Positions 1 to 64,000 of a stretch of 64,000 nt of DNA are shown here, piece by piece (within the stretch, counting starts at the first letter, position 1; each line of letters begins with the position of its first letter). The stretch is taken from positions 17,856,001 to 17,920,000 of the forward strand of contig OX597818.1 in NCBI GenBank assembly GCA_951406725.2, read 5' to 3'. The translations under genes were made by a program, and so were the position numbers. The notes below the pieces were generated by a model. The model made no database searches and was not told the origin of the DNA. It was given only the letters and a program-made list of their open reading frames with translations. The DNA is from Octopus vulgaris. Its lineage: Eukaryota.

Positions 1-1096
1 ATTTATTTTTTTTGTTTAGGAGCTCAGGTCTGAGTGGGTTAAGCAGATGAAATATAAATCTGCTTCTGGATAGTACATCAGCCTAGTGCAGTGGTTCTCA
101 AGCTTCTGTAATTCAGCACATTCTTTCATGAAATGGTCTTTTACAGATGCCTTTTGCCATGTTTTGCACTGTGGTTTCATATCTACATATTTTTATAGTA
201 TGTCCCTTTCTTTAGGTATTTGCCTGGGGTAGTTCCTTTTATGTTAAATTTTTATAGAAGCTACTAATTAAGTTAAGAAATTATGTAATTTAATATGTAT
301 TGGACCTTTGTACATCATTAGTTAAGTTTCCGCATACTGATAACATAATATCCTATTCAAATTTTAACCTCAACAAACAATTGTTTATTGAAAATATGTT
401 CAAGTATAAGTATAGTACTTGATTTGAATATTTTATTTCTGAGAAAGACAATCACAACTCTTCTAAACATTTGTACAACTGTTAGTACTGTTAGGTATAA
501 TCAAAGAATACCTTCTTGCACAATTATATCTCTTTGCAAATGTTACACATCTATGTTTAAGCTATTGCTCTTGCTCAAATATAACTGCAACATGGTTTGT
601 ATTTGTGTTGTATAGAAGGTAGTTGTATCAAAAAATTATCTTTCTTATTTTTTTGTAAGGGTCTTTCTATGAAGTAACTTGCCTCTTTTGATGAGCAAAG
701 TTTTGAAAATATATTGTATTCTATTGCGCAGATTGGTAATGCTTAATTATTTAAAATTATTTAATGGTGGATGTCAGATTGATAAGGCATGTAACCCAGT
801 GGTTAGGCTGTTGGACTCACAATCATAAGGCTGTCAGTTCAATTCTCAGGCCAGAGTGCTTCATTTCATTTTGTTCCTGTTTAATTAGCTGAAGACACGA
901 TGTGTCTACTGCAGGTTGGCATCTTGAAAATTATTTCAAGTGCAAAATGATAGGGTCTAGTATTGAACAAAGAATGCATCATTGTAATTTTATATCAAAT
1001 GTGGATACAAACAGCTGACATTTACAACACAATCAAAAAGTAAATAAATGAATAGTCTTTTTTCTTTTCTTTCTTTTCTTTCTTTTTCTTTTTTAG

Positions 1097-1156
1097 TTTG
1101 GATTGGCATCCGAACAATGCTATGCTAGCATGTGGCTCCACTGACTTTAAAGCCAG
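1097..1156 (+). CDS. ARPC1A: Arp2/3 complex subunit 1 (p41-Arc, WD40), internal coding exon; upstream exons lie outside the window
   Basis: Polypyrimidine tract with TAG acceptor and AG|GTAAGT donor; encodes (S)LDWHPNNAMLACGSTDFKA(R), matching vertebrate ARPC1 [21 protein letters not shown]. Confidence 0.95.
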
Positions 1157-2714
1157 GTAAGTGTTTATTAATTTGCCTTGATGTGTCAATAAGAGAATAT
1201 GTATGTGAGCAAGGTTGGAATATAGTACTATGACTTCAGATACTGGAAGTTGGGTTTTATTGTAACATCACATCTAGAAGGTCTGATATTTGTCAACTCT
1301 ACTGAAGACTTTTTTTGTTCTGTTATTACAAATTCATAACAAAGGTGGATTGGTAGAATGATTACTTGTGTTGGACTTGTTTTATTTGTCCCATCTCTTT
1401 ACATTCTGTGGTCAACTTTACCTATCATCCCTCTGGGGTTGATAAAATAAAGTACCAGTCCAGTACTGGGGTTGATGCAATTGAATAACTTCCTCCTCTC
1501 AAAGTTCTTAGTCATGTACATAAATTAGAAGCAAATACAATTTCATACTTTATGGTGGAATGACCCTGTTGACAAACTTCCACTGAGGTCACATGTAGAT
1601 AGGATTACGTTAAAATATCAAATTTGAAAGGCATCAACTAATAAAAGCATTTACATTATAGACCCATAACTGCTCTACCCTATCATTTCACACATCTAGT
1701 TGTACTAGGGCATCGTCTATATCATGTGTTATAAGGCCAATGACTTAAAGAAATATCAATAGATTATCTTGAAAATTTGTTGTTTAGCTCCAGGTCAACT
1801 CTGATCTAGTTGACATCTATTTCACAAGATGGTCCTGCCATAACTATTCCATCTTATATTCACACAAAGTGTATCCAAGATTTTATTATCCAGTCTGCCT
1901 TTCTTTTTTAAGGTTGTAAAGGTGTAACTTGAGGGAGATTTGGTTAGTATTTCTAAAAGTCAAGCAACCACACGAAAGCTCACAGTTTGGCCTGAAGTTG
2001 TTCAACCCCAGGCCAACCTTTGATCCAGTACATGTATGGCCAAAAGCAGTTCCATTCTGCTTTTTATTCAGACATTGTAGATCAGTAACTACATTATTTG
2101 ACGTTTCCTTCCAATGGTAATTTGGAGATTTGAGTATTATTTCTTTTAGTTTGAGTGATCACATAAAGGTTCTCAGTTTGCAATAACTAGGTTGATTGGT
2201 CAGGACCAATGGCAAAAGTGGATTGGCCAGTATTAAGAGCCAGCATCTCTTAGGTTCTGATTACCCCTTATGGAAATGGAAGAGATTTTTCAAGCAACCT
2301 TGACTATCCTATAGCGCTATCTTCCTACAACCAACCATTGCATGATAGCATTCATTCTACTAACTATGTGTTTCCATCTAATCTCAAAACTAGGAGAAAG
2401 TTAACATAATCCTGGGTCTGTGATCAGGCTTGCTTATATAGAAGCTCTCAGTACTTGTCAATAACAGTAAAAACATGTCTATATTTTGCTGTATAGATTA
2501 TACACATTGAAGCACATATTCATGTATAGTAACTCTGTAGTTATATGGTACTACAGTTCCTTGCATAGAAGCTAAAAAATTAGTGTTATTCTTTATTTGA
2601 CAGTTAAGAATTAATGGGAAACTGGAGCCTTTCAAAAATTTCTTGAGACAACCTTAAATATCTCCTCTTCCAAATATTATTAATGACACTATTTTAACCT
2701 ACCTACTTTTCTAG

Positions 2715-2824
2715 AATCTTCTCTGGTTTTGTGAAAGATGTGGAAAGCAAACCTTCCGGCAGTCCTTGGTGGGATGGGAAGATGAGTTTTGGCACCCTGA
2801 TAGCAGAGTATTCGAATGGTGGAG
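2715..2824 (+). CDS. ARPC1A: ARPC1 coding exon
   Basis: ttttctag acceptor, G|GTAAAG donor; encodes IFSGFVKDVESKPSGSPWWDGKMSFGTLIAEYSNGG; phase matches both neighbours. Confidence 0.95.
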
Positions 2825-2949
2825 GTAAAGAACCAGTTTCTTAAAACAGTTTTGAAAATATCTTTTTTTTTTTCGTTTTCCTTTCTTCTTTAAACGTTTT
2901 CATGTCATTATTGCTGTTCTTTGCTTTAATCTTATACTATTTATTTTAG

Positions 2950-3052
2950 GCGGTTGGGTACATGATGTGTCTTTCTCACCGAAAGGAGACAAATTGGCCT
3001 GGATTGGACATGACTCCAGTATTTCTGTAGTGAATGCGAATAATGGTCAAAA
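2950..3052 (+). CDS. ARPC1A: ARPC1 coding exon
   Basis: ttttag acceptor, AA|GTGAGT donor; encodes GGWVHDVSFSPKGDKLAWIGHDSSISVVNANNGQ, a typical ARPC1 WD repeat. Confidence 0.95.
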
Positions 3053-3741
3053 GTGAGTATTTAGGCAAACTTTCGTACTCACTCTGAGCCCACTTCTTAC
3101 AGCCTGAAGTCATTAGTATGTTCACTGTTTACTTTAAATTGTTTCTACCAATTTATAGCTTGTTCTGAAATTCAGATCCACTATAGATGTTTAAATACAT
3201 TCTTTCAACAGTATGTTTCACTTCTATGAACAAATTCGCTGTAAATTTCCTGTAAATAGAGTGGCTTCCACTTCAAGGAGACATTTATTTCCTGTCTGCT
3301 TGGTGATATAGAATTGAAAATAAGCACCAAATTTTCTTTTCAGAAATATATACTGTATAATCAAGCAAATCCTTCATTACACAACATAATTCTCATGGTC
3401 ATCAGTACAAACATTGTCACAGCCACAGTTATGGGCTTCCTGAGACATGGAACGTTACTGTTTGTCCTAGTTTGTTTAGTTTACTTGTCCTAGTTTACTT
3501 TCTCACCAACTCCTATATATGTCAGTCTCAATATATAGAGATAAATAATATTCCTTTGTATGAAACATTAATTCAAACAGTTTATATACAGACAGACACT
3601 TTCATAAACTTCCTCCCCATAACATTGCTGTCCTCATTAATTATCAGCTTTTTTTTTCTCTCATATTGGTTATAGGTTGAACAAGTTTACAGTTCAGCAA
3701 TCTCCAAGACATTTCAACTCCTGCCCCTTATATCTTCAACA

Positions 3742-4095
3742 CAGGCGTGGCTGTGTGGTAGGAAGCTTACTTCCCAACTACATGGTTCTGGGTTCAGTCC
3801 CACTGTGTGACACCTTGGGCCAACCAAAGCCTTGTAAGTGGATTTGGTAGATGGAAACTGAAAAAAAGCTCATTGTGTAGTGTGTGTGTGTGTTTGTTCC
3901 CTACCACCACTTGAAACTGATCTCAGTGTGTTTACTTCCCTGTAACTTAGCAGTTCAGCAAAAGAGACCGACAGAATAAGTACCAAGCTTAAAAAAAGAA
4001 AAAAAGTACTAGGGTCGATTCATTTGACTAAAAATTCTCCAAGGTGGTGCCCCAGCATGGCCACAATCTAATGACTGAAACAAGTAAAAGATAAT
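3742..4095 (+). mobile_element. tRNA-derived SINE family A (CORE-like CCTTGGGCAAGT, internal TA/TG microsatellite)
   Basis: A box TGGCTGTGTGG, B box GGTTCAGTCCC, end ...AATGACTGAAACAAGTAAAAGA; many homologous copies in the window. Confidence 0.85.
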
Positions 4096-4286
4096 GACTC
4101 TCTTTTCACCTGCAGTACCTTTTCCTTTGTTGAACCCTTAACCACTTACCTTATGTAGTTCCATCACACTACTGACACTTATGTCAACTTCCCAATGTAA
4201 TTTTTCTACTTTTCTTTGGATTGTATCAGTTAATCTTTATTTGACCTATTTTTCTCACCTATATTTTCTCCTTTTCTCCTTACTAG

Positions 4287-4362
4287 GGTTGCTGTCATTA
4301 AGGAAAAGTTTCTTCCTTTTATTTCTTGCACATGGGTGTCCGAAGAAAATATCGTGGCAGCA
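4287..4362 (+). CDS. ARPC1A: ARPC1 coding exon
   Basis: Pyrimidine tract with TAG, GCA|GTAAGT donor; encodes VAVIKEKFLPFISCTWVSEENIVAA (vertebrate EFLPLLSVSFVSENSVVAA). Confidence 0.93.
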
Positions 4363-4535
4363 GTAAGTGTTTCAGTGAACTATTGAGATTCTAAAACTTT
4401 AAATGTTTTGTTTCTGTAATCTAAAGACATCTTTCGTCAACATTTGGTTTCTTTGTGCAGTCAGTGTGTCTCATAAAATAGAGCAGGAGTGTGGGACGGT
4501 GTGTTGATTGAAAAAGTACAAATTGCTTTGTTTAA

Positions 4536-4974
4536 CTCTTTAGATACCTACTCACCTCAGAATGTCCTTGGTTCTATTCTATGAAACAAACTTTCTGTTT
4601 TAAAGGAAACCTTCTATCAAAATAACATAAATATATATTTTCAAAGCACCTGCTTAACACTTTAGCAATTAAACTGGCCATATCTGGCCTGAAATATTCT
4701 ACCTGTTTTATGTTCAAACTGACTAGATCCCACCTTTCACACCTACCCTACACTATCATTCTGAAAATAAACCATCACATCATTTAAAACTTGAAGCTAC
4801 AAGTATAATGTATGATTAATTCAAAACAATGTGAATAAATAAGCATTACATTTGATAGAGTAACTTGAATGCTAAAGGGTAATCATGACAGTTATTTTAT
4901 TAAATTCTTCATTATTTGAAAACTTAATTGAGTCAAAGGTAGTATATTTCAACAGAAATATAGTAACACTAGGG
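4536..4974. mobile_element. Nested piggyBac-like MITEs (inner 4658-4879 inside outer 4536-4974)
   Basis: Inner TTAA-CACTTTAGCAAT...AATGCTAAAGGG-TAA; outer TTAA-CTCTTTAGATAC...GTAACACTAGGG-TTAA. Confidence 0.6.
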
Positions 4975-5089
4975 TTAATAACATTATATAGCAAAATTGT
5001 TATTATTTTTTTTGTCTTTGATCAGTAAGTGTTATTTTCTATTTATTTCTATCTTGAATTCAAAGGAAACTATTACTATTCCATTCAAA

Positions 5090-5355
5090 CATAGCTTTTG
5101 TGACCTGGACATCAATGTTTCCGAACTGACCTATTTTCCATCATATTTCAGACAATTCAGCGCTAAGTTGCTGAAGCAGAAATATTGTTATAGCAAATAT
5201 TCTGCTCAATATCGTAGATTTGCTTCTGTTGCTTGACCTTAACCACTTGAGCATGTCCCTTAGTATCTGACAATATATGTATCTCTGATCATGAGCAAGA
5301 GTAGTGGGAGAGCATCATAGCCATGTGTTGAGAGGGATATTTTGGGGTTTGAATA
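5090..5355 (+). repeat. Unclassified interspersed repeat (other copies at 34540-34775 minus and 47155-47325 plus)
   Basis: Shared GCAAATATTCTGCTC...TTGACCTTAACC...GAGCATCATAGCCATGTGTTGAGAGGGA blocks in three places. Confidence 0.75.
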
Positions 5356-5567
5356 AATGTAACAAAAGCTAAGTTTGAAGTAAATATTGGCAATTTTTTA
5401 TACTTTCTGGGGTGGTAAGCAAACAGGAAATAAAAGTTGATACTCCAGGACGAAAAATCATGTTACACAGATAGATTCCAACTTTTTAAACTTAGGTTTC
5501 ATTATTGTTTTTGCTATGTGATGTGAATTTGGCCCTCTGTAATATGAATTGGCTTTCTTATTATTAA

Positions 5568-6455
5568 GGTGGCAAGCTGGCAGAATTGTTAGCACACCAG
5601 GCAAAATGCTTTGTGGCATTTCATCTGTCTTTACATTCTGACTTCAAATTCTGCCAAGGCTGACTTTGCCTTTCATCCTTTTAGATCAATAAAATAAGTA
5701 CCAACTGAGTATTGAGGTTTATTTAATTGACTATCCTCCTCCTCCAAATTTTAGGCCCGTACCTATAGTAGAAAGGATTATTTTTATTATTATTATTATT
5801 ACTACTACTACTACTCAAGGCAGTGAGCTGGCAGAATCATTAGTACACTAAATAAAATGCTTAGCGGTATTTTGCCTGTCTCTGTGTTCTAAATTCAAAT
5901 TCCACCAAGGTTGACTTTACCTTTCATCCTTTTGGGGTTGATAAAATAAGTTCCAGTTGAACACTGGGGTCGATGTAATCAACTCATCCCCTCCCCCAAA
6001 ATTGTTACCCTTGTGGCAGAATTTGAAACCATTATTATTATTATTACTAATGCTACTACTACTAAAGTGGCGAGCTGGCAGAATCGTTAGCACACCAGGC
6101 AAAATGCTTGGTGGTGTTTCATCTGTCGTCATGTCCTGAGTTCAAATTCCACTGAAATCTACTTTGCCTTTCATCCTTGATAAAATAAGTACCAGTGAAA
6201 CACTGGGGTCAACGTAATTGACTAGTCCTTTCCCTAAAATTTCAGACCTTTATAATAATAATAATCCTAGAAGAAAGGATTATTATTATTATAAAGGAGA
6301 TGGAATGGCAGAGTGGAAAAAAATGCCTTAAATTATTTCTTCTGTTTTTTATTATGTTCTGACTTCAAATCTAGTTAAGTACTGGAGCCAATATAAGTAA
6401 CTAACTCTCCTTTCCTGAAATTTCAAGTTGTAAGCCTAAATTAGAAACAAATATT
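5568..6455 (+). mobile_element. Four head-to-tail copies of tRNA-derived SINE family B in an ARPC1 intron
   Basis: Repeated GGCGAGCTGGCAGAATCGTTAGC...GAGTTCAAATTCC...GACTTTGCCTTTCATCC...AAGTACCAG units separated by (ATT/ACT)n. Confidence 0.85.
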
Positions 6456-6503
6456 ATTTTTATAATTGTTATTAATTTTGTTATTTTTTGTCTGTAATTG
6501 TAG

Positions 6504-6607
6504 GGGTTTGATTGCTGCCCCCTGATGTTCAATTATGCCTCTAATGGTAACCTACGTTATGTTTGCAACTTGGACGTTCCTAAAGAACAGTCTCTTGGCA
6601 CCCAGAG
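6504..6607 (+). CDS. ARPC1A: ARPC1 coding exon
   Basis: ttgtag acceptor, AG|GTTTGT donor; encodes GFDCCPLMFNYASNGNLRYVCNLDVPKEQSLGTQ (vertebrate GHDCCPMLFNY...LDIPK). Confidence 0.95.
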
Positions 6608-6654
6608 GTTTGTTATTTGCCTTTCACTCTCTCTCGCTTGCTCCCATAAATGTC

Positions 6655-6885
6655 ATCATCATCATCATCATCATCATTTAATATCCACTTTTCTATGCTT
6701 GCATGGATCAGACAGAATTTGGTGAGGTAGTTTTCTAAGGCTGGATGCCCTTCATGTTGCCAATTCTCACCTTTACCTAGCAAGATAATATTTTCCCATG
6801 GCCAGCCAAACCTGTTTTTCATGGAACAATGTATAATGGTGATGCTTCTTTTACAACCATCACATGATGTTAAGACAAAGACACA
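6655..6885 (-). mobile_element. 3' part of a SINE with (GAT)n tail (family C tail)
   Basis: Reverse complement reads GAAGGGCATCCAG...CCATGCAAGCATAGAAAAGTGGATATTAAATGATGAT; homologous to 22240-22385 and 51548-51703. Confidence 0.7.
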
Positions 6886-6911
6886 CACACACACACACAC
6901 ACTCATACAAT

Positions 6912-7300
6912 TACGTGTGTGGCATGGCTGTGTGGTAAGAAGTTTGCTTCCCACCCACATGGTTTTGGGTTCAGTCCCACCACGTGGCACCTTGGGCAAG
7001 TGTCTTCTACTATAGCTTTGGGCTGACCAAAGCCTTGCGAGTGGATTTTGTAGACGGAAACTGAAAGAAGCTTGTTATATATGTATATACCTTTGTGTTT
7101 GTGTCCCCACCCTCCCCATCACTTCTTGACAACTGGTGTTGGTATGTTTCGGTCTCCATAACTTAGCAGTTCAACAAAAGAAACCAATAGAATAAGAACT
7201 AGGCCTAAGAAATAAGTCCTGGGGTCAATTTCTTCAACACAAACCCTTCAAGGCAGTGCCCCAGCATGGCTGCAGTCAAATGACTGAAACAAGTGAAGTA
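6912..7300 (+). mobile_element. SINE family A
   Basis: Full head-to-tail match to other family A copies. Confidence 0.85.
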
Positions 7301-7669
7301 ATGGAAATATATTTAATAGGCTTCTTTCAGTTTCCTTGTACCAATTCTTCTGTAGCCCTTATAGGCCTAGAGTTATAGAAAATACTTGCCCAACATGCCA
7401 TGCCATGGGAATGACCTCCCTTATCATATGGTTGGAAATGAAACTTCTTAACTTCATTGCCACAGCTGCACCTAATGTCAGTTTTCATATTTAAACCAAA
7501 AAAAAAGCTGCTTTATACTGGGTCATTGGATTACTGCCAAAGTACTGGTTTTTATGTTGTAATCAAATCAGTTTTATGTTATATGGTGGTAGGTATCCAT
7601 CTCTTCGTTATCAACCACCTGGAAATTGTAGGTTCAATAAACAAGTGAAGTGAGCTCATTCACATATTT

Positions 7670-8028
7670 ATTGACTGATTGACTGATCGAGAACTTGCAA
7701 ATTCTCTTTAGCATTTAGCTCTTGTGTTTCTAACCACCATGAGACCCCCCCTCTTCGATCACACACTGAGCATGGGATTGCACCTAGAAAGTTACTCTCC
7801 CAGACACAAGTCCAGGCTAGGTTGATTATGGAAGACCAGCAGTCGCCCATGCATACCGGCCTCCCCTCTCCACGCTACCAGTGTTATCCAAGAGAAAGGC
7901 AAAGGCTGAGTGAACTGGAGCAATGTGAAATAAAGTGTCTTGCTCAAGAGCACAACATGCAGCCTGGTCTGGGATTTGAGCTCACAACCTCACGATCGTA
8001 AGCTCGACACTCTAACCACTGAGCCATG
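7670..8028 (-). mobile_element. tRNA-derived SINE family D
   Basis: Reverse strand TGGCTCAGTGGTTAGAGTG...GAGCTCAAATCCC followed by CTTGAGCAAGACACTT; a degenerate head also occurs at ~788-900. Confidence 0.7.
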
Positions 8029-8181
8029 TAAATAGTGTGTCTCTTATTTCAGCACATACGCACACTTTCTTCTTATCTCTTTCTCTTACACAGAGGTATT
8101 CATTTTCTCTCATGCACAGACACACACACACATACACACTCCACCTTACATGTATTCATCTCCTATCTTTTTATGTTGCAG

Positions 8182-8274
8182 TGCAATGCAGAGATTCCGA
8201 GACTTGGATAGAATGGCATCGGGTCCTGATGATTCTTCGAAATCTATGAAGACTCTTCATCAGAACGCGATCAC
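8182..8274 (+). CDS. ARPC1A: ARPC1 coding exon
   Basis: ttgcag acceptor, AC|GTAAGT donor; encodes SAMQRFRDLDRMASGPDDSSKSMKTLHQNAIT (vertebrate SAMERFRNMDK...TLHQNSIT). Confidence 0.95.
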
Positions 8275-8983
8275 GTAAGTTTTTCAATCTAACTATGTCT
8301 TCGAGTGTGTGCATACATATCTATCTGTTTCTAGCAAACTGTCATGTTTGAGTGGTGTCCTTTCATTTTGATATGATTGTGGAAGTTTGAGTTTTGTTTC
8401 TCTTGACATCTTTCTGTGATTGATTAAAGAAATTTTAAACAGAGAGAGAGAGAGAGATAAAATAATCAAACTTGATCAGTTAGAGTAAGATTTGGCTTAC
8501 CAATTTCATTCTTAGTAGTGATGGATAAACTGCCTTATGATAGGTATTTTCTTGCATTCTTTTAACTTTTAAAGTTCAAATCCTCTTAGAGTCAATTTTG
8601 CTTTTCATCCTTCCAGGAATTGCTAAAGTAAGTACCAGAATGTATGACCTCATCCTAAGTGAGAATTTAATATTATAAATATTAGGGTACTGGATTAGCT
8701 GTTGTTAGAACATTGAGTAAAATGCCTGATAGTATTTGTTTCAGCTCTTTATGTTCTGCATTCAAATGTTACCACAGTTGACTGTACCATTCACCCCTGC
8801 AGTGTTGGTAAAATTAAGTACTAGTCAAATACTGGGGTCAACTAACCCCTCTTGGAAAATTTCAGATTTTGTAACTATGTTAGATACAATTATTATCCAT
8901 TTTCTTCTCCCTTTTGTTTTCTATCTTATTGCTGGTGATTTATAGTAAATCATTTATTTATCTTATGTGCCTGTGTCTTTCAG

Positions 8984-9074
8984 ACAAGTGGTTGTCCATA
9001 CTGGAACTAAGGAAAGCTGCTCCAAGTTTTCTACTTCTGGAATTGATGGTAACCTCATAATTTGGGATGTAAAG
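8984..9074 (+). CDS. ARPC1A: ARPC1 coding exon
   Basis: tctttcag acceptor, AAG|GTTCGT donor; encodes QVVVHTGTKESCSKFSTSGIDGNLIIWDVK. Confidence 0.95.
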
Positions 9075-9311
9075 GTTCGTTGACAATTCTATTATTTTCA
9101 TCTCTTTATTTATTTTATTTATTATTAGAAGCAATAACTGTAAACTGTAGATTTTAGGAGACAGCTTATCCTTAGTGGTGGGGATAGCTAAGTTCAAAGT
9201 TTATTCTTTTATCTTTTACTTCTTTCAGTCATTCAACTGCGGCCATGCTGGGGGTACCACCTTAAATTTTTATGAGAGAGTGAATGATAAATTTAAAGCA
9301 ATATGAATAAA

Positions 9312-9685
9312 TAAGCTTGCTAACCAACCACATGGTTCCGGGTTCAGTCCCACTGCGGGGTATCTTGGGCAAGTGTCTTCTGCTATAGCCCCGGGCCGAC
9401 CAATGTCTTGTGAGTGGATATGGTAGACGGAAACTGAAAGAAGCCTGTCGTATATATGTATATATATATATATGTATGTTTGTGTGTCTGTGTTTGCTCC
9501 CCTAGCATTGCTTGACAACCGATGCTGGTGTGTTTACGTCCCCGTCACTTAGCAGTTCGGCAAAAAGAGACCGATAGAATAAGTACTGGGCTTACAAAAA
9601 GAATAAGTCCCGGGGTCGAGTTGCTCGACTAAAGGCGGTGCTCCAGCATGGCCACAGTCAAATGACTGAAACAAGTAAAAGAGTA
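9312..9685 (+). mobile_element. SINE family A (5'-truncated, low divergence)
   Basis: Near-identical to the 16425-16810 copy. Confidence 0.88.
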
Positions 9686-9947
9686 ATCATTACATTTGAC
9701 AAAATTTGAATGATGAAGGGTTAATAAACAGAAAAGTTACAAATGTGGCTCAAGGGTTTAGTCTTTTTTGATGACACTTAATAATTGTCATGCATGAAGC
9801 TCTTGACTTTATTCAATATTCTATTCACTGTACCCCTTGTTTGTAAATTAATGATCTTATGTCAGGGCAGACATAATACTTGACCCTGCCTTCTGTTTCA
9901 TGTCTTAACTCATTTGTTTCTCTCTCTCTTTCTCTTTTTCTCTTCAG

Positions 9948-9986
9948 TCTTTGGAAAAATCGTTAGCTGACATGAAGATTTCCTAA
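9948..9986 (+). CDS. ARPC1A: ARPC1 terminal coding exon
   Basis: Long CT tract with CAG acceptor; encodes SLEKSLADMKIS followed by TAA (vertebrate TLESSIQGLRIM / SLESALKDLKIK). Confidence 0.93.
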   Translation, partial: SLEKSLADMKIS

Positions 9987-10704
9987 ACATTCACCGGTTA
10001 TTATGGTCTTTCAACAGAGGGGAGCGCTGCTATTTCATACTCCTAAACAGTCGGTCAAATGGAAAAATCACCGACACGAGGGCAACGAAAACAAATTAGT
10101 CACTTTGTATCCCCCTTACTTTCTCTCCCCCCTCTCTCTCTCTTTTTCTACCTCTACTAGCATGCTCTGTAGTTTTAATCATGTAATAATTTCTGATCAG
10201 CTCTCTCTCTCATTATCCCTCTTTCGTCTCCATCAACAATATTCTACCGGATGATGATGATAATAATAATAATAAATAATAATAATGATGATAATAATAA
10301 TTGCATACAGTAAATAAAGGGATGCAGTAATAATCATAACTGTGTTGTTGTTTATTCCCAGGTAAGTTCTGATCTTGTCGACTTGTAATCAAAAATATTC
10401 CATTTATTGAATCTTTTATTGATTCTGACATAGCTTATCTAGGATTATATATTATCTGGTATTTTTTTTCTCTTCGACAGTCGATTATGATTTGAAGAAG
10501 ATTAGGTTCCTATTTCTAACAGATCTAGCAAGCTTGTAGACAATCCTTCATTGAATAAGGCACAAAAAGCCCTCACGAGAGTGCTCCCAGTTTCATACCA
10601 AACTACTTGTAGCTAGTGGAAAATAATTTGAGAGAAATTTGGCTGCTGCTATTTCTAGCATGTTGAGTGATGACACAAAGGCTCCCTAAATGACTCGTAT
10701 AATT

Positions 10705-11342
10705 TGGTGGTCCCTAAACTTATTTAGTTGTGGAACCCATTACTTATATTTTATAGACAAGCCCCACCACATGAAATGTAATAAGACATCAAATGAATCA
10801 AAAATTATATTAGAGAAAGAGAGAAAGGGTTTATTATATGGCGTTGTAAGAGGAGGAAAATGTCATCAAACTTACATTGACAACTTGATTGCAGGACCTC
10901 AAGGCAGTGATGTTGAGCCAAGAAGTGTGGTGGACTTTATTTTTGCAGCCTGGGTTGTAACCTAGCCATAATAATGAAAACATATATATATATATATATA
11001 TATATATTTCGTTTTTGGATTTGGTTTGCAAGATTCTTTATATGAGTTTGTGTGTTGAAGCATATTCTGTTGCGTCTGGGGAGAGTCATTCTCTTTTAGT
11101 GCCTTATTATTTAACACTCACAGGTAAAATTTTAGAAAATAAAAATAAGAAATAAGTGGAAATTTTACTGGTGAGTGTGTTAAATATTAAGGCACTAAAA
11201 GAGAATGACCCTCCCCAGACACAACAGTATATACATATATATATATAAATAAACCATTCACTTATTTTAAAAGTGGTGAAGGTAAATCCTTATCTTACAA
11301 AGTTCCCGAATGTTCTCACAGAATCCACTTTGAGAAATACTG
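10705..11342. mobile_element. Probable hAT/Charlie-type non-autonomous element with a nested TA-flanked insertion
   Basis: Left end TGGTGGTCCCTAAACTT...TGTGGAACCC, right end GAATCCACTTTGAGAAATACTG resemble CAGTGGTTCTCAA-type TIRs; a similar left end lies at 89. Confidence 0.45.
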
Positions 11343-11594
11343 GTCTTATGTAAGTTTATCCTTTTACTTGTTCCAGTCATTTGATTGCGGTCATGCTGGA
11401 GCACTGCCTTAAAGGGTTTTAGTTGAAGAAATCAACCCTAGGACTTATTTGTAAGCCTAACACGTATTCTATGGGTCTCTTTTGCTGAACTGCTAAGTTA
11501 AAGGGATGTAAATACACCAATACTGGTCGTCAGGTGATGGTGGAGGGACAAAGACACACACACACATAAATATATACATATATGTATGTATATA

Positions 11595-13140
11595 CTGTAT
11601 TTTTCGGCAGATTGGATGCACTTTCCTTATTTGTAAATGTCAAAAAATTGCCCTGCATCTAATGGGAGACTGAGCTCTGTAGGCTAGGGAAGCCGAACGA
11701 GCATACTGGGAAAGTTCCCTAGGCACAAAAATTTATTGTTGCTAATAATAAATAATGAAATCAAACCAAATTATCATAGTCTGGTATTACAAACTTACAA
11801 AAAGTTGCTTACGATACATTGGCAGTTATGAGGGAAGCTCACATCATCTTTCCTCCTTCCTCAGCATACATAACCCGCATCTGATATATGTATTGGATTA
11901 TTTAATGACTGGGTTACCTTTAAGAAACATTTGTTTATTATCAAAATGCTCCTGGGAATTTGAAAGGAATGTTAAACTTTCATCTGCCTGGCAGCCATTT
12001 GCAATGTTCAAATCAGATGATGTCTTTGGGGGCTTCACTTCTACAGTAGCGCCTCCTTCCTGTTGTGTTCCTTTCTTGGTCATTCATTTGTGTTTGGCTC
12101 TTTTAGTCTTTTTTGCCTTATTTTCCACATTCTGGCCTGTTGTGGTACCACAAAACATCACATCCTGAATAGCAATTATCTTGCCCAAAATATAAACAAC
12201 TATACAGCTGATCTGAGAGGAGACAAGCATTGGGGTATGATTTTTCCTTAACATACTGGTAAATTTCATACAGAGTCCAATCCCATGGCTGAAAAACAAA
12301 AACGGCACTGCTATAACATCAAATTCAAATTAGATGCCGCATATGCAAAAGATCTTGGTAGTAGGGCAGCTGCTTGGTATTTTGGTTCACCACCAACCTA
12401 GAAAATAGTAAGGATGTGAAGGAACCGAGAAGAGCAGCTGAAAGATGTTAGACATAGCAAACACCGCCTTGGTAGGGGAGTTGTAAAGTGGCATGAACTA
12501 GAATTAAAACAGGAGTTTTAGACCAAAGATTAGGCTTTTCAGTATCCACTAAAATGATTATGTACCATTCATTAAAGAAACCTTATTAATTTGGAACCAG
12601 TTTCAGGCTTATAAAGCTGAGCTTCTGAAGAGGAAATTTGGAGGCCCAGTTAGCTATAATTCCAGGAAACCTAACCAGCCAGTTACAGCCTTTAGATGTT
12701 TCAGTCAATAAACCATTTAAAATATTTGTGTGGGAAGAGTAGAAAAAGTGGATGCAGTCTTCAGATTTTTAAGTGACACCAACAGGAAGCAGGGTGTGAG
12801 TCGGTAAAAAGTTCATAGAATGCTATAAAAGATGTAGTTGTGAAATCATTTTTAAAACATGGCATTAGTAATGCCCTTGATGGTACTGAGGACGATTTAT
12901 TGTTTGAAGACGATATTGATGACCCAGATCCTATTGCAGAGAATTCCAGTGATGAAGATAGTACCAGTAATGTGGATGGTAACATTGACAACTTTCTTAG
13001 AAAGTGAGGTTGGGGATATGTTAACTTTACATCTCTCCACCACATATATGAAGCACCATGGATAATTTAACATCTCTTAGATTTTATGATGATTATGAAA
13101 TGATTGTTGAGGTTGGTGTAGAAATATCGGAAAATCAAGT
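11595..13140 (+). mobile_element. Decayed pogo/Tc2-type (POGK-like) DNA transposon, internally deleted
   Basis: TA-CTGTATTTTTCGG terminus; Brinker-like N-terminus KQKRHCYNIKFKL..YAKDLGSRAAAWYFG at ~12295-12445; C-terminal VVKSFLKHGISNALDGTEDDLLFED at ~12835-12912; stops and frameshifts throughout; right end uncertain. Confidence 0.65.
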
Positions 13141-13364
13141 GTGACAGTAAAGGTTTAATGGTTAGTATTGAATTTGGTTCTAGTCAAGCTCCTGGGAGGA
13201 AAGCAAGGCTAGGGGTATGTTTTTGTTTGTGGTAGGTGAGGGTCTAACTGAAATATATGGGAATAACTCATGGAGAGCTTTCAGGGCAGTAGTAGTGAAG
13301 GGAAACTGTGGTGGACTAGAAGAGAGATAGAGGACACAGGTTATTGTGCATGCACACATACATA

Positions 13365-13581
13365 CGAGGCAGTTTTGGAAAGTTCCTGACTTTTGATGAA
13401 AGAAAATACAAGAGGATCAGTTAATTATGATTTTATTCAACATATTCCCCCCTAAGATTCACAAACTTATTGAAGCAATCCTTCAGTTTTTCTAAGCCCT
13501 GTAAAAGAACTCAAAAGATTGGGTCCCCAACTAGGCCTTTTGTAATACCCTTAAAGCCAGGGACTTTTCAGCACCCTCTCG
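13365..13581. mobile_element. mariner-derived MITE
   Basis: TA-CGAGGCAGTTTTGGAAAGTTCCTGACTTT...AAAGCCAGGGACTTTTCAGCACCCTCTCG-TA; a partial second copy at 19358-19441. Confidence 0.8.
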
Positions 13582-14292
13582 TATATATAGGGGGCATGTA
13601 TGTATAAGTCTTGTGCTTAATAAGTTTGATTCAGCTCTACATTTCTTAGATTCTCTAGGGTAGGACACGTTCACCTCATCAGATGTTCGGATAACTATTA
13701 CTTTTACCAAATGAGAAGAATATGCTTCACTGCAGAGGTCTAATAAAACCAGAGCAATGTTCGTTGTTTTCGTTAAAAGACCAGATCCATTTCTGTGCTG
13801 CATTTTCTATATTCTCTCAAAGATTTGATCCATTCTATTGGTTATCCCCCCTTCTTTTTTAGCTTTTTTTTAAACACCCCAGATTGGAATCTTGTCTACT
13901 AATTGCATAAATAATCTCAGTTAATTGAAATTTTACGACTCGTTAATTTGAATAATATAAAAGCATTGAGGTGAGGGAATGTGTAGTGGAATATGAACGA
14001 AAGAAAATGAATGAGGAGAGCTGAAAGTTGGATGAAAGGAGAAAGACGTAGTGAATGCGAAGGAGATAACGGTAACTTCAATATGAAAATATGACTTCTT
14101 CAGAATAAGACAATGCGGAACCAATTATTGATATTAATTTATTTCTCTAATTGATCTTTAATTGCCCGTCAATAAATCCATATGATTGTTGTATTTGTTT
14201 TAAATTAATCTTCCACCGGTTACCTTTCATGGGGTCCGTATCACTGTTTAAAACAAATATTGTCTGCCGTGGTTTACTTCGAGAGGTTCATG

Positions 14293-16044
14293 TTATTGTG
14301 TATGTCTAACATTATCTGCTATGGCTTTTCTCACTGCAATGTGGCCAGACAATATCTGCCTGGCTTCACTTACTGAACATTTATTGATACCAATCAAAAG
14401 AGCTGTGGGTAACACTTTTGGTGTCCTCTTCGCTATTTGTGTACGTCCGCTGATAGGTTGACATAACTGTTCCTGTGATAATTCATCGGAATCGTACAAC
14501 ACACGCAATACCTGTTTCTCTGCCTCTTCTTGACTCAGTTCTGTGAAATCTGTTAAAATTCCAATTGCTCTGTGGTAAAGTTTGTTATTACTTAGTTTCA
14601 AGTCCACCATAATATTCTGAAAAACTTTCCCCTTTAAAATATGTGCTCCAGTAGAAATTGCGTTGAGGACCAATTTAGCAGCAAATTCACAAAATGCTGT
14701 TGACCATTCTTTAGCAACTTTACAATTTATTAAATCGGAGATTTCATTCCAAGGCATTTCAAGATTAATAAATGAATTATTTATTTGTAGTTGGGGTTTA
14801 GTTTTTCCAAAGGAATTTAAATGAATTTGTATTGTTTTACATTTAGATAAAGATGGTGAAGTTAGGGTAACATCTCGTTCGTCGTCGTTTAAAACAACAA
14901 TCAAATCACTTTCTTCGAAATGCTTAGCGACAACTTCATTAAAATATTTCAGCGATATATCTGACCCTCTATTTTGGACACTGAGATCCCCTTCTTGGTT
15001 AGCCAATGTATGATAACCCCCATCAAGATATACATTTACATCCGTTGGATCTGACCCAAAAGTTGGACAACACTCCGAGGCGTCAATTAAGCTCATGATA
15101 CCGATGCTGTCATGACCAATGTAATAGAGATGGCCGTTTGACTGGAGACATGTTCCAGATAATTCTATCGCCTCTGCTATCTGAGCTGACTTAGAATAAA
15201 CACTCCGACAGACAGCTTGATAGCCAGCAATTATGTTAAATATCGAAGGCATCGTTAAAGAATTAAAACCTCCCAGAGACTGCAAAAGAGCTGGAATAAA
15301 AATGCTTTCTAATATAATTTTTGTAATCGATCCACCTTTCATTCGACTTGAACCACAAATAGCTTCAGGCCCGACAATCGGGTTAATTAGAAAGGCCTTA
15401 CCTTCTGCAACAACTGGAAGATATGATTTCATAACATCGTAAAAGCTCTTCCCTCCCCATTTTTCGATGCTGGTTTTCCTTGACAGGTTGCTAGGATTAA
15501 ACCCAATTAGAACCGGCGTGTACTTTGTCAAATGCTTGATGCAATAGTCCAACTGTCCGGCCACGAACGGCGCTGAAAGTCCACAAGTAATGCCTACATA
15601 TAGTACTTGGCTTTTCTCCACCGTTGCTTTCTCCAGTAAATCCGCACCTAATTGAGGATCATCTTCGTAAAGTTCTTGCGAAGTAAACAGTGCTTCGTCC
15701 CCTCCAGCAATTATGTAACGGAAACACGGTTCATTCGATCCCGTTTCTTTCAGTCTGCTGTTCATGGCTCTAGCCAAGAGAAAGGCCAACCTCCCTGACG
15801 TACCGCAACCGGAGAGGACAACTGCACTTCGGACAGGGTCTTGCATGAGAGACGTCGCAAGTTGTTGTACGGTAGCAATTGTATTCAGTACAACATCGCT
15901 GAAAACGTTTTGATCCTTGTATTTTCCCCAACCAGAAAATATTTCTGAATCACATGATTCTAAGAGTTTCACTATTTCTTGAGGTGTTGACACATCAATG
16001 TTTGTTGTAATTGGGTTTCTCCTTTCTGTTACTGGTTTCTCCAT
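14293..16044 (-). CDS. GCKR: Glucokinase regulatory protein-like (double SIS domain, GKRP/MurQ family), single coding exon, 583 aa
   Basis: Uninterrupted ORF with PVTERRNP, LSGCGTSGRLA, IIAGGD, GLSAPFVAGQLD, GFNP, GPEAICGSSRMKGG, KLVLNAISTGAH and MVDLKLSNNKLYHRA, colinear with vertebrate GKRP. An in-frame TGA two codons upstream of the ATG fixes the start. Confidence 0.93.
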   Translation of the reverse strand: MEKPVTERRNPITTNIDVSTPQEIVKLLESCDSEIFSGWGKYKDQNVFSDVVLNTIATVQQLATSLMQDPVRSAVVLSGCGTSGRLAFLLARAMNSRLKETGSNEPCFRYIIAGGDEALFTSQELYEDDPQLGADLLEKATVEKSQVLYVGITCGLSAPFVAGQLDYCIKHLTKYTPVLIGFNPSNLSRKTSIEKWGGKSFYDVMKSYLPVVAEGKAFLINPIVGPEAICGSSRMKGGSITKIILESIFIPALLQSLGGFNSLTMPSIFNIIAGYQAVCRSVYSKSAQIAEAIELSGTCLQSNGHLYYIGHDSIGIMSLIDASECCPTFGSDPTDVNVYLDGGYHTLANQEGDLSVQNRGSDISLKYFNEVVAKHFEESDLIVVLNDDERDVTLTSPSLSKCKTIQIHLNSFGKTKPQLQINNSFINLEMPWNEISDLINCKVAKEWSTAFCEFAAKLVLNAISTGAHILKGKVFQNIMVDLKLSNNKLYHRAIGILTDFTELSQEEAEKQVLRVLYDSDELSQEQLCQPISGRTQIAKRTPKVLPTALLIGINKCSVSEARQILSGHIAVRKAIADNVRHTQ

Positions 16045-16424
16045 GATTCACACGTATTTCATTGAATGTTTAACATATGCTGCAGTAAAATATGACTCCA
16101 CCCAACAAACGAACTCCCTCTTGATCAATGTGCCCGCCTTTATCAGAAACCCGTTCCAAAGGTCACGAACAGTAAATTTCATAAACAAAAATCTATGTGG
16201 TGTAAGGGAGGTAACTGCAATTGAATAAAATCTAAATCTGTGTTAAAGTTGTTCATGAGACAAAAGTCGGGTTTGATCAACTTGACACAATTGAATGTAT
16301 TCCAGTCATGACCATCCCATCTTTGGGAAATCTGGAATTACATTATCCAATGTGTCCCTCCTTTCTAAGATTATAGGAAGTGGTCATGGGGAAATATAAG
16401 AATTATTACAATTAATATATATTA

Positions 16425-17830
16425 ATAGGCGCAGGAGTGGCTGTGTGGTAAGTGGCTTGATAACCAACCACATGGTTCCGGGTTCAGTCCCACTGCGTGG
16501 CATCTTCGGCATGTGTCTTCTGCTATAGCCCCGGGCCTTGTGAGTGGATTTGGTAGACGGAAACTGAAAGAAGCCTGTCGTATATATATATATATATATG
16601 TGTGTTTGTGTGTCTGTGTTTGTCCCCCTAGCATTGCTTGACAACCGATGCTGGTGTGTTTACGTCCCCGTCACTTAGCGGTTCGGCAAAAGAGACCGAT
16701 AGAATAAGTACTGGGCTTACAAAGAATAAGTCCCGGGGTCGATTTGCTCGACTAAAGGCGGTGCTCCAGCATGGCCGCAGTCAAATGACTGAAACAAGTA
16801 AAAGAGAGTAGAGAGAGAATATATATTTGTAATGAGATAAAAAAACCAAGGCTGAGTAGATTTTAGAACATTTATATATTCTTTTATTTGTTTCAGTCAT
16901 TTGACTGCAGCCATGCTGGAGCACTGCCTTTAGTCGAACAAATCGACCCCAGGACTTATTCTTTGTAAGCCTAGTACTTATTCTATTGGTCTCTTTTGCC
17001 GAAGAATTAAGTTACGGGGACATAAACACAACAGCATCGGTTGTCAAGCGATGGGGGGGGGGCAAGCACACACGCACACATATATACATATATATACATA
17101 TATACGACGGGCTTCTTTCAGTTTCCGTCTACCAAATCCACCCACAAGGCTTTGGTCGGCCTAAGGCTATAGTCGAAGACACTGTGTGTCTGTGTTTGTC
17201 CCCCCACTATCGCTTGACAACCGATGTTGGTGTGCTTACGTTCCTGTAACTTAGCGGTTTGGCGAAAGATACCGATAGAATAAGTCGATTTGTTCGACCA
17301 AAGGCGGTGCTCCAGCATGGCCGCAGTCAAATGAATGAAAGAAAAGAAGAAAAAAAAAATATATATAAGTTAAAAGTTATGGCCGGTTATAAAGTGACCA
17401 TTGGTTTCGCACCTATAAAGCGTTTAGGATTATTGGATTATAGGCGCAGGAGTGGCTGTGTGGTAAGTAGCTTGTTTACCAACCACATGGTTCCTGGTTC
17501 AGTCCCACTGCGTGGCACCTTGGGCAAGTGTCTTCTACTATAGCCTCGGGCCGACCAAAGCCTTGTGAGTGGATTTGGTAGACAGAAACTGAAAGAAGCC
17601 CGTCGTATATATGTATATATATATATATGCGTGTGCGTGTATGTTTGTGTGTCTGTGTTTGTCCCCCTAGCATTGACAACCGATGCTGGTGCGTTTATGT
17701 CCCCGTCACTAAGCGGTTCGGCAAAAGAAACAGAATAAGTACTGGGCTTACAAAGAATAAGTCCCGGGGTCGAGTTTCTCGATTAAATACGGTGCTTCAG
17801 CATGGCCGCAGTCTGAAACAAGTAAGTAAG
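16425..17830. mobile_element. Cluster of SINE family A copies: 16425-16810 (+), 16882-17181 (-), 17182-17345 (+), 17441-17830 (+)
   Basis: Direct alignment of head, microsatellite and tail segments among copies. Confidence 0.88.
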
Positions 17831-18085
17831 TAAACTCATCAGACTCAAATGACTGAACACGCATAACCTCTCTAGAAAGTGGAGCAAGTCATACGTTACG
17901 GTCTGTTGGCTTTGTGAACGAAATATGTCAGTGCTACCAGCAAGCCGTGGTTATCTCCCTTACATCGGCTCCGTTCGATTATTAGCCATTTCAGTCATTT
18001 GAATCGGACGAGTCGCCTATAATGCCAAGCGTTTTATAGGTGCGAAATCAATGGTCATTCTATGACCGACCATCAACTTTTAACT
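17368..18085. mobile_element. MITE with ~100-bp TIRs; left TIR split by a SINE A insertion
   Basis: AGTTAAAAGTT..TGACCATTGGTTTCGCACCTATAAA at 17368 is the reverse complement of 18010-18085; homology resumes after the SINE (ACTCATCAGACTCAAATGACTGAA versus TTCAGTCATTTGAATCGGACGAGT). Confidence 0.75.
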
Positions 18086-18114
18086 TCCTAAAAGATACAT
18101 TTCTACTCTACTGA

Positions 18115-18168
<54 letters not shown>

Positions 18169-18372
18169 GGTTGAAAAGGAAACAGGCAGAAGCAATGAAA
18201 ATACCCCTTGTATTTGAACACTATGCAAATATTCTTTTAAATAACTTTTCTTTAACTTTTTCCAAAATCTAATTGTTTTCCATACTTACAGTTGGAAAAG
18301 TCTCCATGACTGAAACCGGTACTGAAATGTTTTTTATAAAATTATTTTAGCATTTTCTACCTTGACTTTTTT

Positions 18373-18447
<75 letters not shown>

Positions 18448-18448
<1 letters not shown>

Positions 18449-18942
18449 CTATATATATAAAACTCTAGTTGTGTGAGTGTCTGTCCCCTTCGATTTAGAT
18501 TCCTAACTCCTCCCACATTTTGCGGTGCAGTTTAACCAAATTCGGGTATCTTATAGTCGTGATTCATATCGAGCCCGTCTGACTATTAGCGCGCGTCAAC
18601 GATGAGTCTACGATTTTAAAAATAATTTAACATCATTTTTTATTCCATTTTAATGCATAAAATGCATCGTATGTCGATGGCGGCGGAGTTGGCGTCCACG
18701 CTCACAGCTGCACCTGTTTGCTTCTCCCCCTTCCCTCCCTCGTGAAGCTGTGGGGAAGGGAGTGTAAAGAAATCAACGTCGTAATGCGTTGTCAAGGAAA
18801 CCAGCGTTCTTTTAGAACAACGACTTCATGGCTTGAAGACACCAAAATATAAGAAAGCCCGAATTTATAGGGAAGTAACTCTCTAAAAATGCTTATATAG
18901 TTATTTCCCTACAAACCCGAGCAACGCCGGGCGATACTGTAG
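18448..18942 (+). mobile_element. Non-autonomous Helitron
   Basis: A|TCTATATATATAAAA 5' end, 3' hairpin CCCGAGCAACGCCGGG, CTGTAG|T end (CTAG in the sister copy), no TSD. Confidence 0.85.
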
Positions 18943-19118
18943 TATATATATATATATGTAATAATAATAATATTAGGGAGAAAATCCAAACTTACAGGGA
19001 AAAATTAGATTTAGGAATTTGAATTTTATATTTTATATTTTTTATTAATTAATTTTTTTCTATGTATTGGTTTATGATTTTCACTGTTTGATTTGCCTAA
19101 GAGTGGTTTTATCTCTAA

Positions 19119-19190
<72 letters not shown>

Positions 19191-20521
19191 GACGGGGCCT
19201 CTTTCAGTTTCCGTCTACCAAATCCACTCACAAGGTTTTGGTCGGCCTGAGGCAATTGTAGAAGGCACATGCCAAATGTGCCACGTAGTGGGTCTGAGCC
19301 TGGAACTACGTGGTTGGGAAGCAAGCTTTTTACCACACAGCCATGTGTGTGTGTGCACGAGGGGCTGCTGAAAAGTTCTTGGTTTTTAGGTTATCGGGAA
19401 AGGCCTGCTTGGAGTTCTTTTACAGGGTTTAGAAAAACTGACAGTGCCTGCGCTTGAACCCTGGCCAAAGACTGTTTACTGGGTAATTTGACACCATTCT
19501 CTCCAGCACGTTTTCCAACATTCCACACTCAACCAGAACTCATAGGTCCCATATTTCCCAAGTGGTTAATTTGTAGCTGTGTTGCAGTAATGTAAGCATA
19601 GAACACTCCTAAAATACTTAGAAAAATATCACACACTCCTGCAAAAACGAGCGGCTTTTACCCAGTAATGCGACTCCTGCTAGGGAATTTTCCGAAATGC
19701 AAAAGTGTATCTGTCATGAATTATACAAGGAACACCATGTTGCTATAACTGAATGGAAATTCCATTAACGAGAGCTAACACTGGAAAATTCAGCTGTCTA
19801 GAAGGTAATAGATCCAGACCACATATTAGAAGTGAAAGACATTCCATACAGAGTTGTTTCCCTTCAGAAGAAATTATTAAAGATTAATTTTCTTCTTTTC
19901 TATTTTTAAAATTAAAGTTTTTTTTAAATTAAATCATTTATATTTATAAAAAAAAATGCGGGGAAGAAGAGAGATGAGAAAGGGGAAAAAAAGAAAACAA
20001 AAAAGGGTAGGGGTAAAGCAGTGGAAGATTGGAGAGAGGGTGTGATGATCCACATATACACCAGAAGTAGATGCTCAACCGCGCCCACATCACACACTAT
20101 GGAAGTATTGAGCAAGCAGAATTGTTAACGCACCGGGCAAAATACTTCGCAGCATTTTCGTCCGTCTCTTTGCGTTCTGAGTTCAAATTCTACTGGGGTC
20201 GACTTCGTCTTTCGTCCTTTCGCGATCGATGAAAAAGTACTAGTTGAGCACTGGGGTCGAAGTAATCGACTTACTCCCCACCACCGCAAAAAAAAAACAA
20301 AAAAAAAAAACAAAAGCAAAAAAACTTCAGGCTTTGTGCTTAATGTAGAAAGAAAGGATTTATTACGTATAATCTGTTACTTATGTACTCTGAGCTGTTA
20401 CTTCACACAAATACACTAAACCTTAGTATTTGTCCCACGACTTCTAGTTACACATCCACAGCATCGATTTAATTATTCCCATACAAATAAGCAAAATTTT
20501 GTCTTTATAATACAAAATTTT

Positions 20522-21005
20522 GTAGGTTGACCGCGAGGATGGTAAGCGCCCCGACGGAATAACCCTCTTCCCAAACGAGCGAGGTAAATCCCTAATCTGG
20601 GATTCGACGAACTACGCTACGTTTTCTGTCTCCGGCCTCGCTGTTTCGATCGCAAACTCGGATATCGCCACCCGAAACACAGAGGAGAAGAAGCTAAACG
20701 AATACAGGAGCCTGACCGGCTGCTCGCCCAGACGTCCGGTGTTCTGGAACCCAAACTGCTGATTTCCTACGGAAAAATCGGGATAATAGCGAGTTGTCTG
20801 AGAAATGAGCACCGCGAGGTGGGGTGACTGTTGCAGCGACTGTCGCTGACTATTCTCCGTGGCAACGCCTTTGCAATTATTCCCCGCGAAGCGTAGCTAA
20901 ACACTCCATTTGTTCTGGTGTGTGCAACCGCCACCCCCTTCTCTGTCCATAAATCAGCAACTTAACTCCACCCCATCTCCTGTTTTTACTTTTTCCTTGG
21001 TAAGG
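20522..21005. promoter_or_regulatory. GC/CpG-rich unique island, candidate promoter or non-coding first exon
   Basis: Markedly higher GC and CpG density than flanks, not repeated in the window; + strand donor-like sites ATG|GTAAGC (~20540), GAG|GTAAAT (~20584), TTG|GTAAGG (~21000). Confidence 0.45.
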
Positions 21006-21176
21006 TAGTTATGGGTTTTTTTTTCGTCGATAATTTAATCTTTTCATACTTTTTCTTTCTTTTCTTTCCTTAAAAATATATTTATTGTTCATAAAATGGT
21101 TTTCCAATATCAACTGAAAAAAACCCAAAAAACCCTGCAATTTGTTAATAGCTATTTTGTGTTTTAGGGGAAAAAA

Positions 21177-22385
<1,209 letters not shown>

Positions 22386-22419
22386 GGTGACTTACATTCA
22401 CTTCTTATACATATGTATT

Positions 22420-22480
<61 letters not shown>

Positions 22481-22482
<2 letters not shown>

Positions 22483-22705
22483 CTTCCGGTCTTTCAAAAT
22501 AGACCTCATGTGTACCGTTGGCAATTTTTCTTCCTCTGTCTTCCCTTCTCTGGATCTTTCCTTCTCCTATGTTTTCGACGAAGAGCTCCGCTCGAAACGT
22601 TAAACCCTCCTTCTTTCCTTCTTTCCTGAGCGTCCAATAATACTATATTTGTTCCACGTCCTCGCGTTGTTGTGTTTTTTTGTGCCTTCTTGTTTGGATT
22701 AACTA
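22481..22705 (+). mobile_element. TA-embedded Penelope-type terminal repeat carrying a hammerhead-like motif (second copy 46828-47010 minus)
   Basis: Two ~170-bp homologous copies; both contain GTTT-(C/T)CGACGA-AGAGC-TCC-G(C/T)TC-GAAA-C(G/A)TT-AAAC. Confidence 0.6.
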
Positions 22706-22729
22706 TATAGAGAGAGAGATAGAGGTATA

Positions 22730-22819
<90 letters not shown>

Positions 22820-22889
22820 CCTATACCTCTATCTTCTCGCTTGGCTCCATGTTTTTATAGTCTCAATACAGTAATGGACCAAATATCCG

Positions 22890-23070
22890 GCAAGCCTTGG
22901 CTCAGAAATAGTCTGGATTTCTGGCCTTCTCAGTTTTCTGGAGACAGTCTAGAGCTCATCTCCCCGAGGTGTCAAGTGATGTCCGTGAGGGTGCTTGGGT
23001 GTTTCAACGCCTTAGCTTTGCCATCGCCCATGGTAATACCGCGAGCGTTTTGGCTTACTTCAGTAGATTT
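22890..23070 (+). mobile_element. 3' fragment of a CRE-like (RLE endonuclease) non-LTR retrotransposon
   Basis: Translates SSDVREGAWVFQRLSFAIAHGNTASVL, matching the CRE C-terminal motif LFQRLSxAIQRGNAASVL. Confidence 0.6.
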
Positions 23071-23241
23071 TGTTGAACCTTGTGGTGTGCGACCAATTGA
23101 GGCACTTGGTGTTGAATTAGTATTTTTCTTTTTTTTCTTTCTTCCTTTCTCTCCCTTTTTCCCATTTTGTCTTTCTTTCTTCGCTCATGTTTGTGTTTTC
23201 TTCGATTTTGGGTTTGTATTTTAATGTAACATTGAAGAAAC

Positions 23242-23820
23242 CTTGGAAAGACATCTAGAAGTATTGCGGAGAGAATAAATGACCACTTGAGACAATATGA
23301 TGACAAAAAAAACCAGTCCTACATACTCTACCAACATGCCAAAGACCAACATAGAGACACACTGGGCCGACTTGACATATACATTTTATCCAAGCACCCA
23401 AGCAAAATGGTATGATTACAACCGCATTCAACTCATCCCTTTTTCTTCTCTATGCTCTTCTTTATTTATTCTTCATTCTGATGAAGCTCTATGTGTCGGT
23501 TTTTTTTTTGCCAAATATGATAAATATTTTTACCATATCAATGGCAATACCATACAACACTGGAAGCAGAAACAGCTGTTAGATTCAGTGAGGTCTATTT
23601 GCAGTGAATTAATAAATAATATCTGATGTAAGTCAATTGTTGTTCATCGATATTTCTCCGTTTTCTGTCTTCTTTCAATTTTGATTCTTGATAAACTCAT
23701 GTTTATCCTTGTCTTTAACTATAATTTATGAGCATGATATGCTTGCATATGTATGCCCATGGTTAAACATACGTAATATACCGGTAGTGTAATGGATACT
23801 TCTATCCTTTAGACGGTTAT
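23242..23820 (+). mobile_element. Penelope-like element 3' remnant (GIY-YIG fragment plus terminal repeat)
   Basis: LGKTSRSIAERINDHLRQYDDKKNQSYILYQHAKDQH fits the GIY-YIG motif YIGxTxRxLxxRxxEH; followed by CTGATGA...GAAACAGCTGTT. Confidence 0.7.
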
Positions 23821-24305
23821 TTTAACCTCTAACTCAGCTAACCTATATATATGTTCTGTCCTTACCTTCGAAACACACTTTGAGTCGAACCAGGGACAGC
23901 TGATGAAGAGGAATTTTCCTTGTATTGTTTGTCCTGTACTCTGTTTTTTCGTTGTTTAAAAAAAGTCCGTTTCCTTGTTTGGTTTTATGTTCTCGTCTCT
24001 CATTGTGTTCTACGTTTATTTGTGGTGTCCTGTACTCATATATCTCTCCCCTTCTCCAAACACACAGAGACACACACACACACGCACACAAAAACACACA
24101 CGGACACACAGAGACACACACACACACACCTCCACAAAACGATCATACAAAGTATGACCACAAATGACATTTGTCCATCCTCAAAATCATAAAAGATGTA
24201 ATTTCTGGCCAGCCTACCCACCAACACACACTCAGTGACACCAGAATGGACAGAGAGCTAAAATTTTTAGAAAACCCTAGGGGGTCCAGCAGGCCAAAGG
24301 AAATC

Positions 24306-24372
24306 CTTCTTCTTCTTCTTCTTCTTCTTCTTCTTCTTCTTCTTCTTCTTCTTCTTCTTCTTCTTCTTCTTC
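24306..24372. repeat. (CTT)n microsatellite
   Basis: Directly visible pure trinucleotide run. Confidence 0.95.
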
Positions 24373-24722
24373 CCTCTCCCTTCCCTTCCCCCTTTTCTCT
24401 TTAGCCTCAGATACAAACGCACACACACACATACACACACACACACATACACATACACACATGTTCTCTCTCTCACTTCCACCTCATCCACCTCACTCTC
24501 TTATACTGTCTTGTTCCTCCCCACTACTACGAAACTCTATAAAATGACCAAATTCCCCACAAAGGAATTAATTTGATTTGAAAACCCCACTGGAATGGGA
24601 GAAAGCGCTAATAATCTGAATGATATGATCTGAATGATATGATATATATATATGTAAAAAATGTAATATATAAATAAATATCTATAAATATGAACCATCC
24701 GATCTTCTGATTACCTCATTTC

Positions 24723-24792
<70 letters not shown>

Positions 24793-25469
24793 CATGTATA
24801 TATACATGTAGATGTAAGTATGTACATATATGTATGTATATATGCATATATTTTATTTATTTATTATATTACTATATGACCGAACGCACGCGTTATTTCA
24901 ATATTTCTCTTCTCCAAGTTTATATATATATATATATTTATATTTATGTGTGTGCTTTGTGTGTATTTTTGTGCCTGTATTTGTCTTCACCACTACCAGC
25001 CTTTGACAACCGGTATTGGTCTGTTTACGACCCCGTAATTTAGCCGGGCAAAATGCTTAGCGGCAGTTCGTCCATCTTTACCTTCTGCGTTCAAATTCCA
25101 TCCAAGTCAACTCTGCCTTTCCTCCTTTCAGGGTCGATAGAATAAGTACCAGTTGAATATTGGGGTCGACTAGTCCCCTCCTATCCAAATTTCTGGCCTT
25201 GTGCTAAAATTTGAAACCAGTAATGTGACGGGTTATTCTTGGAATTATGATAAGTCTAAGAGGAAAGAGACTAGCGGGATTCACACAATGCAGTAAGATA
25301 TTTCTTATCCAGCTTCCAGAAATCCGGGAATACTGTGCAATACCGAGCAATACTCTATACCTTGTATTGAGTGCACAAACCCTGCTTATTAAAGTTGGTT
25401 AATTTACATACAGTGAGTTAAAAATTGCTTTGTTCTCCACGTATTTATATGGATTGATGAAGATTAAGC

Positions 25470-25800
25470 ACACTCTGCTTTAGAACTGTATTAATCTGAG
25501 CCTGTATCTGTTAAAAAAAACATCATTTTCTTTACTTTTTTCCATTTAATTTTCATCTAATAAATAATTATACTCTATGATATATTTTAAGAATTTTAAG
25601 TAGATTAAGAAATATCATCAGACAGATTCTGCTGCAGAAGTGTATTAATTTGTACCTGTATCTGTTAAATAAAAATGTTCTTTACTTCTCTTCATTTCAT
25701 TTTCGTCTTATAAAGATACAGTATGATATATTTTAAGAATTTTAAGTGGATTAAGAAATATCAGACAGAACCTGCTTTGGAGATATATTAATTTGAATCT
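25470..25800. repeat. Degenerate tandem repeat, ~150-bp unit, about 2.3 copies
   Basis: TATGATATATTTTAAGAATTTTAAGT.GATTAAGAAATATCA and CCTGTATCTGTTAAA each occur twice at ~150-bp spacing. Confidence 0.75.
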
Positions 25801-26624
25801 ATAAAATTTATTTATCTATTTTTTTGAAAATTTAGATAATTTAATAATTACACATACAGCACGTATTCTTTTATTTGTTTTTTTACTGGTTTCAGTCATT
25901 TGATTGCGGCCATGCTGGAGCACCATCGAAGAAATCGACCCGAGACTTATTCTTTGCAAGCCTAGTATTTATTCTATCGGACTGTTTTGCTTTTAGGATA
26001 ATCTTTTTTGATATTAAATTTGCTTTGTATTCAAACGTAATTTTATTTTTTACCACCGAGTGAATAGAATCTTTTTAAAAATTTGCTTTAGGTTCCGTCT
26101 TCGTATGTCATTGTTTACAAGAACTATGCTGAACCAGATCTCATAACCTTTCTCTCTTACTTGCTTCATTTCAGTATCTATCTGCCTATTCCTCTCTTAC
26201 CTTCTTACGGTTCCAGAAAGGTTCTAACCGTTCGATCAACCTTATTTCTCAGGGAACAGATGATGTTAGAGGCCCTTGAGGACACTTCTTACAACACAAA
26301 GTTGAACCAACTCAGTGGGAGAGGGAGGGTAGAAGGAGAAAGAAAGCTGATCCTCGGGACTTGACTGTTACCTCATATATCGATTCTGAAAGGTAAAACA
26401 TTTTACTTCGGCGGGATTTCAATTCAGAGCGCAGAGAACCAGAGTAAAAACTATAAGGTATTCTAAACAACACTCTAATGATTCTATCAATGAACTGTCC
26501 CATAATCTCTCTCTCTCTCTCTCTAAACCAACACTGCCACCGTGTTATCCTAGCAAGAGCTGGACTAGACTTGTGAAAAGGTCACTTGAACCAAGTACAG
26601 GCTCAACGACAATCTATCACATAT

Positions 26625-27025
26625 TGGTTTCAATCTTTTTTTGGCACAAGGCCAGCAATTTCAAGGAAGGAGCAAGTCAATTATATTGACCCCACTGCTC
26701 AACTGCAGCTTATTTTATCGACTTCGAAAGAATGAAAAGGAAACTCGACCTCGACGGAATATGAACTCAGGACATAAAGACGGACGAAATACCTATTTCT
26801 TTATTACCCACAAGGGGCTAAACACAGAGGGGACAAACAAGGACAGACATAGGTATTAAGTCGATTACATCGACCCCAGTGCGTAACTGGTACTTAATTT
26901 ATCGACCCCGAAAGGATGAAAGGCAAAGTCGACCTCGGCGGAATTTGAACTCACAACGTAACGCAGACGAAATACCGCTACGCATTTTATTCAGTGCGGT
27001 AACGATTCTACCAGCACGCCGCCTT
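26625..27025 (-). mobile_element. SINE family B, a young copy joined to an older copy at GGTATTTCGTC
   Basis: Reverse strand reads head...GGGTAATAAAGAAATAGGTATT and then continues with the internal family B sequence TCGTCCGTCTTTATGTCCTGAGTTCATATTCC. Confidence 0.8.
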
Positions 27026-27184
27026 ATATCATCTATCACATATTAATAGCAGTGATAGAAGATGAACATTAAGATAATCGAGATGGTGAAGAAGAGCGCT
27101 GTTAGACAGCCGAGAGCGACATTGAGAAGGCGGTTATTCTGAATTAGAACCCGCCAAGTCAAGCTAACATAGACATTATGATCT

Positions 27185-27575
27185 GCAAGCGTGGTTGCGT
27201 GGTTAAGAATCTTGCTTCTCAATCACGTAGCTTTAGATTCAGTCCCATTGCAAGACACCTTGAGCAAGTATCTTTTCCTATAGCTCCAGACCGACCAGTG
27301 CCTTGTGAATGAATCTGGTACATACACACATACTTACACACACACAAAGCTATGTATGCGTGTGCGTCATTGTGTTTTGTGTTTTCCCCTGCCACTTGAC
27401 AACTGTGGTTGGTTTGTTTACGTTACTGTAATCTTGCAGTTCAGCAAAAGAGACCGATAGAATAGGCACCAGACTTTAAAATACGTACTGACGTTGATTT
27501 GTGATCGACTAGACCCTTCACAACGGCTCCTCAGGTTACTCACAGTCCACTGACTGAAACAAGCAGAAGACAAAA
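27185..27575 (+). mobile_element. SINE family A (diverged)
   Basis: Head, CCTTGAGCAAGT, CAAAAGAGACCGATAGAATA and TGACTGAAACAAG landmarks. Confidence 0.8.
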
Positions 27576-28269
27576 GGTAACCATTTCAATACCTGTGATC
27601 TGAGTATTTGCTTCTTTTTCGGTGACTTATAAATGCCCAAATAAAGAATCTTTTTATTGTGGATACCTTAGATTTTATCCATGTACAGGTGTTGTTTATT
27701 AACAGACATGTTCTATTATGACTCATTATAAGGAAAACGCCATGCTCATTATTGGCTCCCGAAACGTACTGCAGTACTTTCCGAGGTATGATGCTGGTAT
27801 AGGCATGCATCGTGAGTGTGTCAACTTCATTTGTTGTTTCATTGGTCGAGAGTCTGAAATGTTTCACATATCGCCACAACTGTTTGATGCAGTTCTCTAA
27901 TATAACCATGTTGAAAGCTTTGGTACTACGTATGCTGTTTGACAAATATCTATGCCCAGGAGAAAAAAAAAAAAACTTCCATCTGAAAAGATTTTTTCTT
28001 ATTTTCGCTTTCAATAGAATATCTTTTGTTCGTTTACTTTCACAGAGAACATTGACGTTTAATCAATTATCATCAGAGAAGCATTTTATATTCTTTGAGA
28101 ATCTTACGAGAGAATTTCCACGAATGGTAACTATGTTTCTATGATAAGTACGCGAAAACCAAGCTCTGATATCCTTCAGCAAATCGGCATCAATGCCAGA
28201 TGTTGCAAATGGGTTGTTCTTGCCTCGTACTATCTTACAAATGTATAGTACAGATATGTTTTACCTCGC

Positions 28270-28535
28270 TTTCTTGCTTCATGCTCTCGCTTGAAGGGGC
28301 TGGGGTCATCCCAGGTTAGTGATCCCAGAGATATCATAATGCATAGAGCCGACCAGATCCACCAGTGCTCCACATGACTGGCGGTCCCTGCCATCCCTTC
28401 TGCATCCTTCAAGATGACGTCGAGCCTCCGGAGATCTTCCTCAATCAAGTCCAACCACCTGGTGTGAGGCCTGCTACGAGGCCTCTTCCAGCCTGCAGCT
28501 GCTGCGTCGAATGAGAGAACCTCAAAAACTACCAA
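28270..28535 (-). mobile_element. 3' fragment of an RTE-type LINE inserted in the Helitron helicase region
   Basis: WKRPRSRPHTRWLDLIEEDLRRL matches the RTE C-terminal motif KRxxGRPxxRWxDxIxxDL. Confidence 0.7.
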
Positions 28536-28911
28536 AGAAGTTCTGTAACATTTAGATAAAATATTTCTACGATACTGTCATACATTGTATTTTAAAGTTT
28601 ACATGAACAGCATTTTTCAAATGAGCTTTATTGATGTCATCGTCAAAAATTAGTGCATATTCAGGTAATTGTAATTCGAGACAACGTAGACCGTGATTAA
28701 TGAGCGTTTGTTGAATATAATGTACTGTTGTGACCGTCATTTGTTCTGTCTACTTGCTATGAAACCTGGAATATTGATCTAAGTACTAAAATAGTAACAG
28801 AGGTTCAACCGGTCTACTTAGGGTGCATATAAGCGCAAATAATTCTCTCAGTTGAGAAGGCATTCTGATACCTACTGCTTTTGATATACATCCAACCATT
28901 CGTAATAATTA

Positions 28912-29275
28912 TTACCTCCGCCTTTGCTAAGGCGGAGGTATTGTTTTCAGTCGTGTTTGTTTGTCCGTGGATAAGATATCTCAAGAACCGCTGGATGGAT
29001 TCGAATGAAACTTTCAGGGATGTTTGGCCTCGTGACTGGCACGAACTGATTAGATTTTGGGATCGATCCGGTACCGGACAAGGATTCTGGATGATTTTCC
29101 TGTTTTTTGTTTTACTTAATTTTTGAGAGCAGTCGGGTTCATTTTTAGTATTCTCGTTTGTGAGAGGAGTCGATTTTGTTTCAGATATTCTCATTTTAAA
29201 AATCATCTCTGGCTAATTGTTGAGAGGACGTTGGTGTTGCCTTGACGGAGGTTTGCGCTCTCTGAGTGCTCTTAT
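28912..29275 (+). mobile_element. Helentron-associated non-autonomous element (HINE/DINE-1-like)
   Basis: 5' subTIR with inverted partner ACCTCCGCC-TTTGCTAA-GGCGGAGGT, short GTTT repeat, 3' subTIR GACGGAGGT and stem-loop GCGCTC-TCT-GAGTGC, T-rich junctions. Confidence 0.8.
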
Positions 29276-29793
29276 TATTATTTCTACTTTCATTCGCCAT
29301 TTTATAAGTATTGGAAACAACAAGGTTATTTTCCAAGTTTGAGGCTGCTTTCACTTGCAATAATAATATTAATAATTTCGAGTAAAATCTTTGATTCTTG
29401 AGGTATTTTATCTCCTCCACAGACTCTCAGTTTTCAAGATGTTCTTTTGTCCAAGACATAATATTAACAAATATCGAAATATGGTTACCGTCCGGCAGTT
29501 TCATCAGACTTCTTTAGTCTAAAGTTTGGCCCGAGAAGAGTGTTTCAGTTATGGACATCTCTAAATTCGAATCCTTCAGCACCTTCTTGAAAGTAAACTG
29601 GTTACTAATGTTCAAGATGTAATGGAAGGCGAATTACAGCACATGGTTTATTAGGCGTTTTGCTTTCCAGCAACACCCTAAGTTTCTTGTGGAGAGTTGA
29701 CATAAAACGATCATTTATGAACTACATAATCCATCATACTCGAAAACATGCTTTTGACTTTGCATCTATGGTCAACGATCAATCATGTGTGTG

Positions 29794-29876
<83 letters not shown>

Positions 29877-30226
29877 CGTGCGTACGCGCGCGCATGTATG
29901 TATGCATGTATATATATATATGTATATGTGTGTGCGTGAGAGAGAGAAAGAGAAATGGAGATAGTTGCATGAGTATGTGCTTGTCTGCCTTGTATTTAGA
30001 AGTTACAATGCAAACATACAAAACTACATATATATTACTATTCACCGTCTCACGGGAAAGTTTTGCGCGACATTATTTCACGAAATAGAAACGAAAGCCC
30101 TTTCATTCCACACTCTACAGACTACGAAGAAAACCAAAGATGAAATACAGCAGTAGTAACAACTTTTCTTTCTGTCCCTTTCTGGAAAAGTGGAAGACAA
30201 AGAGATATAGAATGAAAGCTATGCAT

Positions 30227-30271
<45 letters not shown>

Positions 30272-32627
30272 GATATAGGTAGTTAAAAAGAAGGTTAGCA
30301 ATGATGATAATGATGGCAGTTCACTTGTGTAACGACAAACTCTTCCTCTTTCAGCTCCTTTGATCCTTTTATTTTCATTTTTCTCCCCGCCTCTCTCTCT
30401 GGAATAGTAGAAGAGAGACAGAGAATGCACTAAAAAAGAATGACATAAATAGAGTGATAGGGATGATGGCGGTGCTACGTTTGTGTGGAATCAAACGCTT
30501 TGTTATTCTTCTTTCAGACTCTCCTTAATCCTCCTCCTTCTCTCCCTCGCCCCTCCCCCACACACAATAAAACATATATATCAAAGACATGAGATTTTAA
30601 TAATATTGTTTCTAATATAAGCACAAGGCTTGAAAATTGATGGAGTTTAATCAACCAAATCAACCCTAGTACTTAATTGTATTTTATCTTATTTATTATC
30701 CCCGAAAGAATGAAAGTTAAAATTGACCTCAGTGAGATAAACCAAGAAGCCTCTGTTGGCTGCATTTTTGAATACATTACCACCGCCCATTGTTAGAAAA
30801 TTATAGTATCTTCTATCCACCGAACGATTTCTGATCAATTCTATGCTTTTTGTTGGAGCTCGTCTATTTACCGGTTATATGTGTTCTATCTCATCTTCTG
30901 CTAGTAGCATTATTTTCCTTAATAATTCTATTTAAAGTTGCTATACCTCCAAGGCTATATCTTATTTCAGCTTGGTGATTAAATCTAATTTTATTAGCCA
31001 GTGTTGAATCGACAACATACAGTTGAGAAATTATCTTTCATCTCTCTCACTAGTCAGAACATATTCAATATGCAAAGATAACTTCCTCAAGACATACTGA
31101 TACAAAAAGGAACGTTGCACATGCAGTTCGGTTATTCGGGCCCCATTGACGCAAATGAATATGATGAGTTGTATGGTCTAATATTACTCTTAAAATTAGA
31201 AATACCACTATGACCTAGATGGATCATAATATTTAAGCATTTCAAATATCATCATTAAAAAGCTGGACTTCATAGCAGCAGCTATTAAATAAGCTATCGT
31301 TGGATTTCTCGGAAACAAAGTATTCTGCTCCACAAAAATAAGATATTGCGTTAAATTTTCAGCAGTAATGGTACTTAATATTAAAAAAAAATGATTAATT
31401 GTTTATGTCTTGTATCCTATAATATCGTTCTCAACATTTCAATATCTCATGATATTTCTATCATCTTTTTCTTTATTTTATATTTTCTCCGTGGCACACA
31501 TTCATTTATTATATCTCAATGCGCTTTTTCTTGAGTTCCATCTTTTTAATCTTATTACAGCTATCCGTCTTAAATCAATTATTCTTCTTTCTCTTTGTTC
31601 TTCAGTTTCCTTTTACTAATTTTATAACAACTCTTTGCCTTCAGTCCTCCATTCATTTCTTTGCTCTTGACTCTCATTAACAACTCTTACTGCCATTTTT
31701 TGCCTCACTTCTGTTCTTCGATATCTTTGTTCTTCAGTTTTAATTTACACTCTTTGCTGCTCTATATTTTGTACGTGCTCTAATTATCTCTTGTTCCTAA
31801 TTAACAGCTGTCTCTGATCTTCTTATGCGTTTCTTTCTATTTCGCTGTATTTATATCTGATCTTCATCAAGTGTCTCTTGAGATCGTCTGAAATGATGAC
31901 TTTGAACATCATGAGATCATCTTGCTGCTGTTTCACCTGTAGTCTGACTAACACTAACGTATCAATTATTCTATATTTGCTGCACGTCGTTCATTCACTT
32001 CTCCAAGATCTTCACACCTTCTTCATTCCATGGGTGAAAATAATGTCAATATATTTGATATATTCTTTTTGTGTATTAACTTTCCTCTCTTTCTTTGCAT
32101 CTTTACTATGCTTTTCATTACATAATCTGCTGTTTTTCTTTATCAAGGAAAATGCCGTCAAAATTGGCGACAAACTTCTTTTATTTTAAATTTTGCATTT
32201 GCGTCATATTTTCAGATATCTGAAAGATATTTATTTTTTGTTCGATATTTAACTTTTGATGTTCCTTGTTGTATTCTGGACACTAACACAAAGACGGAGA
32301 TACTTTTGTCTTCAAGGTCTCAACCTGTAAATGAAATGAATTTGTTAAGATCGATTAATTTGCTTTTACACAAACATACATGATTGTTGCAACTCGATAT
32401 TGAGTTGTTCTCTTAAAGTAGCACTGATGTGGTTTTTTCAGTCCTGTTAGGAATCGACACTCTTTCGCACACATGAGACAACGATGGGCGCCTCTTGCAG
32501 TAGGTGTTCAGAGAGTAGCCACCCACGCCGACATGCCTTCATTTCAGCATGGAATGTTTCATTGAGTTTTTGCTTTCTACGGTTATGGCCAGCCATAATA
32601 TGCAACACAAAATAGAGATGTCATAAA

Positions 32628-32691
32628 TCATACATACACACATTCATACACACATACATACATACATACATACATACATACATACATACAT

Positions 32692-32724
<33 letters not shown>

Positions 32725-32761
32725 TACATACACACATACATATATACACATATACATACAC

Positions 32762-32792
<31 letters not shown>

Positions 32793-33199
32793 AATACATA
32801 CATACATGCATACATACATACACACATACATACATACATACATGCATACATACATACATACATACATACATACATACATGCATGCATGCATGCATGCATG
32901 CATACATACATACATACATACATACATACACACACACATACATACATACATACATACATACACACACACACATAAATACATACATACATGCATACATACA
33001 TACACACATACATACATGCATACATACATACATACATACATACGTACGTACGTACGTACATACATACATACATACATACATACACACATACATACATACA
33101 TGCATGCATACATATATACATACATACATATATACATACATACATACATACATACATACATACATACATACGTACGTACGTACATACATACATACATAC

Positions 33200-33230
<31 letters not shown>

Positions 33231-33302
33231 CATGCATGCATATATACATACGTATGTACATATGCACGTACGTTCATACATATATATATATATACATATA
33301 TA
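32628..33302. repeat. ~670-bp compound (TACA)n microsatellite
   Basis: Directly visible; source of the MYVC/HTYI ORFs. Confidence 0.95.
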
Positions 33303-34881
33303 TAAGGAGAGAGAGATGGGGGGGAGAGAGTTACATACTTAGATATATCCATACATATGCACAACTTTAGCCCAGAATCATTTCATGAAAAGCAAAGAGA
33401 CTGACATCATTGTTACGTTCATATAGCGGTTAGTACTTGTAACGTCATTCCATCTTTTGCTATTCACCATCTCCCGTTTAGCCTTTATAAACATACATAC
33501 AAACTTACATACAAATAAACATATACACATATAGTGGATCTTGCATGCATGAAGTGGATTCGATCCACCATAGCCAAATTTAAATTAACACTGTAACAGA
33601 ACTTTTCCCACGGTGGAATAAAATTTTTTCTGTGGCAGCGGTTTTGACATTCGCCAGATTGCCTTTAGCTAGGTCAAAATAATGTCTTCACTACTTGACT
33701 CTTTCTAATCTCTTCTACTCCACCAAAAGCTAGAATAGAGATAACAAGACCACCAACTAAATCTAGTGTTCTCAATGATATGTCTATCCTTCTGGATAGT
33801 TATAAAAGCATAAACCCCAAGCAAAAAGTTAGTCACTTCGGTGACGACTCAACGAAGTAGTCACTTGGCGACAACTGAGCGAGGCGGCTCGTGACAACTC
33901 AATTAGTTAGGGAACTGACTGCTAGAATCATGATCACAAGGAATGCAGCTACTAAAGACAATGGTCAGCGAAAGAAATGAAATTTACTGGCAGCAACTGC
34001 GAGACAATGTCCCACATCCCTACAACTCTCACTAGCTCTAATTCTGTTCTCTTAGAACATCATCTATCGCTATCTGTGGATTACTACTAACGATTCGTGT
34101 ACGCCAAACTAAACAAAAAAAAAAAAAAATTCTACCACATCTAACTTTCTTTCGCATGCTCTCGGATTTTATGACCTGCCCGACGAGGCAAGGTATTTTC
34201 AACGTAACGGTAAACAAATACTTTCTTAAAACTTCATGCATTGTTCATCTTTCACATCCTACAACATGCTGTTATAACAACAAATTTTTATCGTTACAAC
34301 TGTTGACTCCGACATTTCATATTATTGTGTTCCTAATCAATCCTTAACGCTACAAACACATACGAAACACACGACTTTAGTATATATATTATCTGATGAA
34401 TAGAAACTTAATTACACTATGTAACATGATTTTTGTCCTTAGGTAGCTACTGTTATTTCCTGTTTGATTACCCCTGGAAAGTATGAAAAATGGCTAATAT
34501 TTCCTTCAAACTTTAACTTTTGTCACATTTCTGTAAAACCCTAAAGAATCCCTCTCAAAACATGGCTATGATACTCCCCACTACTCTTGCTCATGATCAG
34601 AAGTGCACATTATTGTCAGTCATTAGGGGACATGCTGAAGTGGTTAAGGTCAAGTAACTGACAAACAGCAGAATATTTGTGGTAACGATATTTCTGCTTC
34701 AGCAACTCAGCGCAGAATCTGTCTGAAATGTAATGGTAAATAGGTCAGTTTCAAAACATTGATATCCAAGTCACAAAAAAAAAAGAAGAAAAGAACTTTG
34801 TTACACAGTATTATATCTAGATAATGAAACAGAGAGAATAGATCATGCCGTTGCTTTATGCACACAAAATATTCATGCACG

Positions 34882-34938
<57 letters not shown>

Positions 34939-35057
34939 ACAATAAACATACATTTCAAAAAATGTTTTAAAATAGGGAGACTGAGATAACTATAGAATTA
35001 GTGGCACCACATTTTGTTACGTAATTCTAACATTTCTTCTCCTACTCATTATGTTTC

Positions 35058-35484
35058 GGGATCTTTTCGGTTTGAACGGCAGTTTTTAACATAATTTCTA
35101 GGTAACTAAAAAATTTTAAACTTCGTATACTGGTAGAATGTGTTTATAAAACATCATTTTCTCTTGGCTTTATAGAGAAAATTCTATAGTTTGTAAGATA
35201 TTTGTTGTTTTTTTTTTCTTCAATTTCTGCGATATCAACCAATCACTGACGCCCATTGAGGTAAAAAAAAAATTGTGCCGTATGAATATGTCCCTCGTTT
35301 AAGAAACAGATTGGGTTTATTTACATTTGTGAAGAAAAAAAGATACCCTTCCCCCCACCCATAACCCTAACCCTAACCCTAAAACAGATTGAAATGCAAT
35401 AGATCGATACTAGGGTCATATTTATGGGTGACAATTTTATATGACACCGCTAGAAAAAACTGCCGTTCAAACCGAAAAGATCCC
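35058..35484. mobile_element. Non-autonomous DNA transposon with 30-bp perfect TIRs and internal (CCCTAA)n
   Basis: GGGATCTTTTCGGTTTGAACGGCAGTTTTT...AAAAACTGCCGTTCAAACCGAAAAGATCCC; flanks TGTTTC/TATTTC suggest a 6-bp TSD. Confidence 0.88.
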
Positions 35485-36662
35485 TATTTCGTTCTCCCTC
35501 TCAACTTTTCAGTCTCTAATCTCTCACTTTATCCCTCGCTTCACCTGTCATTCTTATACTGTTTCATTTATTTTCTCTCTCACCTCACATTCTATCTCTC
35601 ACTTTTATTAGAGAAAACGTAGGGAGATAAATCGGCAGAATTGTTAGAGCATCGGACAAAATGCCTTGTAGCATTTATTCCGGCTGTTTGTACTCTTGGT
35701 TCAAATCCCACCGTGGTGAACTCCTTACAGGTCGATGAAATAAAGTACGTACCAATTTAGTATTGAGTCGATATGTGATTGCCCCATTTCCCCGAATTTC
35801 TGGCTTTGTACCAGTGTTAGAAATTAATGAGAGCGAAATAAAAATAAAATCACCAACTAATTTTACGTCATAGTGGAAAATATACGTAACAACAATAATG
35901 GCGAAGAAAAATTGTTATCATAGTCATTTCATATACACAGGAAACTTTGCATCGTCTTCAATAAACCGATAGACAGAACTTTAAACAGATTTTTTTTTTT
36001 ATTTTACTAGGTTTTTCTCTTTGGAAATTTTCTCATGTGGCGTTCAAACAGTTCAACCTATTAAGTATACTACACAACATGTATATAGCACACAGACTAA
36101 TATTTAAAAAGAAATACACGATATACAATCTCAAATCTGTGTATATTGAATAAATTGATTTTGTAAAATCATAATATAATTTTCTGTTAGTTACAACTTT
36201 TGATGTTTCACCTAAATATCTGATATAATGATATTGTGTTGTTATGAATGTGGTAACACATGGCGAAATCTTCAAAAATTCAACAATAGACTTTGAATGT
36301 TAAAAGATTTTTCCATCCAGCTGTCTGTAACAGTCAGTTAATAATTGATTGTCAGGAAAACTTTAGCAAGATCAGACAGACCTTTTGACAGATCAAGGAA
36401 GTTGTAGTGGTAGTATATGCAATCTTTATAATGAAGCTGCTGCATCAATTTATCAATTCTGTCAAGCCATAAACTGAGGACAAGAAATGGAAGTAAATAT
36501 TTACTCGTATAATAGACGATAAAGCAACGGTCATTGTATGGTATCTTGTCGTTAGTGGCGACCGTAAAAATCATTAGAATATGTTTAGTGTGTGTGTGTG
36601 TGTGAGAGAGAGTTTGTGTGTGTGGGCGTACGCGTGTGCATGTATATACATATATATATATA

Positions 36663-36708
<46 letters not shown>

Positions 36709-36802
36709 TATATATATATATATGCATATATATATATATATATATATACATACTTACATACATACATATAATACATGCACATCTAAAGACATAAATGTAT
36801 GA

Positions 36803-36839
<37 letters not shown>

Positions 36840-37689
36840 TACATACACACACACACATATATATATATATACATACACACACACGCATATATATGTGTGT
36901 ATGTGTGTGTGTGCGTACATACATGTATATGTATGAGTATACACACACACACACACACACACACAAATAAATTTATGGAACTCCCCACTATCAGACATGG
37001 TTTTGGATTTGTAAAGTGAAGTGTGAGTGAAATATGGCTGCTGTTTAGTGGCCGCTTAGATGTTACTTCGAGGTGAATCATAATAGGAGATGCAGCGCCC
37101 ACAAACTTTGAAAACGCCTAGGACACTTGCGAGACTGATGGAGCTGATACTATGTCTGAATATTTGCAAGTTACTACTTCCATGGAAAATGTGAGCGAAT
37201 CTGATTGCTTGCGATGCACGCGATGGTAAGAAATCTCCTTAAAGTTCCAAGGATCAGATAGTCTTGTAAAACCAGGAAGCTTGTTAGATTGTCATCCGAG
37301 TTTACAGTTACCCAAAGTGGAAGTGAAATGAATAGTTTGTATCGGAATGGTAAAATGTTCAAATCTGTTGGCAAAATAACAAAAGGTAGTTCTCAGCTTG
37401 GCGAAGTGATTCGCTTCTAATTATTACTCACCTGCCGAATACTTGTAAAGCGAAAAATATTTAAAACAAAGAAACGAGCAGCGAATTAATGCAGTTTAAG
37501 ATACCTCGTTTAAGTGCGCTGGCTGACAACAAAATGGTGCGTTGAATTCAAGCAAATATGACGGTACAGAGCACAGAAAACCGGACTTTACCGATTCTCG
37601 CCAGCGCAATTTAATGCGTATAGATGCGCTCGGGTAACGTTCATGAATATCACGCTTTGAGATACATGTGAGATTTTATAAAATTATAA

Positions 37690-37870
37690 ACAGATTTATA
37701 CCTGTAATTATAGGGGCCCTGGGATATGTAACACACTGCCTAAATACCAATCTTGAGAAATTAGGCTTCTCAAAACCAGAAAGGAGAAAGCTAATTCGAA
37801 GACTACGGATCCAATGCATCACTGGAACTGTAAAATTTGTAAAACTTTCCAGAAGTTTATCATTTAAATA
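37690..37870 (+). mobile_element. 3' fragment of an R4/Dong-like RLE non-LTR retrotransposon
   Basis: RFIPVIIGALGYVTHCLNTNLEKLG matches the RLE C-terminal motif PVVIGALG. Confidence 0.65.
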
Positions 37871-38848
37871 TATATGAACTTTTCTAGATATGTAACTACC
37901 ACACATACATACACACACTATCCATTTTTGCATTCTCCTGCCTTTAAAAATCACTTTGTATCCCTCCACTTCAGGCCAGTTATTTTTCACCCATGTAACG
38001 GTGCACGTACTTTTCTCAGACTGTTATTTTCTTTCTCCCTGAACTTCTTTCTCTTTTCCTCTTTCTGACGAAGAGCTATGCTCGAAACGTCACACCCACT
38101 CTTTTTTTCCAACTTAAATTTTGTATGAGTGTCAATCTAATACATCCACTGTGTACATCCTTTTGACTTTTGTTCTTTCCTTTTTTTAACTTTTGATTTG
38201 CTTATATATATAGGACGGGCTTCGATACAATTTCTATCGACCAAATTAACTCATAAGATATTGGGCGGCTCTGAGATACAGTAGAAGACACTTACCCAAG
38301 GTACTGCGCAGTGGAACTGAACTCGATACCACGTTCCTGAAATTGACCAGAGAACTAACAAAGTTGATTGACACATCGATGAAAGATATTTCACCAAGAA
38401 ACAACCCCCAAAATAGATACTGTAAAGATCACACGACATTATTAGAAAATATTTGTAGCAGACTTGCAGAAAACTGACTTTATCTATTTTTCGACTCCTT
38501 CACCAAAGTCCTTGAGAATGGAAGAGACTTCTCTTAGCTAAATCTTAAAACTTGAATCTGTGACACGATCAATGTCGAAATTTTATAATAACTATGGTGA
38601 TTTCTGACATAGTCTTAAGGTTACACATTTCTGTGTAAATCGATTAAATCGATCACAGTACTTGACTGGTAAATTACATTATCGATGACCAGGAAATCGA
38701 CCTCGGCTAGATTTGAAATCAGTATATGAAATGACACCATTAATAGTTAAGAATCCGTTATATTGAGTAAAATATTTGCTGTAGCCTATCTTTTATACCA
38801 AAGCAAGATCAAAAGCCACGAGAGCGCGTGCCTGGTACTGCATCAGGG

Positions 38849-38911
<63 letters not shown>

Positions 38912-39284
38912 CAACTACTTTCACCTCGTTATCAAATCGTTGTCCCTGAAGACTCTTTCATTGGCTCCAACAGGTGGAAGTCGACGGATTTAGACTTAAG
39001 ACAATTTGAGTGTCAAGGATGGGACGATATAATTGACTAACCCTTCCCCACAAAATTGCTGGCCTTCTGCCAAGACTAGGAAGAAATGCTTTTGCGATGT
39101 TTGTTTTGACTGTTTCTTCTGGCTCTTTGCGCTCTGTTGTTCAAATTCCGCCGAAATCAACTTTTGCGGTCTTCCTTTCGACGTCGAGAAAATGAAAAAC
39201 CAAGGTCGATTATATACACCAACTCTGAATCCTAAATATTGTTGGCTGTATACCTAAACCAGAATCCATCATTATTATTATAGA

Positions 39285-39589
39285 CTAGCAGTATCACCCG
39301 GCGTTGCTCGGGTTTGTAAGGGAAATAACTATATAAGCATTTTTAGAGAGTTACTTCCCTTATATAAATCGAGCAAAAATAGATTAAAAATGCGGAAAAA
39401 TGATGGTAATTTTTTTTTTTTAATCGTAGACTCATCGTAGACGCGCGTTAATACCCAGAAGGGCTCGATATGAATCACGACTATAAGATACCCGCTTCTG
39501 GTTAAACTGCACCGCAAAATGTGGGATTAGTTAGGAATCTAAATCGAAGTAGACAAATACACACACGACTACAGTTTTATATATAAAGA
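39285..39589 (-). mobile_element. Non-autonomous Helitron, shorter copy of the 18448-18942 family
   Basis: Reverse strand A|TCTTTATATATAAAA...CCCGAGCAACGCCGGG-TGATACTGCTAG|T. Confidence 0.9.
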
Positions 39590-40034
39590 TTATGCAATTT
39601 TTATTTCCAAATAAAAGTTATATTCATAACATATATCTTAAAGGCATTAGAAATATTACTAATAATAAAATAAGACAAAAGCGGAATTTTAAAAAAAGGC
39701 ATTTTTATTTTGCAGAATTTCAATTACAGTATTATAGGCTCAAGTTAATTGTATTTACATTTATATAGTGTTTGATGTGATTGAAGTGGAAATTCTGTGA
39801 GAAAACAATAGAATTCGAAGTAAAAATGCTTTCAGAATACATTAAATTTATGTTGATTTTTCACGTTAAACTTAATTGTTAAATGAGATGCATTAATGAA
39901 TTAGCCTTACATCACATGTGTGTGTGTGTGTGTGTGTGTGCGTGTACGTGTGTTTTTGTGTGTATATATACATAGGTACATATGTATATATACGGATGTA
40001 TATATGTATTTATATATACATATCTATCTATCCA

Positions 40035-40085
<51 letters not shown>

Positions 40086-40216
40086 TTGTATGTGTATACA
40101 CACATATATATATATACATATATATGTATACACATAAACATATATCTATATATATATATATATATTAAATGTATGTATATATATATATATTTAAATATAT
40201 ATACACAAACACACAT

Positions 40217-40254
<38 letters not shown>

Positions 40255-40852
40255 TTAAGTATATATACATATATATACATATGTATGTATGTATGTATCA
40301 CTTTTAATATATAAAAACCTTGTATAAAAATTTTTAATGAACACAATTGAAAATCATTGTTTTCGTAATATTGCTCAAAGAGTATGGATTTAGAGATCAA
40401 ATTCATTAACTTTCTAGCTAAAATAATCACCATCTTTACTTCTAAAAACAATAAATTGCTTTAATTATCACAAGTTTATTTTATTATAGAAGATTCACGT
40501 AAGTTGATAGTATTGATTGGAAGCAGTAGTTATAATTCATATATTTATATATTCATAATTTATATTCTTTATCCACCAATGCAGTGTTGAGCACTCGTTA
40601 TCACTGCTTGATATTAGCGTGTTTATAATTTATAGTAATATATATTCTTTATTATTTTTAGTTAATAAATAATGAAGAAAACATTATTTCTAATCGAGAG
40701 AACTAGCAAAATGTCTTGAGGGAGAAGAGCTTCGTGTTTAATCAAATTTTGATTTGCTTTTTAAACGCTTTTACGGAATTTTCTTTTTAGCTGCATAAGT
40801 ACCATGACAAAACTATTGGCTTTTGAGTCATTTTGTAAGTGATAACCAAATA

Positions 40853-40924
<72 letters not shown>

Positions 40925-40928
<4 letters not shown>

Positions 40929-41345
40929 AATTAATAAATAATAAATAAAATATATGCATACATACATACATATATGTACATGCCTACATCTATATGTATA
41001 TATACATGCATATATGGGTACAGGACACAAAAAAAAAAAAAACGTAGAACACAACGAGAAACGAAAACATAAAAACAAACACATGGAAACGGACTTTTCA
41101 AACAACGAAAAAACAGAGTAAAAGACATACAACACAAGGAACATTCCCCTTCTTCAGCTGCCCCTGCTTCGACTACTCCGTGTTTCGAAGGTAAAGGCAA
41201 GACACGACTTATTTGAAACAATCCTTCCCGCAAAGCAAATTAAATAAAATTTGGGATTTTTTGCGGAGGGGTAAAAATGGTGACAAGAACAGGACGTGTG
41301 TAATTTTTGTAGTCGAAAGTCAGCATGAATAATGACCAAATAATA
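40925..41345 (-). repeat. TA-embedded interspersed repeat, probably Penelope-type terminal repeat (homologous pieces at 23855-24040 and 24785-24870)
   Basis: Shared CCTTCGAAACAC...CAGCTGA.GAAG.GGAAT.TTCCTTGT.TTG...TACTCTGTTTTTTCGTTGTTT and TATACATGTAGATGTA.G.ATGTACATATATG blocks. Confidence 0.6.
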
Positions 41346-41989
41346 TAAGATCCAATTTTAGCAGCATTTCGTAGAGAAAGGATGTAATTCTTGAGCCGGA
41401 AGTCCATGAAGTATAAAATCAATGTGTATCGATGCATCGCACAAAATGATTGGTTATTAAAACGGCCACTTATTTATATGATTATTATATTAGTCGTTAC
41501 ACTATAGAAGATATGACTTTCTTCGAGTTATAGTACATGTATTGTTTGTCGTTGCAGCACACAAACTGTCTCTAGCTCCATGGACCATTGTGTATGGTAA
41601 GCTTCATCTATGAGTTACTACTAAAAGGAAGTATAAGAGTGTCTACGTAAATAGAAACAGTAAAACTTCTTGTATCGAAGAAAGATGTGTATTCTTGGTA
41701 GGAGCCGAATTACCAAAAAGAAAGAGCTGGCTTTTGCTTGCGTATTTATATTCTTCGTAACTAAATTAAATTAAAATAAAATAAAAAGGATTTTCCCACT
41801 ATATCGGCCTTAATCTGTGCATGATTCGTGAAAGATCAAAAAGTCAGTTTATTCTCATACCTTTCCTAATGCAACAGGCGAAATTAATAGGCCGATGGCT
41901 TGTGTAAAGGTTGTGAATTAGATTTCTAATCCTAGCTTAGAAATTTGGTTATTGTTCGCTACAAAAGTAAAAAAGTGCCAAAACCTTAA

Positions 41990-44830
41990 GTACGGGTCCA
42001 TCCGGCAACATTCTAGTCTTAGCTGATGGCTAAACCTAATAGACACGAAACGAATGGCTCTTTTAAGGACGAACCACCATTGGTTATTAACCACGGAACC
42101 GGTTAACGCCCTCTGTACTAATTCCTTAATCCGGCTGCAGTATGCTTCACAAGTCAAAATAGACTTGTTCAGCTTCCAGTAATCGGATCCTCTCTTAACT
42201 GCACTATTTACGTTCAGCCTACGCTTAACCATTCCATGGTCCGTGTAGGATACTGGAACAAGCTGTGCACAACTAAAGTTAGCTTTATCTTTAGCTCTTA
42301 TCGCTATCCTATCTAAGTAAGAGTTGAACCTTCCGTCGCCATTCATCCAGGTCCACTCTGGGACATTCGGATGTTCAAGTCTGTAACAATCTGCTTGCTG
42401 AAATCGCTTAAGCAGATCTATAAGGCGTGATTTCGTTTTCCTATCAATCGAGCCAACGCTATCGATGCGTGCGTCAACGATAGCGTTATAGTCACCTAAC
42501 ACCACTAATGTCTTCAACGTTACGAGAAAGTTCTCTAGGCGCCGATAAAAATCAGTTTGTAATCCTCTAGCACAGGGTGCATAGATTCTGATCAACCTGA
42601 AGGCTCTACCACTGTACATCATATCAAGGACGACCAGCCCACCTTCAGGGTCCACACAGACTGTACTCGTCTGCAGTCAAGCCTTTTCGGACGAGTACTA
42701 CTACACCCCCTCGACCTCCGGTCTGGCTAGGAGACATGATTTTCTGCTATCCTTCCAGAAGGGGCAAGATGGTTTGTAGACTGTCCTGCTTGGTCTCTGT
42801 AGCAACCATCACACGTATATCATGTGATCTGAGGTCGTTGAGGAGGCAAGTTTGCTTCCACTTCGAGCTCAGACCACATACATTTAAGCACCCCAAGTTA
42901 AGTGAAGCCATAAACCTGGGGGAAAAAACAAAGGCTCTACTTACCCTTATTTGGAGATGCTGGGGTTGACCTCACCAAACGTAAGTCGGCCTCCTCCTTT
43001 CTGTCCTTCTCCGGGCATTCGGGCGGGTCTGTGCGCCTCCTGATGCCTCTCGAACGCCTATCCTTCATCTGCCTGTATAAATTTTCTCCCATCCAGGCAC
43101 GTTTCATATGTGTATCGTCTAGATGCAAAAATTTCACTGTATGGTATAGTGGAATTTGTCTTTCTAAATAATCGTCTATAGAGTCATATTCAATTAAAAT
43201 TATTTCTTCATTCTTTTGTGCTTTTTCCGGGGCGGTGGGGCGGGGTCTTTTTTGTTATCTGTGGTGTATGGTTGTCTTTTTTCCTGTGGAGGTATATGGG
43301 TGGGGAAGGTGCATGTGAACGTTTGCGAATTGTCATGAATTTCTCTTCGGACACCTCCATGGTGTCGTCTGGGGACGTTATGTTTGAAACACAAGCTGCC
43401 TCAGAAATCAGGTGGGCGGGGCTTTTATTAATGTGGGGTTTTGTGTATGCTGGGGTTGGGTCTTTTCATTACTTTGTTTGGGGGTGGCACCACAACAGGG
43501 TGAGTGGGAACATTTGCTTTTGTGGGGGCTGGTGTATGTGAAGGTTTGGGGATGTTTTGAATAGTTGTGGGGACTAGTGTCTGTAACAGTTTTTTTCTCT
43601 TTTTCTTCTTTTCCTCCTCTTTCTTTTTTATTTCACAATCGCTTCGAATGAGGCCTTTTTTTTTCCACATTTGAAGTAAGTAACCTTTTTACCCTCCGCT
43701 TGAACTCGGAGGGTAACTTTTTCACCCACGCGTACCCGGTCCAGAAGGTTTTCATTGCCTTCCCGTGCCCCTTGGATGATGGCTGAAATGCTCTGCCCTG
43801 TCCAGTATTGGGAGGCAGAGTATGAAATCTGGAGGAATTGTATTTTGTCTGTCCTGTTGTACAACAGGGCAGCCACCACCTCCCGAGGGTCTATTTCCGG
43901 TGGCACTTCCGTCACCCTCACACAAAAAGTTCGTCTTCCCTTGTAAGAGGGCAGAAGCACCGCCTCCTTCGTCTTCAAGGGGCTAACCGAGTACTCCTGC
44001 GCTAACTTTTCCGTCTTAAAACGAACTTCAATGGTTGCAAAAACCTCGCCCATTGCGATATGAGTAATATCATTCCATACAGGAGCGAGGTATTTCTCAA
44101 TAACATTTTCTTTGAGATGTTTAAAACGTCTTCCTTCCATACAGAAGGATCTGAAGACCACAGTTCTCTTCTCTATTTCTTCAGCATCGAACCCGAGTGT
44201 TACTTTGATATCTTCGTCTTCCTCCTTCATCTTGGAAAATATTCTTTCAAATCTTCATTGTTCAACACAATGTCTTCGTTTCCACGGCGGCAACGTCAGA
44301 AAACTTTTTGCTATTAACATTTCTCATTGAGAGTGCTTTTTTCTTTTAAAATTTCGACCGACACGCTCGGTCAAAATCATAGACGCACAAAAAACAGGTT
44401 TGTAAATTGTTCACCAAATTAGTTCAGATCTTCCTCCACCCTCTTTACGGGGCGTGGCACAAGAGAAACCTACGCTGGCTTGAAAAAAGTTTCAATCGCA
44501 CAAAAAAAGTTTTTCGCCTTACCTTCTCGATAGAGAAGCATAAAAATCCAGAGTACACGTAATCCAGACAAACGGTACTCCAATGCACACAAATAGTTAA
44601 TTCACAATAACAACGAATCTTTCCCCCCACCCCCTTTGGGGGGAAGCATGACACAAGGAAAAGCTTACAACGGCTTGAAAAAAGTTTCAATGCCTAATTG
44701 AAGTTAAAAAGGTTTTTACACCTTACCTTCCCTTTAGGGAAGCATAAAAATCCCAAGACACAATAACAAGGTACGTCTTACTTGCTCCAAAATAGCAGCA
44801 ACAGTAACTGGAAGCACTCTCCAAAATGGA
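41990..44830 (-). mobile_element. L1/Tx1-clade LINE, 5' half only (5' UTR, ORF1 with zinc knuckle, APE endonuclease; RT absent)
   Basis: ORF1 43628-44230 ends in a frameshifted FKCGKKGLIRSDC knuckle followed by a Pro/Lys-rich linker; ORF2 begins near 42910 with LGCLNV, ATETK, RGGVVVL, IRIYAP, VLGDYNA, SYLDRI, TDH and YWKLN; 5' UTR has a duplicated GGCTTGAAAAAAGTTTCAAT unit. Confidence 0.88.
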
Positions 44831-45550
44831 GGTAAGCAAGCTACTTACCACACAGCCACTCCTACGCTTGATTCTTTCCTTCTTTCTATCAGCCCTTTCA
44901 CACTTCGTTCATTCCACTCTTCGTTCTGTCGTTTCCCCTCTCTCACATTTCCTGGCCTTCTCTTCGTGTTCATTTTCCCTCTTTCACTTCACTGTGTCTC
45001 TTTCATTTTTTCTCGCTCCTCTTTAATTCTTCTATCCCCCTGCCTCTACCTCTCTCTCTTCTCTCCCCACGTGACCGGTGTTCGGCCAGGCCTGATCTTT
45101 CTTTCTTGGTTCAACTACCATCCGTGCAACATCTATATTCCTTCCTGCGACTGTTAAATCTTATGTCCCTTCTGTAAGGCTTTACTTCCACACACGCCAG
45201 CTGAATTTAATTCGTCCTTAGTCGAAAGACACCTGTTGTTATGTCCTGTTAATTGCATTTGTTTTTGTGTAACATTTCTCTGTTTTTTTTCCGTCCTTGT
45301 TTTCGTATACATTCACTGCTTTCTTTCAAGGAATCTAATGCTCTTAGCTTATTTTTTCCTTGGGACTGGCCAGATTGGAGCAATCTCGAGTATAACCAGC
45401 CAAAATTGCAAAGATAATCTGGAACTCGACTGAGGATAGGAAATTCCGAATGATCTGTCCTTGTTTTCCTTGTATCGTCTGTCTGGATATTTTGTCCCTT
45501 TTTTGTTTCCCATAACTGTCTGGATGTTTTGCGTTCTTGTCCCATTTTTG

Positions 45551-46739
<1,189 letters not shown>

Positions 46740-47472
46740 GAGCACATATTTATGCACACATATATGTCCTAACTTATTACTACATCTGCATACTCGGATT
46801 ACTACATATAGCCATATATATATATAAAGTTAATCCAAACATGAAAGCACAAAAAGACACAACAACGCGAGGACGTGGAACAAATATAGTATTATTGGAC
46901 ACTCAGGAAAGAAGGAAAGACGGAGGGTTTAATGTTTCGAACGGAGCTCTTCGTCGGAAACATAGGAGAAGGAAAAAAATCGCCAATGGTACACATGCGG
47001 TCACATTTTGAATGACCGGAAGGAAATGGGTGAAGAAAAGTTCTTTCAAGGACAGGAGAGTGCAACACACACATAATCACACATAACACTTCCAATCAGT
47101 TAAGATCAGAAGTGTTATCATGTACATTGTTTTGTCTTGGTATAAAAGATGGGCTACAGCAAATATTCTGCTCAATACCACAGATTTGCTTGTCAGTTGT
47201 TTGACCTTAACCAGTTGAGCATGTCCCTTAGTGGCTGACGATATGTGCATCTCTGATCACGAGCAGAAGTAGTGGGGGAGCATCATAGCCATGTGTTGAG
47301 AGGGATTCTTTGGGGTTTGAATAGTTCACCTCTGGAAACATGGGTGGTTCTTTCAACATCCTTAAACAACCCTTATTCAGGGACCGCTTGAGCAGGATGG
47401 GCTACTCAAAATGAGGAAAATTCTAACTGGGCCCCACCTGCAAGGTCATGTGCTGTTTATCTTGATATGAGA

Positions 47473-47530
<58 letters not shown>

Positions 47531-47554
47531 TATTATTGTTGTTGTTGTTATTAT

Positions 47555-47905
47555 TATGGCTATTGTTATTTATGGGTTGCTTTATCATATTTCTAATATT
47601 TCTATTGTTATTTTTATATTTATCCTTGGTAGTGTTGCAGTCATCCAAATTTTGGGGGCTGGAGGTAGTTGTTTTATCCTGGCTACTATAGTTAATATTC
47701 CCGGGGAAATATTTTATGTTACCTTTTTATTCTGCATCATTTAGTGCTATATTGTATTTTTCCTTGTGTTTATTAAAGACTCTTCATTAGAAGAGAGATT
47801 TGAAATTCTTTTACTTATATTTAGTAGTAGGGCATTTTTTATTTGCAAAGGATGGTTACTAGAATTGTTTATATGTCTTAATGTAGAGTTTTCTTTAATA
47901 TATAG
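47555..47905 (-). mobile_element. Penelope-like element RT thumb/linker remnant
   Basis: Reverse translation YIKENSTLRHINNSSNHP..ISKRISNLSSNEE..YNIAL resembles the PLE motif YIxxxSNHPxxIxxxIxxRISxLSS. Confidence 0.6.
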
Positions 47906-47909
47906 AGTG

Positions 47910-50852
47910 CTCTCTACCCACAATAACTAAAAAGACTACAGCAACTCAGGGAAACTAAGCCAGAACAACCTGCCATCCTCTACACACCATCATAAACTGC
48001 GAGCAGGGTACAAATTGTTGTCCTTAAATGCTCGCAGTTTATGCAACAAAATACATTTGTTCAACGCCTACGTCAGAAGTGTTGACCCTGACTTCATCAC
48101 TGTCACGGAAACATGGGCGCATTCCTTACTCTGTGATGGGGTTTTCAACATTACGGGGTACAACCTCTTCCGTAAGGACCGCACTAACCGCCGTGGTGGT
48201 GGTGTGATGGTCTACGTTCGTTCAAATTTTTTGGTAATTCCTTGTGCCGATTTGAACGAATCACAAGAAGAAGTTTTTTTCTGTGACGTGCGTATGACCA
48301 TGTCAACACTCCTGCTTGGCGTTGTTTATCGTCCCCCAAGTTACCATCGGGACACACAGCTTTGCAATGTCCTCCGAGCTGCTGCCAGGAAAACAGCCAC
48401 TTATGTGTTTATTGCAGGCGATTTCAATCATCCTGAGATCGATTGGGAGACCTTCCATTGGCCACAGAGTGCAAACGATTTTGTTGAGCTTGTGCTGGAC
48501 TCAAACTGGTCACAAGTATTCACCTCTCCAACAAGAGGCGACAACACCTTGGACCTGCTCTTCACCACAACTCCTGAAGCAGTTATCAATTGCACTACGG
48601 AGGAACCTCTAGGTGACTCTGATCATGCTATGATCATCGCCAATCTGGCTCTTGCGGGCAACAAAAACCTGAACCATCTCCAATCTGCTTCCTTCGATTG
48701 GAAGAGAGCAGATTGGAACCTGTACCACACTGAACTACAGCACCCAAACTGGCGTGAATTCTACAACTCTGGAGATGTGAATACTATACTCCAGAGTATC
48801 CTGGACTCAATATGGGCAGCATGTGCAGCATCAGTGCCACGTAAACAAAAAAAGAAGAACCGCCCCAAAAGGGCAATTTGGGAAACTTCAGCGGTCCGAC
48901 TTGCCAGGAGGGAACGTCGGACTGCTGAACGTGAATACAGGTTGCATAAATCAGACACCAACAGGAAGAAGCGGAATAAATCCTCCAACCATCTCAAGCA
49001 AGTGACAAAAAAAGCAGTGCTTGAATTTGAACAGTGCATAGCAGCCAATCCTGACTGCAAGGTTTTCTGGAAATATGTGCACTCAAAGCAGAGACCTCAC
49101 TCTCCAGTGGGCCCTCTTCGCAACCCTCACACAAACCAGATCACTGACGACCCCAAGGAATGCGCAGAACTCATTGCCGAGTGCTATGCAAACATATTCA
49201 CTGTTGAAAGTCAAAATGTACCATCTTCACCATCACTAACAGCAAACTCCATAACAACTATGGAATTTACACCTGCAATGCTGCGACGTCACCTTCAAAA
49301 TAAGCACAACTATGCCTCCCCTGGTCTCGATGGAGTTACATACCTGCTTCTCAAACGTGGCAGGCACTTCCTTTTACACCAGCTTTCTATTTTCTTCCAG
49401 TACTGTCTCAACAATGGTGCTACTCCGGAGCAGTGGAAAACTGCCAGTGTCATTCCTCTGTTCAAAAAGGGCGACCGCACATCACCTGTCAACTATCGCC
49501 CAGTCAGTCTCACTAGCTGTATTGCAAAACTGATGGAATCGTGTGTCAGAGAAACACTCTGGAACTTCTGGAGCTCTCACAGTCTCATCCGACCCTCACA
49601 ATATGGATTTGTCCCTAACTCCAGCTGCAGTGACCAGCTTGTCGAGTTCCTTGAGGACATTACTCAGATTACTGACAGTGGCTCATGGGTGGATGTTGTC
49701 TACCTTGACTTTGCTAAGGCTTTCAACTCTGTGCCACACAAAAGGCTTATGGTGAAACTCTCTGCAATGGGTGTGGGGGATGACCTTTTTAACTGGTTGA
49801 AATCCTTCATCCTCAGCCGAAAGGAGGTAGTCACAGTTCTAGGACAGCACTCTACACCATATGAGATGTCATCGGGTGTACCACAGGGATCTGTCCTTGG
49901 TCCCCTCTTGTTTGTGGCATACATTAACGACATAGATGCCAATTTAAAGAATGCCACAGTATTGAAATATGCAGACGACATCAAGCTGTACCTTGAAATC
50001 AAGAGGACAGATCCTGATGTCTACAACTCTTTCCTGCAATCAGACCTAGACACAATGCAGCAATGGATCACAGACTGGCAACTGAAACTGGCTGTGGACA
50101 AGTGTACCACCATGCATTTTGGGAGAAAAAACCCTGCGTTCACATACTCCCTCCACAACACTGATATCAAGAAATCCTCTTGCGAGCGTGACCTAGGCAT
50201 CACTGTCAGCAGTGATTTGCGTTGGTCAAAGCATATCTCTAAGATTGTCAGGAAGGCCGAGGGTGTCTTGGCATCACTCAGCAGGTCTTTTGTTAGCCGC
50301 TCTCCAGCCATCTATTTAAAACTGTATACAGCTATGGTACGACCACACTTGGAATTCGCATCATCAGTTTGGAACCCCTATCTTGCACAGAACATTGACC
50401 TCCTGGAATCTGTCCAGAGACGTGCAACCAAACGCATACCCTCCATCAGACACCTACCATATTCTGAGTGCCTTGTTTCCCTGGGCATGGATTCACTGAA
50501 GCTCCGGCGTTTGGCGACGGACTTGGTAAACACCCACAAAGTTATCAACCACCTCACCAACAACAACACTGAACACCTTTTTGATCTCCATGTGTCTAAC
50601 ACACGTGGACATGCCTACAAAGTCAGAAAACAATACAGCTCCCATGACTTTCGGAAACATTTTTTCACGCTCAGAGTTGCTGAAGCATGGAATAAACTGC
50701 CTGCGTCAGTTGTTGACTGCCATGACACTGCATCTTTTAAGGCCCTCATGCTTTCCGAAATCCGCCGAAACTACACCTGATTATATATACACTTTAGATG
50801 AGTTGTAGTGCACCTGAGCACTGTACACAATTATTATTATTATTATTATTAT
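47910..50852 (+). mobile_element. CR1-clade LINE, 5'-truncated at the end of ORF1, with (ATT)n tail
   Basis: Contains the intact ORF2 below, a short 3' UTR with stem-loop AGTGC-ACCTGA-GCACT and an (ATT)n tail. Confidence 0.92.
48015..50780 (+). CDS. CR1 ORF2: APE endonuclease plus reverse transcriptase, 921 aa, uninterrupted (frame open from 47931, no ATG at the start)
   Basis: SLNARSL, VTETW, GGGV, VVYRPP, AGDFN, TLDL, SDH; NYRPVSLTS, QYGF, YLDFAKAF, GVPQGSVLGP, YADD, ERDLG, WNKLP. Confidence 0.95.
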   Translation: MLSLNARSLCNKIHLFNAYVRSVDPDFITVTETWAHSLLCDGVFNITGYNLFRKDRTNRRGGGVMVYVRSNFLVIPCADLNESQEEVFFCDVRMTMSTLLLGVVYRPPSYHRDTQLCNVLRAAARKTATYVFIAGDFNHPEIDWETFHWPQSANDFVELVLDSNWSQVFTSPTRGDNTLDLLFTTTPEAVINCTTEEPLGDSDHAMIIANLALAGNKNLNHLQSASFDWKRADWNLYHTELQHPNWREFYNSGDVNTILQSILDSIWAACAASVPRKQKKKNRPKRAIWETSAVRLARRERRTAEREYRLHKSDTNRKKRNKSSNHLKQVTKKAVLEFEQCIAANPDCKVFWKYVHSKQRPHSPVGPLRNPHTNQITDDPKECAELIAECYANIFTVESQNVPSSPSLTANSITTMEFTPAMLRRHLQNKHNYASPGLDGVTYLLLKRGRHFLLHQLSIFFQYCLNNGATPEQWKTASVIPLFKKGDRTSPVNYRPVSLTSCIAKLMESCVRETLWNFWSSHSLIRPSQYGFVPNSSCSDQLVEFLEDITQITDSGSWVDVVYLDFAKAFNSVPHKRLMVKLSAMGVGDDLFNWLKSFILSRKEVVTVLGQHSTPYEMSSGVPQGSVLGPLLFVAYINDIDANLKNATVLKYADDIKLYLEIKRTDPDVYNSFLQSDLDTMQQWITDWQLKLAVDKCTTMHFGRKNPAFTYSLHNTDIKKSSCERDLGITVSSDLRWSKHISKIVRKAEGVLASLSRSFVSRSPAIYLKLYTAMVRPHLEFASSVWNPYLAQNIDLLESVQRRATKRIPSIRHLPYSECLVSLGMDSLKLRRLATDLVNTHKVINHLTNNNTEHLFDLHVSNTRGHAYKVRKQYSSHDFRKHFFTLRVAEAWNKLPASVVDCHDTASFKALMLSEIRRNYT

Positions 50853-51096
50853 AAGGCTCACTACAGTACACTGAAAAGATGGAAATAACATGTGGGCTTA
50901 CTGTGACCTCTTGGCAGAAACAGTTGTAAGAAACTGCTCTTCTTTCTCTATTCTAGAAATTACTGGTACTTTATATGTAAAACACAATCTTCACACATGT
51001 ATATATATTCTCAGAATTGTTCAAAATAAATAGACATAATATAATGTATAACAGTTGATGCATGCTACCTCTGGATCCCCTCCATTTTCTTCTTGC

Positions 51097-51138
<42 letters not shown>

Positions 51139-51547
51139 AGCACACACAAGAGTTAAGGAATCTTCCATGTGTTAACATGTACTTCCTTGCGACAATGTAA
51201 ACTTTTGTCTAATCAAGATATCCTTGGCCTGACAAGTAGCCTGGGGTATACATCTTGCTTGGATATTGACCACTTCTGAGGTTCCGCTTGCTATGAAACA
51301 TATGTAGCCTGGATCTTATCTACTCCATTCCTTAACTCTTGTATTATTATTTACATACCCGGCAACCCTGTTGCCTATTGTGAAATATTAAAAAGAACTT
51401 TTACTTTGATATAAAAAAAACAAATCCACAACCTTCTATCTCAATAAACCACTATTGTTCCTGAAAGTTGTTTTTTATATTTACGACAGATTGCTTGAAG
51501 CTAACTTTCTTCCTATACCTCGATCCCTGGATCTTATATATATATAC

Positions 51548-51703
51548 ACTCTCGGAGTGGTTGGCGTTAGGAAGGGCATCCAGCTGTAGAAACTTTGCCA
51601 GATAAGACCGGAGCTTGGTGCAGCCTTCTGGCTTCCCAGATCCCCGGTCGAACCGTCCAACCCATGCTAGCATGGAGAACGGACGTTAAACGATGATGAT
51701 GAT
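51548..51703 (+). mobile_element. SINE family C-type 3' fragment with (GAT)n tail
   Basis: GGTTGGCGTTAGGAAGGGCATCCAG...CCCATGCTAGCATGGAGAACGGACGTTAAACGATGATGAT. Confidence 0.75.
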
Positions 51704-51709
51704 ATATAT

Positions 51710-51867
51710 ATACAAAATTTAAAGGACTGACCACTAAAAGTGGACGGTCAATATGCTAGATATAGACGTCAAAATCGCTATTTTCCACGTGGAAAATAGC
51801 GATTTTGACGTCTATATCTAGCATATTGACCGTCCACTTTTAGTGGTCAGTCCTTTAAATTTTGTAT
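51710..51867. repeat. Perfect 158-bp palindrome with no spacer
   Basis: 79-bp arms checked base by base, centre TTTTCCAC|GTGGAAAA. Confidence 0.97.
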
Positions 51868-51954
51868 GTAAAAATATTTTAATCTTCGGATTTTTTAATA
51901 TGCTAGGCCACTGACTTTAATTGATTAATATCAATTTCTACCCTTATTCAATTT

Positions 51955-51985
<31 letters not shown>

Positions 51986-51999
51986 ACATATATATATAT

Positions 52000-52042
<43 letters not shown>

Positions 52043-53448
52043 AGCATATAAGTTGCTTCTGCTGAGTTACTATTAATGTTCTATTTGCCTCAAAGAAACC
52101 GTGGGAATCTGAGTGGGTTTCATGTTGTTATCCCCAATTTATAGCCAAATTGCATCCATTATCAGGAAAATACAAAATATTTCAAATGTTATGCCAATAT
52201 TAAATTTCAACTGCTCTTTTCATTATTGATTGTTTATTTAAAACAATTTTATTTCGAAATTAATTTAATTTAGACTATAGATTGCTGTAATTAATTGTGT
52301 CCAGATGTAGAAGTGGTGATTATTTTAATTGTAAAATTGAAATAAATAACAGTGCCAATAAAGAAGATGGTAAAGTGGCAGAGTTGTTAGAGTGCCTTGA
52401 GTTATTTGCTCTAGTTCAATTCCTACCGAAGTCATCTTTCCCTTTCATCCTTCTAACATCGCTAAATAAAGTACTATTCAAAGCCAATGAGTTCTTTTTA
52501 CTTGTTTCAGTCATTTGATTGCAGCCATGCTGGAGCACCGCCTTAAAACGGGTTTTTAGTTGAAGAAATCGACCCCAGGACTTATTGCTTGTAAGCCGAG
52601 TACTTATTCTATCACTCTCTTTTGCCGAATCGCTAAGTTAGGCAGATGTAAACACACCAACATCAGTTGTCAAGTGATGGTGGAAGGACAAACATAGACA
52701 CAAAAACTTGCCTACACCTACACCTCGAAGAACTTTCAATGTTCAGATCCATCTTCTCATGAGATTTACGAAAACAATATAAACTTAACGAGTCTGATAT
52801 CTACATCCATATTATCTAGGTAAAGATGTGAATTCAGTAATTTTTCTATGTATTTACTGAAAATAGTAATACACTTTCTTTTTTTTTTTTACCAAAATGT
52901 GATATAGTGATATATAAAATATAAACCCCATTAATGTATCTAATGTAACATTAAAGTTTAATGTTAGAAGTCAACATAATTTTGATTTACTTCTTAAATG
53001 TTTTTAAATAGAAATTTTTTGTTGTTTTTCTTACTGAATTTTCACTTAAACCACATGAAACTATGTAAATGTAAATACAATTAGTTTGTGTATATAATAT
53101 TGTAATTTAAAAATGCAATTTTAATTTTACTGGATATCTAGTGATATATAGGAATTACAATTTACGAATAACATTCGTACAAAATACATTACAAAAGATT
53201 CTGAATAGTCTGGTTCATAAAGAGGCCTATTATGAAGGTAACACCAACCCAATTGATACCAATGGTTGAGTTTAGATTCAACCCAGAGAATAAGGCTAGG
53301 AACCACTCTATAGAGGATTGAAATGGAGTTCCTGGTTGAAACAGTCCATAAAACCTCCGACATGATCAACCTTCCAAACGACTCGCAGCTAATTGTGACA
53401 GTGGTTGGCAGGAGGGCTAGGTACCACTTGCATGGTATTAACAACCAC

Positions 53449-53682
53449 AGCAAGCTGGCAGAAATGTTAGCATGCCGGGCGAAATGCTTAGCAGTATTTC
53501 ATCTGCCGTTACGTTGTGAGTTCAAATTCCGCTGAGGTCGACTTTGCCTTTCAACCTTTCGGGGTCAATAAATTAAGTACCAGTTATGCACTGGGGTCAA
53601 TGTAATCGACTTAATATCTATGTCTGTCCTTGTTTGTCCCCTCCATGTTTAGCTCCTTGTGGGTAATAAAGACATAGGTATT
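53449..53682 (+). mobile_element. SINE family B with 15-bp target duplication GGTATTAACAACCAC
   Basis: Identical 15-mers at 53434-53448 and 53677-53691. Confidence 0.9.
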
Positions 53683-53776
53683 AACAACCACTTGAGAGCT
53701 TTCTGACCAAACAGCAAGTAAGAGAAGAAAAACCAGTGCTCCTGCCAACCTCATACTCACATCAGCAGCAACAACA

Positions 53777-54520
53777 GGAGGCGCAATGGCCCAGTGGTTA
53801 GGGCAGCGGACTTGCGGTCGGAGGATCGCAGTTTTGATTCCCAGACTGGGCGTTGTGTGTGTTTATTGAGTGAAAACACCTAAAGATCCACGAGGCTCTG
53901 GCAGGGGGGGGGGGTGACCCCAGTTGTACTCTTTCACTCCAACTTTCTTTCACTCTTTCTTCCTGTTTCTTGTCTCCGACTTCCTACGCAACCGCTGAGC
54001 CTGGATGTGCATTCATCCATCCGTCGATGCTCTCGGTGTCGGGGGTTGATCTGCTTTCTCTTCTGCAGGTCTTATGAATAGAAAAGGACCACGTTTCAGA
54101 CTTCTCCCAAGGACGAAGACCACTTCACTCAACAGCAACAGCAGTGGAGGTGCAATGGCCCAATAGTTAGAGCAGCAGACTCGCGGTTGGAGGATTGCGG
54201 TTTCGATTCCCAGACCGGACGCTGTGTGTGTTTATTGAGTGAAAACACCTAAAGCTCCATGAGGCTTCAGCAGGGGGTGGTGGCGACCCCTGTTGTACTC
54301 TTTTGCTCCAACTTTCTCTCACTCTTTCTTCCTGTTTCTTGTCCCCGACTTCCTATGCAACCGCTGAGCCTGGATGCGTATTCATCCATCCATCGATGCT
54401 CTCGGTGTCGGGGGTTGACCTGCTTTCTCTTCTGCGGGTCTTACGAATAGCAAAGGACCACGTTTCGAACTTCTCCCAAGGACGAAGACCACTTCACTCA
54501 ACAGCAACAGCAGCAACAAC
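53777..54520 (+). mobile_element. Two tandem copies of tRNA-derived SINE family E (starts 53777 and 54146) with CAA/CAG tails
   Basis: GGAGGCGCAATGGCCCAGTGGTTAGGGCAGCGGACT...GGTTTCGATTCCC head; ~370-bp units aligned end to end. Confidence 0.88.
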
Positions 54521-56677
54521 AAGAGGAAGAACAGTAACAACACCAAAAAAAGATCTACAACAGCAACAACAACAGCAGCAGCCATAACAACAGTGACAGC
54601 ACAAGCAGTAGTAATTACAACAGCTGCTACAGAAGCAGCAACAAAATCAACAGACCAAAAATGCTACCACCAACTGCAACAGTAGAAACAGCTGCAACAA
54701 GAACAAAAGCAGCAACAAATGTACCAGAAGCAACAGCAACAACAGTCATAGAATCCCGAGGACAACAAAAACAGGATGTATCACCGAACTTCTTCAAAGT
54801 GTCTTCCAACTTTGTTCTTTTCCCTAACAATACACAAACAGCACATTTGCATAGACATACATCTTCCCGCCTTTGTCTCAGAATTATCTGTTTCAAATAC
54901 TTTGTCATACAAGATGACACAAAAGACTGGACGAATAGGCCCTCGTAAGAAGGAAACACCACCAAATTGAGATTCGTTGAATAAGTATTATTGATTTGGG
55001 TTTCCTCTTAAAGTACAAAGATTTAATTATAGATACATTCGAATTAAATATGAATTTATTTTAGGAGCACATTAGGATCAAAGCAGCTACAATTTTCCTG
55101 GAAAGTGCATTTATTGTTTTAGTCACCAAAAAATAATTATTGATGCATTTAATTTTCATTTTTGATTTCTAAAAAATATATTGTCTGCTTATTTAAAAAA
55201 TAATGATTTTGTGAATGAAAAATTTTGATTATGATTGAATATTTAGGCTGACCATTAATAAATCTGAAGTCCAAATTCACCGTTCATGAAGTAGTGAGAT
55301 TGAATTAAGTTAACAGTGATAACTTGGATTTACAATAATATACACCAATATTGCTGCAGCTAAGGTGGAGGACTGGCAGAATCATTAGAACTTGGAGAGA
55401 ATGCTTTACGGTTTCTGTTCTAACTCTCTGTGGTTTGAGTTCAAATCCAGCCAAAGGTAACTTTGCTTTTCATTCTCTCGGGGTCGATAAGATGCTTTGC
55501 TCTATCTGGTTTGGTTATTTGCAATCTGATAGCAATGCTTGCAACAACGCTGATGCTAAACCGTATCAACACAAATCAGTGCCTTTCCTATGGATAAACA
55601 TCGGTAGCATGGGAAGGCGAGACTTGCATACATGGGCAACTACCAGTCTTCCTAAAAATTTTACATGTGCAGATGTGCAAACTTTAACAGAACACAGTGA
55701 ACACTATCATGTAGAATTTTCCACAAAAGGTAGTTGTCATTAGGTTTGTTTTTGTTCTTTTGGATGTTCCATAATCGTGCATTTGGTATAAGATACATTC
55801 AGACATATGCTATTATTAGCACCGCTTATAGTGGTGACCTGGTAGAACCGTTAGTATACCAAACAAAATGCTTAGCAGCATTTGGTCAATCTTTATGTTA
55901 TGAGTTCAAATTCCATCAAAATTGACTTTACCTTTCATTCTTTCTGGATCAATAAAATAAATACCAGCTGAGTACTGGGATCGATGTAATAGACTACCCC
56001 CTCCCCACAAATTTCAGGCCTTGAACACCGAGAAAGATATGATGGACCTCCACTGTTTGAAACCATTAATACCACTGCTGTTAATATAGAGAAATGTATT
56101 CACAATATGAATATCTTATATATTTTATTTGATAAACTAACCTAGCCTAATCTAACCTAACCTTCCATTAACTATCATTATGTTAGGTTAGGGTGAGGTA
56201 CGGTTAGATTGGTAATTTACAGACTTTTACCATTATATATTTTTACCAAATTAATGTTTGATTTTCCAATTAATATTGATGGCAGAATTCATATTTTTAT
56301 TAAGTTAAAGCAAAAAGTTAAAGCACACAAATATGAAAAGTTTTTTAAATATATATTTTTTCAGTTTCTTTTTTTAAATATTTTACATGAGACTGAAGTT
56401 GTTATCTTGAATTTGCGGCGGTGAAGAGAAAAAGGGTGAAAAGGGGTTTTTTAGGTTAAGCGGGAGTTATTTGAAGTTTTTTTTTTTTAAATGCTGTACC
56501 TATTAGTGTTCAGTGAATTCTGTATTTTAATTAGATAAAAAAACATTCTAGTTATAGTAATTGCAATTTCAGCATTCCTCAATTGTAAACCAATCTTATT
56601 AACAAGCCCTTGTAATGAGTGGAATATTAATGATGAAAATAGTAAAGATTGAGAAAGCCAGCTCAATTGATTTATGT

Positions 56678-56797
<120 letters not shown>

Positions 56798-56935
56798 TTT
56801 ATGTATTTGTTTTGCAAAATTCTTGATGTGAAATCATGTGCTGAAACAGATATTGTTATACTTGGGAATGGTCATATTTTGCCAATTAAACACACACTAT
56901 TATTTGGTCTTTAGTTTAGCTTTATAATAATTAGC

Positions 56936-58696
56936 AAGAAACAAGGCTCCGGGAAAAGATGGCATCCCCTCAGAGATCATCAAAGCCGGCAAAAACACCA
57001 TCCTGCTTCGGCACCTTCATGAGCTTCTGTGTCAGTGCTGGGAAGAGGGTACAGTCCCTCAGGATATGCGGGATGCTAACATCATTACGCTTTACAAAAA
57101 CAAAGGTGACCGTGGTGATTGTAACAATTACCGTGGAATATCTCTTCTAAGCACTGTTGGAAAGACCTTTGCCCGCGTTATCCTGGCCAGGCTACAACTA
57201 CTTGCTTCTCGAATCTATCCGGAATCACAGTGTGGCTTTAGAAGAAGCAGATCAACTATCGATATGATATTCTCCATACGCCAACTTCAGGAGAAGTCCA
57301 GAGAGCAGAGAATGCCATTATATATGGCCTTCATTGATCTAACAAAGGCCTTTGACTCGGTAAGCAGAACAGGCCTCTTCACCCTGCTCCAAAAATCGGA
57401 TGTCCACCAAAGCTGCTGAGGATCATCAAGTCTTTCCATGATGACATGCAAGGCACCATACAGCACAACGGTTCAACATCAGCCGCCTTCCAAATAAAAA
57501 ACGGGGTAAAGCAAGGTTGTGTCCTCGCTCCTACAATGTTTGGCATCTTCTTCTCGCTCTTACTCTCACATGCCTTTCAGACATCAGATGATGGAGTGTT
57601 TCTGCACAGTAGAAGTGACGGGAAACTGTTCAATCTCTCGCGCCTGCGTGCCAAGACCAAAACCAGAAATGTCCTGATCAAGGAGATGCTATTTGCTGAT
57701 GATGCCGCTCTGGTATCACACACAGAAGAAGCCCTCCAAAGGCTCATTAACTGTTTTGAGCAAGCATGTAACGACTTTGGCTTAGCTATCAGCCTTAAGA
57801 AGACCAGCATCATGGGTCAGGCTACATCGGACATCCCAAACATACATATTGGAGACCACAGATTACAAGAGGTGGAGAAGTTTACCTATCTGGGCTCTAC
57901 CGTCACCTACAACCTATCCCTCGACGCTGAGCTCAATATACGCATTGGCAAGGCAGCTGCTGCGATGGCCCAACTCTCCAAACGGGCTTGGGACAACAAT
58001 AAGCTGACCAAGACCACGAAAATGAAGATCTACCAGGCATGTGTACTTAGCACTCTACTGTATGGAAGTGAGACTTGGATGCTATACACATGCCAAGAGC
58101 GTCGCTTAAACATCTTTCACCTGCACTGCCTCCGGAAAATCCTCCGCATCAAATGGCAGAACCATATCCCCAACAAAGATGTCCTCAGGCAAGCAGGAAT
58201 ACCAAGCATGTTTACACTCCTCACACAAAGACGTATGAGATGGCTTGGGCATGTTAGCCGTATGAAAGATGGCAGAATCCCCAAGGACATACTCTACGGA
58301 GAGCTTGCTAGAGGTACTAGGTCTGTGGGTAGACCACTCTTACGTTACAAGGATGTTTGCAAAAGGGACATGAAGGCCTGCAACATCAATATTAGCGGTT
58401 GGGAGGCAGTTGCCGGCAACCGTGGAGACTGGCGACGTACCGTAAAAGAGGGAATACAAAGGAGTGACAGAGAGAGAGAGAGGAGAGAAAAGACGTCAAC
58501 AAGAAACTATGGCATTACAACCAGCCAGGAACAGTCTTCGCTACATTTGCGGTACCTGCCAGAGGGAGTGTTTGTCCAGGATAGGACTACACAGCCACAG
58601 CAGGAAATGTATCAGGACATGAAATGTAAAAGCCGGACTAGACTACTTTATGCGCAACTCCATTGTCTCCCGAGACAAAAAAGGATGCCAACCAAC

Positions 58697-58697
<1 letters not shown>
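56936..58697 (+). mobile_element. RTE-clade (BovB-like) LINE, 5'-truncated, two frameshifts
   Basis: KAPGKDGIP, NYRGISLLS, PESQCGFR, FIDLTKAFD, GVKQGCVLAP, LFADD, LLYGSETW, RWLGHV; C-terminal C2H2-like ICGTC..CLSRIGLHSH in a shifted frame; frameshifts near 57395 and 58480. Confidence 0.95.
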
Positions 58698-58739
<42 letters not shown>

Positions 58740-58749
58740 GTTATTATTA

Positions 58750-58797
<48 letters not shown>

Positions 58798-59104
58798 TAT
58801 CAGATGAGTGAGAAACTGTGCCTGAGTAAGAAGAGAGATTAAAGACAGTGAGGATGAGAAGAACAGAGTCTGACGTGGCAAACTGACAACGTTTCTGTAA
58901 TTCACACTAACACTCTTACTCAACTACTACTCTATTGAAACTCTCATTCTCTCTACATCTCTTTTCTTGAATCATCCCTATTTTGCTCTCAGGAGACCTC
59001 GGACCAGGATATTTTCCATTCATGAATTATTCTTGGCTACATCTGGATCTCCTTGGGAAATTTGATAAATATTCATTAAGAAATGGTGACGTTGTTTCAA
59101 GCGC

Positions 59105-59148
<44 letters not shown>

Positions 59149-59389
59149 ACACACTCACATATGCACACACACACACACACACACACACACCCACACACAA
59201 ACTCGTGTGCTCACATATGCACATACATTAGGTGGTACGAGGCAGAGTAAAACGGTCGAAGGCTTATCACAGAAAGAATATCTTACCCTTGTGTTCTGTT
59301 TGTTTTCTGGGTTTATACATATGTACATATATACATAAATACACACAGATATGTATATATATATATATGTATGTATCTATGTAAGTGTT

Positions 59390-59427
<38 letters not shown>

Positions 59428-59458
59428 TATATATACATATATATGTACATATATATCT

Positions 59459-59701
59459 CGTTACTATTATGCAAAAGTGTAAGAAGTCCAAAACGTTGCT
59501 TTTTCAGAAAACGAAAAAATAGTTTCACCATTCCATAGCAAAACCATTGTACTACACTGACAATTTTTGATATCTTGTCATCTGAAGCAGCTGGAGATAC
59601 GATAGTTTGACCAAAAGAACTGGCTATTGCAAGCAAAAATAAATATTGAAAGACGTATTTGGCCAAATTTGGACATACGAGAATTTAACATAATAGCAAT
59701 G
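59459..59701. mobile_element. ~245-bp MITE in a TA microsatellite (copy 1)
   Basis: Short TIRs CGTTACTATTATG...CATAATAGCAATG; homologous to 60946-61192. Confidence 0.75.
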
Positions 59702-59765
59702 TAAATAATAAATGATTTATGTATGTATGTATGTATGTATGTATGTATGTATGTATGTATGTATG

Positions 59766-59796
<31 letters not shown>

Positions 59797-59998
59797 GAGT
59801 TATTAGTGAGGAATTATCAATCTGGGCAAAATACTTTCTAAGCTGTCTGTTAGTACACCAGGCTAATGATATTGTTTAGATTAGTGAAGAACTCTGCGGA
59901 TTCTTGTGACTGGGTCTGAGGTTATAGTTCATCACACTTGTATATAGTAAATCCTTCACTGTGTTTCAGTTATACTGGTTTTTAACACAGAGCATATA

Positions 59999-60918
59999 CA
60001 AGACAAGGCATAATTAATGGTAATTACATATTTTCATTTACTGTAATAAATTTGACTTACAGATGTTTCCATTAATCATTATAGGTTCATTATTGATAAG
60101 TTTACTCAATCAGCCGACTGATCCATTGCAAACAAATTGAACAACATAGAAAGTTAATTAAAAAATTACCATTTTCAAATCTCACAACATGAGATATTCA
60201 GTAACAGTACTTTGAAGTAAAGATTGTTTGCCAACATAACATGGCAGTCCTGGTTTAAGACTAATGTTGCTGTAATTTAGCCCCAGGAGACATCATCTCC
60301 AGCTGGCTATATGACACAATCTGTGTCTTTATATTTTCGAACCATGGTATTTAGCACCCCCACTCAGCTCAGATATTGTTTTGAGCTGAGTGGAGATGCT
60401 ATATTCCCTTGTTCGAAAAATATAAGGACACAGATCATGTTGTATAGCCAGCCGGAGACAATGTCTCCTGGGGCTAAATTACAGCAACATTAGTCCTAAA
60501 CCAGGACTGCCATGTTATGTTGGCAAACAATCTTTACTAGAAAGTTAATGTTACTGTTGTCAGAGTCATTTCTCGCTATAACCAAGCAGAACACTAAAAG
60601 AATGACACAGGCAAGGTGACAGGGGGCGAAGGGAGGCAACTTACTTTATACTTCTTCTTATTGCTTCTCTTCACTCCCCTCCCTATGCCTGTACAATTCA
60701 CTCAATGTCCCCCCCCCACACCTGCTCACAACCAGGAATGACTCTCAAGAAAAGTAGCATTAACTTTCTAGGTTCCACAATTTTTCTCAACCGATCAGTC
60801 GGTTGATTGAGTAAAGCTATCAATAATGAACCTATAATGACTAATGGAAACATCTGTAAGTCAAATTTATTACAATAAAGAAAAAATATTTAATGACCAT
60901 TATTTATGCATTGTCTTG
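59999..60918. mobile_element. 920-bp nested foldback element flanked by TA
   Basis: Outer ~150-bp inverted arms starting CAAGACAA and an inner ~160-bp-arm hairpin at 60216-60538. Confidence 0.88.
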
Positions 60919-60945
60919 TATATATATATATATATATATATATGT

Positions 60946-61192
60946 TGTCGCTATTATGCAAAAGTGTTGTAAGTCCAAAACATTGCTTTTTCAGAAAACG
61001 AAAAATTAGTTTCACCATTCCATAGCAAAACCGGTTTACTACACTTTGATAAATTTTGATATCTTGTCATCAGAAGCAGCTGGAGATAGGATAGTTTGAG
61101 CAAAAGAACCGGCTATTGCAAGCAAAAATAAATATTGAAAGAAACGCATTTGACCAAATTTGGACATACTACAGTTTAACATAATAGCAATG
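60946..61192. mobile_element. ~245-bp MITE (copy 2, same orientation)
   Basis: Aligns along its full length with 59459-59701. Confidence 0.75.
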
Positions 61193-61297
61193 CTATATAT
61201 ATGTGTGTGTGTGTGTGTGTATGTATGTATATATGTATGTAGATGTATGTATGCATATATGTAAGTATATATACATGTGTGTGTGTATATATATGTA

Positions 61298-62570
61298 TTG
61301 GGTCATCCCATAAATAAAGCAGTTTTTTCAATTTCACGAATTAAAAGTTGGAGGGGGGATGGGATAAACTACCTGCATCAACTTGCTATAAAAGCAGGTA
61401 GTAATTTTACATTGTCCTTATTCTTAGTGCAAGTTTTGAAGAGTGCAATTCGATTTTAACAGTTATTTTTTCAAAGAAGTGACAAAGGAGTATATTTGGC
61501 ATATTTTGCTTTATGATTTCAATAAAGGCAGCAACACAACAGAAAGTGCAAGGAATATTAATGCAGTATATGGGGATCGGACAATAAGCGTAAACCAGTA
61601 TCAAAGGTGGTTCCAGAAATTCCGAGCCAGAAACTACAGCCTAGAAGATGAGCCTCATCCTGGAAGATCTGTAGAGCTCGACAAGAACGTCCTGAAAACC
61701 CTGGTGGAACAAAATCCTATTGTAACTTGAGGAACTAGCAGAGAAGCTTGGATTTGGTCATTCAACGATTTATCAACACCTGCATGCCATCAGAAGTCAG
61801 CAAATTGGGTCAATGGGTTCCTCACAAACTTTCCGAGACTAATCACGTGCAGAGAGTGAATGTGTGCTCTTCTTTGCTTTCACATCTCACCATGAATGAA
61901 CCTTTCTTTGACCGAATAATGACTGGTGACAAGAAATGGGTTCTCTATAAAAATTTTAAGCACCGAAGATAGTGGGTAGGGAAAGGAGAAACAACGGCAC
62001 GCCATGCTAAAGGTCTTCACTCACGTAAGGTGTTGTTATCTGTTTGGTGGGATATGAAAGGTTTAGTCCAATTTGAACTTTTAAACCCAAACCAAATGAT
62101 AACAAAGGAGATTTACTGCGAGTAACTTGAGCGGCTTAAGTCAGTGCTAGAAGGAAAACAGCCATCTTTGCTTTCAAGATGAAAGGTATTCTTCCATCAG
62201 GATAATGCTTGGTCACATACAGCGAGGATGACATTCCAAAGGCTGGAGCAGTCTGAATGGGAAACGATGCCCCACCTACCATATTTGCCAGGCATTGCCC
62301 CATCAGATTATCATTTAAACCCACAGTCTTCAAAATCATTTGGCCAGAAGAAATATGAATTCTGTAGACGAGGTCAGAACAGTACTGGAGGAGTATTTTT
62401 CGTCAATGACAAGTGAATTTTGGAAGAGGGGCCTTGCAAGTCTACAAGATAGATGGAAGAGCATTGTAGAAAATGAAGGAGAGTATATTTTAGATTAAAA
62501 AAGAACTTTATTTATCTTAATTTTGAAAAATAAAAGTACAAAAAACCGTATTATTTATAGGATGACCCAA
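61298..62570 (+). mobile_element. Full-length defective mariner transposon (1273 bp)
   Basis: TA-TTGGGTCATCCCATAAATAA...TTATTTATAGGATGACCCAA-TA; transposase motifs HILLYDFNKG, QRWFQKF, WVPHKL, IMTGDKKW, SVWWD, HQDNA, IAPSDYHL with stops and frameshifts. Confidence 0.95.
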
Positions 62571-62731
62571 TATATATATGTATGTGTGTGTGTGTGTCTG
62601 TGTATATTGTGTGTATTTGTGTATGTGTGTATATGTGTGTGCATACGTATACATACAACTGAACGAAGAACAATACTGGATGAGTATATTGAATGGAAAC
62701 GTCTACAAACGACTCTCACAGTAACAGATTG

Positions 62732-62805
<74 letters not shown>

Positions 62806-62995
62806 ATATGTCTTTCTGTTTTTGTATTTCTGTCTTTCTTTTCTGTGTTTCTTTTTTGTTAAAGCTGTTTTATACTTTTTCTTTTTTTCTTCCTCCTTTT
62901 TTTGTCTCTTTCTCTTTGCTGTGCTGTTGCATTCTTCTTTTCTATTCTTTTCTATATTTCTGAAAAGGTTTTGTAACATCCAGGAGAATAAAACG

Positions 62996-63156
62996 ATGTG
63001 ATGATGATGATGATGATGATGATAATGATGATGATGATGATGATGATGATGATAATGATGATGATGATGATGATAGACTTGTTGATAAAAAGGAAAACAA
63101 AATAACAGAAATTGAGAAGAGGCAAATATCTTAGTGGTAGTAGTAGTAGCAGCAGC

Positions 63157-63195
<39 letters not shown>

Positions 63196-63872
63196 TGTTG
63201 TTGTTGTTATTGTAGTATGAACAGTTATTATAGTTCTTTGTGTCATGTTAAAACACTCTCCCTTCAGACATGCTCATTGACACACACACATACACACACA
63301 CACACATCCCCCCCACACACACTGACTCATACACAACGACATAAATATATATATATGCTGTATATTCATATATGCTGTACATATATATATATATATATAT
63401 GCACACTCAAATATATAAAATATATATATGTTTGTATGGCACTGTATGTGTTTGTGAGTATGTGAGTGTGTATGTGGGGGGAGCATCTCTCTCTCTCTCT
63501 GCATATATATATATATATATATATATACAGATTCTAGATCAATAGTATTGATTGATAAACGCTGTTAAAATATATTGAAGCAATAGGTCAGTGAATTTGG
63601 TGTAGAGGGCAGTGTTGTAGCTTATTCTTTCAGTGACTCCAGACAGTCGATACTGGCCATGCTGGGGCACTGCCAAAATTTATTATAACTAGTTCTTGCA
63701 TCTCTCTCAAAGTGGTGATGTTGATGTAATGACCAAAACGATGGTGGCGGCAGTGGCGATAAGTAGTAGTGGTGGTGGTGGTGGTGGTTGTGGTGGTGGT
63801 GGTGGTAGTGATGGTGGTGGTGGTGGTGGTGGTGATGGTGGTGGTGGTGGTGATGGTGGTGGTGGTGGTGAC
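62996..63872. repeat. Compound trinucleotide and dinucleotide microsatellites (GAT, GTA, GTT, TA, CA, GGT)
   Basis: Directly visible; source of the poly-His/Thr/Gly/Ser ORFs. Confidence 0.9.
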
Positions 63873-64000
63873 CAGCCCCAGGCCAGTCATGGTCATGCCA
63901 CTCTACGTATAGTGTGTAAGCTGTCAGCTGAATGATGAGGTTCAACCTACAGATCTATTATCGTCGTTGTACCATGTCACAATCTAGCTGAGGATCATAT

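What the first reader, a model, noticed from the sequence alone, without database searches (positions are those of the whole stretch)
14293..16044. Invertebrate GKRP with a MurQ-like catalytic motif: regulator or enzyme?
Seen: SIS2 reads IDASECCPTFG (~15055-15087) and SIS1 has GCGTSGR and ELYEDD. Known: bacterial MurNAc-6-phosphate etherase MurQ has DASECPPTFG and EGAED around its two catalytic glutamates, whereas human GKRP reads DGVECIHTFG; glucokinase as a distinct isozyme is a vertebrate feature. Inference: this protein may be closer to the ancestral enzyme state, for example acting on bacterial cell-wall sugar phosphates, or it may regulate a different hexokinase. Caveat: both glutamates also survive in non-catalytic human GKRP.
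Basis: partly seen in the sequence, partly recalled or inferred. Interest (0 to 1): 0.72.

Follow-up and report, generated by a model that had tools for sequence, protein, structure and literature searches.

The report
Octopus GKRP, a likely cell-wall-sugar etherase
This is the octopus's intact, intron-free copy of the animal 'glucokinase regulatory protein' gene, which likely still does the family's old job of splitting a bacterial cell-wall sugar phosphate, as already measured for the lancelet version, so it is an ordinary member of a known family.

Summary
Observation confirmed, but the motif is not special. 14293-16044(-) is an uninterrupted 583-aa ORF with GKRP architecture and the only match in the genome. 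It groups with cephalopod and other animal GKRPs. DASEC.PT[FY][GS] occurs in 115 of 120 top homologues, fish, shark and lamprey included. The human form is the derived one, and 26 of 29 other named molluscs match MurQ better than octopus does. The octopus protein matches lancelet at 19 of 20 pocket residues and lacks the GCK-contact arginines. However, shark, herring and toad also score 19 of 20, so sequence does not give the rate. Best reading: a single-chain etherase, possibly fed by NAGK (one exon found). It is untested in any mollusc in the papers I found. Side result: bacteria carry the same fused protein; this scan noted that before on other DNA.

The parts
14293..16044 (-). Single-exon coding sequence, 583 aa, GKRP-family protein (P0001)
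   Evidence: one match in own genome
15541..15870 (-). SIS1 (Pfam GKRP_SIS_N, residues 59-168): supplies the phosphate loop and one glutamate; has lost the DASEC motif
   Evidence: E 2.4e-45
15790..15810 (-). GCGTSGR, residues 79-85 (human G106-R112; T109 and S110 are listed ligand contacts)
15658..15675 (-). ELYEDD, residues 124-129; E124 = human E150, E127 = human E153 = second E of MurQ EGAED
15331..15351 (-). SSRMKGG, residues 232-238 (human S257-G263; S258 and R259 are listed ligand contacts)
15214..15228 (-). Residues 273-277; A273 and A277 stand where human GKRP has the GCK-contacting R297 and R301
   Evidence: read by eye from the alignment; R297/R301 named
14632..15198 (-). SIS2 (Pfam GKRP_SIS_2, residues 283-471): keeps DASEC..PTFG, has lost GxGTSGR and EGAED
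   Evidence: E 1.1e-21
15055..15087 (-). IDASECCPTFG, residues 320-330; E324 = human E348, P327 = human H351 (Pro as in MurQ)
14752..14907 (-). D380-P431 segment with a 50-residue spacer, against 57-59 in 52 of 58 vertebrates; spans the region of human GK contacts D413 and T440-Q443
14320..14619 (-). Lid domain (Pfam GKRP-like_C, residues 476-575) with N486, K488, L489, R492 (human N512, K514, L515, R518)
   Evidence: E 1.1e-31
14138..14143 (-). AATAAA 150 nt past the stop; candidate polyadenylation signal, unproven

Best explanation
The gene encodes the octopus member of the animal GKRP family, a single chain of two MurQ-like SIS domains plus a lid, which likely works as an N-acetylmuramate-6-phosphate etherase and likely does not regulate a kinase. 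Shown: architecture, family placement, and one complete set of pocket residues split between the halves as in the MurQ dimer (SIS1: T82, S83, E124, E127, T153-S157, R234; SIS2: E324, P327; lid: N486, K488, R492), with the mirror site decayed. Inferred from MurQ chemistry (recalled): the open-chain sugar phosphate binds, D-lactate is eliminated and water added, giving GlcNAc-6P plus D-lactate. Inferred pathway: MurNAc from digested bacteria is phosphorylated by NAGK, cleaved by this protein, and the GlcNAc-6P enters amino-sugar metabolism. My odds: measurable etherase activity within about tenfold of lancelet 0.7; this being its physiological job 0.55.
For: Pfam GKRP_SIS_N, SIS_2 and C all over cut-off; NCBIfam MurQ model PRK05441 191 bits over its cut-off of 168. 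AlphaFold model pLDDT 90.5 superposes on GKRP 4bb9 at Z 51.8, rmsd 2.0 over 564 residues. E124, E127, C154, R234, E324, P327, N486, K488, L489, R492 are invariant in 120 of 120 homologues and 55 of 55 bacterial fused proteins. 19 of 20 pocket residues equal those of two Branchiostoma GKRPs; lancelet GKRP has kcat/Km 1493 against 3140 M-1 s-1 for E. coli MurQ and does not inhibit GCK with or without S6P. Naegleria GKRP is an etherase comparable to bacterial MurQ (cited). GCK contacts are not kept: A273/A277 for R297/R301, WNEI for L463-F466 (by eye), predicted helical at 432-439; the protein begins at human position 26 and so lacks most of the N-terminal 1-30 allosteric segment. In 23 of 23 bacterial genomes tested with the fused form, it is the best TIGR00274 match and 0 of 23 have a MurQ over cut-off; fused genes lie beside NamZ (L103, L105, L123) or a BadFG-family kinase (L121). 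The genome has a NAGK exon with AG/GT ends (E 1.1e-13 to human NAGK); human NAGK phosphorylates MurNAc.
Against: No assay of a mollusc protein was found. The pocket does not predict rate: catshark, herring and spadefoot toad also match at 19 of 20, yet frog GKRP is orders of magnitude slower and the vertebrate and gnathostome ancestors give 86 and 105 M-1 s-1. It scores below the cut-offs of TIGR00274 (164 of 302) and PRK12570 (175 of 255). Octopods depart from the family at 7-9 of 121 well-conserved columns against a median of 3 in 42 named invertebrates; lancelets depart at 6. Y126 and C326 next to the two glutamates are rare states (Pro in 81 and 50 of 120). The GCK-contact markers are loose: R/K is in only 29 and 33 of 58 vertebrates at the 273 and 277 columns and in 14 and 4 of 44 invertebrates; 14 of 44 invertebrates have a D380-P431 spacer of 55 or more, lancelet 59 (counted). 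Most of the 76 bacterial neighbours scanned are unrelated to cell-wall sugars, and most of the 23 genomes are assemblies of unstated completeness. Only one NAGK exon was seen, and NAGK's action on MurNAc is from the human enzyme, about 15-fold less efficient than on GlcNAc.
Confidence: 0.65

Rival explanations
1. A weak or re-tuned enzyme: the pocket still binds phosphorylated amino-sugars but turns over MurNAc-6P slowly, as in frog, or prefers another substrate; it is kept for a binding or clean-up role.
For: Same pocket score in slow vertebrate proteins; octopod changes L125/Y126, C326, A188S, H534R, R337N and more departures than the invertebrate median.
Against: All ten columns invariant across animals and bacteria are intact; lancelet departs almost as often (6 of 121) and is a good enzyme; 4 of the 6 coding differences are silent (a small sample).
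Confidence: 0.23
2. An inhibitor of an octopus hexokinase, by the vertebrate mechanism or an independent one.
For: The fold is that of vertebrate GKRP; the genome has Hexokinase_2 matches at three loci; enzyme activity and GCK binding can coexist (gnathostome ancestor).
Against: Inhibition needs a gnathostome loop insertion and a super-open GCK state that the chordate ancestor lacks; tunicate and lancelet pairs do not interact. R297/R301 and the L463-F466 stretch are not kept; the SIS2 spacer is 7 residues shorter than the vertebrate mode.
Confidence: 0.07
3. Being intronless, it is a bacterial transfer, a contaminant or a dead retrocopy.
For: Single-exon coding sequence, whereas chordate GKRPs share a conserved exon-intron layout; bacteria carry the same fused architecture at 33-38% identity.
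Against: Joins Argonauta (support 100) and two unnamed 46%-identical proteins (99) inside the animal clade (96), away from all 31 named bacterial rows (FastTree, no bootstrap); GCGTSGR is the animal state (117 of 120) against GAGTSGR in bacteria (A in 55 of 55); intact orthologues in O. sinensis (100%), O. bimaculoides (95%) and Argonauta (71%); no second, parent copy found in the genome.
Confidence: 0.02

Closest known systems
Lancelet (Branchiostoma) GKRP, measured MurNAc-6P etherase (bioRxiv 10.64898/2026.05.08.723886)
   Same: SIS-SIS-lid chain, 41% identity, 19 of 20 pocket residues, no vertebrate N-terminal extension. I could not confirm which Branchiostoma sequence was assayed (supplement closed).
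   Different: S233 for T, ELYED for EAPED, DASECC for DASECV; shorter SIS2 spacer (50 against 59); single exon; activity unmeasured.
Vertebrate GKRP/GCKR (PDB 4BB9, 4LC9, 3W0L)
   Same: Fold (Z 47-52); 16 of 20 pocket residues identical to human, both glutamates and the lid lysine included (by eye).
   Different: Lacks most of the N-terminal 1-30 segment, R297/R301 and the LLFF stretch; Pro for H351, Cys for G107 and V180, Thr for S179.
Bacterial MurQ (PDB 4LZJ, 4S12; TIGR00274)
   Same: Both halves align to MurQ at 30-31%; motifs GxGTSGR, ExxED, [ST]RMK, DASEC.PTFG and the lid lysine are present once.
   Different: One chain with one composite site instead of a homodimer with two; below the TIGR00274 cut-off.
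Bacterial fused GKRP-type proteins (Sumerlaeota, Phycisphaerae, Holophagae; L082-L141)
   Same: Same architecture and same split of motifs, up to 38% identity over the full length.
   Different: Keep GAGTSGR, EGAED and DASECPPT; untested; separate from the animal clade in the tree.

Membership tests
GKRP family (SIS-SIS-lid, fused MurQ) | Three domains GKRP_SIS_N, GKRP_SIS_2, GKRP-like_C in order | tested here: met
   all over cut-off
GKRP family (SIS-SIS-lid, fused MurQ) | Whole-chain structural match to solved GKRP | tested here: met
   predicted model, (TM 0.91; Z 51.8)
GKRP family (SIS-SIS-lid, fused MurQ) | Falls in the metazoan GKRP clade, one locus | tested here: met
   FastTree, 111 rows; 1 match; exon-wise search, lower bound
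MurNAc-6P etherase (function) | Complete set of pocket residues (two Glu, lid Lys, phosphate loop, Arg) | tested here: met
   the catalytic roles of the two Glu and the Lys are recalled, since the MurQ mechanism papers were not held
MurNAc-6P etherase (function) | Releases D-lactate from MurNAc-6P | not testable with these tools
   needs an assay
MurQ sensu stricto (TIGR00274) | About 300-aa single-SIS homodimer above the model cut-off | tested here: not met
   583 aa; 164 bits against 302
Gnathostome GCK-inhibiting GKRP | R297/R301 salt-bridge pair and W461-L464 hydrophobic contact | tested here: not met
   A273/A277 and M430-P-W-N433 (by eye); the arginines are only partly conserved in vertebrates
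Gnathostome GCK-inhibiting GKRP | Six-residue loop insertion | tested here: inconclusive
   Its position is given only in a closed supplement; one candidate segment is 50 residues here against 57-59 in 52 of 58 vertebrates, but lancelet has 59
Gnathostome GCK-inhibiting GKRP | Inhibits its own hexokinase or glucokinase | not testable with these tools
   needs an assay; no complex was predicted
Mammalian allosteric GKRP | N-terminal 1-30 segment with V28 | tested here: not met
   residue 1 aligns to human 26; human V28 corresponds to K3 (offset)

The most novel reading that the evidence does not exclude
Invertebrates run a complete cytosolic salvage route for bacterial muramic acid, NAGK then GKRP-etherase, that turns cell-wall sugar from food and microbiota into GlcNAc-6P and clears phospho-muramyl compounds. 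That would explain why animals kept 'GKRP' long before it met glucokinase. In octopods the gene is a retro-derived intronless copy that replaced its parent.
Probability: 0.3. Interest if true: 0.6.

Novelty: new member of a known kind. Interest (0 to 1): 0.22.

Why it matters
For this gene alone, little: it is already annotated as GKRP-like in two Octopus species and Argonauta, and the enzyme-before-regulator history is published. What remains open is the physiological job of GKRP in invertebrates; the preprint read here gives activity for lancelet but no role in an animal, and no protostome assay in its main text. An intronless single-copy mollusc gene is easy to clone and would extend the measurements to protostomes. 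If NAGK plus GKRP proves to be a working muramic-acid salvage route, it would link animal digestion or immunity to bacterial cell-wall recycling.

Tried and rejected
No RNA holder listed on record: 14 holders were only guessed to be RNA. Their contigs cover the coding sequence without any joint inside it (single contigs 14017-16130 in X2, 14193-16090 in X5, 14182-16092 in X6) and stop between 16090 and 16138 without loose ends, while the large run X15 continues (8 of 20 holders laid). This is a weak hint of an unspliced transcript and is not used as evidence of expression. A splice-acceptor-like tract about 35 nt upstream of the ATG showed no joint. Family searches of the own genome for AnmK and BcrAD_BadFG found nothing; the second is a false negative, since a NAGK exon was then found by pattern, so the AnmK blank shows nothing. 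An IQ-TREE run did not finish; FastTree was used with 35 chosen homologues, 45 of 90 full-length representatives and 31 of 66 genome loci, unrooted, so the direction between bacterial and eukaryotic fused forms was not tested. A look-up meant for Veiga-da-Cunha 2009 and look-ups for Jaeger and Mayer 2008 and Hadi 2013 returned nothing held. Paper searches for octopus or mollusc GKRP and for MurQ with Sumerlaeota gave nothing relevant; the library lacks most subscription papers. No host gene was detected around the ORF by Pfam on 117 other frames (short exons would be missed). No complex prediction was run, as no binding is claimed. Earlier-findings look-ups by sequence and by place were empty.

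Full report
Observation. The stretch 14293-16044 on the minus strand is one open frame of 583 codons plus stop; 30 shuffles of the window gave at most 187. The comparison motifs were checked in PDB chains: MurQ DASECPPTFG and EGAED, human and rat DGVECIHTFG, Xenopus DAVECVPTYQ.

Identity. Pfam gives GKRP_SIS_N, GKRP_SIS_2 and GKRP-like_C. The best solved relatives are Xenopus, rat and human GKRP (E 1e-121 to 1e-103), then MurQ (E 1e-23 to 1e-17). An AlphaFold model from a 27-row alignment (pLDDT 90.5) matches 4bb9 at TM 0.91 and Z 51.8, rmsd 2.0. The protein's cluster holds Octopus sinensis (100%) and O. bimaculoides (95%) proteins already named GKRP-like; Argonauta is 71%. A protein search of the own genome gave one match, this locus. 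In a FastTree tree of 111 rows the query joins Argonauta, then two unnamed 46%-identical proteins, among molluscs and annelids inside an animal clade (support 96), apart from the bacterial rows. It is therefore a vertically inherited animal GKRP.

Is the motif special? No. Of the 120 best homologues, 115 read DASEC.PT[FY][GS], including lamprey, sharks and teleosts. Exact DASECPPT is in 36 of 44 named invertebrates and 26 of 29 other named molluscs. The octopod Cys at 326 is a step away from MurQ, as is Tyr126 (Pro in 81 of 120; Ala in 50 of 55 bacterial fused proteins). The top-120 list holds no sequence with the human form, which appears only in the human and rat PDB chains; it is the derived state.

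Anatomy of the site. Each half aligns to a MurQ-length protein at 30-31%. SIS1 keeps the GxGTSGR loop, ExxED and SRMK but has lost DASEC; SIS2 keeps DASEC..PTFG but has HDSIG for GTSGR and EGDLS for EGAED; the lid keeps SNNKL. This leaves one composite site. I took the 19 ligand contacts listed for 4BB9 in PMC4109836 (passages) plus E150 from PMC10355436 (passages). The octopus protein equals two Branchiostoma sequences at 19 of 20, Pecten and Lottia at 20, and catshark, herring and spadefoot at 19; it equals human at 16 (by eye). Ten of the positions are invariant in all 120 homologues and all 55 bacterial fused proteins. That E324 and E127 correspond to the catalytic glutamates of MurQ follows from the alignments; their chemical roles are recalled from Hadi and colleagues, whose papers were not held.

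What is in print. bioRxiv 10.64898/2026.05.08.723886 (parts 1-3 of 4 read: main text, methods, most references; supplements closed) reports that GKRP arose by duplication and fusion of murQ and is generally single-copy in animals. It gives etherase kcat/Km of 3140 (E. coli MurQ), 1493 (lancelet), 703, 86 and 105 M-1 s-1 (chordate, vertebrate, gnathostome ancestors) and none for rat. It cites Veiga-da-Cunha 2009 (not seen) for Naegleria and frog activity. bioRxiv 10.64898/2026.05.05.723016 (parts 1-4 of 6 read plus a term search; supplements closed) reports that tunicate and lancelet GKRPs do not inhibit their kinases and that inhibition appears in the gnathostome ancestor through a six-residue loop insertion and a super-open GCK state, with R297/R301 in the interface; 'octopus' and 'mollus' do not occur in its main text. 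Searches for a mollusc or octopus study found none.

Regulator features. Human R297 and R301 align to A273 and A277, and L463-F466 to WNEI, in a predicted helix with five extra residues. The chain starts at human position 26, so most of the allosteric N-terminus is missing. The D380-P431 spacer is 50 against 57-59 in 52 of 58 vertebrates; that this is the published loop is my guess, and lancelet has 59 without inhibiting. The arginine columns are only about half conserved in vertebrates. These markers lean against a vertebrate-type interaction but do not exclude an independent one. The genome has hexokinase exons at three loci.

Pathway context. A pattern search found one exon with AG/GT ends that matches human NAGK residues 119-155 at E 1.1e-13. 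Human NAGK phosphorylates MurNAc (PMC9477735 passages; PMC11716661 passages, kcat/Km 1.9e3 against 2.9e4 for GlcNAc). So a source of the substrate is plausible, not shown. Camponotini ants acquired and express a bacterial murQ (PMC13320244 passages), which shows animals can keep such an enzyme.

Bacterial fused forms. A scan of genome contigs gave 66 loci, 55 with an ORF of 490 aa or more, mainly Sumerlaeota and Phycisphaerae, with the same split of motifs. None of 23 genomes tested has a MurQ over the TIGR00274 cut-off (completeness not given). Of 76 neighbours scanned (chosen by me from 183), three are NamZ, one a BadFG kinase, two amidases, one GH3 and three M23; the rest are mostly unrelated. 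This supports the view that the fused architecture does MurQ's job. Earlier notes of this scan describe the same family; one describes a case beside a canonical MurQ, which I did not check.

Gene structure. The coding sequence has no intron, unlike the conserved chordate layout. A Mya isoform lacks the segment around GCGTSGR, which suggests coding introns in bivalves; this is inferred and no mollusc gene model was seen. Retroposition with loss of the parent, or intron loss in place, would both fit. Of six coding differences seen, four are silent.

Verdict. Real, intact and ordinary for its family. Best explanation: a single-chain MurNAc-6P etherase (0.65); weak or re-tuned enzyme 0.23; hexokinase regulator 0.07; transfer or dead copy 0.02. 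New member of a known kind; interest 0.22.

Noticed in passing
L082-L141 (genome contigs); also L006, L008, L010, L011, L015, L016, L051: Bacteria (Sumerlaeota, Phycisphaerae, Holophagae, Bdellovibrionota) encode full-length fused GKRP-type proteins; 0 of 23 genomes tested have a standard MurQ over cut-off, and some genes lie beside NamZ, a BadFG kinase or amidases. The main text of the 2026 preprint does not mention bacterial fused forms.
   Followed up: partly
window 14293-16044: The coding sequence is intronless, unlike chordate GKRP genes; possibly a retrocopy that replaced its parent in cephalopods.
   Followed up: partly
L148:1420-1530 (G000:C14): Exon of a NAGK orthologue, missed by the PF01869 family search and found by pattern.
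   Followed up: partly
L149-L156 (G000:C22 about 23.8 Mb and 40.8 Mb; C14 about 21.5 Mb): Hexokinase_2 exons at three loci.
   Followed up: no
window 14443-14445 (residue 534) and 15481-15483 (residue 188): Octopods have lost a lid histidine kept in 112 of 120 homologues (R, Q or L instead) and have Ser for an alanine kept in the other 117.
   Followed up: no
window 47931-50780 (+): 949-codon open frame with endonuclease and reverse-transcriptase domains (LINE-type); further RT fragments at 56931-57419 and 57356-58807, and a weak endonuclease match at 41918-42676 (-).
   Followed up: no
window 61440-61727 (+): HTH_48 (Mos1/mariner transposase) fragment, E 9e-19.
   Followed up: no
window 16420-17500: Several copies of a short interspersed repeat with TA and TG microsatellites directly upstream of the gene; another high-copy repeat at about 13399-13600 downstream.
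   Followed up: no
window 32599-33370: Five overlapping open frames of 190-250 codons on both strands with strong GC skew, as a low-complexity tandem repeat would give.
   Followed up: no
window 14348 and 15032: Two amino-acid-changing differences in public run contigs (S566F; V338A, the state of O. bimaculoides and Argonauta).
   Followed up: partly
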